From: Mobula birostris
Lineage: Eukaryota
Length of the DNA stretch: 64,000 nucleotides
Direction of reading: 5' to 3'
Assembly: GCF_030028105.1 (NCBI RefSeq)
Contig: NC_092390.1
Span: forward strand, 37,492,777-37,556,776
The position numbers and the translations under genes are program-made. The notes under the pieces were generated by a model. The model was not told the origin of the DNA, made no database searches, and worked only from the letters and a program-made list of their open reading frames with translations. Numbering within the stretch: position 1 is the stretch's first letter; the number at the start of each line of letters is the position of its first letter. Shown one piece after another: positions 1 to 64,000 of this stretch.

Positions 1-3000
1 CCATATCCTGAAAAGGGAGGGTGAGCTGCCAGAAATCATGGTACATATAGGTACTAACGATATAGGTAGAAAAAGGGAGGAGGTCCTGAAGACAGAGTAC
101 AGGAAGTTAGGGAAGAAGCTGAGAAGCAGGAACTCAAGGGTAGTAATCTCAGGATTGCTGCCTGTGCCCCGCGACAGTGAGGATAGGAATAGAATGAGGT
201 GGCGGTTAAATGTGTGGCTGAAGGACTGGAGCAGGGGCAGGGATTCAAATTTCTGGATAATTGGGAACTCTTCTGGCGCAGGTGGGACCTGTACAAAAGG
301 GAGGGGTTGCACTTGAATCCGAGGCAGACCCATTTGCTTGTGGGCAGGTTTGCTAGAGCTGTTGGGAGTGGTTTAAGCTAATATGGCAGGGGAATGGGAA
401 CCAGTATGATGGCAAAGTAGAAGTTAAGGATTGCATTAAAGCCAAGGAAAGGGCATATAATGTAGCAAAACTGAGTAGGAAGTTGGATGATTGAGAAGCA
501 TTTAAAATCCAACAAAAGGCAAATAAAAAGAGCTGTAAGAAGGAAAAGATGAAATATGAGGGCAAACTAGCCAACAATATAAAGTAGGATACCAAAAGTT
601 TTTCAGTTATATAAAGAGTAAGAGGAAGGTGAGAGTTGATATTGGACCACTAGAATATGATGCTGGTGAGGTAGTAATGGGGGATAAAGAAGATGTAGAT
701 AAACTTAATGAGTACTTCGTATCAGTCTTCACTGTGGAAGACACTAGCAGTGTGCCAGAGGTCCATGAGTGTCAAGGAGCAAGAGTGAGTGCCATTGCTA
801 TTACAAAGGAAAAGGTGCTAGACAAACTCAAAGGTCTTAAGGTGGATAAATCACCTGGAGCACATGGACTACATCCCAGAGTCCTGAAAGAGGTTGCTGA
901 ACAGACAACAGAGCCATTGCTCATGATCTTTCAATAATCACTTGATTCTGGCTTGGTCCCAGAGGACTGGAAAATTGCAGATGTCTCTCTACTCTTTAAG
1001 AGGGGAGGAAGACAAAAGAAAGGAAATTATAGGCCAGATAGCCTAATCTCAGTGGTTGGGAAAATGTTGCAGTCCATTATTAAGGATGCAGTTTTGGGAT
1101 ACTTGGAAACTAATAATAAAATAAGCCAAAGTCAGCATGGTTTCTGTAAAGGGAAACCTTAGCTGACAAATCTGTTAAGAGTTCTGCAAGGAAGTAATAA
1201 GCAAGAGAGGTAATGGATGTTATTTACTTGGATTTTCAGAAGGCCTTTGACAAGGTGCCACACATGAAGCTACTTAACAAGATAAAATCCTATGACATTA
1301 CAGAAAAGATACTGGCATGGGCACAGGAATGGCTGACAGGCAGGAGGCAGCAAGTGGGAATAAAAGGGGTCTTTACTGGTTGGCTGTTGGTGACTAGTGG
1401 TGTTCCTTAGGGGTCAGTATTGGGATTGTTAATTTTCACATTGTTTGTTAATGATTTGGATAATGGAATTGATGGCTTTGTGCCAAAGTTTGCGGATGAT
1501 ATGAAGATAGGTGGTGGGGTAGGTAGGGCTGAGGAAACAATACGATTGCAGCAGGACTTAGCCAAATTGGAAGAACAGGCAAAAAGTGACAGCTGGAATA
1601 CAGTGTTGGGAAATGTATGATTATGCATTTTGTTAAAAGGAACAATAGTGCAGACTATTATCTAAATGGGGAGAAGGTTCAAACATCAGAGTTGCAGAGG
1701 GACTTAGGAGTCCTCGTGCAAGACTCCCAGAAGGTTCATTTATAAGTTGAGTCTGTGGTAAAGAAGGCAATGTTGGCAAATGCAATGTTGGCATTTATTT
1801 CAAGGGGAATAGAATATAAAAGCAAGGAGATAATGCTGAGCCTTTATAAGACACTAGTCAGACGGCACTTGGAGTATTGTCAACATTGGGAGGAGGAGAA
1901 GATGGCGACGCGACGCAGCTTGCGCAGCCACTCCGGTGAATGATATCTGTAATCTGTCAAGTAGGGTGCCGTGCACAATTCTGATTTGATAGAGACAGAC
2001 GTGAGAGAACGGAGGAACATCTGGAGAAACTTCTGAAATGCCTTTTTTGCTGCCACTTTTACTGTGTGATCCTGAATCTCCGGAGGGGAAGGCCCCGAAT
2101 CCTTGGCTTTGCTTGTTGCTCGGTGGCTGGGACAGGGTCGAAGCTCTCAGCAGAGATGGTGCTTGGTGCTTGGTGTCGAAGGGCTGGTCGGAGTCTCGAA
2201 GTTTCTGGACGGACTCAGAGTCGGTTGGAGTTGAGTGCGTCCGATGCATTGACAGTTGTTGGTGCCTGAAGATTTATGGCAGAGAGTTTCTCCCTTCTGC
2301 CGCCTACTATCGTGGACTATCGGGAGTCGATCAGAACTTTGAGATTTTTTTTTACTGTTCCCATGGTCTGTTCTTTATCAAATTATGGTATTGCTTGCAC
2401 TGCTGTAACTATATATTATAATTATGTGGTTTTGTCAGTGTTAGTCTTTGGTTTGTCCTTTTTTTTTGTGATATCACTCTGGAGGAACATTGTATCATTT
2501 CTTAATGCATGCATGCATTTCTAAATGACAATAAATTAGGACTGAGTGTCCTCATAATCTAATCTAATTTTTGGCTCCCATATCTCAGAAAGGATGTGTT
2601 GTCATTGGAGAGAGACCAGAGGAAGTTCACAAGGATTGTTCTGGGAATGAAGGGGCTAATATGAGAAGCGGTTGGCAGCTTTAAGCCTGTACTCACCAGA
2701 ATTTAGAAGAATGCAGGGGGATCTCATTGAAACCTATCGAATGTTGAAAGGACTAGATAAGGTGGATGTGGAGAGGATGTTTCCTATGGTGGGGGTATCC
2801 AGAACTAGAGAGCACAGCCTCAAAATTGAGGAACGATCTTTTAGAATAGAGATAAGGTGGATTTTTTTAGTCAGACTAGTGAATCTGTGGAATGCTCTGC
2901 CACAGACTGCGATGGAGGCCACGTCCGTGGGTGTACTTGAAGTGGAAATTAGTTTCCTGATTGGTCAGGGCATCAAAGGATATGGCAAGAAGGCTGGTTT

Positions 3001-3095
3001 ATAGGGTTGAGTGGGATCCAGGATCAGCCATGATGGAATAGTGGAGCAGACTTGATGGATTGAATGGCCTAATTCTGCTCCTATGTCTTATGGTC
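1..3095 (+). mobile_element. CR1 LINE, degenerate and internally deleted (ORF1 esterase end, ORF2 RT, 3' end), interrupted at ~1888-2566
   Basis: VHIGTNDIG...VVISGLLPVP (SGNH/GDSL-like ORF1); KSPG-GLHPRVLKE, PEDWKIA, NYRP-SL-SVVGK, SQHGF, YLDFQKAFDKVPH, SGVP, KFADD; CR1-type 3' end aatggcctaattctgctcctatgtcttatgg. Confidence 0.95.
1888..2566 (+). mobile_element. Non-autonomous retroposon (CpG-rich head, Rex1-like 3' tail ending (AATCT)n) inserted in CR1
   Basis: Splits the CR1 coding run gagtattgtcaaca|tttttggctccca; starts gggaggaggagaagatggcg and ends aatgacaataaa...taatctaatctaa. Confidence 0.7.
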
Positions 3096-3099
3096 ATAT

Positions 3100-3592
3100 A
3101 TATTTAAATGAAAGAATAGATAAAATACTATTAATACTATTACAGTACTATAGAACTGTGCATTACTTCCTAATATTTATCGATGAAGGAATTCAGTGTG
3201 CACTGGTTGACTGTAAGTGAACAAAATCAGCATAGACACCTTGTGCAGATAATGGACTGCCTCAGACAATGCTATCATCCAAATCTTCATTTTCATTGTA
3301 ACATTCAAGATGATTGTAGATACCTTCAAATTCCTTGCAGTTCCTAAATTGGTATAGTAGTGAAACTGTTTTATTTTCACGCTCTGGCAATTTCTGGCAC
3401 CTCCAAGCCTGAGTGCTTGAAACCACAGTGAGTAAAAAGTTCCGAATTGTCTTACTGCTAACTTCTCGCAAACTATCAGTGGCAAAAATCACTGCTTTTT
3501 GAATATAAATGCACACAACTGACGCTATTTAAAAATTGTTCCGTCTAAGCACAGTGTTGTATCTAACGGCCACACAAGAGCGAGTGATTTGA
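3100..3592 (+). mobile_element. Internal fragment of the Tigger/pogo-like non-autonomous element also at 23911 and 38535
   Basis: Shares blocks (caaaaatcactgctttttgaa, tctaagcacagtgt, ttcattttcattgtaacattcaagatgattg) with 23911-25180 and with the reverse complement of 38535-39578. Confidence 0.8.
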
Positions 3593-4544
3593 TGTGGACT
3601 TTGTTTATTAGGGAAGGCAAGTGAAGCAGGTGAGGGTTGGTATTTCAAGATGTCATCACTTATCTTTATGTGTGAAGTCATCAAGCACTTCTCAGCTTCT
3701 CACAATAACAATCACAGCTAAGTCTTCTCCCTACACTTTGTCATTTGACTGGACAGACTCCTGATTCGATGAGATACTTTGAGATTCGTTAAGCAGTGCT
3801 ACATACTTTCAGGCAAGCACTTTGCAAGGGCTTCCACTCCAACAAGACTAGCCTCTCTGATCAGAGCTCCAGAATAATTTAAAGTAGCCACAAAACTCTA
3901 AGATACACTACTTTCTTTTCTAATTTAATTAAATTGAGCACTAAAGTACCACAACAAAATACATTTTAACTCATCTTAAATATTTTATTATTAATTTATT
4001 TATTCATAATGGATTTATTCATAATATTTAAGTATAAACATTTCCTAAACTCCATACATTTCCTATACATGCCACAAGGGAGAAACAAACATTCATTTTT
4101 ATTAATACCCTGCAAGCAATTCCAAACATAACAAACAAAGGCTCAAAGAAGTCAAATTTGAGACAGCGGTCAACAAGGAGTGTGAGATTAATTTTTTTTA
4201 AATCCCGTCCTTTAATCTTCTAATGTAGCTTTGTCATATTTTTAAACGTGGACTTACATTTCCTAAATACTTTCCATTCATAACACTTTAAACAATGGAA
4301 CATATTAAGTAGGTATGCGCCAGTTCATGAATGAACCGGGAAGCAATAAATAATTTGTACAGCATAAGTGTCAGGTAATAACCATTTACCAGAAGTCTAT
4401 CTTGGTATTCAACAGTTTTTCCATCATCAGATCTTCTATAACAACATCCTCAGGGTCATGGTTCACCAGAAACTTGGCCCTACCAGGCTCAGAGTCAGGT
4501 TACTCTGAGTGACTCACTTCCTGACTTCTCAAAACTTTTCATTT

Positions 4545-6090
4545 CATCAGTTTATAGAGCATGCAAACAGGTCTTTCCGCTCAAATACGAGGAAATCTGC
4601 AGATGCTGGAATTTCAAGCAACAGACATAAAAGTTGCTGGTGAACGCAGCAGGTCAGGCAGCATCTCTAGGAAGAGGTACTGTCAACGTTTCGGGTGAGA
4701 CGTCAACTGTACCTCTTCCTAGAGACGCTGCCTGGCCTGCTGCGTTCACCAACAACTTTTATGTGTGTTGTTTTCAGCCCAAATGATCTATGCCGACCAT
4801 AGCATCCTCTCTACTATTCCCAGTTGCTCAGGTTCAGCCCATAACCCTCCATGCACCCCCCACCCATGTAGCTACTCAATTGCATCTTAAATTTTGCAAT
4901 TGTTCCTTCCTTGGCCATTTCCTCTGGTAGCTCATTCCAGGTACTCACTATCCTCTCTGTAAATTTATCTCTCAGATCTCCTTTAAATGACTCCCATTTT
5001 GTTTTAATATCTGTGTCCACTTGTTTTGGACTCCCCAACTCTGGGGAAAAGACAATGATTGATGACTTTCTAGATACCCCTCATGGTTTTATAAATGTTT
5101 ACCCCTCATGTTTTTATAAATGTTTACCCCTCATTCTCCATCGTTCCAAGGAATAAAGATCCAGTGTAGCCGACCTCTCCCTGTAACTCAAGCACTCTAG
5201 TCCAGGCAACATCCTCTTAATCTCTTCTGTACTCTCTCCAGCTTCTCTCTTTCCTATAACAAGGTGACCAAACGGTACACAATACTCCAATTGCAGTCTC
5301 ACCAATGACTTACCTAACTGCAAAATACTCTACTCTTAAACTCAAGACCCTGACTAATGAAAGCTAGCATGGCTAAATGCCTTCTTTATCACCCTGTCTA
5401 CTTGAATGGTATGCACTCATACTCCCAGATCCCTCTGTTCCACAACACACTCCTCAGTGCCCTGCCAGTCACTGTATTGTTCATACCCTGGTTGGAATGT
5501 CCTAAATGCTTCACCTTACACTTATCCATGTTGAAATCCACTTGCCATTCCTCAGCACATTTCCCGAACATTGTAATTCACTATAACCTGCTTCACATTC
5601 AACAAGTCCCACTAATTCAGCATCATCAGCAAACTTGCAAATCACACCATGTGCATGCAATTCCAAATCATTTCCCTAAATAATGAATAACTGAGGTGCA
5701 AGAACTGACCCTGGGACATCCCACTTGTCGGAGATTTGACCTTCAACCATCACCCTCTACTTCCTATCATGGAGCCAATACCCAATCCACTTCACTAGCA
5801 TCCCTAAATCCCATGCAATCTAATCTTGTCTATCAGTTTGTTAAGCAGGACTTCTTTGACAACCTTACTAAAGTCCATATAAGGTGGCATCCATTGCCCT
5901 ACTTTCATCAAACCTCTCGGCAACTTCTTCAAAAACTCAAAAAAATTCATTAGCCAACCTCCCATGCACAAAACTATGTTGATCATTCCTGATCTAGCCT
6001 TGACTTTCCAAGTAATTGAAGATCCTGTCCTTCAGAATTCCTTCTACTAACTTCCTACAATGATGTCAGGCTCACCAGCCTTTAGTTCCT
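4545..6090 (-). mobile_element. Old CR1 LINE fragment
   Basis: Minus-strand ORF pieces LVRLQLEYC, YMDFSKV, WNELPEE; CR1-type 3' end near 4550. Confidence 0.85.
4583..4772. mobile_element. Penelope-like pLTR-derived palindromic insertion
   Basis: acataaaagttgctggtgaacgcagcagg...aggaagaggtac followed by its own reverse complement; same family as 24117-24737 and 37676-37759. Confidence 0.8.
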
Positions 6091-8210
6091 TCAAGGTATT
6101 CCTTTGTCTGGATGAGTACAGTGTCAACAATGCTCAAAAAGCTCCACCCTCACATGAGACAAAGTGAACCATTTGATCAGCACTCAGTTCAAAATCCCCA
6201 AGGCTCTCTTGCTGTCTGTCAGTATAATGCTATTGCATTCTGGGTGCACCACTTCGGCAATCCAAGGGTTCTCAAGTAGATCTTCCCAAGCACACAAGTT
6301 TTATCACATAGGAAGGCAAACACATGGGCACAATGTAACCTCCAACTTGCAAACATTCCTGATTTGAAATTGTCCCTTTACTGTCATGGAAGCAAAATAT
6401 TGGTGTCCATCTGAGCAGCAGAGAGGAAGTACATTTTATTATATAGAGTGCAGCAGCCCACGAAGGCAGCTTGGCACAGGCAACTTCTCAGGGGCAATTA
6501 GGGTAGTAAATGCTGAACTTGGTAGCAGCATCCATGTCTCTTGAATATAAAAACTTCTGCAATGTGACCCGATTGATCGTCAGTGCACAGACATCCATTC
6601 TATGCAGAAAGGGCCAGTCAGCAAAACATAGTAACTGATCTTTGTTTCATACCCCCACTCATACTGAAAACTGCCTGTGATAGTTAATACTTTATGCTGC
6701 CTTACTGGGATTTTAATTAAGATGAAGTCAAGTTTCAGGAATGACAAATGCCTATTTGCAAAACATACAATAAGCAGTCTATTCGTTAATAAATGGCAGG
6801 AGTTGCATGGATTTCCAGTTTTTATATTTTATTAATAATAACATACATTAACAATAAAAATTGAATGCCTTTTTTCATAAGTCGATGTACAGCAATTGAA
6901 AACAGCTTTGCCTAAAAGGCTCAATAAATAACTAGTTGAAATTCACAAAGAGTTTGCACTACTGTACAGACATGATTAGAGCCTTCTTTTGGGAGAAACA
7001 TAATGCTTGCAAAGCAGAGAGCATGTGGTCTACAGTGAATTACAGGCAAGTTGCAACATTAAGTTAGTTTGAATGCTACATTCATTTCAATAAAGAAAGG
7101 TTCCTCACATGCATAGGTATCAAGAATAATACTTAAAGCATATCCGAAGTATTATGATAACATTTGAAAAAAAAGAATGATTGCATTTAAATAACTTTCA
7201 CCATTTTGGAATATATCCAAAGTGTATTAGGGTAATTGAAATACTTTTGAAGCACAGTCAAGCAAGGGCTCAACAAATAATAATTTGATAACAACCACAT
7301 TAATTCAGAAAACTGAAGAATTCACAGACTGATAAAGAATGAGTACTGGGTGACATTAATCATAAAAAAAAAATCAGAAGTGGCTGGATAAATCGGAAAG
7401 ATTAATAAGTTTCATTACAAAGTAGATAATTGGCTCATGTATACTGAGCTATTGGAACAGTACTTTGAAGCAAATTAAATAACCAATGAGAAACAAGTAG
7501 TAATTTTGCTAAGTGCATTCGGGTTAAAGGCATACAGTTTGCTTCAAAGTTTAACTGCTTCAACCAAACCATCAGAAATTAGCTTTGCAGCTAGTATAAA
7601 AGTGTTGCAGGAACACTTAGAACCCAAGCCATTGTCGATTGCAGAATGCCTCAGGTTTCATAAGTAGAAATAAAAAGTAGGGGAGTCCATTTCAGTAAAC
7701 ATGGCTGAATTGAAGAGATTGCCTGAGCATTTTCAGATTGGTGAAGGGCTTAATGATGCACTAAGGGATCATTTAGTTTCTGGACTCTTACAAGAAAGCA
7801 TTCAAAATCAGCTCCTAACAGAAGCACAGCTTAAATTCAAACGAGCAGTGGAAAACACTGTTTCAATGGAAACCGCAGAGAAGCAATTGAGTTGCAGTCA
7901 GAAATGAAAGTATGCATGAATAAAACTGCAATGTCTAAACAGAAACTGGCCTGGCTGACAAATTGTGTTACTATTGTTACAGGGGCTCATGAACACCGAA
8001 CAAATGCGGATTTAAAGGTGAGATTTGCAGAAAATTCAACAAGTAGAACACATACAGAGACTATACTGGGAAGACGAAAATAAATGGACTACACAGGGAA
8101 GAGAAAAAGATAAAAGTTCAAGTTGCACTTTCAGAAAGAGCACTAATCTGCACGCTGGTAATGAAAAATCTGATAATGATGACAGTGACACAGAATTGTA
8201 TAGCCTAGAA

Positions 8211-8988
8211 CAGCGGTACCCAACCACCGGGCCGCAAAGCATGTGCTACCGGGCCATGAGGAAACGATACGAGTCAGCTGGACCTTTCCTCATTCCCTGT
8301 CATGCACTGTTGAACTTGAACATAGGGTTGCCAACTGTCCCATATTTGCAGGGACATCCCGTATATTGGGCTAAATTGGTTTGTCCCATATGGGACCGCC
8401 CTTGTCCCATATTTCCCCCGCTAAGGTAGAGCGTTCCTATGAAACCTTTCATGCTGAAATGGCATAAAGTGAAGAAGCAATTACCATTTACTTATATGGA
8501 AAAAATTTTTGAGCGTTCCCAGACCCAAAAAAACAACCTACCAAATCATAACAAATAACACATAAAACCGAAAATAAGTAACACTAACATATAGTAAAAG
8601 CAGAAATGATATGATAAATACACAGCCTATATAAAGTAGAAATAATGTATGTACAGTATTGAAAGCAAAACCGATTTGTGGGGAAAAAAATCGGCACATA
8701 CGCGCATGCACACATCACATGCGCAAGTCACGCATGCGCACACAGGTGCCCACACAAGGCTTCATGGTCATGGTAGTCTTTCCTGGGACAAACACAAGTG
8801 TCCTGGGATTTGACTGTTACTTTTGTCCCTTATTTGGGAGTGAGAAAGTTGGCAACCCTAACTGTAAAAGACATGTTGAGGTGAGTTTAACCCTACTTGA
8901 ACACCCCACCCCCCACCAGTCGGCCGGTCCGCAAGAATATTGTCAATATTAAGCCGGTCCGCGGTGCAAAAACGGTTGGGGACCCCTG
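8211..8988. mobile_element. hAT (Charlie-like) non-autonomous DNA element
   Basis: TIRs cagcggtacccaacc / ggttggggacccctg; perfect 8-bp TSD gcctagaa at 8203-8210 and 8989-8996. Confidence 0.9.
8323..8895. mobile_element. Second hAT element (TAGGG termini) nested in the first
   Basis: tagggttgccaact at 8323 and its perfect inverse agttggcaacccta at 8847-8860; 8-bp TSD cttgaaca at 8315-8322 and 8896-8903. Confidence 0.8.
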
Positions 8989-9359
8989 GCCTAGAACTCA
9001 TTCCACAACATGAGTTTGAACAGCATTTCAAAGATACCAAACTGAAGCCTGCAGATATCCAACTAAGAACTTACACTAGAGAAAAGATAACTCCTATGGG
9101 AATGATTCATAACAGTAAAACGGAACAAGAAACAAGCCACATTGAGCTTGTATGTGGTAAAAACAGGAAGACCAGCATTGTAGGGACCTGAATGGCTGAG
9201 ACATCTACAACTTGATAGGAGGTGCATCCACCAATTGCATGCCACATCCCCGGCAATGAAGCTAACTGAAAGAGAATTAAGGAAGTACTGGATGATGCCA
9301 AAACTGTTTCCATGCTGACCACACTGAACTGTTCTCCAACAGAGGACAAACAGCGGTAG

Positions 9360-10018
9360 GTGCCAGCCTCTGAGCCTCTGGTTGGAAAGCATATTGGACC
9401 AAGGAAGGACCATGTTGATCAGAAGATTTGTGAAAGTGGAGAAGTCAGCGGGCCAACTACAACAGTTTTCATAGGCAATATATCTGAGAAAGCTTCTGAT
9501 ATGTTAATCATGCAGTTACATACAAAATGTGGCTTGTTTTAAGTTGGAAGAGTATTCAAGGAGGTTCAGGAAAGTTGCACGCATTCCACTTTTGTGAGTA
9601 TAAAGAACCAAAATCTATTCTGTGTGCATGAAGGTTATTGCATGAACTTCATCAGGGAGACAAAAAGCTGCTTGTAAAAGTAGATGCAAAGACCAAAGCC
9701 CAGCTGGATGAATGGAAGGCCAAGAAGAAAGGAGTCAATGGAGATATGAAAACAGAGGTTTTTATCAGATGATGCTGCAGATGGGGTAACCAAGAGGAGA
9801 GATCAGATCATAAAGTGAGAAATAGACAAAATAATAAGAGAATACTCCAATGAACTGAATGCACCTGCCCAAGATCCGGATGCACAAATAGAAACAAAAA
9901 GGAGGGAAGAGATAGAAAGAAAGAATGTGAATGAGAAAGAGACTGGTGTGAAAGAGAGAAGGAATGTGAGAAAAAAAAGGATTCAAAGTAGATCCAGAGA
10001 GAGAAAAGATGAAGAAAG
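9360..10018 (+). pseudogene. RBM25: Processed (intronless) RBM25 fragment inside the Gypsy element: RRM, linker and part of the RE/RD-rich region
   Basis: Across two frameshifts: VGKHIGPRKDH...GPTTTVFIGNISEKASDMLIMQLHTKCGL / LSWKSIQGGSGKLHAFHFCEYKEPKSILCA*RLLHELHQGDKKLLVKVDAKTKAQLDEWKAKKK / TKRRDQIIK*EIDKIIREYSNELNAP, collinear with vertebrate RBM25 as I recall it; contains stops and frameshifts, no introns. Confidence 0.92.
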
Positions 10019-10420
10019 ATGTCCCTAGCTGTTAGATGACTTTCTGTTTTCTCAGAGTCAACTCCCACAACTATCACAGAGGGGGTCCTAGAATATGAGA
10101 TTGTTTCACAGCCACAAGCCTCACCTGCCAAGCAGAGTGATCTCCCTTGTCAGGAAAGATGTTATCCCACAAGAGTAAGACATCCTCAACAGCAATTAAA
10201 TCTTTAGGCCTGAATGGGACAATTTAAAATTTACTATGCTGTGGATGCCTGCAAATAGTAGTTGTTTTATATAGTTGAGATGCATTCTCTATTGAATTGG
10301 AGTTTATAGCTAAGTGGGGAGGAGTGTTGTATTAGTAATATTTTAATAATTTGAGTAATCTTGTATGTATATTATTTGATTAAGGATTCTTGTTCATGTA
10401 AATAATTATGGATTATATGC

Positions 10421-10980
10421 CTTTTGGTGACATCCGTTAGTCTTGCAAGACCATGGATCTGCGCCTGGATTTCCCCAGGGCACAGGCCTGGGCAAGGTTG
10501 TATGGAAGACCGGCAGTTGCCCCTGCAGCAAGTCTCCCCTCTCCACGACATCGATGTTGTCCAAGGGAAGGGCAACAGCCAATACAGCTTGGCACCGGTG
10601 TCATCGCGGGAGTTGGCAAAACGAGGTTGACTCCAGCTCCAGGTTTGTCCTCAGGGTTCACCCCCAAAGCCTTTCCCATGAGTGGGTATGGCCGCAAGGC
10701 AGCGGAGGGTTCAAATCAGAGTTTTCCCTCCCTTAAATGGACTGCCTTCCCAGGCTGACGAACTCCACCTACCCAAAGCACTGGTTTTAAGGAGCCAGGA
10801 CCCACCTTTGCCCCTTCTCCTATCAGTAGAAACAGTTCCACCGGGCTTAGAGGCTAAGCCACACAAGAAGGCCAGGAGTTGGACTTGGTTGTAGGAGGCT
10901 AGTTGAGGCGTGTGCCATGAGGAGCACTTTTAGGTAATGGGAGCTTGTCCCCATTACCACACCTCGGCTTGACAACCTTG
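10421..10980 (-). mobile_element. Non-autonomous RTE-clade-derived retroposon inserted in the Gypsy 3' LTR
   Basis: GC-rich block interrupting the AT-rich LTR; minus strand has the RTE 5'UTR-like motif ggcagtccatttaagggagggaaaactctgatttgaacc; no credible ORF. Confidence 0.6.
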
Positions 10981-12192
10981 TAAACATATGTTAATTGCAT
11001 CACTTGATATGTGCATGTCTCACTTACAGTAAACTCGAACTACACCCATATTTTCAGACTCCTGTGAGTTTCTTTGAATTACTTTAATGTTTTGAAGTTA
11101 CAAAACAGAACAATGTTCGCCTGAGTCTGGGCAATCTCTCCTTTGAATACAGGCATTTGACAGTTCAGCACTCCCTGAATCCAAAATACACAAATCTGCT
11201 TTTTGTAGTTCTTTCTAAAATAAGTGTGAAATGCATCTCAATATGCACATTTAAAATCAACATAACTGAGCCTTACTGTATTAGAAAGGTCTGAAACAAA
11301 AACACCACATAAGGATACAACTGAAACAATTTTAGCTCAACAAGATATGATCCAGAAGACACTGCCTGAAAAGTGTGGTAAAATCAGATTAAAAGGTAAC
11401 CACTTCTCAAGAGAATGGAGAATAGGTGGAGTATGTCAATGGAAATAAAATCTAGGCAGTGGAATGAAAAGAGGAATAGAAATATTAGCTGCAGTTCCAC
11501 TAGAACTGGGCTGAGCTATGCTGTATGATTCAATACACCACCGGGGTCTGAGGTATGCAATTTAAAATAATTTAACTAGAGTATCAGCACTAACATGCAG
11601 AAATCCAAAATTATGAAAATATGTAGATCTGTCAATGGCCACTGGACTTCAGTTGACCTACCCGTTGTTACAATTCCTTCTCACTGGCCCCTTCTTGCTT
11701 TCTTTAAGCACACACAAATTATCTGGCATTTTTTTTAAACAAGGTGACCTTTTGTAAGGAATCAGTTCTATCTTGGGACACAAACTGAAACTGAAAGGAG
11801 GAATCATCCATTTAAGTTCAAGGCCTCAATTAAAGTTCACAATACCCAATGCCAATGGGGACAACGTAGAAGGAGGCTGGTGGCAATGGGAGAAATTTTA
11901 TTTACTTTATTTAGATGAGAATGACATTGGCTGCCTTTTCTCATTGATGTATCTGGGAATAAATGGCTCAGTCAAAATGATTTGAATGACATCAACAGAT
12001 CATATTCATTCATATTGGGAATCCACGTAAAGTTAAAATTATAAAATCAAAAAATAAATAGGAATACATCTTCCCTTGTTACTTTTCAAAGACTCTGCAA
12101 TCAGCATTGAAAGTTATGGAGTCATGGATCCTTTGTTAAATCAATATGATGCAGGACCCAGCACCTGATTGCCTTGTGTCAATGCACAATAC

Positions 12193-12420
12193 TGTAACTC
12201 TGATCGAAGTCACTGGAGAGACACTGATCCTAGTGATAGAGAAGTCTTTATTCAGCACAACAAGCTGGAATCATTCTAGAAACATTCTTGGTAGAGGATC
12301 ACAAACCCAAAGATACATCACATCTTATATCCTGGAGATCAAACATAACAGTAAATGATTCAATACAAGTTCAATAGTTACAATAATAATGTTTACTTCT
12401 ATACTTTGGGTTGACAAATG
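12193..12420 (-). mobile_element. Possible 3' LTR of the ERV remnant
   Basis: Minus strand has a TATA-like ggatataaga, then aataaagacttctc, ending ...gagttaCA; lies downstream of the integrase in the same orientation. No matching 5' LTR found. Confidence 0.35.
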
Positions 12421-13129
12421 GTTCCTTTGAGACACATAGTGGATGCATATTGTAATTGATACAATGCCTCTGAAGGTCCAAACTCCTTTGGGAGAAACTA
12501 ATTAACACAAATATTCTAAAACCTTTTGATGACAGCAAGCCAGACCCACAAAATTAATGTTGTCAGGGCTATCTCTAAGTGCATAAATATGTAAGTACAG
12601 AAAAACTATTCATTGCCTATACCTGTGGCCATGTTTGGTATGCTAAGTGACAACATCCATCTGGTCTCCCAGTTTGCATTTGAATCACAATGGTGTAAAT
12701 AACTTAGCCATGTTGCCTAGTTTAATGCAAGCCAATTAACACAACCCCATTGTCTTAACATTTGCATCTAGCATATGGAATCTCATAGTCTGTGGAGCAA
12801 CCTATGCTTTAACTTCAATTTAATGCTTACAATTCACAAAAAAAAAACGAAGGCTAATTGCAAGCTTCCTGAACTTCTTTGAATTTACAATAAGAACTGA
12901 GGCCTGGTTCTTTTTTGAATTAGTATCCATTATATTCACACAACTCCAGAATCCTCCTCTTGTCCCAGGTAGGGCTAACTTCAAGGAACATCTAATTAAG
13001 CAAGGAATCAAAAATGCCCTTCAGTTCAGATCCCTTCCCCAGTTACTAGCAATGAGTATTTACATCTACACTGTGTAACATTTCTAATTGGCTATCTACA
13101 AGACTGCACAGAGATGGCAATAAAATGGA

Positions 13130-13432
13130 ACTAGGGGATACAGCCTCAAGATTCGGGGGAGTAAATTTAGGATGGAGATGCAGAGGGACTGCTTTTCCCA
13201 AAGAATGTTGAATCTGTGGAATTCTCTGCCCAATGAAGCAGTGGAGGCTACCTCAGTAAATATAATTAAGACAAGTTTGGATAGATTTTTGCATGGTAAG
13301 GGTATTAAGAGTTATGGGGGAAAGGCAGGTAGGTGGGGTTGAGTCCATGGTCAGATCAGCCATGATCTTATTGAATGGCAGAGCAGGTTTGATGGGCCAA
13401 ACGACCTATTCCTGCTCCTATTTCTTATGTTC
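13130..13432 (+). mobile_element. CR1 3' end fragment
   Basis: cagcctcaagatt...gaatctgtggaattctctgccc...cctgctcctatttcttatgttct. Confidence 0.9.
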
Positions 13433-15195
13433 TAGAAATTTGATCGCATAATCTTCACCCCTTCACTCTCTGATAAAACTATCAGCGGTAGCTGTCAGTA
13501 GTTACTCTGTGGGCAAGTTCACAGCAAGGCAACCTTGCTTCATGTTCACAGGCAACAGTTCACAATCCATAACACGACAGAAGATGATCAGAATGATGTT
13601 GACAACCAGCATTTTTGATTGACTTATGGGTAGGTTTAGAGTGGTCTCTGTTCAAATAGCTGCAAGGACCTCGTCCTGGTGGCACCCAATCCTGGACTGT
13701 CCTTTTGATCAGTGGCCCAGCTTATTTGTGGTCACTTCTCATTCAGCTGGTGTGACTCTCTTCCAATGCTGTACGTGATTTCTCCTGTTTCTCAGTCTGC
13801 CTTGCCATCGAGGTTGTAGAACTTGATGTCTGTGCCTTAATTCTGATCCCTTCCCACCTATCTTCTCCCAATATCTTTCTATTCTGATCTCTTCAAATAA
13901 TCAACTGCCTCCGAGAATCAGCCTTTATTAGAAAGTATAGTTATACTTTGAACTTTATGCATCTGCGTTCCTGTTCTATTTCACCTGTGGTCAGATGTGC
14001 CACTGCAGGCTTGTGTTCGTCACTGAGATTCTCTGTAATTACATTGTCAATTGGTGCACTTGATTCCTTGTTCTGTCTGTGAGAGTGACAAGAAGGTGAG
14101 TCATACTGTTTAAACTGACTCTGGTATTTCTGCTAGGTTTGTACACAAACATAACTCTCCTTTGCCAGACGCACCACAGGTCATATCCACCTGGGCGCAC
14201 ACTCTGCCTTTTCAGACAGCTTCTTTTCCATGACTTGGTCTCCCAACAATGGGAGGGTTATCTTATCTCCCTCTGGCTCTCTCTGATCAGCACTGTTTTG
14301 CAGTTGTTTTGCTCTGTCCCTGAACACTTTAAGATGGTTACAGAGGCCTTTTATGTACTGGATCATTTTATCCCTATAATTTCCCGGTTCACTGCAACCT
14401 GTAATTACCCCATAAGTGAGCCATATTGCTTGCCCTGTCAGTAATTCATTGGGGCTCAGAACCAGTGTGCGATTTGGGGTTGGTCACAATCTCACCAGGA
14501 TTCATAGCAATACATCAACCCATGTCTTTCCCATCTCTGTTAGAGCTTTAGCTAAGTTTAGGTTGTTCAGTTCATCCTTTTCTACCATTCCAGAGCTCTG
14601 AGGGTGGTGGGGTACATGGACTCATTGTCAAATCCTTAAGAACTTGTACATTTCTGTCATCAATTTCACTGTGAAATGTGCTTCCCGATCTGAGTCCACC
14701 TGGGCTGAGGTTCCCCACCTGGAGAGGATTTCCTGTGCCACTGCGCTGTCGGTACAAAACCTCATTACAAAAGCCTCAGCCTAGTGGGTGAACTAATCCA
14801 TGATCACTAGACAGCTTTCCCCCCGGCTTTATGGCACGTGTCCCATGAAATCCATCTGAATGTTTTTCCAGGGCCCCCTCAACCATGGCTGGTTTGCCAA
14901 CTGCATTTTTGTGCCTTTAGCAGAGTTACACTGGGCACAAATGATATAATAGCGATGCAATTTCTCAACATCTCTGCCCATCCTTGGCCATCACCAGGCC
15001 TGCTGGAGGGTCATGATCACATTGTGCCTTCCCTGATGCGTTATCCCGTGGTATAACTTCCGTAGTACCTGCCTAATACATGGTGGAGCTGTGGCGACTC
15101 CTGCCTCCCCATGGGTCCAGTTCCCATCTGGTCCCTCCTTTGCTCCCTCTCTCCTCTGTTTCTCCTCTTCCTCTGCCTTCACCTCATATAATTTT

Positions 15196-16527
15196 TTTTC
15201 TTTCTTTTTTTTTGTAATTTATTTTTTATTGAATTTCATCATCAAACAAACATTTCCATAAGATGTATTTCAGACATTGTACATATATATCATATAACCA
15301 TATAGCCATATAACAATTACAGCAATCATATTTGTCACAAATCTCCACATAATATTTACCTGAGGTATACACTTACAGAAAGAAGAGGAAAGAAAGAACA
15401 ATCGAAAGAAGAAAACCATGTACAGAGTAGGGAGTGATCTTTTTTTTTACAACATACTGTATTCATTGACTTGTGAGAATAAAATCAGGCCTATGAGGTG
15501 TTATATAGTTAAGCCATTTTTCCAGTATAAATAAAATTGTTCCAACTTATGATCAACAGATCTTGTTATCTTCTCCATTTTGTAAATGTCCATTGTAATT
15601 TCCATCCATACATTTAGAGTTGGGCTCTCCTGTGATAACCATTTCCTGGTAAGGGTCTGTTTACCAGCCACCAGCAGTATATTCATTAAATATTTATCTC
15701 TTTTCAACCATTCTTGAGGTATGTACCCAAAATATATAGTCTTACTTTTTGAGGGTATTTCACATTTAAAGATGTCTTGTAGAGCATTATGTATCCCACT
15801 CCAATAGTCTTTGATGACGGGGCATTCCCAGGAAATATGATAATGGTTTGCATTTTGATTTCCACAATTTCTCCAGCAAATAGGGGGGTTATTATCATAA
15901 TGGGATTTCTGAGAGGGTGTAATAAAATATCTTATCAAGCTTTTCCACCCGTACTCCCTCCATTTCTGTGAACTGGTACACTTCCATTGATACCTCTATA
16001 TTATTGTCCAGTCTTCCTCAGATATTATTATCCCTCCTTCCTTCTCCCACTTTGTTTTAATGTATGAAGTCAAATGTATTTTATGATTTGACAAACCCTT
16101 ATACACACTTGAAATGATTTTACTACCGTTGTCTGAATTATATGCTTTTCTAAACAGCTCTATCAGACACATACCTGCCTTAGTTACATTTTTAACCATT
16201 CTATTAACATACTGTCTCATCTGTACCAGTAAAGGTCTTGTGTTTCTATTAAGTGTTTCTCTTTGAGCATTTCAAAACTGAACAGTGTTCCTTCTTTCAT
16301 TATATTGCAAATAGCTGTTATTCCTTTAGCTGTCCAGTCCTTAAATCTAGCATCCAGTTTACTCGGTGTAAGATCCGAGTCTTATGCACACCATTTAAGA
16401 ATTGCAATGTCTTTCTCTAGTTTATATTCTTTTATAATAGTTTTCCATACTTTAAGAGTCCATTTCACCCACGGGTTGTCAATATTATTTATGTAACTTT
16501 GTAGGTTATTATCAGCCAACATCCTCT
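15196..16527 (-). mobile_element. 5'-truncated L1-clade LINE (ORF2 C-terminus, 3'UTR, poly(A))
   Basis: CWRNCGNQNANHYHISWECP zinc knuckle, IKTKWEKE, W-AKGI; T-rich tail at ~15191-15228; TSD tcatataatttt at 15184-15195 and 16528-16539. Confidence 0.9.
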
Positions 16528-16558
16528 TCATATAATTTTACTAAACTTGCTCCAGTAG

Positions 16559-16692
16559 AGACCCACCAAAGGATTTCAGCCCGAAACATCGACTGTACTT
16601 TTTTCCCATAGTTGCTGCCTGGCCTGCTGAGTTCCTCCAGCATTTTGTGTGTGTTGCTCGGATTTCCAGCATCTGCATATTTTCTCTTGTTT
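16559..16692 (+). mobile_element. Penelope-like pLTR fragment
   Basis: gcccgaaacatcgactg...gctgcctggcctgctgagttcctccagcattttgtgtgtgttgc...tccagcatctgca; flanked by tccagtag direct repeats. Confidence 0.85.
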
Positions 16693-17519
16693 CCAGTAGT
16701 TTCTTCCTGGAATTCTTGCAATTTCAGTTTCGTCTTGTTCTTCTGCTGCCCTTTTTGCCCTGACACCTGCCCCCGTTCATTCCCTTTCTGCTGCTTACTC
16801 TCCCCTTTCTGGTGAGCCATTCCTTTAATCACTGCAACCTCTGCTGGCAGTCTCTCTGCTTCCAGCAGTTCTTGTGTTAAGAGCCTGAGCTGAACACCTG
16901 CCTGCTGCCCCTGTTGAGGTTACTCACCGAAACCTCAGCAGAATTGAAATTCTGCCCGTTCTCACCGGAGAATCCGTATATGGTGATTCTTTTCAATAAT
17001 GTTGAGACTTCAGTATATGAATCTACCTCAGAATGACAGTACTTATCAACAAAATCCAGATTTTTCCCCCCTCGTAAACTGATAACCTAATTTGTAGGGA
17101 TCACGGCACAGAACTGCATGATCATGATGGACTGGTCACAGGACTACATGCTTCATGAGAGCAGCTGAGATTCAAAAAGACTGGATGTAGACATCAAAAA
17201 AGGCAAGAGGAGAAAGAACAGATCACATGTATCGAGTACATATATGCCTTTAATCTCCACATGTGATGAATATCTGATGCCTTGTTGTGTCAGTTGCTAA
17301 TTGAGTGTTTACATTCAGTAGAGAACATTCATTGACAGGTTCTAGCCTAGTGAGAAGTCTTACTGACAGCACAAATAGAACCTATAATGCTACATAGGGA
17401 ACAAAGATGGAAGGCAATCAAATACAAGGTTACAGAAGATTGGATTCGCAATGTAGAATAGTGATGATGTCAGACAGTGGGTCTAATGGACATATTGGTG
17501 ACCCGTAAAAGTACGGTAC

Positions 17520-18760
17520 GGGTCTTAACAAATAAAGAGCCCATGGTATTACAGGAAGGGTACTGGCATGGATAGAGCCTTGACTGATTGGCAAAGAATG
17601 GGAATAAAAGGAGCCTTTTCTAATTGGCTGCCTGTAACTACTGGTGTTGCACAGGGATCTGTGTTGGGACTGCTTCTTTTTACATTAAATGTAAATGACT
17701 TGGATGACAGAATTGATAGCTTTGTGGTAACGTTTGAGGATTATACAAAGATAGGTGGAGGGCAGTTATTTCTGAGGAAGTAGAGAGGCTACAGAAGGGC
17801 TTAGACAGATTAGGAGAACGGGCAAAGAAGTGGCAGGTGGAATACAATGTCAGGAAGTGTATGGTCAAGCACTTTGGTAGAAAAATAAAAGCGTAGACTA
17901 TTTTCTAAATGGAGAGAAAATTCAGAAACCTAAGGTGCAAGGGGACTTGGGAATCCTCGTGCAGGATTCCCTAAAGGTTAATTTTCAGATTGAGTTGTTG
18001 GTGAGGAAGGCAAGTGCCATGTTAGCATTCATTTTGAAAGGACTAAAATATAAAAACAAGGATGCAATGTTGAGTCTTTATCAGGCAGTGCTGAGGCTTC
18101 AGCTGGTGTATTGTGAGCAGTTTTGGGCCTCTTATCTAAGAAGGGATGTGCTGATGTTGGAGAGGGTTCAAAGGAAGTTCACGAAAATGACTCCAGGATT
18201 GAAAGGCTTATAAGATAAGGAATTAAGAAGAATGAGGGGGATCTCATTGAAAGCGGTGCTGGCCCGAAGGGCTGAATGGCCTACTCCTACACCTATTGTC
18301 TATTGTCTAAACCTATTGAAAGTCGAAAGGCCTCAGTAGAATAGTTGTTAAGAGGATGCCTCCTATGGTGGGGGAGTCTAGGACCAGAGGACACAGCCTC
18401 AGAATAGAGAGACATCTATTTAGAACGGAGATGTGGAGGAATTTCTTTAGCCAGAGAGTGGTGAATCTGTAGGATGATTGCCACAGGCAGCTGTGGAGAC
18501 CAAGTCAATGGTTATATTTAAGGCAGAGGCTGATAGATTCTTGATTAGTCAGGGCATGAAGAGATACGGGAGAAGGCAGGAGACTGTATTTAAGGCAGAG
18601 GTTGATAGATTCTTGATTAGTCAGGGCATGAAGAGATATGGGAGAAGGCAGGAGATTGGTGCTGAGAGAGAGATAGGTCAGCCATGATGAAATGGTGGAG
18701 CAGCCTCAATGGGCCCAATGGCCTAATTCTGCTCCTACATCTTATGGCCCCATGGTCTTA
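17520..18760 (+). mobile_element. CR1 LINE 3' half, with a nested CR1 tail (~18253-18308) and a 72-bp tandem duplication (18515-18658)
   Basis: WLPVTTGVAQGSVLG, QGDLGILVQD, LVYCEQFWAS, LERVQRKFTKM; CR1 3' end. Confidence 0.92.
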
Positions 18761-18859
18761 ACATTTACCCTGTACATGGAATAAATTGTTCCCAAGAACA
18801 AATTACATCCTTGAGGTCTCAGAAAAGAACGCAGAACAGAGCATGTTCACCACTCATTA

Positions 18860-19260
18860 AACATAGAACAGTACAGCACAGGAACAGGCCCTTTGACCCA
18901 TCATTGGCCCACAAAATTATGTCTAATTAAGCTAATTCTTTCTCCCTGCACATGCTCTATATCTTACACATACTCATGTGCCTTTCTAAGAGCCTCTTTA
19001 ACACCTTGATCATATTTACTCGAACACGACCCCCTGCAGCCATTCCAGACCCCCATCATTTCCGTAAAAGTACACTTGTCCCACGCATCACCTCTGAACT
19101 ATTCCCCCTCCAACCTTCAATACATACCTTCTAGTGTGAGACATTTCTACCCTGTGGGAAAGACATCAGCTCTCTGTTTATGGCTCTCAATTTTGCAAAT
19201 TTATATTAGTTCTCCCCTCAGCCTCTGCCGCTGCAGAAAAATAGCCTGATCACTCCATTA
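18860..19260 (-). mobile_element. CR1 3' fragment
   Basis: acatagaacagtacagcacaggaacaggcccttt...tctcccctcagcctc, reverse of a CR1 3' end. Confidence 0.75.
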
Positions 19261-19439
19261 CTGGCTTGTGACACTATGAGCAGTTGTTCTGCAAGAGACC
19301 ACTGCGACACTGAGGGATTGGTTTGCATTGTACTCCAAAGATGAGTTTGTCAAATGTACATGTAGGTACAGGTGAAATGAGATAGATAGATCTGAAGGTG
19401 GGAAGTAATATCCCAGAGATTAATTGGGCTACTCAGTGC

Positions 19440-20290
19440 GGCTTCTTATGTTCGTACACATTTCAATTGTCATACCAGACGGTGGTGCAGCCAATCAGCA
19501 GTACAGCTGTATAAGTTGGAAGGTTCAGCTTGTCACTGAAAACTCTAACAAAGTAAAGATACTGACGAGCCTTCCTCATGATTGCATCCAATAGGCAGGG
19601 TGCAAGAATAGGTCATCTGATATGTCAATACCCAGGAATTTAAAGCTACTGTCTCTCTCCTCTGCCAATCTCCCGATGTAGACTCCTTCCAATCTCCTAA
19701 TGTTTACCCAAGTTCCCATCTCCCATTCTTCACCCCTCTTCCTTTCTCTGAAGTCAACAATCAGCTCTTTAGCTTTACTGACATTAAGTAAGAGGTTTTT
19801 GCTGAGGCACCACTCAACCAGCTGATTAGTCCTGCACTGGTAAGTCCAACACTTTGGCAAATACGTGTATGGCATTGCAACTGTGCTTAGCTGTAAGCAC
19901 TGCAAATTCTGGGTGAACTGCTGTGCATTACCTATAGTCATAGTCATACTTTATTGATCCCGGGGGAAATTGGTTTTCATTACAGTTGCACCATAAATAA
20001 TAAATAGTAATAAAACCATAAATAGTTAAATAGCAATATGTAAATTATGTCAGTAAATTATGAAATAAGTCCAGGACCAGCCTATTGGCTCAGGGTGTCT
20101 GACCCTCCAAGGGAGGAGTTGTAAAGTTTGATGGTCACAGGCAGGAATGACTTCCTATGACGCTCTGTGTTGCATCTCGGTGGAATGAGTCTCTGGCTGA
20201 ATGTACTCCTGTGCCCACCCAGTACATTATGTAGTGGATGGGAGACATTGTCCAAGATGGCATGCAACTTAGACAGCATCCTCTTTTCTG
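19440..20290 (-). mobile_element. Rex1/Babar LINE fragments (older 19440-19840; younger 3' end 19935-20290 with (CATAGT)n tail)
   Basis: WCLSKNLLLNVSKAKELIVDFR, FKFLGI; ILDNVSHPLH...CNTERHRKSFLP. Confidence 0.85.
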
Positions 20291-20669
20291 GTACGAAGGT
20301 ACCTGGTACGAAGCTACAGACAAGAACTCCAAATGATAAGGATAGTGATTGGGAAGGACTAACTAGATCATTGGTGAAGTTCTGTAACACTGGCACAATA
20401 CCAATAAGTGTACATAAGCTTTTGATACTGTCCAATAATCTTTTTACCAACTCATCCAATCGTATCATTGAAAAGAATACGCAGAAGCTGAACCCATTCA
20501 ACAATAACCAAAACTAATTCCCCATGTTTGGCAATTCAAATGGTGGCATTTTTTTTCTTCTTCTTCTATATTATGTATTGTATTGAGCTGCCGCTGCTAA
20601 GTTAACAAATTTCCCGACACATGCCGATGATAATAAACCTGATTCTGATTCTGATTCTGAATTTATAGA

Positions 20670-21370
20670 ACTTAGAACATACAACAGCACAACACAGAAA
20701 CACGCTCTGTGGCCCATGATGTCTGTGCTGAACATGCTGCCAAATTAAAATCAATCTCTTCTGCCTGCACATGATCCATATCCCTCCATTCCTTGTATAT
20801 TCATGAGGCCACCAAAAAGCCTCTTAAATGCCATTATCATAGCGGTTTTGATCATTCTCTCTGGCAATCTGTTCCAGGTACCAACAACACTGTGCTAATA
20901 AACCTGCCCCATACCTTTCCCCACTCATTTTAAATGCTTACCCTTTAGTACTTGATGTTTCCACTGGGAAAAAAACCCTATCTGTTTTTATTTTTGAGAT
21001 ACAGTGCAGGATAGGCCCTTCCAGCCCTTCAAGACACGCCACGCAGAAACTCTCGATTTAAACCTAGCCTGATCATGTGACAATTTACAATGACCAATTA
21101 ACCTACCAACTTGTACACCTTTGGACTGTGGGATGAAACCGGATTACCCGGGAAAAACCCCACAGATCCCACAGGGAGGCCATACGGACTCCTTATAGAT
21201 AATGTCAGAATTGAACTCCGAACCCTGACATCCCAAGCTGCAACAGCATTGCGTTAACCACCACACTATCATGGCGCCCAAAGCCTCACCAAAATTTATA
21301 ATCAGGTCTCCCCTCAGTCTTTCCTGCTCCAGGGAAATGACTTGATTGCTCCATTACTGGCTTGTGACAT
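20670..21370 (-). mobile_element. CR1 3' fragment with nested tRNA-SINE (~20995-21280)
   Basis: CR1 tail reversed; SINE block acatgacaatttaca-like...tttggactgtggga..aaaccgga...ttgaactc...ttaaccaccacactatcatggcgccc. Confidence 0.7.
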
Positions 21371-21399
21371 GTACGAGCAGTTGGAGAAACGGGTCTCTG

Positions 21400-22740
21400 A
21401 TTCAGGTCGTGGTTTCGATTCGTACAGTTTATCATATTAGGATTTTATTAAGACCGTCAACAAAGTCTCACCTGGTAGACTGGTCTGGAAGGCAAGGTCC
21501 CACAGAATGCAGGGGGATCTAATTAAGTGGATTCAAAATTGGCTCGGAGGTAGTTTCTAGAAATGGATGTCGGTGACTAACCGTGCGTTGCAGTGGTTGG
21601 TGTTGGGACCCTTGTGATTTGTCAATAAATGATTTAGATGGTGAATCCACAAGGTTGGATCAGTAAGTGATCAATGTGGGGCTCGGGGCTCGGTAGTGTA
21701 GCAGTTAGCTCCGACTGTATGTTAAGAGTTAAATTGCTCTGTGTAAGATGGTTGTATGCACTGTCCCTGACTGTGTGGGCTTCCTTCCATCGTCACAGAC
21801 ATACGATTAAGGTTAGTGAGTTGCATGCATGCTATGTTGGCACTGGAAGCATGGCCCAGCTCAATCCTCACTGATCTGATTTGACCCAAAACAACATTTA
21901 AATTTACGTGTGACAAATAAAACTAAACTTGCTTTTTAAGTTTGCACAAAATTAGGTATTGTTGATGGTAAAGAATATTATCATAGATTACATGGGGATT
22001 TTGATCAGTTAGGGAAGTAGGTTAAGGAGTGGCATATGGACCTTATTATAGATAAGTGCAAAGGAAGGCCAAACTAGTGTAGGACTTACACTATGATAGG
22101 GCATTAGGGAGTGTAATAGAACAGAGGGACTTAGGAGTACAAGTTCAGGGTTAACTGAAAGTGGCATCACAGGTAGGCAGGATGGTGTAAAAGGCATTTA
22201 GTATGTTGGCCTTCATCAGACAGGGCACTGAGCATTGGAGTCGGACATTATGTTGCAGACATACAAGTCGTAGGTGAGACCACACTTGGAGTACTGAAAG
22301 ATGTGGTTCAATTGGAAAGAAAAAAATTCTGAGGATGCTGCTTGGACTAAAAGGACCTGAGCTACGGGGAGAGGTTGATCAGACTAAGTCTTTATTCCTG
22401 GATCACAGGAGAATGAGAGAATCATGTAGAAATGTTTAAAATTATGAGAGGCTTAGATACAGTGCATGGTAATAGTCCTTTCCCCAGGGTAGGAGAGGCC
22501 AAAACCCTTATAGATTTAGAGTGAGAGGGGAAGATTTAAAAGGGACCCGTGGGGCAATTTTTTTCATGCAGTAGATGGAACAAGATTCCACAAGTGGTTG
22601 AGGCAGGTACAATAATATAATTTATGATCTATTTGCAGAGGTACATGGAGGTGTGGAACTTATATGGAACAAACGCAAGAAATTGGGACAAACTGGATGT
22701 GCATGATGGTTGACATGGAATTATTGGACCAAAGGGCTTG
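21400..22740 (+). mobile_element. Old CR1 fragment with nested SINE (~21685-21935)
   Basis: tggattcaaaattggctc, agggacttaggagtacaagt, gagaccacacttggagtactg, agtgagaggggaagatttaaaagggacc. Confidence 0.8.
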
Positions 22741-22958
22741 GAGGAGGAACGTCGACTCAGACCATGAGAGGCCTGTGTCGAGCATTTTCATGCCTTACAA
22801 GGCGCAGACTGGAAGTCTGCGTGGGGCGCCACTCCTCGCGCAATGTGTGATTAAGTGCCTTGCTCAAGGGCACAAACACGCTGCCACAGCAGAAGCTCAA
22901 ACTAGTGACCTGGAGATAACTAGACAAACGCCTTAACAACTTGGCCACGTGCCCAACA
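22741..22958 (-). mobile_element. tRNA-derived SINE
   Basis: Minus strand starts gttgggcacgtggccaagttgttaaggcg (A-box-like) and contains gtgcccttgagcaaggcacttaa; 11-bp TSD caaagggcttg at 22730-22740 and 22959-22969. Confidence 0.85.
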
Positions 22959-23910
22959 CAAAGGGCTTGAATTGCTCTGTATTCTTCCAGTTCAATAAAA
23001 TCCATGCTATTGTAACATCTCCTCATCACCCAGAGTCTAACAGCGAGATCTTTTTGAAATCTTCTTCTGTACATTGGCTGTATGTCTGTCTTTATTTATG
23101 TATGGCTTTTCATAAATTCTACTGTATTTCTTTATTTTCCTATTAATGCCTGCAAGGAAATGGATCATAAGGCAGTATATGGTAACACACATACTTTAAT
23201 AATGAATTTCCTTTGACTTTGAATTACCCATCTGCATCGTGATAGGAGACAGTAAAGTGGAATTTACTAGGAAAGGGTTCAGAGTGGACCACGTATCATG
23301 GCTGGTATTCTGCTAAGTATATGGATCCATCCTTACTCCATTATAGGATATTCCCGAGCTTTGCCAATGATTTCAGCAAAGTTTGGCAGAGCCCAATAGA
23401 AAGGAACAAGCAGAGAGAAAGAAGAGGAGCCAGATTGGGTGTCAGAAGTTACACGCCCAAGAGATCTGGTCCATATAGGAGACACAGAATGTTCTTACTC
23501 ACAGACAGGGGAATGATCATAGAAATAGATGAGCTCAGGAAGAACATGCCAACAAAATGGTGACCAAGGACCTGTACAGCATCAGCCAGAGATAGGCATT
23601 ATGATGTAACAAATGCTGAATGAGACACCAGTCTGGACATACAGGAGATACAAACTCAAAATGACATGCAGCCTGCAGAAAGAGGTCAATTAAGGGTGTT
23701 CAGAGCCAATACTTCAGGGAGCAACAAAAACACTTTGCAGTTAAGGAGATCTCAGAGTTTGGGAGCATTTGTGCCCAGGCTAAATTTGACTGAGTTTATA
23801 TATAAATATGTTATATGAAGAAATATATGTTTATAGCTAATTGATGGTATAAGATGAAGATTGGTAATTAAAATGGCGTTGATACATTTTAAAAAAGTAA
23901 TGTGGGTATA

Positions 23911-25180
23911 CAATGGATTTTAATTAATCGGGCTACATCAGGACCAGTACATTTTGGCCCAATCAAGCAGCTGCCCAACTAGCTGAAATTTCATGGAAAT
24001 AGTGAAAACGGTATAAAAAAGGCCAACTACCATTTGAGTAACAAGTTATGTATTTAAATGAATTACAGAACAATTAGCATATTACCAATACTGCCGCAGT
24101 ATTATAAAACAGTGTAAACAACAGGAATCACCTACGCTCTGTCCACCAGAGAAAGCAGGATCTCCTAGTGGCCACACATTTTAATTTCACATCCCATTCC
24201 CATTCTGACATGTCTATCCACGGCCTCCTCTACTGTAAAGATGAAGCCACACTCAGGTTGGAGGAACAACACCTTATATTCCATCTGGATAGCCTCCAAC
24301 CTGATGGCATGAACATCGACTTCTCTAATTTCTGCTAATGCCCCACCTCCCCCTCGTACCCCATCTGTTACTTATTTTTATACACACATTCTTTCTCTCA
24401 CTCTCCTTTTTCTCCCTCTGTCCCTCTGAATATACCCCTTGCCCATCCTCTGGGTCCCCTCCTCTGCCCTCCTTGTCTTTCTTCCCGGATCTCCTGTCCC
24501 ATGATCCTCTCGTATCCCTTTTGCTTATCACCTGTCCAGCTCTTGGCTCCATCCCTTCCCCTCCTGTCTTCTCTTATCATTTTGGATCTCTCCCTCCCCC
24601 TGCAACTTTCAAATCCCTTACTCACTCTTCCTTCAGTTAGTCCTGATGAAGGGTCTCAGCCTGAAACGTCAACTGCACCTCTTCCTAGAGATGCTGCCTG
24701 GCCTGCTGCGTTCACCAGCAACTTTTATGTGTGTTGCTTATAAAACAGTGTATTGGTTCCTAATCATCACTGATGGAGAAATTCATCCAGTGTATACTGC
24801 CGTACTCTTTTGGTTAACTGTAAATGAACAAAATCTCAGTAGAGACAATGCTATTGACGATCGTATCTTCCATTGATATTTCTCCCCAATGACCAGTCAC
24901 AAAAATCACTGCTTTTTGAACACAAACACGCACAACTGATGTTAATTAAAATCTGATTGCTCTAAGCACAGTGTAGAGTCTACTGGCCATGCAAATACGT
25001 GCGATTGACACTAGTTATAAACTGATCAAAAACAGTCTCCTGTCCCAACTAAGCAGCATAATGTCCCAAATAAAGGAAGGGAACCCTGGCCATTTTCTCA
25101 ATCAGTTTTTGTTCTTTAAAAGTTGTCTCAAATAAGTGGCTGCCCAATTAACGGATTGCTGAATGAACCAGAATCCCCTG
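23911..25180 (+). mobile_element. Tigger/pogo-like non-autonomous DNA element
   Basis: TA-flanked imperfect TIRs caatggattttaattaatcggg / gaatgaaccagaatcccctg; homologous to 38535-39578 in opposite orientation. Confidence 0.8.
24117..24737 (+). mobile_element. Penelope-like element 3' part (GIY-YIG end and pLTR with hammerhead motif)
   Basis: HLRSV...DLLVATHFN...HSHSDMSIHGLLYC...LRLEEQHLIFHLDSLQPDGMNIDFSNF; perfect 15-bp TSD ttataaaacagtgta at 24102-24116 and 24738-24752. Confidence 0.93.
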
Positions 25181-26855
25181 TATAATGTATTGAACGCACA
25201 TGTGCTTTTAAGGACTTGAAAACCATGTGTATGATTTTAACACAGTGTTGCATTGATACTTGATTTGCTCTCTCCTTGTTACCTTATTTGAAAATAGCAA
25301 TATAGCACTGGCAGCCTCACAGACATATGGTTTGTATTGGTATTTACCTTTCATTAAAGCAACTTTCACACAGCTGTCATCTCTATCCACATTCAATTAT
25401 TTCTTAAATTTCTGAAATATTCACATGGCAATATATGTTTATGCTATTAGCCATTACATAATACATTGCTTGCCTTAACTAAAACAAGATGTTCAGAATG
25501 GAGCACAGAAGCACTAAACTTAAGCTAGTTCAGAGAAAAAATGAACTGATGCGCTCAGTGCAGAGGGAAGAGTTCGAGGCTATTGCATGTTTGGATCTCA
25601 GGGGTACACCCCATGGAGCCACTGGAAATTACTTGTTAAGAACATTTGTTCCTTCAGGCAAAAATAATTCCTCTTTTACAGATTCCCTGCAGTGATCTAG
25701 AAATAACACCAAAAAATGTTGCTTTATTTGCAACTGAGCTTCAACTTTTTTTGTTCAGATTGTACTACAGTACTAGTGCATCAAACATTTAACTTTTACG
25801 CCTACTAATAACATCCATGTGCTCCAAATGCAATGGAGCATGATATTACACATGAAATATTTGCTTCCAATGGCAAGCAAGCTTACAGTCATGTATTATG
25901 TTATGACTGAGGTCAGAGACTATCCAAGTAGCATTACTAAGCTTCATATTGTGTCCACATGGATCAATATGAATGCCTGCACCTTTGTGTTAGCAGGCCT
26001 ATGATTCAAGTGCCAGATAAGCACACAAATTATTATCCAGATTAGTCATCTGATGATTTCCTTCAGGGAGGACTTGGTTCTCAACTAGAGGAGAAGGCTT
26101 TGAAAAGGCCACTATTCCTCACCTTGTAATTTTGCTCTAAATTTATGTAATTTCTTTAATTTGGTATAATGTGAGAAAGCAAACAAATGCAAATGAATAA
26201 AGACCATTTCCATTGAAGGGGAAAATATGATAATGAAAGTCTCTGTGACTTGTGATTCCTGGTTAAATGTTGTTAAATTATTACCTTCATCTTCCAGTTC
26301 AACACTGGTAATTAATTCAGCTGTGTTGATAACTCAATTACACAGGCAGGAATCACAAATCAATCTCATTTTACAGTCTTCCTATAGTTCATTAAATTCA
26401 AATAAAGGAATAAATCATCAGGAAGTCCACAAAACATGTTTTTATTACATCAAAAACTGATTGAACATTCCAGAAAATCATTGCACATAATAAACAATTG
26501 CGGCTGGTTTGGCATTCCTTCAAAGTCAGTCCTATGGCTTTCACATGCACCCTACACCAGTTCTGCTTTGCCTCAGTATTTACACAGGTGTTTTATGGTA
26601 AGTGTTGTGACTATGACTAAGTTGCTGGAGAAACTGGAGAGGTTGTGGATATGAAAGTCTTTATTCATCATGACAAACGGACATTCTCGTGGAGCCCCTT
26701 TCATAAGCTCAAAAGTACATCACAATTTATACCCTTAAAATCAAAGGTGAGTCAGTACAATTTCAATAGTTACAATGACATTGTCAATCCAAGGTATTGA
26801 AGTAAACAGTGCTTCCTTTGAATTTCATATCTACAACGGGAGACACCTCTGAATG

Positions 26856-27079
26856 AAAAAGGATCTAGCAGCGCTTTCCCAGCATATATGATGAATAAAC
26901 TCTTCTCGGGCTTCCTACCAGGTACAGATATCAATTATGATCAACATTTCAATGACAGACTCTGCCATCTTCATCAGTTATATGCATCATCATCCCTGAT
27001 AAAGATGTAGAGTTCGTCATCAAAATGTTGGTTATAATCGATATCTGTACCTGGTTGGAAGCCGTGAAGAGTTTGTTTA
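26856..27079. mobile_element. Palindromic element with two decayed hammerhead-like motifs (second Penelope-like family)
   Basis: ~84-bp imperfect inverted arms (26894-26977, 26996-27077); 13-bp direct repeat acacctctgaatg at 26843-26855 and 27080-27092. Confidence 0.7.
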
Positions 27080-27894
27080 ACACCTCTGAATGTTCAAATA
27101 CCTTTACAGGGAGAAACTAGTTAACATAGATATTCTAAAATCTCCTGACCACAGGGAGACAGATGCCCAACTATTGACAGATCAGTTACTTCATGTGCTA
27201 AGTGAAAGTATCAGTCTAGTTTGCAAGATGCCTTGAACTTGTTTACAATGGTGCAAATTGCTTAAACCCATAATTGCCTGGATTAATGCAGGCCACTTAA
27301 CATAACCCCATTGTTTTACCATTTGGGTGATGCATATGCAAATGTCACAGGGTTACCATTTTGGAAACCATATCTCTTAGTTTGCAGGCCAGCCTGTGCT
27401 CCACAACAGTAATGTTTATTTACAAATGTATGCTTTTAACTTCAATTTACTGCTTGCAATTTACATTAAGTATGGAAGACTGGTTCTTCCTTAAAGTAAT
27501 ATCTGCTGTATTCACAAAACTCCAGAATACTCCCTAACGGTATGTGTACCTATAACGAAAATAAAAATTAACTCTTCTGTAGTTAGCACTTGTTCATTAA
27601 GTACAATTCAAACCCACAACAACATTTCTATTTCATATAGTCTGCCTGCTGCATGCAGATTCCAGCACTGGAATTTCTGAAGACCAGGCCAACATTAATA
27701 TCTCAGTTCCAACTACATAGACAAGAAGGAACATCTCGCAACAGCTAGCATGTCTTGGTTATTATCAAAAGTTAACATCTCAAAACTTTGCAGCAATTTA
27801 CTAACGTCATTCCTCAAATCAGCAACTGAAACCATAGCTTCTCATTGCTAACAAAATATAATAAATTAATGCAGCATCTTGTGTGATATCTTAC

Positions 27895-29085
27895 CTTGAA
27901 CCTGCAGGGTCTGCTCCAGTTATCTGCCATCAGTATTGCTTGGCACATCATGAGTTTCTCACTGGGAACTCTAGGAACTTTGACATCATGCATAATGTTC
28001 CTGTTTTGGCTGACAGCCTTCCTGGCCTTTGCACCTATGTGCCCTGATGGCAATCTCCTTGTCCGTGCTTTAGATCCTGTATATACAGATTTCTTCACTT
28101 CTCGGTTATTCTTATTGTATCTTCTAAACAGCAAAGTGGACCGCTCCTTTTTGTTTCGGTTAAATGCACCTTCCATTCCTTCGTCACAGGCATCATCTGA
28201 ATCTTCTAAATAGCTTTCAGAAGGTTTCAGAGGACTTCGGTTGATCAAATGGCCTGCAACAAACTTCTCAGTCAAAGGTTTCAGCTTCAGCTTCCTTAGC
28301 TCTGTGCTTAATCCTCCCTGTGTGGTTTTCAAGCTTGGACAACTATAATTACTGTGGTGGTCGCCTTCTCCATTGTAGTCCTTTGGAAACTGCAACGACG
28401 TATTAGATGTACAAGTAGAGGTTGAAGATTGATAGTTTTCATCAACACGGAAAATTGAAGTCTCCTGTGAACGTTGTCCGTGATAAAATATATGGTTCTG
28501 TTTATTCCCACAGCTGGCATGGAGCTTTACCTTCAAGCCACTATTTGTACAATTGTCTTCCATTACTGTTCGGTTGCACAATGATGGCACATTTATGGAA
28601 GACTTTTCTAGTGAGCTGCTATCTTCTTTTTTGATCCCTTCACGCAAGAATGAGGGTCGAATCTCGGGGTTCCAGTGTATACCTTTATCAGTTTGCAATT
28701 TTGTAGGCTTAAGTTTCTCTAAAACCAAGCTGGAATCACATTTTTTCTGTCTAGATGAGCACCTGTTTCCATTGTGACACCTTACATGTGAGCTTGTAGT
28801 TCCCATTGCACTACCCTTAAATTCCATTCCACTGGCTGCATTATATTTTGCTGTCAGTTGTGCCACGGACATCACTGGCAGTGCACTGTGCGCTATTCCC
28901 TGCAAGTCTTTAGGAATGTCAGGAGGACTCTGAAGGATTGACATAGGATCTGCAGCCACCATCCCCTCATTGACATCACAGCCTGAATTTCTCAACCTAT
29001 TTTCATCTCCAGCTGACTGGGACGGTATCATCTTTCCTGATCCCATGCCTACAAACACAGAAGCAGCTAGTTCTTCAGAGGTCAT
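27895..29085 (-). CDS. PLCE1: Phospholipase C epsilon 1, first coding exon (N-terminal ~397 aa of the long isoform); CDS continues in exons outside the window
   Basis: Translation MTSEELAASVFVGMGSGKMIPSQSAGDE matches the human PLCE1 start as I recall it ([28 protein letters not shown]). [40 protein letters not shown] matches [40 protein letters not shown]. ATG at 29085; phase-0 donor AAG|GTAAGA at 27895/27894; 1191 nt uninterrupted. Confidence 0.93.
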
Positions 29086-29511
29086 CTTGAACGAACGACT
29101 CTCAGTATCCTGGTTTTTTTCTTTGACTGTCATAGCATGGCCTTTGCGGTGGCGGTTCTCAAGATGTCCCTGCTGAAGATCGAAAGGCCGAATTCCAAGT
29201 GAACCCCTTTGGTGGGATTCTAAAAGCCAGAGGAAATTTACGAGTTGATAAAACCCATGATCATTCAAACTATGTGCAGCTGGATTCTCTGGTATTGTAT
29301 GACATTACAGAGGAAATTACTCAGTATATTAGAGATAATTTACTGTGAGAAATCAGCCATCTTGCAGCTCTAAATATTCACTTTGCTTCCTTCAAGATGG
29401 ATCTTACCAACCATGATTCCACAGTGAAAACCATAGTGAAAAAAATGAATCTGTTCCTTGGTAGTTAAATGATTTTTCCATATGCAGTCTTCAAATTCAG
29501 ATTAATTTTCA
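29086..29511 (-). other. PLCE1: 5' UTR portion of the PLCE1 exon, with splice acceptor at 29512
   Basis: Strong minus-strand acceptor TTTTTTTCTTGTTTTTACAG|TGAAAA gives a 1617-nt exon. The boundary is inferred from the motif only. Confidence 0.65.
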
Positions 29512-32344
29512 CTGTAAAAACAAGAAAAAAAATTGAATAAGAAAGATAGACATTATGTGTAAAGTACATACCTTCAAAGCAGAATGCCAATGAATATAGT
29601 ACAACACAAGGTAGAATTTGTTGAGTACAGTCAGCAATCATGGTGCAAAATAATGTGCTAGTTTTCTCAAAGGTAATATTTTTGTTCCAGAATCTGTTCA
29701 AAATTATTCTTGCAGGAACCAGAATACAGACATCATTTAGACTGTATTTTTTAAGCTTTTGTTTCAGGAAATATTCCTTCATTTTTAAGATGGAAATGTG
29801 GTGTTAACCTGTTAATAAGATTGGAAATAAGTCTAGTAAACAAAACAGGCAAATTTGATCCATATCCTCCACCAACTACATAGCTTTCAACAACTGAAAA
29901 TAATTTGAAAAATACTGAAAATAATTTGAAATATACAAAACTAGGGATTTTGATACATAATATCCATTTTAAGTAATTTGTATTAATATTTTAAAATCTT
30001 TAACAAAGTCTTTATTGTTATCCTGGTGCATGGGAGAAACTGCTTAAGTTATAAAGCCATTCTCAATGGCTGCACGTGGCACTAATTAACAGTCACTCGT
30101 TATATGGATTTATCTCATCTGGTAATGTGACTAGTTTTGTGGGTGGAGTATGTCCCATTTACAGCTTGATGCCTTTAATATGAGCAAAAAAATAGCACGT
30201 TCAAAGAAAATGATTTTCACTGAATCGACCCTGAATTAAATTTTTTTTAATTTATTGAATTTTTTTTAACTACTTGGGTGAATTGCTCTAAAAATTAGTA
30301 AAAAGGTCTTTGAGATTTCTGAATAATCAGAATCCAGATCACCAAAGCTTTATTAAGTGCACTTTCGTGGAACCACATTAAATAGCAGAAAGTGAACATT
30401 CCTTGAATAAATTGCAGAGACACAAAGAAAGAACAGGGCAGCAAGACTAACTGAACTACTCTTTAAAGCAGTCATGCAGTTAATGACCTAAATAACTTCG
30501 TTTTGTACTGCACAACTCTTGATTCAATGTTCACACTCCCAGGATTTTTCAAAAGCAAATCAAAGAAATTGCATTGGTTTTGAAAAAAGACTTTATTTTT
30601 ATTTGAAATTGCTGGCCTGTAATCAAAGTTACATGAGCTTACATTCCAGGAACTTCCCAAACAGTCAGCTTTGTCAATATTGGTTCTTTGAGAGTGCATC
30701 TATCCCACATTTCACCTTTTTCCTTGGTACCTTGTAAATTTCTTCTCCCCAGTAGAGTAAACCTTTGACAATTCTCTATCTAATTGTCAGAAAACCCCAG
30801 TAGGTCATCATCTGGGATTTCTGAACAAGTGGATAGCAAATAGTTGTAAAGTTACTGTATCCAAACCTAATTTCCTTTTAAACATCAGGGCTCCGATTCC
30901 CCTGTATCCTTGAAACTTAGCTAGCTCTATTTTTTGTGCTCCTTTACAACTCACCTGGGCCCCATTTCCACAATCCCTTGAAACTCACCAGGTTTGCTGG
31001 AATATTTGTTATGTACAGTGTAATGTTTTAAATATGTGAATTTAAAACAAGTGTATTGGGGTATTAATTGTAATAACATTCATTAGCCCCCAAAACCTGC
31101 CAGTTTGGCAGCAAAGTCCTGAGCATGCCATATTAATGGAATTTTGCAGTACATGTCCAACTTCCTTTTAAAAATATCCTGTGGAATCACTTGCCCTCCA
31201 GATAAAGTATTCCAACAGACTGAAAGAGGAGAAAATAAGCTCTTTTCTTCTCTCCTCTGGAACAGTGGCTGATAATTTTGAATCTTAAGCTTCTGACAAG
31301 TGTGAATAATTATTTTTGATCCAAAGCATCTCATCATCTTTAAAATCTCTACTGAGACACCTTTTCAACCTGCTCTGTTCCAAGTTCTGTCTTCACCAAT
31401 GTTCTCTCATAAATAAAGCATGACCACCTGACAATGATCTTGATAAGGATACACAGTGGCCTTTTTCCCATACTTTTGCTTGCTTTGCACTTTTTGTTTA
31501 GAATAAAAACTACAAACTGCCAAAGAGCATTCGAAAGGCCACACTAGCTTTTTACTGGCTCAAGCACCAATTTTACAGCAGCATTTTTTAAATGCATTTT
31601 TAGGCTATTTGAATGGGTAACAAGAACATCCAAAGGGCGACCAAACTGAAAACATTAGAATAAACTTGTCTAAAAATGCAGCCTCTTAATTTTTTCACAT
31701 AATATTTAAAACACAGAAAAGGGGCCGTAATTCCCATTATGTCTGTGCCTTACGCCCTCATACTCCACAACACCTTCCCTACCTCTTCACTCCGCGACTT
31801 ACCCATTGCTCATTCATTTCTTACTACTCATAGTTAAAATGAAAGCTGCCTAATCTTGGCCCATTTTCAGCATTTGGTCTCTGAAGGTCATAGCGCTTCA
31901 AGATTACATCCAAGTATTTTCTTAATGTAATGACAGCTTCTGCCTCTCCCACTATTTCAGTCAGCGAATTCCAAATTGCTACCATCCTCTGGGTGAAAAA
32001 TATTATCCTCTACCCCCTTTAATCCAACAATCACTTCATATCTATTGTACTCCTTTGCTAAGCATTACTTATTCAGAGCTACACAGTTAAAAACCTAATG
32101 TCCCCTCACTTTACAAAAAAGGAAAGACAATTTTCTCATACATTTGATTTACACTGAAAATTCAGTCAGGAACCACATGGTCCCAAACATAATTTCCACG
32201 CGAGTTATGCAAAAGATGCACAGCCCTCCTTTGGGATCATCATGGGAGAACTTAGACCTTACTGTCCTAAGAAAGATCACCATTTTAGTAGTGCAGCACT
32301 AAACTGGGACCCTTATAAGGGAACTCCTGATATTTAACTCTCAA

Positions 32345-32930
32345 GTATGGGAGACCATACCAAATCATGGGAGATGAGGGTTGATGTGGGGAGGAAGCTG
32401 CAGTTCCCAGAGGTTGTGCAAACCACACTTCGACCAGATCGTACTGCGGTCCACCAAAGACAAGAAAATCATCCTGGTGGAGCTCACAGTACCAAGGGAG
32501 GAAGGATGGCAGGAGGCTCACGAGACGAAGGCTCTGAAGTACCAGCCCTTGGTCCAGGAGTACAGGGACAAAGGATGGCAGACATGGAGATCGGCTTTAG
32601 AGGGTTCCCAGCAAGGTCGTCATGGAGGTTGTTGTCCGCTCTGGGCCTTGATGAAAAGAGCAAGAACCAAACAGCTCGCAGAATGGGGGAGGAAGCAGAA
32701 AGAGCCCCTTGCTAGATATGGAGCTGGTGAGAGGACTTGAGCTGGAGGTCAGGAGCAGATGGACGGTGACTTGGCTACTACTGCTGACCCACCAGCTGGA
32801 GAGTGTAGAGGTTAAGGGATGAAACACACTTTGAAGATTGGGCACAACCTGATGACATCTGCCCCAGGCCAAAGGCTATGGTTACCTCATCAGGTAACTG
32901 AAGAGAGCACCCCGGTGTATGATGGAATCA
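32345..32930 (+). mobile_element. Hero-like (R2 superfamily) non-LTR element 3' end encoding a restriction-like endonuclease
   Basis: WEMRVDVGRKLQFP...TTLRPD / IVLRS...IILVELTVP-EEG--EAHE-K--KY--L / EIGFRGF...EEAERA, split by frameshifts. Confidence 0.8.
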
Positions 32931-33469
32931 AGTTCAATGTTTTGGTTCCACATTCTCAATTTACAAACCATACTACATACTCTACTTTACAGCAGCCAGC
33001 TACTATGCCCCTCCCATCCTCAAGTGAAACCTTTGTGTCTCTATGACTCCCCTCTGAAGTCCTGATTCCAGCTCCTTCTCCCCCTTCCCCACCACAACTC
33101 CACCAAGACTTCTCAATCACCATCTGTAACTCTTTCAAAATCTTACTAAATAAGGCCTTCAAACTTGTAGCAACTGAATGGTCCAATTACTTCCACCCAC
33201 CCAAGCCCCTGGTCCCTGAATGGTCCAGATGACTCATATGAAATGAACCTAACAGTCCAAAGCACCATAACTGATCCACTCTCGACCTTTGTCCCACTTT
33301 CCAGCTGTTCCAAAATGCACTAAAAATAAAATCTGCATCTCTTATTTATGTGACTTTCTCTTCAGATTTATAGACAGGGAACCCTATAAATTTATTATAT
33401 CAGGAATAAAGAATTTTTTCTTCATACTTCAAATCTATGTTTCCTTCTTCCACATTCCCACATGACTGA

Positions 33470-34460
33470 GAAAGCAAACCTACCCAATGCATTTTCAACA
33501 AGAACAACCCTCTATCCTCTGAACTCCAGTGTTTAGGCTCAACACACATAACTTTTCCTCAATAGGTAACACCCATGAATCAACCTACTATATATCGCAC
33601 TTTAAATACGATCAAAAAGCTGTTCGTGGTACTCCAAAAATGATCTCACTACATCTATACAACTGTAGAGGGATTTAATAAAAAAAACATCAACTTTGAA
33701 ATAAAGGCTAATATTCAATTTATCTTCCTAATTTCTTGTTGCACAGTGATGATCACTTTGAGTGTTTTTTATACAAGGACCCATATCTTTCCATCCTGCA
33801 GAGTTCTGTAGTCTCTTTCTATTCAAACAACATTCTGCTTTTCTCTGTTCATTCTAGCAAATTGCATGACTTTGGTTGAACTGCAGCTGCCAAATGTTGC
33901 CCGCTAGCTTAACTTGTCAATACTGTATATCCCTTTGCAGATTCTATATATTCCTCACATCTGGTTTTCCCCACCTATCTCTGCATCATCAGCAAATGTA
34001 ACCACAAATCACTCAATTCCTTCAGCTAAATTACTAATGCAGACCACAAATGGCAGAATCTCTAGTGCTGGTCCCTCTGGCATCCCACTAGTTATTATTT
34101 GCCAAGGTGAAAATGGAACATTTATCCTGATTGTCAATCTCTTAAGTGTCCTAATAAATTATCCCCCAATCCACCAAAAACTTTTGCCTGCGTGACCTCT
34201 AATTGAATGCCTTTTGGAAAACCAAAAGAATCACACATACTAGCTCCCATTTCTCCATCCTGTGCATTACATTCTCAATGAACTCTAAGTTAATGAACAG
34301 AATCCCTCTTTCATAAAGCTGCATTGACTCTTAAGATTGTATTACAATTTTCTCAATATCCTGGTCCCAGCTCGGAATCATGACTTCTAGCATTTTTCCC
34401 CAACATCACATATCAATCACTTGTGATTTCTTGTCATTTGTTTCTCCTTTTATGAATATT
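33470..34460 (-). mobile_element. Very old CR1 fragment
   Basis: tgcatcatcagcaaat (reverse of FADD), ccctctggcatcccacta (reverse of SGVP), aatgccttttggaaaacc (reverse of DFQKAF). Confidence 0.7.
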
Positions 34461-36229
34461 GACTAAATGTAGGAAACTTCTAAAAACAGGCTCTGATCAT
34501 CCCATTCAACCCAGCCCCTAATCTATCCAGCCATCTCCCACCCTGCTCCCTTATTCCCAGATGTCCTCAATATCTGTTCCTATAATCCATTAGCAAACCT
34601 TCACTGACGTTCAAGGGAGATACGGGGGATATGATTCCTTGATAAGCCGACAATCTACCCCAGAAGCACTCCTTTGGCAGGGCACTTAGACTTTCCACTG
34701 CATTAAATGCTCTATATAAATATAACTTATTGCCATTGCCTCTCTTACAATGCTATTTAAATGAGGGCCTAATATAACTAATATGTTTTAAAGACAGATA
34801 TATGTATAAAAGAGTAAAACATAAATTGCAAAGAACAGGAACATGGGTGGGGGACAAATGAATAATAGTAAGATTATCACATACAGTACATATTTACAAG
34901 GGGAACACAGCTATTGAAACAACTACTGAAAATGCATGTTTGAAGTAGCAAAATACACAAGTACAAAGTACAGTAAAAGTGCAAAATATGCTCAACTTTA
35001 GAACATAGCTTATTGCTTAGAATGGCAGATCTTAAATTGGAATAAATGTTTTAAAATATATACTCCAGATTAAATTACCTTTGTGATTACCTGTATATTG
35101 CAAAAGTTGAATGCCTGTTTTTACAATACCACAGAAATCATTTGTGAACAGAGCAGTAAGTCAGATTGGAACAGCTAATTCCTATGAGATTCAACAAATA
35201 ATGCATAAAAAGAATAGAGAACATTTGTTCAGTTTCAATATATTCAGTTCATTTATAATTGAACTGGGTATTGCTTTCATTATATGACTGAACAATTTTC
35301 CTGTCAGATGCCTGCCAGGCTAAAAATAATGAGAACTACAGATTTTTTTTTAGGAATCGAAGGGTCAATGCTAACAAAATTTCGCCGACATATTGATCAC
35401 TTTGCATGTAATAGTTGAGTAACATACTTCAAAATAGACATTCACAAGAAAACAATATTTCACATTTCCAGCACCAATGGACTGTTTTGAAAGGAAATTG
35501 GAGTAATTGCTGCTAATCCTCATCCTACATCAAAGAAAAGTTATCTATTTTGTTTACCAATTACATGGTGTTTCTATTGCAGTAGGTTCACTGGATATTG
35601 GACTGGGATCCAAAGTCAATCTAAACAGCGAAGTAAAAACAGTTCCTCACTGGGACACCCACGTTAAAAGTAAAACTTAGATCATACAATACCATGAAAT
35701 ATGAAACTATTAGTATAAATTTATTAGTAGTGATCCAGCGGCTCCCTATCATTTATATACTTAAAGATGCAGCACAACTACAGTATCTGTATAATTCACT
35801 CAATTCAAACATATTTATATCTGCTGACGATTTGAATTGTGCTTCTAATCTAAACTGCAAAATAGGTTGTGGGATGTATGCTACAATGTAACACGTTATA
35901 TGAATGAGATTCACCAATACCTTTTGCCTTTTCTGAAGTCCTTACCAAGTTCTCGGGTTAAAGTTGTGAGATACTGAGTTGTACTGATCAAGCAGAATCA
36001 GCAAATGAAGGTTATAACAAGCTGCATCAGATAGATCATCTTGATCTCTACCCTGTTTTAGGCATTCCCTGTAACCTCTCCACCTCTCCCCTTTCTGCAT
36101 CATAAAACATGTCCATTTTTCAATTCTGATAGCATTCTTCATCCGAAACATTAATTCTGTTTCTCCCTCAGCAATGCACCATAAACTGATCAGTATCTCC
36201 AGTAATTTCTGTTTTATTCTAAGGAATAG

Positions 36230-36625
36230 GGATGGCTACCACCATCAGGAAGGTGGAACAGGAGCCGCAAGACTCACAGCACCAGGTTCAGGAACAGTTA
36301 TTACTCCTCAACCATCAGGCTCCTGAACCAATCAGGATAACATCACTCAACTTCATTTGCCCCAACATTGAAATACTCCACAACCTATGGACTCACTTCC
36401 AAGGATTCTTCATCTTACATTATCGATACTTATTGTTTAGTTATTATAATTTCTTTCCTTTTGTATTTGCACACTGGTTGAGTGCCCAGTTGGTGCAGCC
36501 ATTCATTGATTCTAATGTGATTATTATGGAATTCGTTCAGTATGCCCACAATAAAATAAATCTCAGGGTTGTATATGGTGCATATGTGTATGTACTTTGA
36601 TTAAAAATTTACTTTAAACTTTTAC
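36230..36625 (+). mobile_element. Rex1/Babar 3' end
   Basis: accaggttcaggaacagttattac...aaataaatctcagggttgtatatggtg...aaatttactttaaacttt; same tail as 49085-49343 and 61500-61870. Confidence 0.85.
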
Positions 36626-36814
36626 TTATTGCAAATTAACCTGTAAATAAAAGCTGGAAATACACAGGCAGTATCGATGAAAAAACATATTAGTTGATCC
36701 TTCAGGATATATGACCTACACAGATAGTCCTAACTTCTGAGGAATCCAGAACGTTAGCTAAATTTGCTTTATCCATAGGTATTGTCAGGCATGCGGATAG
36801 CATCCAGAATATTT

Positions 36815-37445
36815 TGAGCAAACACACAAAATTCGGGAGGGGTTCAGCAGGTCAGGTAGCATTTATGGAGGGAAACAGACAGTCAATGCCTTGCATCAAG
36901 ACCTTTCTTCAGCACTGGAGAGAAAGAGCTGCATCACATGCACAAGTCTCCCACCGTCGAGGACAACTTCAAAAGGCGGTGCCTCATGGAGGCAGTATCC
37001 ATCATTAAGGGTCCTCACCAACGAGTGTATACCCACCTCTTATTACTATCTTCAGGGAAGAGGTACAGGAGCCTCAATGTTTTAGGAACAGCTTCTTCCC
37101 CTCTACCGTCAGATCTCTGAACAATTCATGAACCCACGAAGAGCACCTCATTATTCCTCTTTGGCACTAGTTATCTATTCAAGTCGTAGAATAGTACAGC
37201 ACAGAAGCAGGCCCTTTGGCTCATCTAGTCCATACTAAAACCACTTAAACTGATTACTTCCACACACTGACAAACTTCTGAGCGAAGATGTTTCCCCTCA
37301 CGTTCCCCTTAAACTTTTCACTCTTAACCCATGACCTCTGGTTGTAGTAACTTTATTGTAACTTAATAATTTTTTTTATTTCTTGCACTGTACTGCTGCC
37401 ACAAAACAAACTTCATGTCATATGTCAGTGATAATAAATGTGAAT
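36815..37445. mobile_element. Cluster of Penelope pLTR, Rex1 3' and CR1 tail fragments
   Basis: cagcaggtcaggtagcatttatggaggg; ggcagtatccatcattaagg...aggaacagcttcttcccctc; agtacagcacagaagcaggccc. Confidence 0.7.
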
Positions 37446-37624
37446 GGTGGGGGAGTGGTGGAGCAAGATATAATGTTTCCATAAGTAAGAAGTGTGACCA
37501 GAATTTTCATATTATTTTTGCATGGAATTAATTTTTTTTCCAATCTGCACAGACTTTGCTGGTTTTAAACATGATTATGCTAAGACCAATACTGTTGTTC
37601 ATTGAGTAATTTTTAACAGATTGA

Positions 37625-38040
37625 AGATGAGTTTTATTTGTCATGTGTACATCAAAACATACAGTGAATAGCGTTAACAACAGGAATTCTGCAGATGCTG
37701 GAAATTCAAGCAACACACATAAAAGTTGCTGCGTTCACCAGCAACTTTTATGTGTGTTGAGTGAATAGCGTTGTTTGCACCTAGGACCAAAACAGTCTGA
37801 AGATGCACTGGGGCTGCCAGTGCCACACTTCTGGCACCCACATAGCATGTCCACAGTTTACTAATGCTAAAAAGTACGTCTCTGGAACGTGGGCGGAAAC
37901 TGGAGCAGCCAGAGGAAACCCACACGGTCACGGAGAGAACATACAATCCCCCTGTGGACAGCTGCCAGAGTTGAATCCCAATCTTCCAATCACTGGTGCT
38001 GTAAAGAGTGATGCTCACCGCTATGCTACCGTACCACACT
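37625..38040 (-). mobile_element. tRNA-SINE carrying a mini Penelope-like palindromic insertion (37676-37759)
   Basis: tttatttgtcatgtgtacatcaaaacatacagtgaa...ggaaactggagca...accgctatgctaccgtacc; the insertion has a 13-bp TSD agtgaatagcgtt (37663-37675, 37760-37772). Confidence 0.8.
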
Positions 38041-38534
38041 ATAATTTGGGCAGTCATTTTGCTCCAAATAGTTACCAAATGTCACATGGATGCTGTGTCA
38101 GAACTGGTCAAGGCTTGGTCTTAAAATACATTCTCCCAAAATAAATCTGCAATTCAATTAGCCAAATAATTTGTATTAGGCAGTCGAGGCTATGACAACA
38201 AAACATAATTTTACCTAATAAACCTAATTTTATCCCAGAACAATAAAACAAATATTAAAAAAATTGCCTTTAATCAAAGTGCATGACACAGTCTAACACC
38301 TGATGTTCTCTTTCCTTGCTTATCCTGCTTCTAAAAAGTAGATTAACTTCACAATGCATTTTCTGTTTTGTGCTTTAGTGCACAAACTCAAACCTATGGT
38401 AGATGGTTCATATACAGAAAGATTATGACATATTGCTGTCATAACAAATACTTTCAAAAGTACTGAGCTTTCAAAGCTCTTGTTATGACAGCAAGACCTT
38501 AGCTGAGAGCCACATTGGCTGCAAACATTAAATA

Positions 38535-39578
38535 CAGTGGATTCCAGTTAATTAGGCTATCGCTTAATTGGAGCAGCTGCTTACTTGGGACAACTCTTAA
38601 AGAACAAAAACTAATCAAGAAAATAGACAGGATTCCCTTTGTTTATTTAGGACACTCTACTGCTTAATTGGGACAGGAGACTATGTCAAGCAGTTTCTAA
38701 CTAGTATTAGTCACATGCACTTATGTGGCATTTGACACTGAACAATGCTTAGAGTGAAGTTTTTAAATAGTGCCAGCAGTGTGTGTTTGCGTTCAAAAGG
38801 CAGTGTTTTTTGTGACAGTTAGTTGGTGGAGAAGTAAGCAGTAAGGTAATTCTGAACGGTTTTGCTCACTGCGTTTTCAAGCTTTGAGGCCGGGAGATGC
38901 GAGAAACAGCCGGGAATGAAAATGAATCAGTTTTGCTACTTCTGTAGTTTGGAACTACAAAGAACTTGAAGGTATTGGCAATCATCTTGAATGTTAAAAT
39001 GAAAATGAAAATTTGGAGGATGCAATTTTCGAAAGCATTGGATGACGGCAATCCATTATCTGCACTAGGTGTCTGTGTTGATTTTGTTCATTTAGTCAAT
39101 CAAAAGAAGAAGGAAAAGGCAGCATACACTAGATGAACTCCTCCAATAATCACTAGGTACTGATACATAGTAGTAGTGTTGGTCATGTTCTAATTTTTTT
39201 GTATTTCACTTAAGTACATAATTTGTTACTCAGTTAAATTAGTTTGTCTCCACTTGGAGTATTGTGAGCAGTTTTGGACTCCTTATCTAAGAAAAGATAT
39301 GCTGGCATTGGAGAGGATCCAGAGGAAGCTCTTGAGAACAATTCCATGGACCACGAGGAGAAGGCAGGAGAATGGGATTGACAGGGATAATAAATCAGCC
39401 ATGATGGAATGATGAACCAGACTCAATAGGCCAAATGGCCTAATTCTGCTCCTATGACTTAGGGTTTGATTTTTTCCTATATACCTTTTTAACTAAGTCC
39501 ATGAAGTTTCAGCTAATTGGGGCACCTGCTTAATTAGGTCAAAATGGTCCTGATGTGCCAATTAAACAGAATTCACTT
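38535..39578 (-). mobile_element. Tigger/pogo-like non-autonomous DNA element with a nested, internally deleted CR1 piece (~39250-39462)
   Basis: ta|cagtggattccagttaattagg ... ccaattaaacagaattcactt|ta. Confidence 0.82.
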
Positions 39579-41949
39579 TACTATAGTTATGAGGCACAGG
39601 CTTGAAATCAGCAGAAGTTGAAAAACATGAAACTTCTAAACCTCCGAAACTCAAATACAGCTTTGCAAAACAATTGCAACCCAATGAATAAATCTATAAA
39701 AAAAATTCAACATCACTAGATCAGACAAGATTTCATATCTTCTGAGAAATCTTCTTTGTGTGCACAAAATAAATACTCTACTCAATTATTAGGGTGCTTG
39801 GTTGATTTCAGAACTGAAATAGTCAGGCCCCTCAAAAACTAAGGTTATGCCAATGAGCATAAAATGGAGAACAAAACCAATTTCCTTTCACCCTTTTTCT
39901 GATTTAAATCATGTTGATAAGAACAATTTTTGAATTAATGAACTAATTCAGATCAGTATTGTGATGAAGCCAGGCAAGTGAGAGAAATTACTTACGGACT
40001 AAGAGTAGATCTGTCACAGGAAATGAATCCAGCAGTAGTGAGGAAAGGTTGAAGTAACTGAGGACGAAGACGAAAGAAGCTAAGGAAATTCCTAAAGCAA
40101 CACTCACAAAATGTTGGAGGAACTCCAGCACTGGTGTGTTGCTCTGGATTTCCAGCATCTGCAGAATTTGAGGAAATTGCCAAGCTCAGAAGTAAACTGC
40201 AGCCAATAGACAGCACCATGTAACAAGATAACCAGAACGTGAAAAGTCATTGATCGGAGATGTTAGCATCTCTTTCCAGTGCTATTGTGTGATCTACAAC
40301 AATTTTCAGCATTTACTGCTCTTATTTCAGAATTGCAGCATCCGTTGCAAAATGCTTTTAAATTCAACAGATCTTCCCTACTATGGACCCAAGATGCCAA
40401 TATAACATTTAATACCTCCAAACTGTGTTGACAATATAGTAAAATACACAACAGTGGAAATTAAATTCTACGGCACACCTTCAATGCGGTGTCTGGTTGC
40501 AATCAAGGGAATGATGGAGTGCAGAGAAGACTGAAGAATCTACTCCCCAGTATCAACAGTGTGATTAATAAGGAAACCGTGAGATAAAGCAAGGTTTTAT
40601 TGGCATGCATGCAGCACATCCAGGAGAACTTATAGAGGTATGGTAAAGATAACTTATACAGATATGGTAAAGATCTTCCTGGAGAATCGTTTTGAAGTAA
40701 AACGTCAGAATAAGACAAAGATCTGCAAGTTTAAACTTGCAGCGTCAATCAAGGAGCAATATCAGGAATTGTCCACACACGGTTGCCGAGACATAAAAAC
40801 TAAGTGAAATGGATTGCCCAAAGGGAGAGCAGACTTACAAACATATCAGAAAAAATTCTCTATCAGAAAAAAAATGCCTCATTTTTACTGCCTTTCTGGA
40901 TGGACGAATTGGCTTCCTTGTAATTGCTTTCTGTATCTTCACAATCTTTTAGTTTGATCACTGTCCCTACAGAAGCACTAATTGTGCGGTTGACAGAGAA
41001 AAAAGACATACATAACAAATCTAAAGTATCACATTTAACTATTCAAAGATTTGACTTTTCACATTTTGGTTTTTTTTTATGTGCTTTGGCAATTTAGATT
41101 CCAATGGATCAAACCAGATTACAATCAGTCTTTCTTGTATGTGATTCATCATTGTTGGCTTTGAGTTCAACTATTAGTAGACATAAAATGAAATATTATA
41201 GCTATAGAAAATATGATCTATTATTCTAAAGATTTTGGAGGGACTCTGTTGGAGTAGGAACACTGGTGCATTGTGCTCTGTAAATAATATTTCCCATAGC
41301 AACAGCTCACAACACATTTATATTTCCAACAATGGGTTCTAGTTCACACAGCAGTAACTGGAATCCACATGGTCCATCCAGCTGTGTTCTGTAACAACTT
41401 GCCACAGCAAATATATCAATATCTCTAACGTTGGCTCCTCCCTCATCTGGTAGGTTGTCACTGTGTCAACACTCCATTCACCAATCTAACCGTAAGCAGG
41501 AATTGGATTACACCCATTATTTCATAGCACATCTTCACACAGCAAAAAAAAAATCATACTCTGCATCTCATGTCACTAACTTCAAAATGGATTCATCTGT
41601 ACTAAATGATCAACTATCTAAGAACTATACTGGCAATCCAAAAGGAACATAAATCCAAACTATAACACTGCTAACTTCTTAAAATATTGTACAGTGAAGT
41701 ATTTGTTAAACAATACTTTAAAAGTAAATACATTATAAAAATTATTTGCTCAGAAGTGACACCATTAAAAGGCTATGGGTTACATAATTGCAATCACTCC
41801 CACCCAACCCTACTCAACCCTCAATAAATTAATTTCCCAGGAAGCCAAGGGCGAATGAGATACAGCAAGATTTGAAGAAGAGCGTATTTTGACCAAGGGT
41901 TTGCAGATATACTACAATCTCCATTTTAAAACTATACCTTGTAGTTTTC

Positions 41950-42270
41950 ATCATCACCATCATTATTACTATGATTGTTCTTGGCAATTTTTTCTACTGA
42001 AGCAGCTTACCATTGCCTTCTTCTGGGCAGTGTCTTTACAATACGAGTGACCCCAGCCATTATCAATACTCTTCAGAGATCGTCAGCCTGATATCAGTAG
42101 ACACATTACCAGGACTGTCGATACAACCATCCACCACCAGCTCCCATGGTCATGTGCCCCTGATCAGGGATCTCAGCAGGTACCCAAGGGTGACCTGAAG
42201 GCTAGCAGAGGGAAGAAGTGCCTTATACCTCCTTTGGTAGAGACATATCTTCACCCCACCACTCACATGT
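41950..42270 (-). mobile_element. RTE/BovB-related SINE-like element
   Basis: Minus strand ends ...cccagaagaaggcaatggtaagctgcttcagtagaaaaaattgccaagaacaatca, similar to the BovA/Sauria-SINE motif gagaaggaaatggcaacccactccagta, followed by a (GAT/GGT) tail. Confidence 0.6.
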
Positions 42271-43663
42271 AGTTTTAGCTTTTTAATTTATTTTTCTCAT
42301 TCATCTTCTTCTTCGTCTTCATGTGCCTTGCGCGTTACACGCTTGGGCGATCATGGCTTTTCACATCGAACGATCCCATGCAGCGTCAATAATATCTCAC
42401 ACACTTAGATCTGTTAGTTCTTTCACAGTGTCCATATATTTTCTTCTTTGCCTTCCTCTTCCATGTTTCCCAGGCATATGCCTTTGTAATGTAAGGCATT
42501 CTATTTCTCCCTTTCTGATGACATGGCCCAGGAATTTAAGTTTCTTCTCATCTTAATGTTCTCATTAAAGATATTTTTTTATGGGCACATTGGAGTACTG
42601 TCTCATTAGTTATCCTATCTCTATATGATATTTTCAGCATTCTTCTAAGAAACCATATTTCTGTTGTTTCTAAGTTTCTTTGGAGTTCTGGTGTTATAGT
42701 CCATGTTTCAGAAGCATACAGCAAGATTGACCAGATGTAACATTTTAGTAGCCTAAGCTTTGTTATAGTAATGTGTCTGTTGGTAAAAATGGGTTTCATT
42801 TTTTGGAAGTTAGTTTTGGCAATAGCAATTCTTCTTTTTATTTCTACTTTGCTTCTAAAATCTTGTGATATAAAGCTACCAAGGTAATTAAAGCTGATCT
42901 TTTGTTCAATCTCTTGATTACCGACGTACAATTGGCAGTTGGGAGTATCCTGATGTTTTGATATTTTTTTACAGTTGATGGTTAGACCAAAATCTGCACT
43001 TGTTTGTACTACTTTGTCAAGGAGGATTTGTAGGTTTCCTGCAGCATTTGCTATTAGGGTGGTATCATCTGCATATCTTATATTGTTGATGTTAACACCT
43101 CCAATTTTTATCCCATCTAGGTGTCCTATTTCTCTGAGAATCATTTCACTATAGATATTAAACAATTCTGGTGAGGCAACGCATCCCTGTCTAACTCCTC
43201 TTTGGATTTTAGTCCAACTGCTTATATTATCATCAATTTTTACCGTTGTCATTTGGTTCCAATATAAAGTTTGAAGCAGTTGTTGGTCCCTTCCATCCAT
43301 GTTTAGTTTAGCGAGAATTTGAAATAATTTTTCATGTTGCACTTTGTCAAATGCTTTAGTGAAATCAATAAAACATAAAAAGACATCATTTTGATATTCA
43401 ATTGCTCTTTCTGAAAGCAATCATATTATGAAAATTGCATTCATAGTTCCTTTATCCTCAATAAACCCATATTGTAGTTTAGAAGTTTCTGGCCTTAACT
43501 TGTTTTTAATTCGACTCAGAACAATTCTCAACAAAACCTTTATTATGCGACTCATAAGACTGATTGTTCTATAATATAAAATACTCTGCAGATGCTGGGG
43601 TCAAAGCAGCACTCTCCATACGCTGGAGGAACTCAGCAGGTCGGGCAGCATCCATGGAAACGA

Positions 43664-43703
43664 TCAGTCAACGTTTCGGGCCGGAACCCTTCGTCAGGAC
43701 TGA
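43664..43703 (-). ncRNA. Minimal type I hammerhead ribozyme motif
   Basis: TCAGTC-CTGACGA-A-GGG-TTCCGG-CCC-GAAA-CGTT-GACTGA: conserved core CUGANGA/GAAA, helix I TCAGTC:GACTGA, helix II GGG:CCC, palindromic ACGT in place of helix III. Confidence 0.75.
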
Positions 43704-44457
43704 AGAGGGAAGGGGCAGAGGCCCTATAAAGAAGGTGGGAGGAGGGTGGGAAGGAGAAGGCTGGTAGGTTCCAAGTGAAAAACCAGTAAGGGGAAAGATA
43801 AAGGGGTGAGGGAGGGGAAGCAGGGAGGTGATAGGCAGGAAAGGTGAAGAAGGAATAGGGGAAAACACAAAGGGTAGTAGAAGGAGGCGGAACCATGACG
43901 GAGGTGATAGGCAGCTGGGGGAGGGGGCAGAGTGAAATAGGGATAGAGGATGGGAGGGGGAGGGAATTACCGGAAGCTGGAGAATTCTATGTTCATACCA
44001 AGGGGCTGGAGACTACCTAGACGGTATATGAGGTGTTGCTCCTCCAACCTGAGTTTAGCCTCATCATGGCAGTAGAGGAGGCCATGTATGGACATATCCG
44101 AATGGGAATGGGAAGCAGAGTTGAAGTGGGTGGCAACCGGGAGATCCTGTCTGTTCTGGCGGACAGAGCGGAGGTGCTCAACGAAGCGGTCCCCCAATCT
44201 GCGTCGGGTTTCAATGATGTAGAGGAGGCCGCACTGGGAGCACCGGATGCAATAGATGACCCTCATGGTTCTGCCTCCTTCTACTATCCATTGCGTTTTC
44301 CCCTATTCTTTCTTCACCTTTCCTGCCTATCACCTCCCTGCTTCCCCTCCCCCACCCCTTTATCTTTCCCCTTACTGGTTTTTCACCTGGAACCTACCAG
44401 CCTTCTCCTTCCCACCCTCCCCCCACCTTCTTTATAGGGCCTTTGTCCCTTCCCTCT

Positions 44458-44497
44458 TCAGTCCTGATGAAGGGTCTCGGCCCGAAACGTTGACTGA
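44458..44497 (+). ncRNA. Minimal type I hammerhead ribozyme motif
   Basis: TCAGTC-CTGATGA-A-GGG-TCTCGG-CCC-GAAA-CGTT-GACTGA. Confidence 0.75.
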
Positions 44498-45629
44498 TCA
44501 TTTCCAGAGATGCTGCCCAACCTGCTGAGTTCCTCCAGTGTGTTGCAAGTGTTGACTGTTCTATAATTTTTGCAGTCAATAGTTCCAGGAATTTTTGGCA
44601 GAGTTATAAATACTGATTTCAAGAGATTGTCAGGCAATGCACCAGACTCATATATGCCATTAAACAGTTCAAAAAAAAATCTATGCCCAGATCTTCTAGG
44701 GCTTGTATCATTTCCACTGAAATTTCATCAGGTCCAGTGGCTTTACCATGTTTCATACTTTTCATTGCTTTAGTTATTTCTTCTTTGGTCATAGGTGAGC
44801 CAGAATTAGGGTATTTAATATCTGGGGGTTCCTCTCTATTATCCTCAAACAGCTGCTCTATATACTGAATCCACCTCTCATATATTTTATCTAGATCTGT
44901 TAGTATGGATCCATCTGCTGATCTTATGCATTCTGTAGAGGAGGTTTTCTTAATTCCAGTAATTTCCTAAATTTTCTTGTGCATTTCTTTGCTGTTGTTA
45001 ACATGGTTTTCTACTTCATTGCATTTTTGATTCAGCCATTCTTCCTTTGCAATATTGCGCAATTGTCTCGTCTGTCTGTCTAAATCTCTGTATTGCACTT
45101 CATGATTCTTCACTAACCTTCTTTGTTCCATCAGATCTAGAATTTCTTGGGTAATCCACCCCTTGTTGGTGTGTTGGATTTCTTGTACTGGGATTATCTC
45201 CTCTGCTGATTGCTGTATAGCATATATAAATCTGTCCCAAATCAGTGTTGTTACATTTTCTCATTCATACCCATTCAAAATTGACAACCTTAAGTTAATG
45301 CCGAGTCTCCCTGCACAACACTTGCCGTGAAGGTTCTTCCATAACACTGAGAGGTGAGAGGTTTTAGATATTGCCCACGCAAGAATGACAGAGTAAGAAT
45401 ATTTTTCCAAAACAGGATATTGGGAGCTGATGGTAGGGACTGAGGGATGCCTAATTGTTGCAGTGCACTTTATAAACATCACAAGGTTTAAGGTGCTGGA
45501 GAACTAATCATAGATTCATAAAGACAAATAGCACAGAAACAGGCACTTTGGTCCAGCTGGCCATCAAGTACCCATCTATATTAACTGGATTTTACACCAG
45601 TTATCATATAAATGACATTTTAATCTTGG

Positions 45630-46215
45630 CAATTCAAAGTACATTTATTATCGAAGTACATACATGCCACCATATACAATCCTGAGATTAGCTTTCATGC
45701 TGGCATGCTCAACAAATCCATCATAGAATAATAACCAAAACAGAATCAATGAAAGACCACACCAACGGGCATTCAGTCAGTGTGCAAAAGACAACAAACT
45801 GCAAAAACAAAATGAAGTAAATAATAATAGTAGTAAGTAAATAAACATAAATAGCGAGAATGTGAGATGAAGAGTCCTTGAAAGTGAGTCCGGCGGTTTC
45901 AAAGTTTCAAAGGTTCAATTTGATGTCAGACAAATGTATACAATATACATCCTGAAATACTTTTTCTTCGCAAACATCCACAAAAACAGAAAAGCGCCCC
46001 AAAGAATGAATGACAGTTAAATGTTTGAACCTCAAAGCCAACCCTCCCATTTCAATGGGAACATTTCAATGATAGGGCAAGTGAAGTTGAGTGAAGTTAT
46101 CCCCTTTGGTTCAAGAGCCTGATGGTTGAGGGTTAATAACTTCTTGAACTTGGTGACGCGAATCCTGAGGCTCCTGTATCTTCTTCCCGATGGCAACTGA
46201 GAGAAGAGACATGTC
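45630..46215 (-). mobile_element. Rex1/Babar 3' fragments (nested)
   Basis: Reverse of the tail seen at 61450-61870; a second tail ttcaaagtttcaaaggttcaattt begins ~45897. Confidence 0.75.
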
Positions 46216-46354
46216 CTGGGTGATGAGGGTCATCCAGATAGGACTTAAATGTTGTGAGAGTACCTGCCTCCAATTCTCACTCAGGCAAGTTCCAACCACC
46301 ATCTGAATGAGAAAAACCTTCATCAGATCTTAACCCTCAACCAGTGCCCTCATT

Positions 46355-46692
46355 TGGCCAGCATGGTGGTAATTGCATAACACTATTACAGCCCCAGCTG
46401 TAAAGTCTGGGTCTGATTCCAGCCAGTCTGAAAGCAATTTGTATGCTCTCCCTTGAAGCACGTGGATTTCCTCTGGGTGCCCTGGTTTCCTCCTACAAAC
46501 GATACAATCTAACGACATATTGTTGAAGTTAATGAGTTGTGGGCATGCTATCTTGGTGCCAGACATGCCTTGACTCTTTGTGAGATGCCCAGCACAATCC
46601 TCACTGATTTGATTTCATGCAAATCATGCATTTTGCTGGGTGCTTAAATGTACATGTGACAAATAAAGCTAATCTTAATCTTATCTAATCTG
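46355..46692 (+). mobile_element. tRNA-SINE
   Basis: gcatggtggtaattgcataacactattacagc...gtggatttcctctgggtgccctggtttcctcc...tacatgtgacaaataaagctaatctt. Confidence 0.75.
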
Positions 46693-46786
46693 ATTTTCAA
46701 TCCTACTTCTAGGAGGAAAAGTTTATTTTTTATTCGATCCACATCCCTTAATTTTTTAAAGACTATCATTCAACCTTTGACCTCTA

Positions 46787-46920
46787 AACACAAAATACTC
46801 TGCAGATGCTGGGGTCAAAACAACACTCACAAGACGAAGGGTTCCGGCCCGAAACTTTGACTGATCGTTTCCACGGATGCTGCCCGACCTGCTGAGTTCC
46901 TCCATCCTGTTGTGAGTGTG
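46787..46920. mobile_element. Mini Penelope-like insertion
   Basis: Inverted tail plus gacgaagggttccggcccgaaac...ctgctgagttcctcca; 14-bp TSD acctttgacctcta at 46773-46786 and 46921-46934. Confidence 0.88.
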
Positions 46921-47029
46921 ACCTTTGACCTCTACTCCATGGAAAATAAACCTAGTATCCCAGTTCCATAACTAAGATGCTCCACCCCAGAAACACCTCG
47001 GTAAATGTCCTTTGCATGCTCCTCAATGC

Positions 47030-47548
47030 AATACACTCTTTCTCGACAATCAGAAATATGAACGTTGCTCGACGATCTCAGGCTCAGCGTTGATGACCTG
47101 GAATGTGAGCTTCAAACACTGCGATGCATTGGCGGGGGGGGGGGGGGGAAGAACTACTGTGCTTCAGGAGGCAGTCGCATCCATTACATTAACAACTTCA
47201 ATTTCAGTCTGCGGCTAATGAAAAGAAGGTGTTACTTCAAGTGAAGTAGGCAGGGGTATCCAAGAGGTACTGCTGAAGAACCTCACTCTTTGAGCTTGCC
47301 CAGCAGGTCTGAGATTGTTGCGCTTAAAAGGATGAGAGCAAGAGCCATAGGAAGGAGGAGCCATCAAACCGTGGCACCTCAGTCCAGGAAGCCATTCAGG
47401 GGCAGCGTGAAGGGTTGCAGGGGGGGCGAAAAGGAAAGAGAAATGGAGTTGTAATTGGGGAAGAATAGTCAGAGGAATAGACACAATTCTCTGCCACAAG
47501 GACCGAGAGTCCCAAAGAATATTTGCTTGGTACCTGGGTTTGAGATGT
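47030..47548 (+). mobile_element. CR1 ORF1 remnant
   Basis: gttgtaattggggaagaatagtcagaggaatagacacaattctctgccacaaggaccgagagtccc resembles VVIGDSIVRGIDT esterase block I. Confidence 0.65.
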
Positions 47549-48184
47549 CTCAAATTTAAAAAAAGATGTATTGAGTTTCTAAAGCCAAGTATAAATTAAG
47601 CATACTACAAAACATAAATACTGGGGGTGAATGGCCCAAATGTGCAATCCCATCTACTCAAAATACTGGAGAAGTCATGACAAAAAGCTGCTTACTACAT
47701 TGCATACACAAAGTCATCATGTGATTCCTGAGCAATCAGTGAAAAGGAATGAAAACACAGAAACGGAAACACAAATCCAAAACAAGAATGTTACGCTTGG
47801 AAAGACTCTGTGTGACCCTTTGAACAATCAAAATGAATTCAGGATATCACACAAGCCAAGATTACATTAAGTGGTGCCCCAGCTGGTGTGCAAAAGGATG
47901 GAACAACTCCATTTCTCTCTTTGGCCTAACCATTAGAAACTTGACATACGCCCAAGGTATGCAGCCTCAGGTGCAGGTGATCAGGCATTTCACATTTTTG
48001 CTCCCTACGGAGACTGGGATCAGGAGCAGAGTGGTGAACCAGCCTGATTGACAATGTATGGACAGGTCTGGTAGCTATAGCGTCGGTTATATTTATATTG
48101 TAGTCGGGGTGGAAGAAGTGGATAGCAAGGTCCCATTGGAGGCAAAGGTGGGGTGGGAACTGCAATAAGGAGGTGGAAGATTGA

Positions 48185-49343
48185 TGGGATTGGAAGAGAA
48201 AGCACATCTGGACAGCAAAGATGCACACATCAGGATGCTCCTTATCGATTACAGCTCAGCATTTAACATCATCATCCCCTCAAAAGTAATCAGTAAACTC
48301 CAAAATTGGGGCTCAATACCCCCTTGCGTAATTGAATCCTCACTTGTAGACCCCAGTCAGTTCAGATTGGCAAAAACATCTCCTCCTCAATTTCCATCAG
48401 CTCAGGAGCACCGCGGGGATGTGTACCTAGCCCCCTGCTCTACTCACTTTACACCCATGACTGTGTGGCTAAGTAGAGCTCCAACACCGTATACAAGTTT
48501 GCTGATGACTCCACTGTTGTGGGCCAAATCAGCACGCAGGAGGGACATTGAAAATTTGGCTGAGTGGTGTAATAACAACAACCTCTCACTTAATGTCAAT
48601 AAGGCCAAGTAGACTTCAGGAAAGGGAAACCAGAGGTCCATTACCCAGTAATCATTGGAGGATCGGAGAATCAGAAGTGGAAAGGGTCAGGAGCTTCAAA
48701 TTCCTGGGTGTCACTATCTCAGAAGACCTGTCCTGGACCCAATATTTAAATATCATTGCGAAGAAAGCACAACAGCACCTCTACTTCCTCAGGAGTCTTC
48801 AGAGATTCAGCATGTCATTAAAAACCTTGGCAAACTTCCATAGATACATGGTGGAAAGTGTGCTGACCGGCTGCATTATGGCCTGGTATGGGAACACCAA
48901 CGCCTTTGAGTGGAAAATCGTACAACAGGTAGTGGATTCAGCCCAGTACATCACAGCCAAAGCCCTCCCAAGCATTGAGCACATCCACATGAAACATTGC
49001 CATAGATCATCAAAGGTCCTCACCACCCAGGCCGTGCTCTTTTCTCACTGTTGCCGTCAGGTAGAAGGTACAAGTGTCTCATGACTCACACCACCAGGTT
49101 CAAGAACAGTTACCATCAGGCTCTTGAACAGAAGGGGATAAATACACTCATTCATTGACTTTGTTATATTGTTACATTATGCTCATTATTTATTACTATT
49201 TATTTATTAACAATTTACAGTTTTCAGATCCTGTTTACAGTTACTGTTCTATACATTTGCTAAGTATGCTTGCAGAAACAGAATCTCAGTGTTGTATGTG
49301 ATGACATGTATATGCTCTGACAATAAATTTACTGTGAACTTTA
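48185..49343 (+). mobile_element. Rex1/Babar LINE 3' half
   Basis: [67 protein letters not shown]. Confidence 0.92.
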
Positions 49344-49419
49344 GAAAGGGAAGAAATTAATGTGCCCAGAATCACTGGGATATCAGTGAAACCTACCTAA
49401 AGTTGAAATGTCCAGAGGG

Positions 49420-50005
49420 CCGTTTCCAATAGTGGGAAAGTCTAGGGCCAAAGAGCACAGCCTCAGAATACAGGGTTGTTCTTTTAGAACAGAAATGAGA
49501 AAGAATTTATTTCGCCAGAGGGTGGAAAATCTGTAGAACTCATTGCCACAGACGGCTATGGAGGCCAAGTCATTGGATATATTTAGAGTGGTGGTTGATA
49601 GGTTCTCGAGTAGTCACAGGTTATAGACAGGAGAATAGAGATAATAAGTCAGCCATGACCGAATGGTAGAGCCGACTCGATAGACTGAATGGCCCAATTC
49701 TACTACTATAGAGGATAGAGGGGAAGCCTTTTAGGACCAAGATTAGGAAAAACTTCTTCACACAGAGAGTGGTGAATCTGTGGAATTCTCTGCCACAGGA
49801 AACAGTTGAGGCCAGTTCATTGGCTATATTTAAGAAGGAGTTAGATATGGCCCTTGTGGCTACGGGGGTCAGGGGGTATGGAGGGAAGGCTGGGGCAGGG
49901 TTCTGAGTTGGATGATCAGCCATGATCATAATGAATGGCGGTGCAGGCTCGAAGGGCCAAATGGCCTACTCCTGCACCTATTTTCTATGTTTCTATGTCT
50001 TATGG
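49420..50005 (+). mobile_element. Two adjacent CR1 3' fragments
   Basis: Two successive runs of cagcctcagaata / gtggtgaatctgtggaattc...aatggcc; the younger ends (ttctatgt)n. Confidence 0.88.
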
Positions 50006-50657
50006 TTGTATTTGGGCAAGCAGGGAAGAAATCAGAAGACCTGCAATTGTAGAGTCATGGATTATGGAGAGGCTCTATGATGTCAGGTGTGCAGTAGCAG
50101 AGGAGATTGCAAGGTGAACAGGAGCTGCCAGTGCAGTGTAGAGATGGGATGAGGGGGATGAGGGGGATGTGGAGTGTCAAGGCCTACACCAAACACTAAT
50201 TATTTCACTTTTCTGGCAAGCTTCCCAATCTATCTCTGTGCACAGCATCACATTTCACTCTTAAAAAAAATAGTGGCAATCACAGGAGAGTGAGAAACAG
50301 TTAAATATCTATTGAGTATAGTGACACACCATTCCCAATATTCTTCTCAACCCTCAGATTAAATTGGCATTTCACTTCTATAACTTTTACTAATCTCACA
50401 CCTTTGTCAGTATTGGCCATGAATCCTCAATTTTGAATTTAATAGAATGGGTGGAAGATTACATCTAAAATAAAATAACAGTATCTATTATAAACTGTGT
50501 CAGCCAGTCAGGGAGGGGCAAATCTGAGCACACAGAAAACAAGCAACACACACAAAATGCTAGTGGTATGCAGCAGGCCAGGCAGCATCTATAGGAAGAA
50601 GCACAGTCAACAAAAACACAGAAAACAAAAGTCAATTTGGTTGGAATACAGAATATA

Positions 50658-51252
50658 CACTCAATGACCACTTTATTATGTGCACATGCTCACTCAGAAC
50701 ATAGAATAATACAGCACATTACAGGCCCTTTGGCCCACAATGTTGTGCCGACCCTCAACCCTGCCTCCCATATAACCCCCCTAATGCAGATGTCTAATCA
50801 GCCAATCATGTGGCAGCAACTCAATGCACAAAAGCATGCAGACATGGTCAAGATGTTCAGTTGCTCAGACCACACATCATAATGGGGGAAAAAATGTGAT
50901 CTAATTTGCTTTGATCAAGTGGTTTGAATATCTCAAACTGCTGATCTCCTGGGATATCTTGCACAACAGTCTCTACAATTTACAGTGAATTGTGCAAAAA
51001 ATCAAAAGAAAAGATATCCAGTAAGCAGCAGTTCTATGAGCAAAAACACCTCGTTATTGAGAGAGATCAGAGGAGAATGACCAGACTGGTTCAAGCTGAC
51101 AGAAAGGCAACAGTAACTCAAATAACCATGCCTCACAATAGTGGAGTGCAGAAGAGAATCTCTGAATGCACGCGGCATCAAACCTCAAAGGGGCTGGGCT
51201 ACAGCACCCAAAAGACTACGAACATACACTTAGTGGCCACTTTATTAGGTAC
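50658..51252 (+). mobile_element. Tc1-like transposase 5' fragment bounded by direct terminal repeats; CR1 tail nested ~50697-50780
   Basis: RDQRRMTRLVQADRKATVTQIT--HNSGVQKRISECT--QT-K-LGYS (Tc1 HTH region); ta|cactcaatgaccactttattatgtgcac and ta|cacttagtggccactttattaggtac. Confidence 0.85.
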
Positions 51253-52659
51253 TCTCTCAAAAATAAAACAAATTTCACCATAAAGTTGCAGTAAAGCATT
51301 ATGCTCAGCAGAATACCATAGTGAAAGAAATGGAATAGGGGCAGGTATAAGCTATTATGTCCTGCAGACCAGCTCTGCCACTCAAGATAATGCCTTTTTC
51401 TGCCTTCTAACCAACTGTCCACACATACAGTAATAACACATTACTTTATGTACAGTACATAAGGTTTCTGCATTTATAGTCTGTGTTGCAATGCAACAAC
51501 CAGCTTTTCAAAATCCAGATATTCTGTATCAATAGGCTGCCATTCATCTGCTCCATGAACTGCATGTTTAGAAGGTCTCTCGTAAGATTCACCTGATTTT
51601 GCCGGTTCTATCTAATCACATTGTATTTTTCTAAATGCACCGTCTATCATCAGTTCTTTTATCATAGATTCCAGCTGTTTCCTAATCATTTTAGGCTAAG
51701 TGAGCTGGAATTTCTCACCTTCCTCTTTTCTGCATTCTTGATGCATTTGCCAAGCATCGAAATCTTTCCAGTATTTGACTTTGAGGAAGCCAAGCAAAGT
51801 ATTCAGTATCCTTTTGACTACTTTCTTTTTTTAAGAGGACTCTTAAGATGTAGACTAATAGGTCCAGAGATCTGTCAGCCTTTAATTCCACTAATTAATG
51901 TAGTCAATTAAATAATTAATAATCAGATATCGCTGTGATGATTGTACGTTCTAGTACCAATTGTTTGGCGACAATGAAGTATAAAGTAAAGTCTTTCTCC
52001 CCCCTCTAGAAACAGTCAAACTCCTTAATGGACATAAGTCTGGGTGCAGAGCTTAAGCAAAACAATTCAGGTACTGGACCAGCTAATTCCAAACAAAGAG
52101 TTCTTGAAAGTTTCTGTGGAAGCAGGGTAGTCGAAGAATCCGTCGCCAAAAATAGTGAAAAGAAAAAGAAGCAAAACATAACTAGTGACCTTTTCGGTCC
52201 TAACTTTCAGCATTTTCCTAGCATCTATGAATGGACATGAAGTTACACAGAAACAACATAACATAAATTAAAGCAGAGAGAGGAAATTCTAAAAATAAAG
52301 CCCCAAATGGAAGTAAGAAGGTTATAATATATGAACATATATGAATATATGAAGGTTATAATTACAGGGCTCAAGAGGATGGCTGAATGACAATTAACTT
52401 GAAGAAAATGAAAGGAAAGAGAAAATATTTCAGAACGGACTACTCGAATGATAGAAAACCAAAGGTGGCTTTTGTGGGCAGAATTGCTAAGTGTAATACA
52501 GGATATTATTGTGATTGTGGAGATTTGGCCACATTGAAGTTTGTGAAGGTGGTTAATAGCAACTCCAGTGAGGGTGAATCACAATTGTATATTTCTACAG
52601 AATTAGTGCCAGGGTATTTCAGTCAAAAGACGTGGAGAATCAAAGCTCCAAGTTCAACT

Positions 52660-53150
52660 CAGATTTCAACTACAACTGCATTTCAAAGTCAAAGGCAGGT
52701 TTATGCACAGGTGCAATGGAAAACTTGCAAAAGCATTACAGGCACATAACATTATGTAAGCTGCATTCACAAGAAAGAGGAATTAAATGTAAATGATACA
52801 CACCTTTTATACAAGAAAGAACACAATTAGAACAAAAGCAGTGCATTGTACTGCAAAGTGGTCATCGTGTCACTATACTGAGACATTGCAAGTTGGTTCA
52901 AAAACTGAATGATTGAAGGGAAGTATTCGTTGAACCCGATGGTGTGGGACTTCAAGCTTCTGTACTTCCTATTCAATAGTAGCAGAAAAAGGGGGCATAG
53001 TCCAGATGGTGGGGATTTTTGATGAGAGGTGTTGCCTTCTTAAGGTAACACCTCCTGTGGATACCATCAGTGGTGGGGAGGGATGTGCTACTGATATATT
53101 GGTACAGTCCACTCCCCTCTGCAGCCTCTAACAATCCTTACACACTTTCC
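52660..53150 (-). mobile_element. Old Rex1/Babar 3' fragment
   Basis: ttgaacccgatggtgtgggacttcaagcttctgtac...gatggtggggatttttgatga, reverse of the Rex1 3' region. Confidence 0.7.
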
Positions 53151-54179
53151 TTGTGACTGTATCCATGACAGGGCACCTGATATGTTAACACTGATATATA
53201 GTTCTGAAACTGTATACATATTTTCTGATATGGATACACAGAAAAAAGTGATTTTCTTGACACAAAGACACCCACCCCCCCACTTAATGGTATCACCTCC
53301 CTTTCTTCCACGGCAGCTTATGAGCTATAAAAACTCTTCTGCCATGTCTTTGTTATCTCCGGACAACAATTCATTGCTAATTGAGGTTTGAAACTCTGAA
53401 TAACAAAGTTATAGTTGACCATTCTTGTCAGCATCCCTCATTCTTCACTCTGAAGACTTGAGACATAGAGTGCTAGAATTCTTTCCCTAAACCTTACCCT
53501 CTTGACATTTCTGTCCTTCTTTAACCTACATTTAACCTACTTTTTTGACCATCGTTTCAATTAAAGATTACTTTGATAGCACTTCAAACATTTTCCAAAT
53601 GCAAGGGCACAAGGATCTTAATTCCTGATTTATCAAGTATGAAACATAATTCTACGCAAGGTTACCAGGCTAAAATCACATCTCAGTTCCAACCTCAATT
53701 GGCAGTGAAATGACTCAGAGGGATTTTTAAAAAGTCCTTTTGAGGTAAGTGAAACTACTCAATTATGAGGGAAAATGCTTTCACCTACTGAAAGCATGGA
53801 TTCACTTTCAAGATGTGTACTGCCATCCAGAGAGTGAGACTCATAATTACAAATCTTTGGTTTATTTGGAACTCTAAATCAGCAATGTCCACATGAAAGG
53901 TTCCAAACACCATTTGGAGAGAATTGCCCTGCTCTGCTACGATGTTCTGACGAACACTCAAAAATCAATCAACATATAAAGACAATATCAGCCATCTATA
54001 TTTCAGCTGTTAGATGTGTGCTGAGTAGCCGCTGCATTTTCAACATTCTAACAAGAACTATACTTCAAAAGTACTAATTGGTAGTTGTGTCTTTGACCTT
54101 AAATTGTGAAAAGCATTAGTTGCATACAACTCCACTCTATTAAATAGCAAATCAGAGACGGTTCATGCCTCACGACGCT

Positions 54180-54460
54180 TTTACAGCTCAGTGCTCCGCA
54201 GTTCAGCGTTCAATTCCAACATCATCTGTAAGGAGTCTGTACGTTCCTCCTCATGGAATGCGTGCCTTGCCTCTGGGTGCTCAGGTTTCCTCCAACAGTC
54301 CAAGGATGTACCGGTTCATAAGATAATCGGTGATTGTAAATTGTTCCGTGATTAGGCTGGGGTTAAATTGGGCGTTCCTGGGCAGCATGGCTTGAAGGGC
54401 TGGAAGGGCCTATTCCCTGCTGTATCTCAATAAATAAACAAATAAACAAACAAACAAACT
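54180..54460 (+). mobile_element. tRNA-SINE with (AAAC/AAAT)n tail
   Basis: gttcaattcc B-box-like; ctctgggtgctcaggtttcctccaacagtccaagga; CR1-like 3' end gaagggcctattccctgctgtatctc. Confidence 0.8.
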
Positions 54461-55199
54461 CATCAGAAACCAGAATTGTAATACCAACAAACAAAAGAAG
54501 ATATTCCGTTTGGCGATGTGGAAACAATTAGTGAAGAAAACATTACATAGAAAAATTATTATCGATACTCTGAATCTAATCCACTCCCCATGGTCCTCCT
54601 AGGTCATGGAAGATCTCAAGTGCATAGACAGGCATTGTACTGTTGATCCAGACACAGAAAGTACCATGGAATAGAGGCAGCAGCCGGAATATCCATTCCC
54701 AAGAGCTGCACACAATCTGAATTTAGAGGTGGTCACCTTAGCCAGATCAGGCGCAGACATAAACGGACTTGGTCTCACCCTTTGCCTCACTTCTATCAGG
54801 TGACTAAAGGTCTGTTATGTAAAAGTGAAGTGGAGTTAGGAACTAAGGTGTTGTCCTTACATAACTTAACCACAAGCAAGAGAAGTGAAAAGCAGTCTAT
54901 TCACTCTCATTCCCCGGCACAGTGACCTGAAGCCTCACTAGCCCGAGTCTGTCTGATGAGAGACATATTAAGATCATTCAAGAATAAATCAGCAAGTAAA
55001 AAAAAATTCATTAAATCATAAAGTTTAAACAACTCCAGTATTCCAACAATGACATAAACATGAGAAAACATTATACAGAAGCCACGATCAATGACCTATC
55101 AGAACCAAAACCAGCACAAAAATACAGCATTGAAACCACTACAGCCAAGCTTACGACAATGAATCACATGCTTATTCTACAAAAGTCTCCAAATAAATC

Positions 55200-55800
55200 A
55201 ATCTCACCAAAAACACTCACAAAATTTCGACAGACGTACCAAGAAGAGCATTCTAATTGGCTGCATCATCGCTCAGTATGGGGGGGGGTCATGGCACAGC
55301 ATCGAGGTAAACTGCAGAGAATTGTAAAATTAGCCGGCTCCATCATGGGCACTAGCCTCTGCAGTATCCAGGACATCTTCAAAGAGTGATACCTTAAAGA
55401 GTCGGTCTCTATCCTTACGAACCTCCACTACCCATTCTGTCTTCTCATTGCTACCCTTAGGAAGGAGGTACAGAAGTTTGAATTCATATACTCTGCAATT
55501 CAGGAACAGCTTCTTCCTCACTGCCATCTGATTTCTGAATGGATATTGAACGCATGAACACTTGCTACGTTTAAATCATTTCTGTTTGCACAGTTTATGT
55601 CTAACTTACTGAGCTTTCTAAGTACTTTCTGGTTTTAATTCTTTAGAATTGTTTCTCCCAGCTCTATTGTGTCTACCCCAGTGAAGAGTTACATTTTTGA
55701 AAGACAAACCTGCGTTCCTTATTCCCACTCCGGCACATTTGTTCTGCTTCTCCAGAACGTTAGAAGATTTTATACCAGGACTTGTTTTCTTATTGTCGAT
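55200..55800 (+). mobile_element. Rex1/Babar 3' fragment
   Basis: gagcattctaattggctgcatc, aaactgcagagaattgta, caggaacagcttcttcc. Confidence 0.7.
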
Positions 55801-56389
55801 GCACATCTCCATTTTCAATTCACAACTCCCAAAAATGACATGTTACAATGAAGTACATACAAATCCATAGCTATATTTATGATTAAAAACAATCCTGTGA
55901 ATATGCTTTTTCAGATTTTAATTGAAAGTTTCAATTTCAAATGTGAAGCTTTTAGTTAAAATATACAAGGAACTGAAAGTAAAAATTAAGGAACTAGTTC
56001 CTTAGGCTGGTGAATCAAGCCATTGTCAGCCCAGATATCTGTCAAGGTAGGGGCAGCTTGAGTCTCACTGACCCAGAGCTGCTTAATGTCATCTTCAAGA
56101 GGCAACCAGGTCTCCTGTTGGTTAGGAAATTCACTACAGACATCCCACCTCTCCTGGAAGTTCCGGGAGTCTCCCGCATACTAATAGAAGCTCCCTGATG
56201 CCCGCAAATTATATACATTATCCTGGAAATGAGAGGGAGAACGGGAGCGCGAGTGACAACCGGAGCGGGAGCTAGATCGAGAGCGGGAGCAAGAGCAAGA
56301 GCGAGCATCCTGATTGGTCTCTCTTTGTGCTAAGTAGACCTATCAGTTTTCTCTGTGGGTGGGCTTCACAGTCGTCCTCTATCTCTCCA

Positions 56390-57210
56390 AGGTTGCAGAA
56401 GATACTAAGATTGGTGGAGGGGCAGGTAGTGTTGAGGAAACAGGTAGGATGCAGAAGGACTTAGATTAGGAGAATGGGCAAGAAAGTGATAAATGAAATA
56501 CAATGTTGGAAAATGCATGGTCATGCGCTTTGGAAGTAGAAATATATGTGCGGAATATTTTCTAAACAGGGAGAAAATCCAGGAATCTGAGAATGCAGAG
56601 TGACTTGGGAGTCATTGTGCAGAACACCCTGAAGGTTAACTTGCAGGTTGAGTTGGTGGTGAGGAAGGCAAATGCCATGTTAGCATTCAGTTCAAGAGGT
56701 CTAGAATACAAGAGCAAGGATGTGATGCTGGGACTTTATGAGGCACTGGTGAGGCCTCACCTTGAGTATTGTGAACAGTTTTGGGCTCCTTAACTAAGAA
56801 AGGATGTGCTGGCATTGGAGAAAGTCTAGAGGTGGTTCACAAAGCCTTGACAGAGTAGATGTGGAAAGGATGTTTCCCATGGTGGGAGAGTCTAGGACAA
56901 GAGGGCATAGCCTCAGGATAGAAGGGTAGCCTTTCAAAGCAGAGATAATGTGAAACTTCTTTAGCCAAAGGGTGGTGAATTTGTGGAATTTGTTGCCACA
57001 TGCAGCTGTGGAGGCCAGGTCGTTGGACATATTTAAGGCAGAGATTGATAGGTTCTTGATTGGACATGGCATCAAAGGTTATGGGGAGAAGGCCAGGAAC
57101 TGGGGTTGAGGAGGAGATAGAAAAAAAGCGATCAGCCATGCTTGATTGGCGGAGCAGACTCGATAGTCCGAATGGCTTAATTCTGCCCCTCTGTCTAGTC
57201 TTATGGTCTT
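56390..57210 (+). mobile_element. CR1 3' fragment, internally deleted
   Basis: QSDLGVIVQ...KANAMLAF...LVRPHLEYCEQFWAP; CR1 3' end. Confidence 0.92.
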
Positions 57211-58373
57211 AAAAAAGAGGCACAGATAGATAGCCCACGTCTTTTTCTCCATTGTGTTGGTGTGGGGTGGCGGGGGGAGCAGGAAGAGAGTCTAAAACAA
57301 ATTGACATAGGTAAGAGCGAGGAGGTATAAATGAGATCTAGAGGGAGAAGGTTTCAGGAGGATCTGAGGGGTTAATTTTTTTCCCACACTAAAGATTGGC
57401 TGGTATCTGGAAAAAGGAGTAACAGTGACAACATTTCAGAGACATACTGACTAATACTTAAACGAACAGAGTATAGAGTGATATAGAATTAATGCACACA
57501 GGTGGGATTAGTATGGATTGGCATGGGGGCTAGCATGCACATGATGAGCTGAAAGGTCTGTTCCTGTGCTGTACAACTCTATGACTACAAGTCTTCATGC
57601 TACAGTTTGGCTGTGCAAGGTTAATAAAAGGGCAGAATTTGGCATCATCATCTGTCTACTCCGTACACGTCCAATGGTTTTAATGTTCTTCCTGCCCACA
57701 CTCCTCAACTACAAAATATGCACACTTCATTTATGTGGCAAACCAGTGGCACTGTAGCAACTAACAACGGGCTACACTTCTTTTACCAATGATTCCTGTT
57801 ACTTCCTAGCAGCCACTGAGCAAGATAATAAATCATTGTTATTGAAAACCTAATTATGTTTTAATGTCTTATTTGTATGTTCAGGGAGCTTGCCAGATCT
57901 ACATTTCACTGGGCCAGTGCTACTCAAGAACACCAAATCTCAACTCATGGTTTACTTTCATGGTCTGCATTGGCAACCTTGCCTCTGAGCTCATTCCCAA
58001 ATGCCCGAAAGAGGACAGAATTTCAAACCATATTCCAACTCTTGGTACCCACATTTTTAAGTATTTTCTCTCCCCCACTGTCCAGCCACTGTGCAATCAT
58101 ACCCGATGGATGATGTGCGTTGCACTTGCAAATCGTGCAGCAGACTTGGTGTTACATTGTCATATATACTTGACTCCCACTACAAATCACTTCTAAAACT
58201 CTCAGCAGTCAGAGATGGACAAATGCCAGTGCTGCCAGCAACATCTGCATCATTTTTTTAAAAAATGAACCTGATGAATGTATTTCCATGGAAAATGAAC
58301 GTATTTCCCCATCTTTGTGGAGAATATTTTGGTATCCTGACACAGTCTACACCGATGAATATAATTTATTTTT

Positions 58374-58465
58374 CTGAAGAAGGGTCTCAGCCCAAAACAT
58401 CAACTACCGATTGACTTCCATAGATGCTGCCTGACCTGCTGAGTTCCTCTAGCATTTTGTATGTA
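58374..58465 (+). mobile_element. Penelope-like pLTR fragment with decayed hammerhead
   Basis: ctgaagaagggtctcagcccaaaacatcaact...gatgctgcctgacctgctgagttcctctagcatttt. Confidence 0.8.
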
Positions 58466-59861
58466 TGAATTCATTTTTTGCTCTTCTATCTTCTGCATCA
58501 CTTTTGCTGGAGATTGCTGGCAGTACATAAGAGAAAGCTTAGGCTATGAGAAACATCAAAAACAAGAACAAATCATTGGGCCTATTTAATGAACCATTCA
58601 AATTAAGTCTCAAAGGGCCTTTGAAAACACACGAACAGAAGCAATACACAAACTAGGAAAAATAAAAATTAATTAGTTTAAGTCAGGGAAAAATCTGAAC
58701 TTTACTCTAAGAGAGTATCAGGAATGAACTTTAACAGAGTGGCCTAAACAAGCAAGGGAAAAATCAATGTACCAAAACACATGGCCCAAGGTTAAATTCA
58801 ATAAGGGCCTCGATTTTCATTTAAATTAAATCCTCCAGCACTTGCTGTGCAACTTCTGGCTGCTTGGGGGCAAATAAGATACAAATTTAAGGCACTACAT
58901 TGCTGAGAAAACTGTCCTGGGAGGAAGCATGGGCGTGGATAAAGCTGTTGGGACTGAACCAAGCAGCAGCCAACAATGACACTTGCAAGACCGTACCAGA
59001 ACCTAGTTTCAGAAATCCCATGCAGACTTGGCTCTCCTTAACATAGCTGACTCAGTACCAATGTTTTTCCAGAGAACCCCGTTTCAGGAAGGGATCCCGG
59101 AATGGGCAGGCAGAGTTTCCAGTCAGTTAAATTTTAATAATACAGATATCTTACAGCCACACTGATTCGCGTATGGAATGCGTTGCTTTCTCTGAATTAT
59201 GTGCATGCTTATATCGCAATTTGCAACATGGATCAAATATAAGAATCTGAATAATTGCTAACTTTGTGCACTTTCACAATGTAAAGCTCTTTGAGGCAAT
59301 TCTGAACTAAACTTGAATCAAAAACGGATGCTCAACAGTTGAGGCACGGCTTGGATATTATTACCAGTTATAAAGTTAAATCATACGACATAGTCAACAA
59401 GGCTTTACTTCCTGATGAGCTCAAAATGCCATCTATGCTTGCTTTGACCACCAAAACATGAAGAAACCACACAAACTTCCACGGCGCCTGATGATCCTGC
59501 AATTTCAGTCCCTGAGGCCCAAGAGCTAACAGCCTTCGGGAGGGTGAACCCACAAGAAGCAACTGTCCCAGATGAGGTGCCGGGGCGTATTCTGGAGTTA
59601 TGGTATATAGCAATCACTAATTTCAACAGCAACCTAGTCTCCAGACCTGATTATACATTGTAGATTGAATTTAAAATGCAGCGCTGAACGATGGTCTTCC
59701 TGGAGCTGCATTTTGGGGTTGATTGCAAATAAAGAAACACGTCATGTGACCTCAGATGCCTGAGTGAATGCGGGTCAATGTGAGTGGGAATTAACATGAA
59801 TTTTGGGTGTCTGCAGTGTAGGTGTGAAGACAAAGATGTTCAAAAATTATATGTAAATTAT

Positions 59862-60150
59862 AGTCAAGTCAAGTCAAATTTGTTTATAAAGCACACTTAA
59901 AAACAACCCATGTTGACCAAAGTGCTTTACAAACCATAACAGGTAGCTAAAATCACAAATACAAGAAACACAGATACAAACAACAAGGCACACAGCTTAT
60001 AGGCACAAAATAAACAACACATGAGCCTAGGCACAAACCAAAAATCAGCCACATCAGGAAGATTCAAACACCAGTAAATAAAGATAAGTTTTGAGCCTGG
60101 AATTAAACGAGTCAATGGAGGGGGCAGATCTGATAGGGAGGGGAACATTG
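59862..60150 (-). mobile_element. L2-clade LINE 3' end
   Basis: (CAAGT)n tail, then tttataaagcacac...aaagtgctttaca stem-loop and aagttttgagcctggaattaaa (reverse of FNSRLKTY). Confidence 0.75.
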
Positions 60151-60349
60151 TCGATACTTTGTAACTATAGAATTGTCCTGCTGTTACCTTTGACCTTTAG
60201 CATATTAAAATATCGTGATATTGGGTCAGGCAGGCCTCTTCTTCCAAGAGTGCTTCAACTGTGATGCCTGCTGCTCATTTTGCTGAATAAGCATTTCCAT
60301 ATCCACCAGCTTCAGTGTCCCTCCGGTGACTTTGTTCATGTCACAACAG

Positions 60350-61870
60350 GATACCAGGCCAAGTATTAAAAACCTGTGTGGATCCACTGGCTGGGGCATT
60401 CACTGAGGGCTTTAACCTCTCACTTCGGCAGTCTGAGGTACCCACCTGCTTCAAGCAGGCTTCAGTTATACAGGTGCCAAAGGAGATTGTGGTAACCTGC
60501 TTCAAAGATTATCATCAAGTAGCACCTAACATCCACAGTGCTGAAATGTTTCAAGAGGTTAGTGATGAAACATATCAGCTCCTGTCTGAGAAGCGACTTG
60601 GATCTGCTCCAATTTGCCTACTGGAGCAACAGAGCCACAGCAGATGCCATCTCATTGACTCTTCACTCAAGCCCCGAAAAATTTGGACAGCAAAGGTGCA
60701 TACATCAGGGTGCTCTTTATTGACTACAGCTCGGCATTCAATACTATCACCCCCTCAAAACTAGTCAATAAGCTTGAAGGCCTTGGCCTTAATACTTCCT
60801 TGTGCAATTGGATCCTCGATTTCCTCACTTGCAGACCCCAGTCAGTTTGGATTGGCAACAACATTTCCTCTCCATCAGCACAGGCACACCACAAGGCTGT
60901 GTGTTTAGTCCCCTGCTCTACTCACTTTATACTTATGACTGAGGCTATGCACAGCTTCAAAGCCATAGTCAACTTCGCTGGTGACACCACTGTTGTAGGT
61001 TGCATCAAAAGTGGTGATGAACCAGCAGATAGGAGGGAGATTGAAAATCTGGCTGAGTAGTGCCACAGCAACGACCTCTCACTCAATGTCAGCAAGGCCG
61101 AGGAGCTGATTATTGACTTCTGGAGGACCTGTCCTAGGCTTTGAATACAAGTGTAATTATGAAGAAAGCATGGCAGCATTCGTACTTCCTTAGGAGTTTG
61201 TGAAGATTTGGCATGACATCTAAAACTCTGACAAACTTTTATAGATGTGTGGTGGAGAGTACATTAACTGGCTGCATCATGGCCTGGTATGAAAACACCA
61301 ATGCCCTCGTACAGAAAATCCTACAAAAAGGAGTGGATATGGTCCAGTCGATCACAGACAAAGCCCTCTCCACCATTGAGCACATCTATATGGAGTGCTG
61401 TCACAGGAAAGCAGTATCCATCATCAGGGGCCCCACCACCCAGGACATGCTCTCTTCTCGCTGCTGACATCAGGAAGAAGATAGAGGAGCCTCAAGGCTC
61501 ACACCACCAGGTTCCGGAACAGTTATTACCTGTCAACCATCAGCTCTTGAACCAAAGGGGATAACCTTACTCAACTTCACTTGCCCCATCACTGAAATGC
61601 TCCCATAACATATGGGCTCACTTTCAAGGACTCCTCATCTCATGTTCTCGATATTTATTGCTAATTTATCATTATCTCTCTTTTTGTATTTGCACAGTTT
61701 GTTGTCGTTTGCCCGCTAGCTGAATGCCCAAGTTAGTGTGGTCTTTCATTGATTCTATTATGGTTATTATTCTATTATGGAATTTATTGAGTGCGCTTGC
61801 AAGAAAATGAATCTCAAGGTTGTATATGGCAACATACATATACCTTGATAATAAATTTATATTGAGCTTT
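60350..61870 (+). mobile_element. Rex1/Babar LINE RT region and 3' end
   Basis: [59 protein letters not shown]. Confidence 0.93.
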
Positions 61871-61879
61871 ACAAGAGAT

Positions 61880-62100
61880 AGTTTTTGCCCTGTGACCATG
61901 TGGGATTCCTCCAGATAATCTGGTTTCCTCTGCATTCCAAAGACATATAGTTTAGGGTTAATAAATTGTGTGCACGTTATGTTGGCACTGGAAGTGTGGC
62001 GACACCTGCTAAGCACAAGTTTTGCTTATTTGTTTTTATGCAAATACATTTCACTATCTGTTTCGACATACCAGTGGTAAATAAAGCTAATCTTTAATCT
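61880..62100 (+). mobile_element. SINE 3' part
   Basis: gtgaccatgtgggattcctcc...tggtttcctc...aataaagctaatctttaatct; same family as 46355. Confidence 0.7.
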
Positions 62101-62619
62101 TGATATACCAAAGAGTCATGTGCCCATTTTTCCAAACAATCCAACAGTTTACAGATAATGCATTTCTACCAACACTTAGAAACTCAGAAGGAGGTTGTTA
62201 ATGAACTTCCACAAATACATTTTAGCTGAGTTCATAGCAGAAAAAAAACATTTTCATTTTGATTTATTGAGATCTTTGCATAATTCACAGGCAAAAATTA
62301 ATAAGGGACAGCTGTAACCTTCTGCTGGATTATCATTCATTAAAAATCTTAGTTACATCAATCTGTTGACCATCTTGGGTGAAACATCTGCCCTAATTTG
62401 CTACACTGGGATCCTTGGTATATGTAACCCAGGTCAATAAACATTCAGACCATATATACAATACATTCCAGGAAACTGACACTAACTCTGGGTTGAAGGA
62501 AGTGATTCATCACAGGAACCTAAAATAATGGAATTTTTCCTAGCTAGGTTTGAGCCTGAAGCAGAAGGTACATTGACTAATCTTCCTGCACCACCCAAAG
62601 CAAAAGGTGCAAGTTTAAA

Positions 62620-63770
62620 GATAGTTTGCAGAAAATGGGTGATTATTTTCATATTTACAGTATTGAAGAAGGACTACAAGGATAGAGCTGATAATTATAG
62701 ATCTGTTAACCTAACATCTGTGGTAGGGAAGATGCTGGAAGGTATTCTGAAGGATAAAATATTACGTGTGGAAAGGCAGAGGGTAATTAAGAGTTAGCCA
62801 GCGTGGCTTCAGGCATGGGAGGTCTTGTCTTATGAATTTTATTGAGCTTTCTGATGAAGTAACAAGGATGTCTAATGAGAGAAAGCCATTAGATGTAGTG
62901 TATATGCATTTCACTAAGGCTTTTGATAAGGTTCTGCATGATTGGCTGCTCTGGTTAGTTAGATCACATGGCATTCAGGGAGAGCTAGCAACTGAAGACA
63001 AAATTTGCTGAAGGATAGGAAACCAAGGGTGACAGTGAAATAATATTTCATAGACTGGAGGGCTGTGACTAGTGGTGTGCCCCAAGGGTCAGTGCTGGGC
63101 TCATTGTTATTTGTCATCCATAATAACAATTTGGATGATAGTATACGAGGAGTAGTTAGGAAGTTTACAGATGATATTAAATAGGTGGTGGATACACAGT
63201 GAAGAGGAGCATCAAGAATTGCAGTGGAATCTTGATTGGCAGGGTAGGTGGGCTAAGGAGTTGCAGATGGAATTAAATTCAGCTAGGTGTGAAGTGTTAT
63301 ATTTTGGAAGGACAAATCAAAGAAGGACTTTTACATTGAATGGAATGGCCCTATTCAATGTAAAAAAGTCATTTTCTCACTGAGTACGGTTGTAGGACAG
63401 AAAGACTTTGGAAGACATAGGTCATAGTTCCCTTAAACTATGGTAAATGGTATTTTCCAGGATGGGAAGGGGGGGCAGAATTGAATACTAGAGGACATAG
63501 CCATACAGTTAGAGGTGAAAAGTTTAATAAGAACTTGAGGATCAACTTTTTCTTTCTTCCCCTACACAGTGGGTGGTAAAATGGAACAAGCTGCCATTGA
63601 AGGCAGGTAAATAATACCTTTGAGTATATGTGGACAGGTGTATGGATAACAAGAGTTTAGACAGATGTGACCAGGAGCTAGGAGATGGAATTAGCTTGAA
63701 TATACCTATTCATCAGCAAAGGATGGTATGGGCCAAAGAGTCATTTTCGCTCTTGTACTACTCTGACTCT
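62620..63770 (+). mobile_element. Old CR1 fragment
   Basis: NYRSVNLTSVVGKMLEGILKD, YMHFTKAFDKV, agtggtgtgccccaagggtcagtgctggg. Confidence 0.88.
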
Positions 63771-64000
63771 TCTCTGTGAAAATAGTTCTGGGTAAGGAGT
63801 CTGAAGCAAGGCAAGACAATTAGCGAAGACATCATTTCATTTTTTTAAAATTCTCATGCAGCAATTTAGATGTATTTTGGGATCAGGCCTACATAACAGA
63901 TCTGTGTATGAGCCTATTGATGAGCAAATTCAGTAGTGGTAATTCCAATGATATTGATCATAAATCTTGTTATTTGTGCTTGCAAGTGAAATTATTGCAT

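What the first reader, a model, noticed from the sequence alone, without database searches (positions are those of the whole stretch)
7340..11112. Gypsy LTR retrotransposon that has swapped its RT/RNaseH/integrase core for a spliced RBM25 mRNA fragment
Seen: Mag-like gag and protease (7380-9300), a ~58-bp spacer of unclear origin, ~660 bp of intronless RBM25 coding sequence in the same sense (9360-10018), then the extreme C-terminus of pol, PPT and 3' LTR. The RBM25 piece has no poly(A), no 3'UTR and no visible TSD, and several kb of pol are missing exactly where it sits. Established: LTR elements and retroviruses capture co-packaged mRNAs by template switching during reverse transcription, whereas L1-type retrocopies end in poly(A) with a TSD. 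Inference: this is a non-autonomous LTR family that transduced the RRM and part of the RE-rich region of a splicing regulator. It may have amplified that cargo genome-wide, originally as a gag-protease-RRM chimeric transcript. This copy is dead (stops, frameshifts).
Basis: partly seen in the sequence, partly recalled or inferred. Interest (0 to 1): 0.88.

Follow-up and report, generated by a model that had tools for sequence, protein, structure and literature searches.

The report
Gypsy family carrying captured RBM25 mRNA
This is one decayed copy of a jumping-gene family that swapped its copying enzymes for an intron-free piece of the host splicing gene RBM25 and now lies at more than a thousand places in this genome, likely spread with enzymes borrowed from intact relatives, a known kind of accident at an unusually large scale.

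Summary
Confirmed and extended. The insert (9296-10018) joins host RBM25 exons precisely, from the end of exon 3 to exon 10, with internal deletions. It replaces about 2.4 kb of RT/RNase H/integrase that sibling elements retain, with shared 7-nt and 9-nt words at the two junctions. The chimeric 5' junction occurs 1,183 times (control 0) against 2,561 pol-type junctions. Copies carry paired LTRs (~81% identical) and 5-bp target duplications. One reading frame runs gag-protease-RBM25. Longer exon-8-keeping copies look ancestral; shorter lineages lost the repeat-rich part, kept the RRM and swapped flanks with pol-bearing siblings. I found no sign of selection on the cargo protein (weak test) and no conserved retrogene. 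Best reading: one template-switch capture, then amplification in trans with the cargo as passenger. The mechanism is published (Tan 2016). Unchecked notes of this scan report like captures (SUDS3, myosin, USP35, EDC4) in other ray genomes; none for RBM25.

The parts
7306..7379 (+). remnant of the element's 5' leader; 5' LTR and primer-binding site are missing in this copy
   Evidence: match to copy L205 begins at 7306; no LTR-like match in window 1-7350 (score 30)
7380..8210 (+). decayed gag with two CCHC zinc knuckles, running into the start of the protease region
   Evidence: 70-80% identity to other copies; two C-x2-C-x4-H-x4-C arrays among 80 aligned copies; weak zf-CCHC in sibling L088
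8211..8988 (.). copy-specific DNA-transposon-like insert (8-bp duplication at 8203-8210 and 8989-8996; hAT-like by recall), itself holding a second inverted-repeat element
8997..9302 (+). C-terminal part of protease, linker and first codons of the RT region; about 105 nt with the catalytic codons are missing just upstream
9296..9302 (+). 5' switch point: 7-nt word shared by pol and the end of RBM25 exon 3 (one mismatch in this copy)
   Evidence: host C1:154450900-154450947, AG/GT flanks
9354..9885 (+). RBM25 exons 4, 5, 6 and most of 7 (RRM and following helix), spliced, with stops and frameshifts
9886..10018 (+). pieces of RBM25 exon 9 and the start of exon 10 left after internal deletions, ending at the 3' switch point (9-nt purine word shared with pol)
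10019..10207 (+). C-terminal tail of pol
10309..10324 (+). polypurine tract
10325..11112 (+). 3' LTR (TG...CA), split by a copy-specific repeat insert at about 10420-10980

Best explanation
This is a dead copy of a Gypsy LTR-element family in which about 2.4 kb of RT, RNase H and integrase is replaced, in frame, by spliced RBM25 mRNA, likely captured once by template switching during reverse transcription and then likely multiplied to more than a thousand copies with Pol supplied by intact siblings, the cargo most likely riding as a passenger. Shown: spliced cargo, shared junction words, copy number, LTR pairs and target duplications, pol-bearing siblings, one open frame, nested deletion lineages, haplotypes shared with siblings. 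Inferred: RT, copying from the 3' end in a particle that held host RBM25 mRNA, jumped from the pol tail to exon 10 at a 9-nt purine word and back to the element at a 7-nt word in exon 3. The product kept LTRs, PBS, PPT, gag and protease, so it could be packaged and copied in trans. Further template switches then trimmed the repeat-rich RE region and swapped flanks with helper RNAs.
For: Five exon joins are exact in 93-100 of 102 copies and none has an intron-sized insert. Junction words of 7 and 9 nt have random-breakpoint probabilities 7e-4 and 3e-5. Chimeric junction 1,183 vs control 0; exon-skipped junction 3 matches, all looking like decayed cassette junctions, which favours one capture. 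LTR pairs in 17 of 60 copies, median identity 0.81; 5-bp duplication with >=4/5 match in 6 of 16 two-LTR copies, shuffle mean 0.66, max 4. Siblings carry RVT_1, RT_RNaseH and rve. Frame: 0 stop-majority codon columns upstream vs 46 and 35 in the other frames, 0 in 194 cargo codons. Exon-8-keeping and other less-deleted copies keep host states at two cargo sites (8 of 11 and 7 of 7; 6 of 11 and 3 of 7) and mostly the pol-type upstream haplotype. Both tail haplotypes occur in pol-bearing (22 and 2 of 30) and short chimeric copies (17 and 8 of 31); linkage correlates between groups (rho 0.36, 335 pairs). Passenger reading: common cargo variants are not synonymous-enriched (35 N incl. 1 stop: 15 S; 5:1 at the higher cut-off) while gag variants are; a cargo-free integrase-deletion variant with a shared breakpoint is 5 of 30 tail-picked copies against 8 of 30 RBM25 copies; deletions fall where 8-mer repeats are dense (109 vs 2 pairs).
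Against: Trans-mobilisation and template switching are not observed directly. Only 16-17 of about 60-66 copies could be checked for both LTRs, and 10 of 16 lack a clear duplication. The selection test on the cargo has few informative sites. The RRM is kept in 63 of 68 copies while exon 8 (11 of 68) and the RE core (3 of 68) are lost, and the two largest derived types keep the original exit frame; both fit selection on the cargo as well. The gag-protease tree is star-like with 54 of 77 inner branches open, so the order of events rests on shared sites, not on a resolved tree. Both upstream haplotypes sit only ~45 nt from the 5' junction, so a second capture at the same site is not excluded.
Confidence: 0.8

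Rival explanations
1. Same origin, but the captured RBM25 piece gave the element an advantage as protein: an RRM fused behind Gag-protease at the place of RT, possibly released by the protease, would bind element RNA or act as a dominant-negative splicing regulator.
For: In-frame fusion; RRM kept in 63 of 68 copies across several deletion lineages; variants enriched in chimeric copies are synonymous-biased in gag+protease (6 N: 7 S vs 3,346: 868 rare, p 0.008; p 0.06 to 0.001 across four cut-offs), so the chimeric frame was probably translated.
Against: No synonymous excess in the cargo; of 4 codons where the commonest state differs in amino acid from the host, outgroups side with the host at 3; an in-frame join has a 1-in-3 prior; repeat density explains where deletions fall; only 20 pol copies were sampled, so 'chimera-specific' variants may come from unsampled helpers.
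Confidence: 0.1
2. Same origin, but the advantage was at RNA level: sequence of an essential host gene shielded the element from small-RNA silencing or improved RNA processing.
For: Chimeric copies are about 27-32% of the family by two counts (8 of 30; 1,183 of 3,744 junction matches); the camouflage idea is proposed for maize (PMC13317346, passages).
Against: No small-RNA or methylation data were available; cargo-free deletion variants also amplified; the family is long dead, so present silencing may not reflect the past.
Confidence: 0.07
3. An ordinary LINE-made RBM25 retrocopy inserted into an LTR element, followed by deletion of pol, or DNA-level duplication of one locus.
For: The genome is rich in LINE fragments; two look-alike pairs among the loci (L019/L024, L128/L129) show that some segmental duplication occurs.
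Against: No poly(A), 3' end or duplication around the cargo; pol is replaced, not interrupted; shared words at both ends; dispersed copies with their own target duplications.
Confidence: 0.03

Closest known systems
LTR-mediated retrocopies / pseudo-LTR retrotransposons of animals (Tan et al. 2016, PMC5131818; abstract and sections 5, 6, 9 read)
   Same: Partial spliced mRNA replaces internal ORFs, microsimilarity at switch points (their median 6 bp), no poly(A), both LTRs kept, secondary retroposition, and a recurrent switch-back site (their BLASTOPIA motif; here the purine word in the pol tail).
   Different: In the sections read, their multi-site cases amount to a few insertions; here at least 1,183 copies, with nested deletion lineages and flank exchange with helpers. 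No cartilaginous fish among their species.
Maize Bs1 (as described in PMC5131818, section 9)
   Same: Non-autonomous LTR element with captured exonic sequence and shared switch points in all copies.
   Different: One to five copies and three donor genes; here one donor gene and over a thousand copies.
Crocodilian CrocERV29 (KIT-ligand) and CrocERV31 (nectin3) captures (PMC4299795; passages)
   Same: Old vertebrate LTR retroelement lineages carrying host mRNA in several copies.
   Different: Retroviral, nine and six copies, cargo ORFs intact with purifying selection; here Gypsy-type, cargo decays neutrally (0 of 102 stop-free and in frame).
Acutely transforming retroviruses with gag-onc fusions (recalled, no call)
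   Same: Helper-dependent genome in which a host coding piece replaces pol and is fused in frame to gag.
   Different: No env and no infection here, and no evidence that the cargo was selected.

Membership tests
LTR-mediated retrocopy (Tan 2016) | Cargo is spliced host mRNA (introns precisely absent) | tested here: met
   five joins exact in 93-100 of 102 copies; host introns 1.1-6.0 kb
LTR-mediated retrocopy (Tan 2016) | Cargo replaces, not interrupts, internal element sequence | tested here: met
   2,442 nt of RT-RNase H-integrase between the junction sites in L091
LTR-mediated retrocopy (Tan 2016) | Microsimilarity at switch points | tested here: met
   7 nt and 9 nt; random P 7e-4 and 3e-5
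LTR-mediated retrocopy (Tan 2016) | No L1 hallmarks (poly(A), duplication around the cargo) | tested here: met
   cargo ends in exon 10 and joins the pol tail directly
Non-autonomous LTR retrotransposon family | Dispersed copies with two LTRs, PPT and own target-site duplication | tested here: met
   17 of 60 LTR pairs; 6 of 16 duplications vs shuffle mean 0.66
Non-autonomous LTR retrotransposon family | Mobilisation in trans by a helper | not testable with these tools
   inferred from pol-bearing siblings and shared haplotypes
Ty3/Gypsy | Domain order PR-RT-RNase H-IN and RT closest to Ty3 | tested here: met
   order across siblings L087, L088, L091, L094; best 2 of 8 PDB hits are 4ol8 and Ty3-G Gag-Pol, E 2e-13 and 1e-12
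Mag clade of Gypsy | Single gag-pol frame and two CCHC arrays (features recalled) | tested here: met
Mag clade of Gypsy | PBS complementary to tRNA-Leu or tRNA-Ser (PMC3286476, passages) | not tested
   a conserved PBS-like motif follows the 5' LTR in 9 copies shown; its match to tRNA-Ser is recalled, not checked
Mag clade of Gypsy | RT phylogeny groups with Mag | not testable with these tools
   no named Gypsy reference set was available
Functional retrogene | Intact frame and purifying selection on the cargo | tested here: not met
   0 of 102 copies stop-free and in frame; best 150 of 4,903 candidates show 61-79% identity with no outlier; rare variants neutral

The most novel reading that the evidence does not exclude
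A Gypsy element fused the RRM of an essential splicing regulator to Gag-protease in place of RT and gained from it, as an extra RNA-binding module, a dominant-negative splicing factor or camouflage against silencing, which drove it to about a third of its family; ray Gypsy elements do this repeatedly with regulators of chromatin and RNA.
Probability: 0.15. Interest if true: 0.85.

Novelty: new member of a known kind. Interest (0 to 1): 0.55.

Why it matters
It is a vertebrate gene-capture event with more than a thousand dated copies, so the steps after capture (trimming, recombination with helpers, decay) can be read directly, and selection on cargo versus gag can be tested with real power. 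It preserves an old alternative splice form of RBM25. It also warns that top 'retrocopy parent' genes in cartilaginous fishes may reflect single captures amplified as transposons, not transcript level or selective retention: a 2026 preprint lists SUDS3 among them (passages), and its filter for terminal exon junctions would miss this RBM25 family.

Tried and rejected
A PWI family search found SRRM1-like and PRPF3-like exons (names recalled), not RBM25; the parent was found with an RBM25 C-terminus. Pfam gave no hit above cut-off for the 9 window fragments. The idea that the cassette exon is an exonised repeat: no match extended into its intronic flanks among the loci held (limited sample). The idea of a conserved exit frame across deletion types: phases 40/27/23 of 90 copies, not independent, so inconclusive. 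An exapted intact copy: none stood out (only 150 of 4,903 candidates scored). Other cargo genes in this family: none recognised in 30 tail-picked and 39 junction-picked loci (judged by eye where pol similarity ended). Expression: no RNA holder listed; the contigs laid are only guessed to be RNA, so they are not used as evidence of expression. Literature: RBM25+retrotransposon gave 29 papers, 20 listed, none on this by title or abstract start; RBM25+retrocopies 0; further searches showed no description of this family; RBM25 is absent from the main text and 3 held supplements of PMC13320880; supplements of the bioRxiv retrocopy preprint were not seen and may list it; Repbase and Dfam could not be checked. 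Rows dropped before counts: L129 as a duplicate and 5 copies without a locatable junction; 80 of 177 copies passed the upstream filter and 102 of 138 the cargo filter; 29 of 89 junction-picked copies were unclassified.
Full report
Observation. The region reads as described. A DNA search with 9300-10030 gave 2,900 candidates; the 39 scored besides the window are 79-84% identical over most of the query. All 29 other loci fetched carry element sequence beside the RBM25 piece, most with gag, protease, pol tail and LTR. A natural copy's 241-residue stretch hits RBM25 proteins at E 5.7e-63.

The parent gene. An RBM25 C-terminus located the host gene on C1, plus strand. Its exons were mapped with AG/GT borders. 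The window insert aligns from the last bases of exon 3 through a 48-nt cassette exon, exons 4-6 and most of 7, then to pieces of exon 9 and the start of exon 10. The five intact exon joins are exact in 93-100 of 102 copies, and none has more than 15 nt inserted. The 'spacer' is therefore host sequence. The cassette exon is not in the three fish and frog proteins displayed. A contig of run X21 joins a different small exon to exon 4, so this part of the gene appears to be alternatively spliced if that run is RNA.

What was replaced. Of the 29 best protease matches besides the window, 19 continue into RBM25 and 10 into pol. The latter hold RVT_1, RT_RNaseH and rve, and their RT is closest to Ty3 among solved structures. 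Between the two junction sites sibling L091 has 2,442 nt. Pol and exon 3 share 7 nt at the 5' junction, in the same codon phase; pol and exon 10 share 9 nt at the 3' junction. Random breakpoints give such words with probability 7e-4 and 3e-5.

Copy number and mobility. The 21-nt chimeric junction, with up to 2 mismatches, occurs 1,183 times, reversed control 0; the pol-type junction occurs 2,561 times. The motif detects 35 of 54 cargo copies chosen without it, which suggests roughly 1,800 copies; those 54 are best scorers, so this is probably low. A tail-based sample gives 8 RBM25, 16 pol-type, 5 cargo-free integrase-deletion and 1 other of 30. LTR pairs were found in 17 of 60 copies, median identity 0.81. 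Target duplications of 5 bp matched at 4 or more positions in 6 of 16, against a shuffle mean of 0.66. Contigs bridge the 5' junction in runs labelled organism A and organism B, and a piece spans the 3' junction in organism G, so the family probably predates the split of these species; those alignments are at 80% likeness and were not inspected base by base.

Age and history. Copies differ from their column's commonest letter by a median 10.8%, and that letter differs from today's host mRNA at only 22 of 590 sites (17 synonymous and 4 non-synonymous codons of 194). Host synonymous drift since capture (17 of about 129 sites) is about the size of the decay since insertion, so amplification likely followed capture closely (inference). 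No absolute date is given. Among 89 junction-picked copies, 31 are short (ending just after exon 7), 11 keep exon 8, 10 are other deletion types, 8 are the window's type and 29 could not be classed. The exon-8-keeping and other less-deleted types retain host states at two cargo sites and mostly the upstream haplotype of pol-bearing copies, and they group weakly with pol copies in a star-like tree, so they look ancestral. Two tail haplotypes and two upstream haplotypes occur in both chimeric and pol-bearing copies, which points to repeated recombination with helper RNAs. A second capture at the same site is a less economical alternative: the exon-skipped junction is essentially absent (3 degraded matches).

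Was the cargo functional? One frame runs from a start codon column 416 codons upstream through the cargo without a stop-majority column, and several natural copies read stop-free across the junction. Rare variants are neutral everywhere (ratio 1.1-1.4 by a rough site count). Common variants are synonymous-enriched in gag of chimeric copies (p 1e-5 and 0.02 at two cut-offs) but not in the cargo (p 0.41 and 1). Variants enriched in chimeric copies are also synonymous-biased in gag+protease (p 0.06 to 0.001). So the frame was probably translated for Gag, while nothing shows selection on the RRM. The test is weak, and the RRM is kept in 63 of 68 copies while the RE core is kept in 3; repeat density (109 vs 2 repeated 8-mer pairs) offers a neutral reason. 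No intact retrogene was seen.

Comparison and novelty. The mechanism is that of Tan et al. 2016 (PMC5131818; abstract and sections 5, 6, 9), with maize Bs1 and crocodilian ERV captures (PMC4299795; passages) as relatives; those have one to nine copies in the text read. I found no paper on an RBM25-carrying element (and others), but TE databases could not be searched. A VGP retrocopy preprint (10.64898/2026.06.26.734816; passages) lists MIPOL1, SUDS3, SDF2L1, SLU7 and ZNF276 as top parents in cartilaginous fishes and explains them by formation bias and selection. Unchecked notes of this scan describe Gypsy captures of SUDS3, myosin, USP35 and EDC4 in other ray genomes; none covers this sequence. 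They did not change my reading and are not counted as support.

Verdict. Real, well supported, a new member of a known kind at unusual scale. Interest 0.55; 0.85 if the cargo proves to have been selected (probability about 0.15).

Noticed in passing
L257:1225-1254 (G000:C1, RBM25 intron 3): A second small AG/GT-flanked, 30-nt frame-preserving exon of the host gene, joined to exon 4 in one contig of run X21.
   Followed up: partly
L089, L095, L096, L278, L281, L282, L288, L296: Cargo-free derivatives that delete the integrase core and rejoin at the same purine word of the pol tail; 5 of 30 tail-picked copies, so this site is a recurrent switch point.
   Followed up: partly
window 8211-8988: DNA-transposon-like insert with 8-bp duplication and a second inverted-repeat element nested at about 8315-8862; related pieces occur in several other loci.
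   Followed up: partly
window 10420-10980: Interspersed repeat inside the 3' LTR, also found inserted in other loci such as L192 and L053; class not determined.
   Followed up: no
L067, L148, L156: Pol-bearing copies whose gag-protease falls among derived chimeric copies in the tree, possibly back-recombinants; support is weak.
   Followed up: partly
L019/L024 and L128/L129: Near-identical pairs that look like segmental duplicates or alternate assembly copies.
   Followed up: no
window 43607-44554: 295-nt inverted repeat arms, 92% complementary, 358 nt apart; probably two opposed copies of a common repeat.
   Followed up: no
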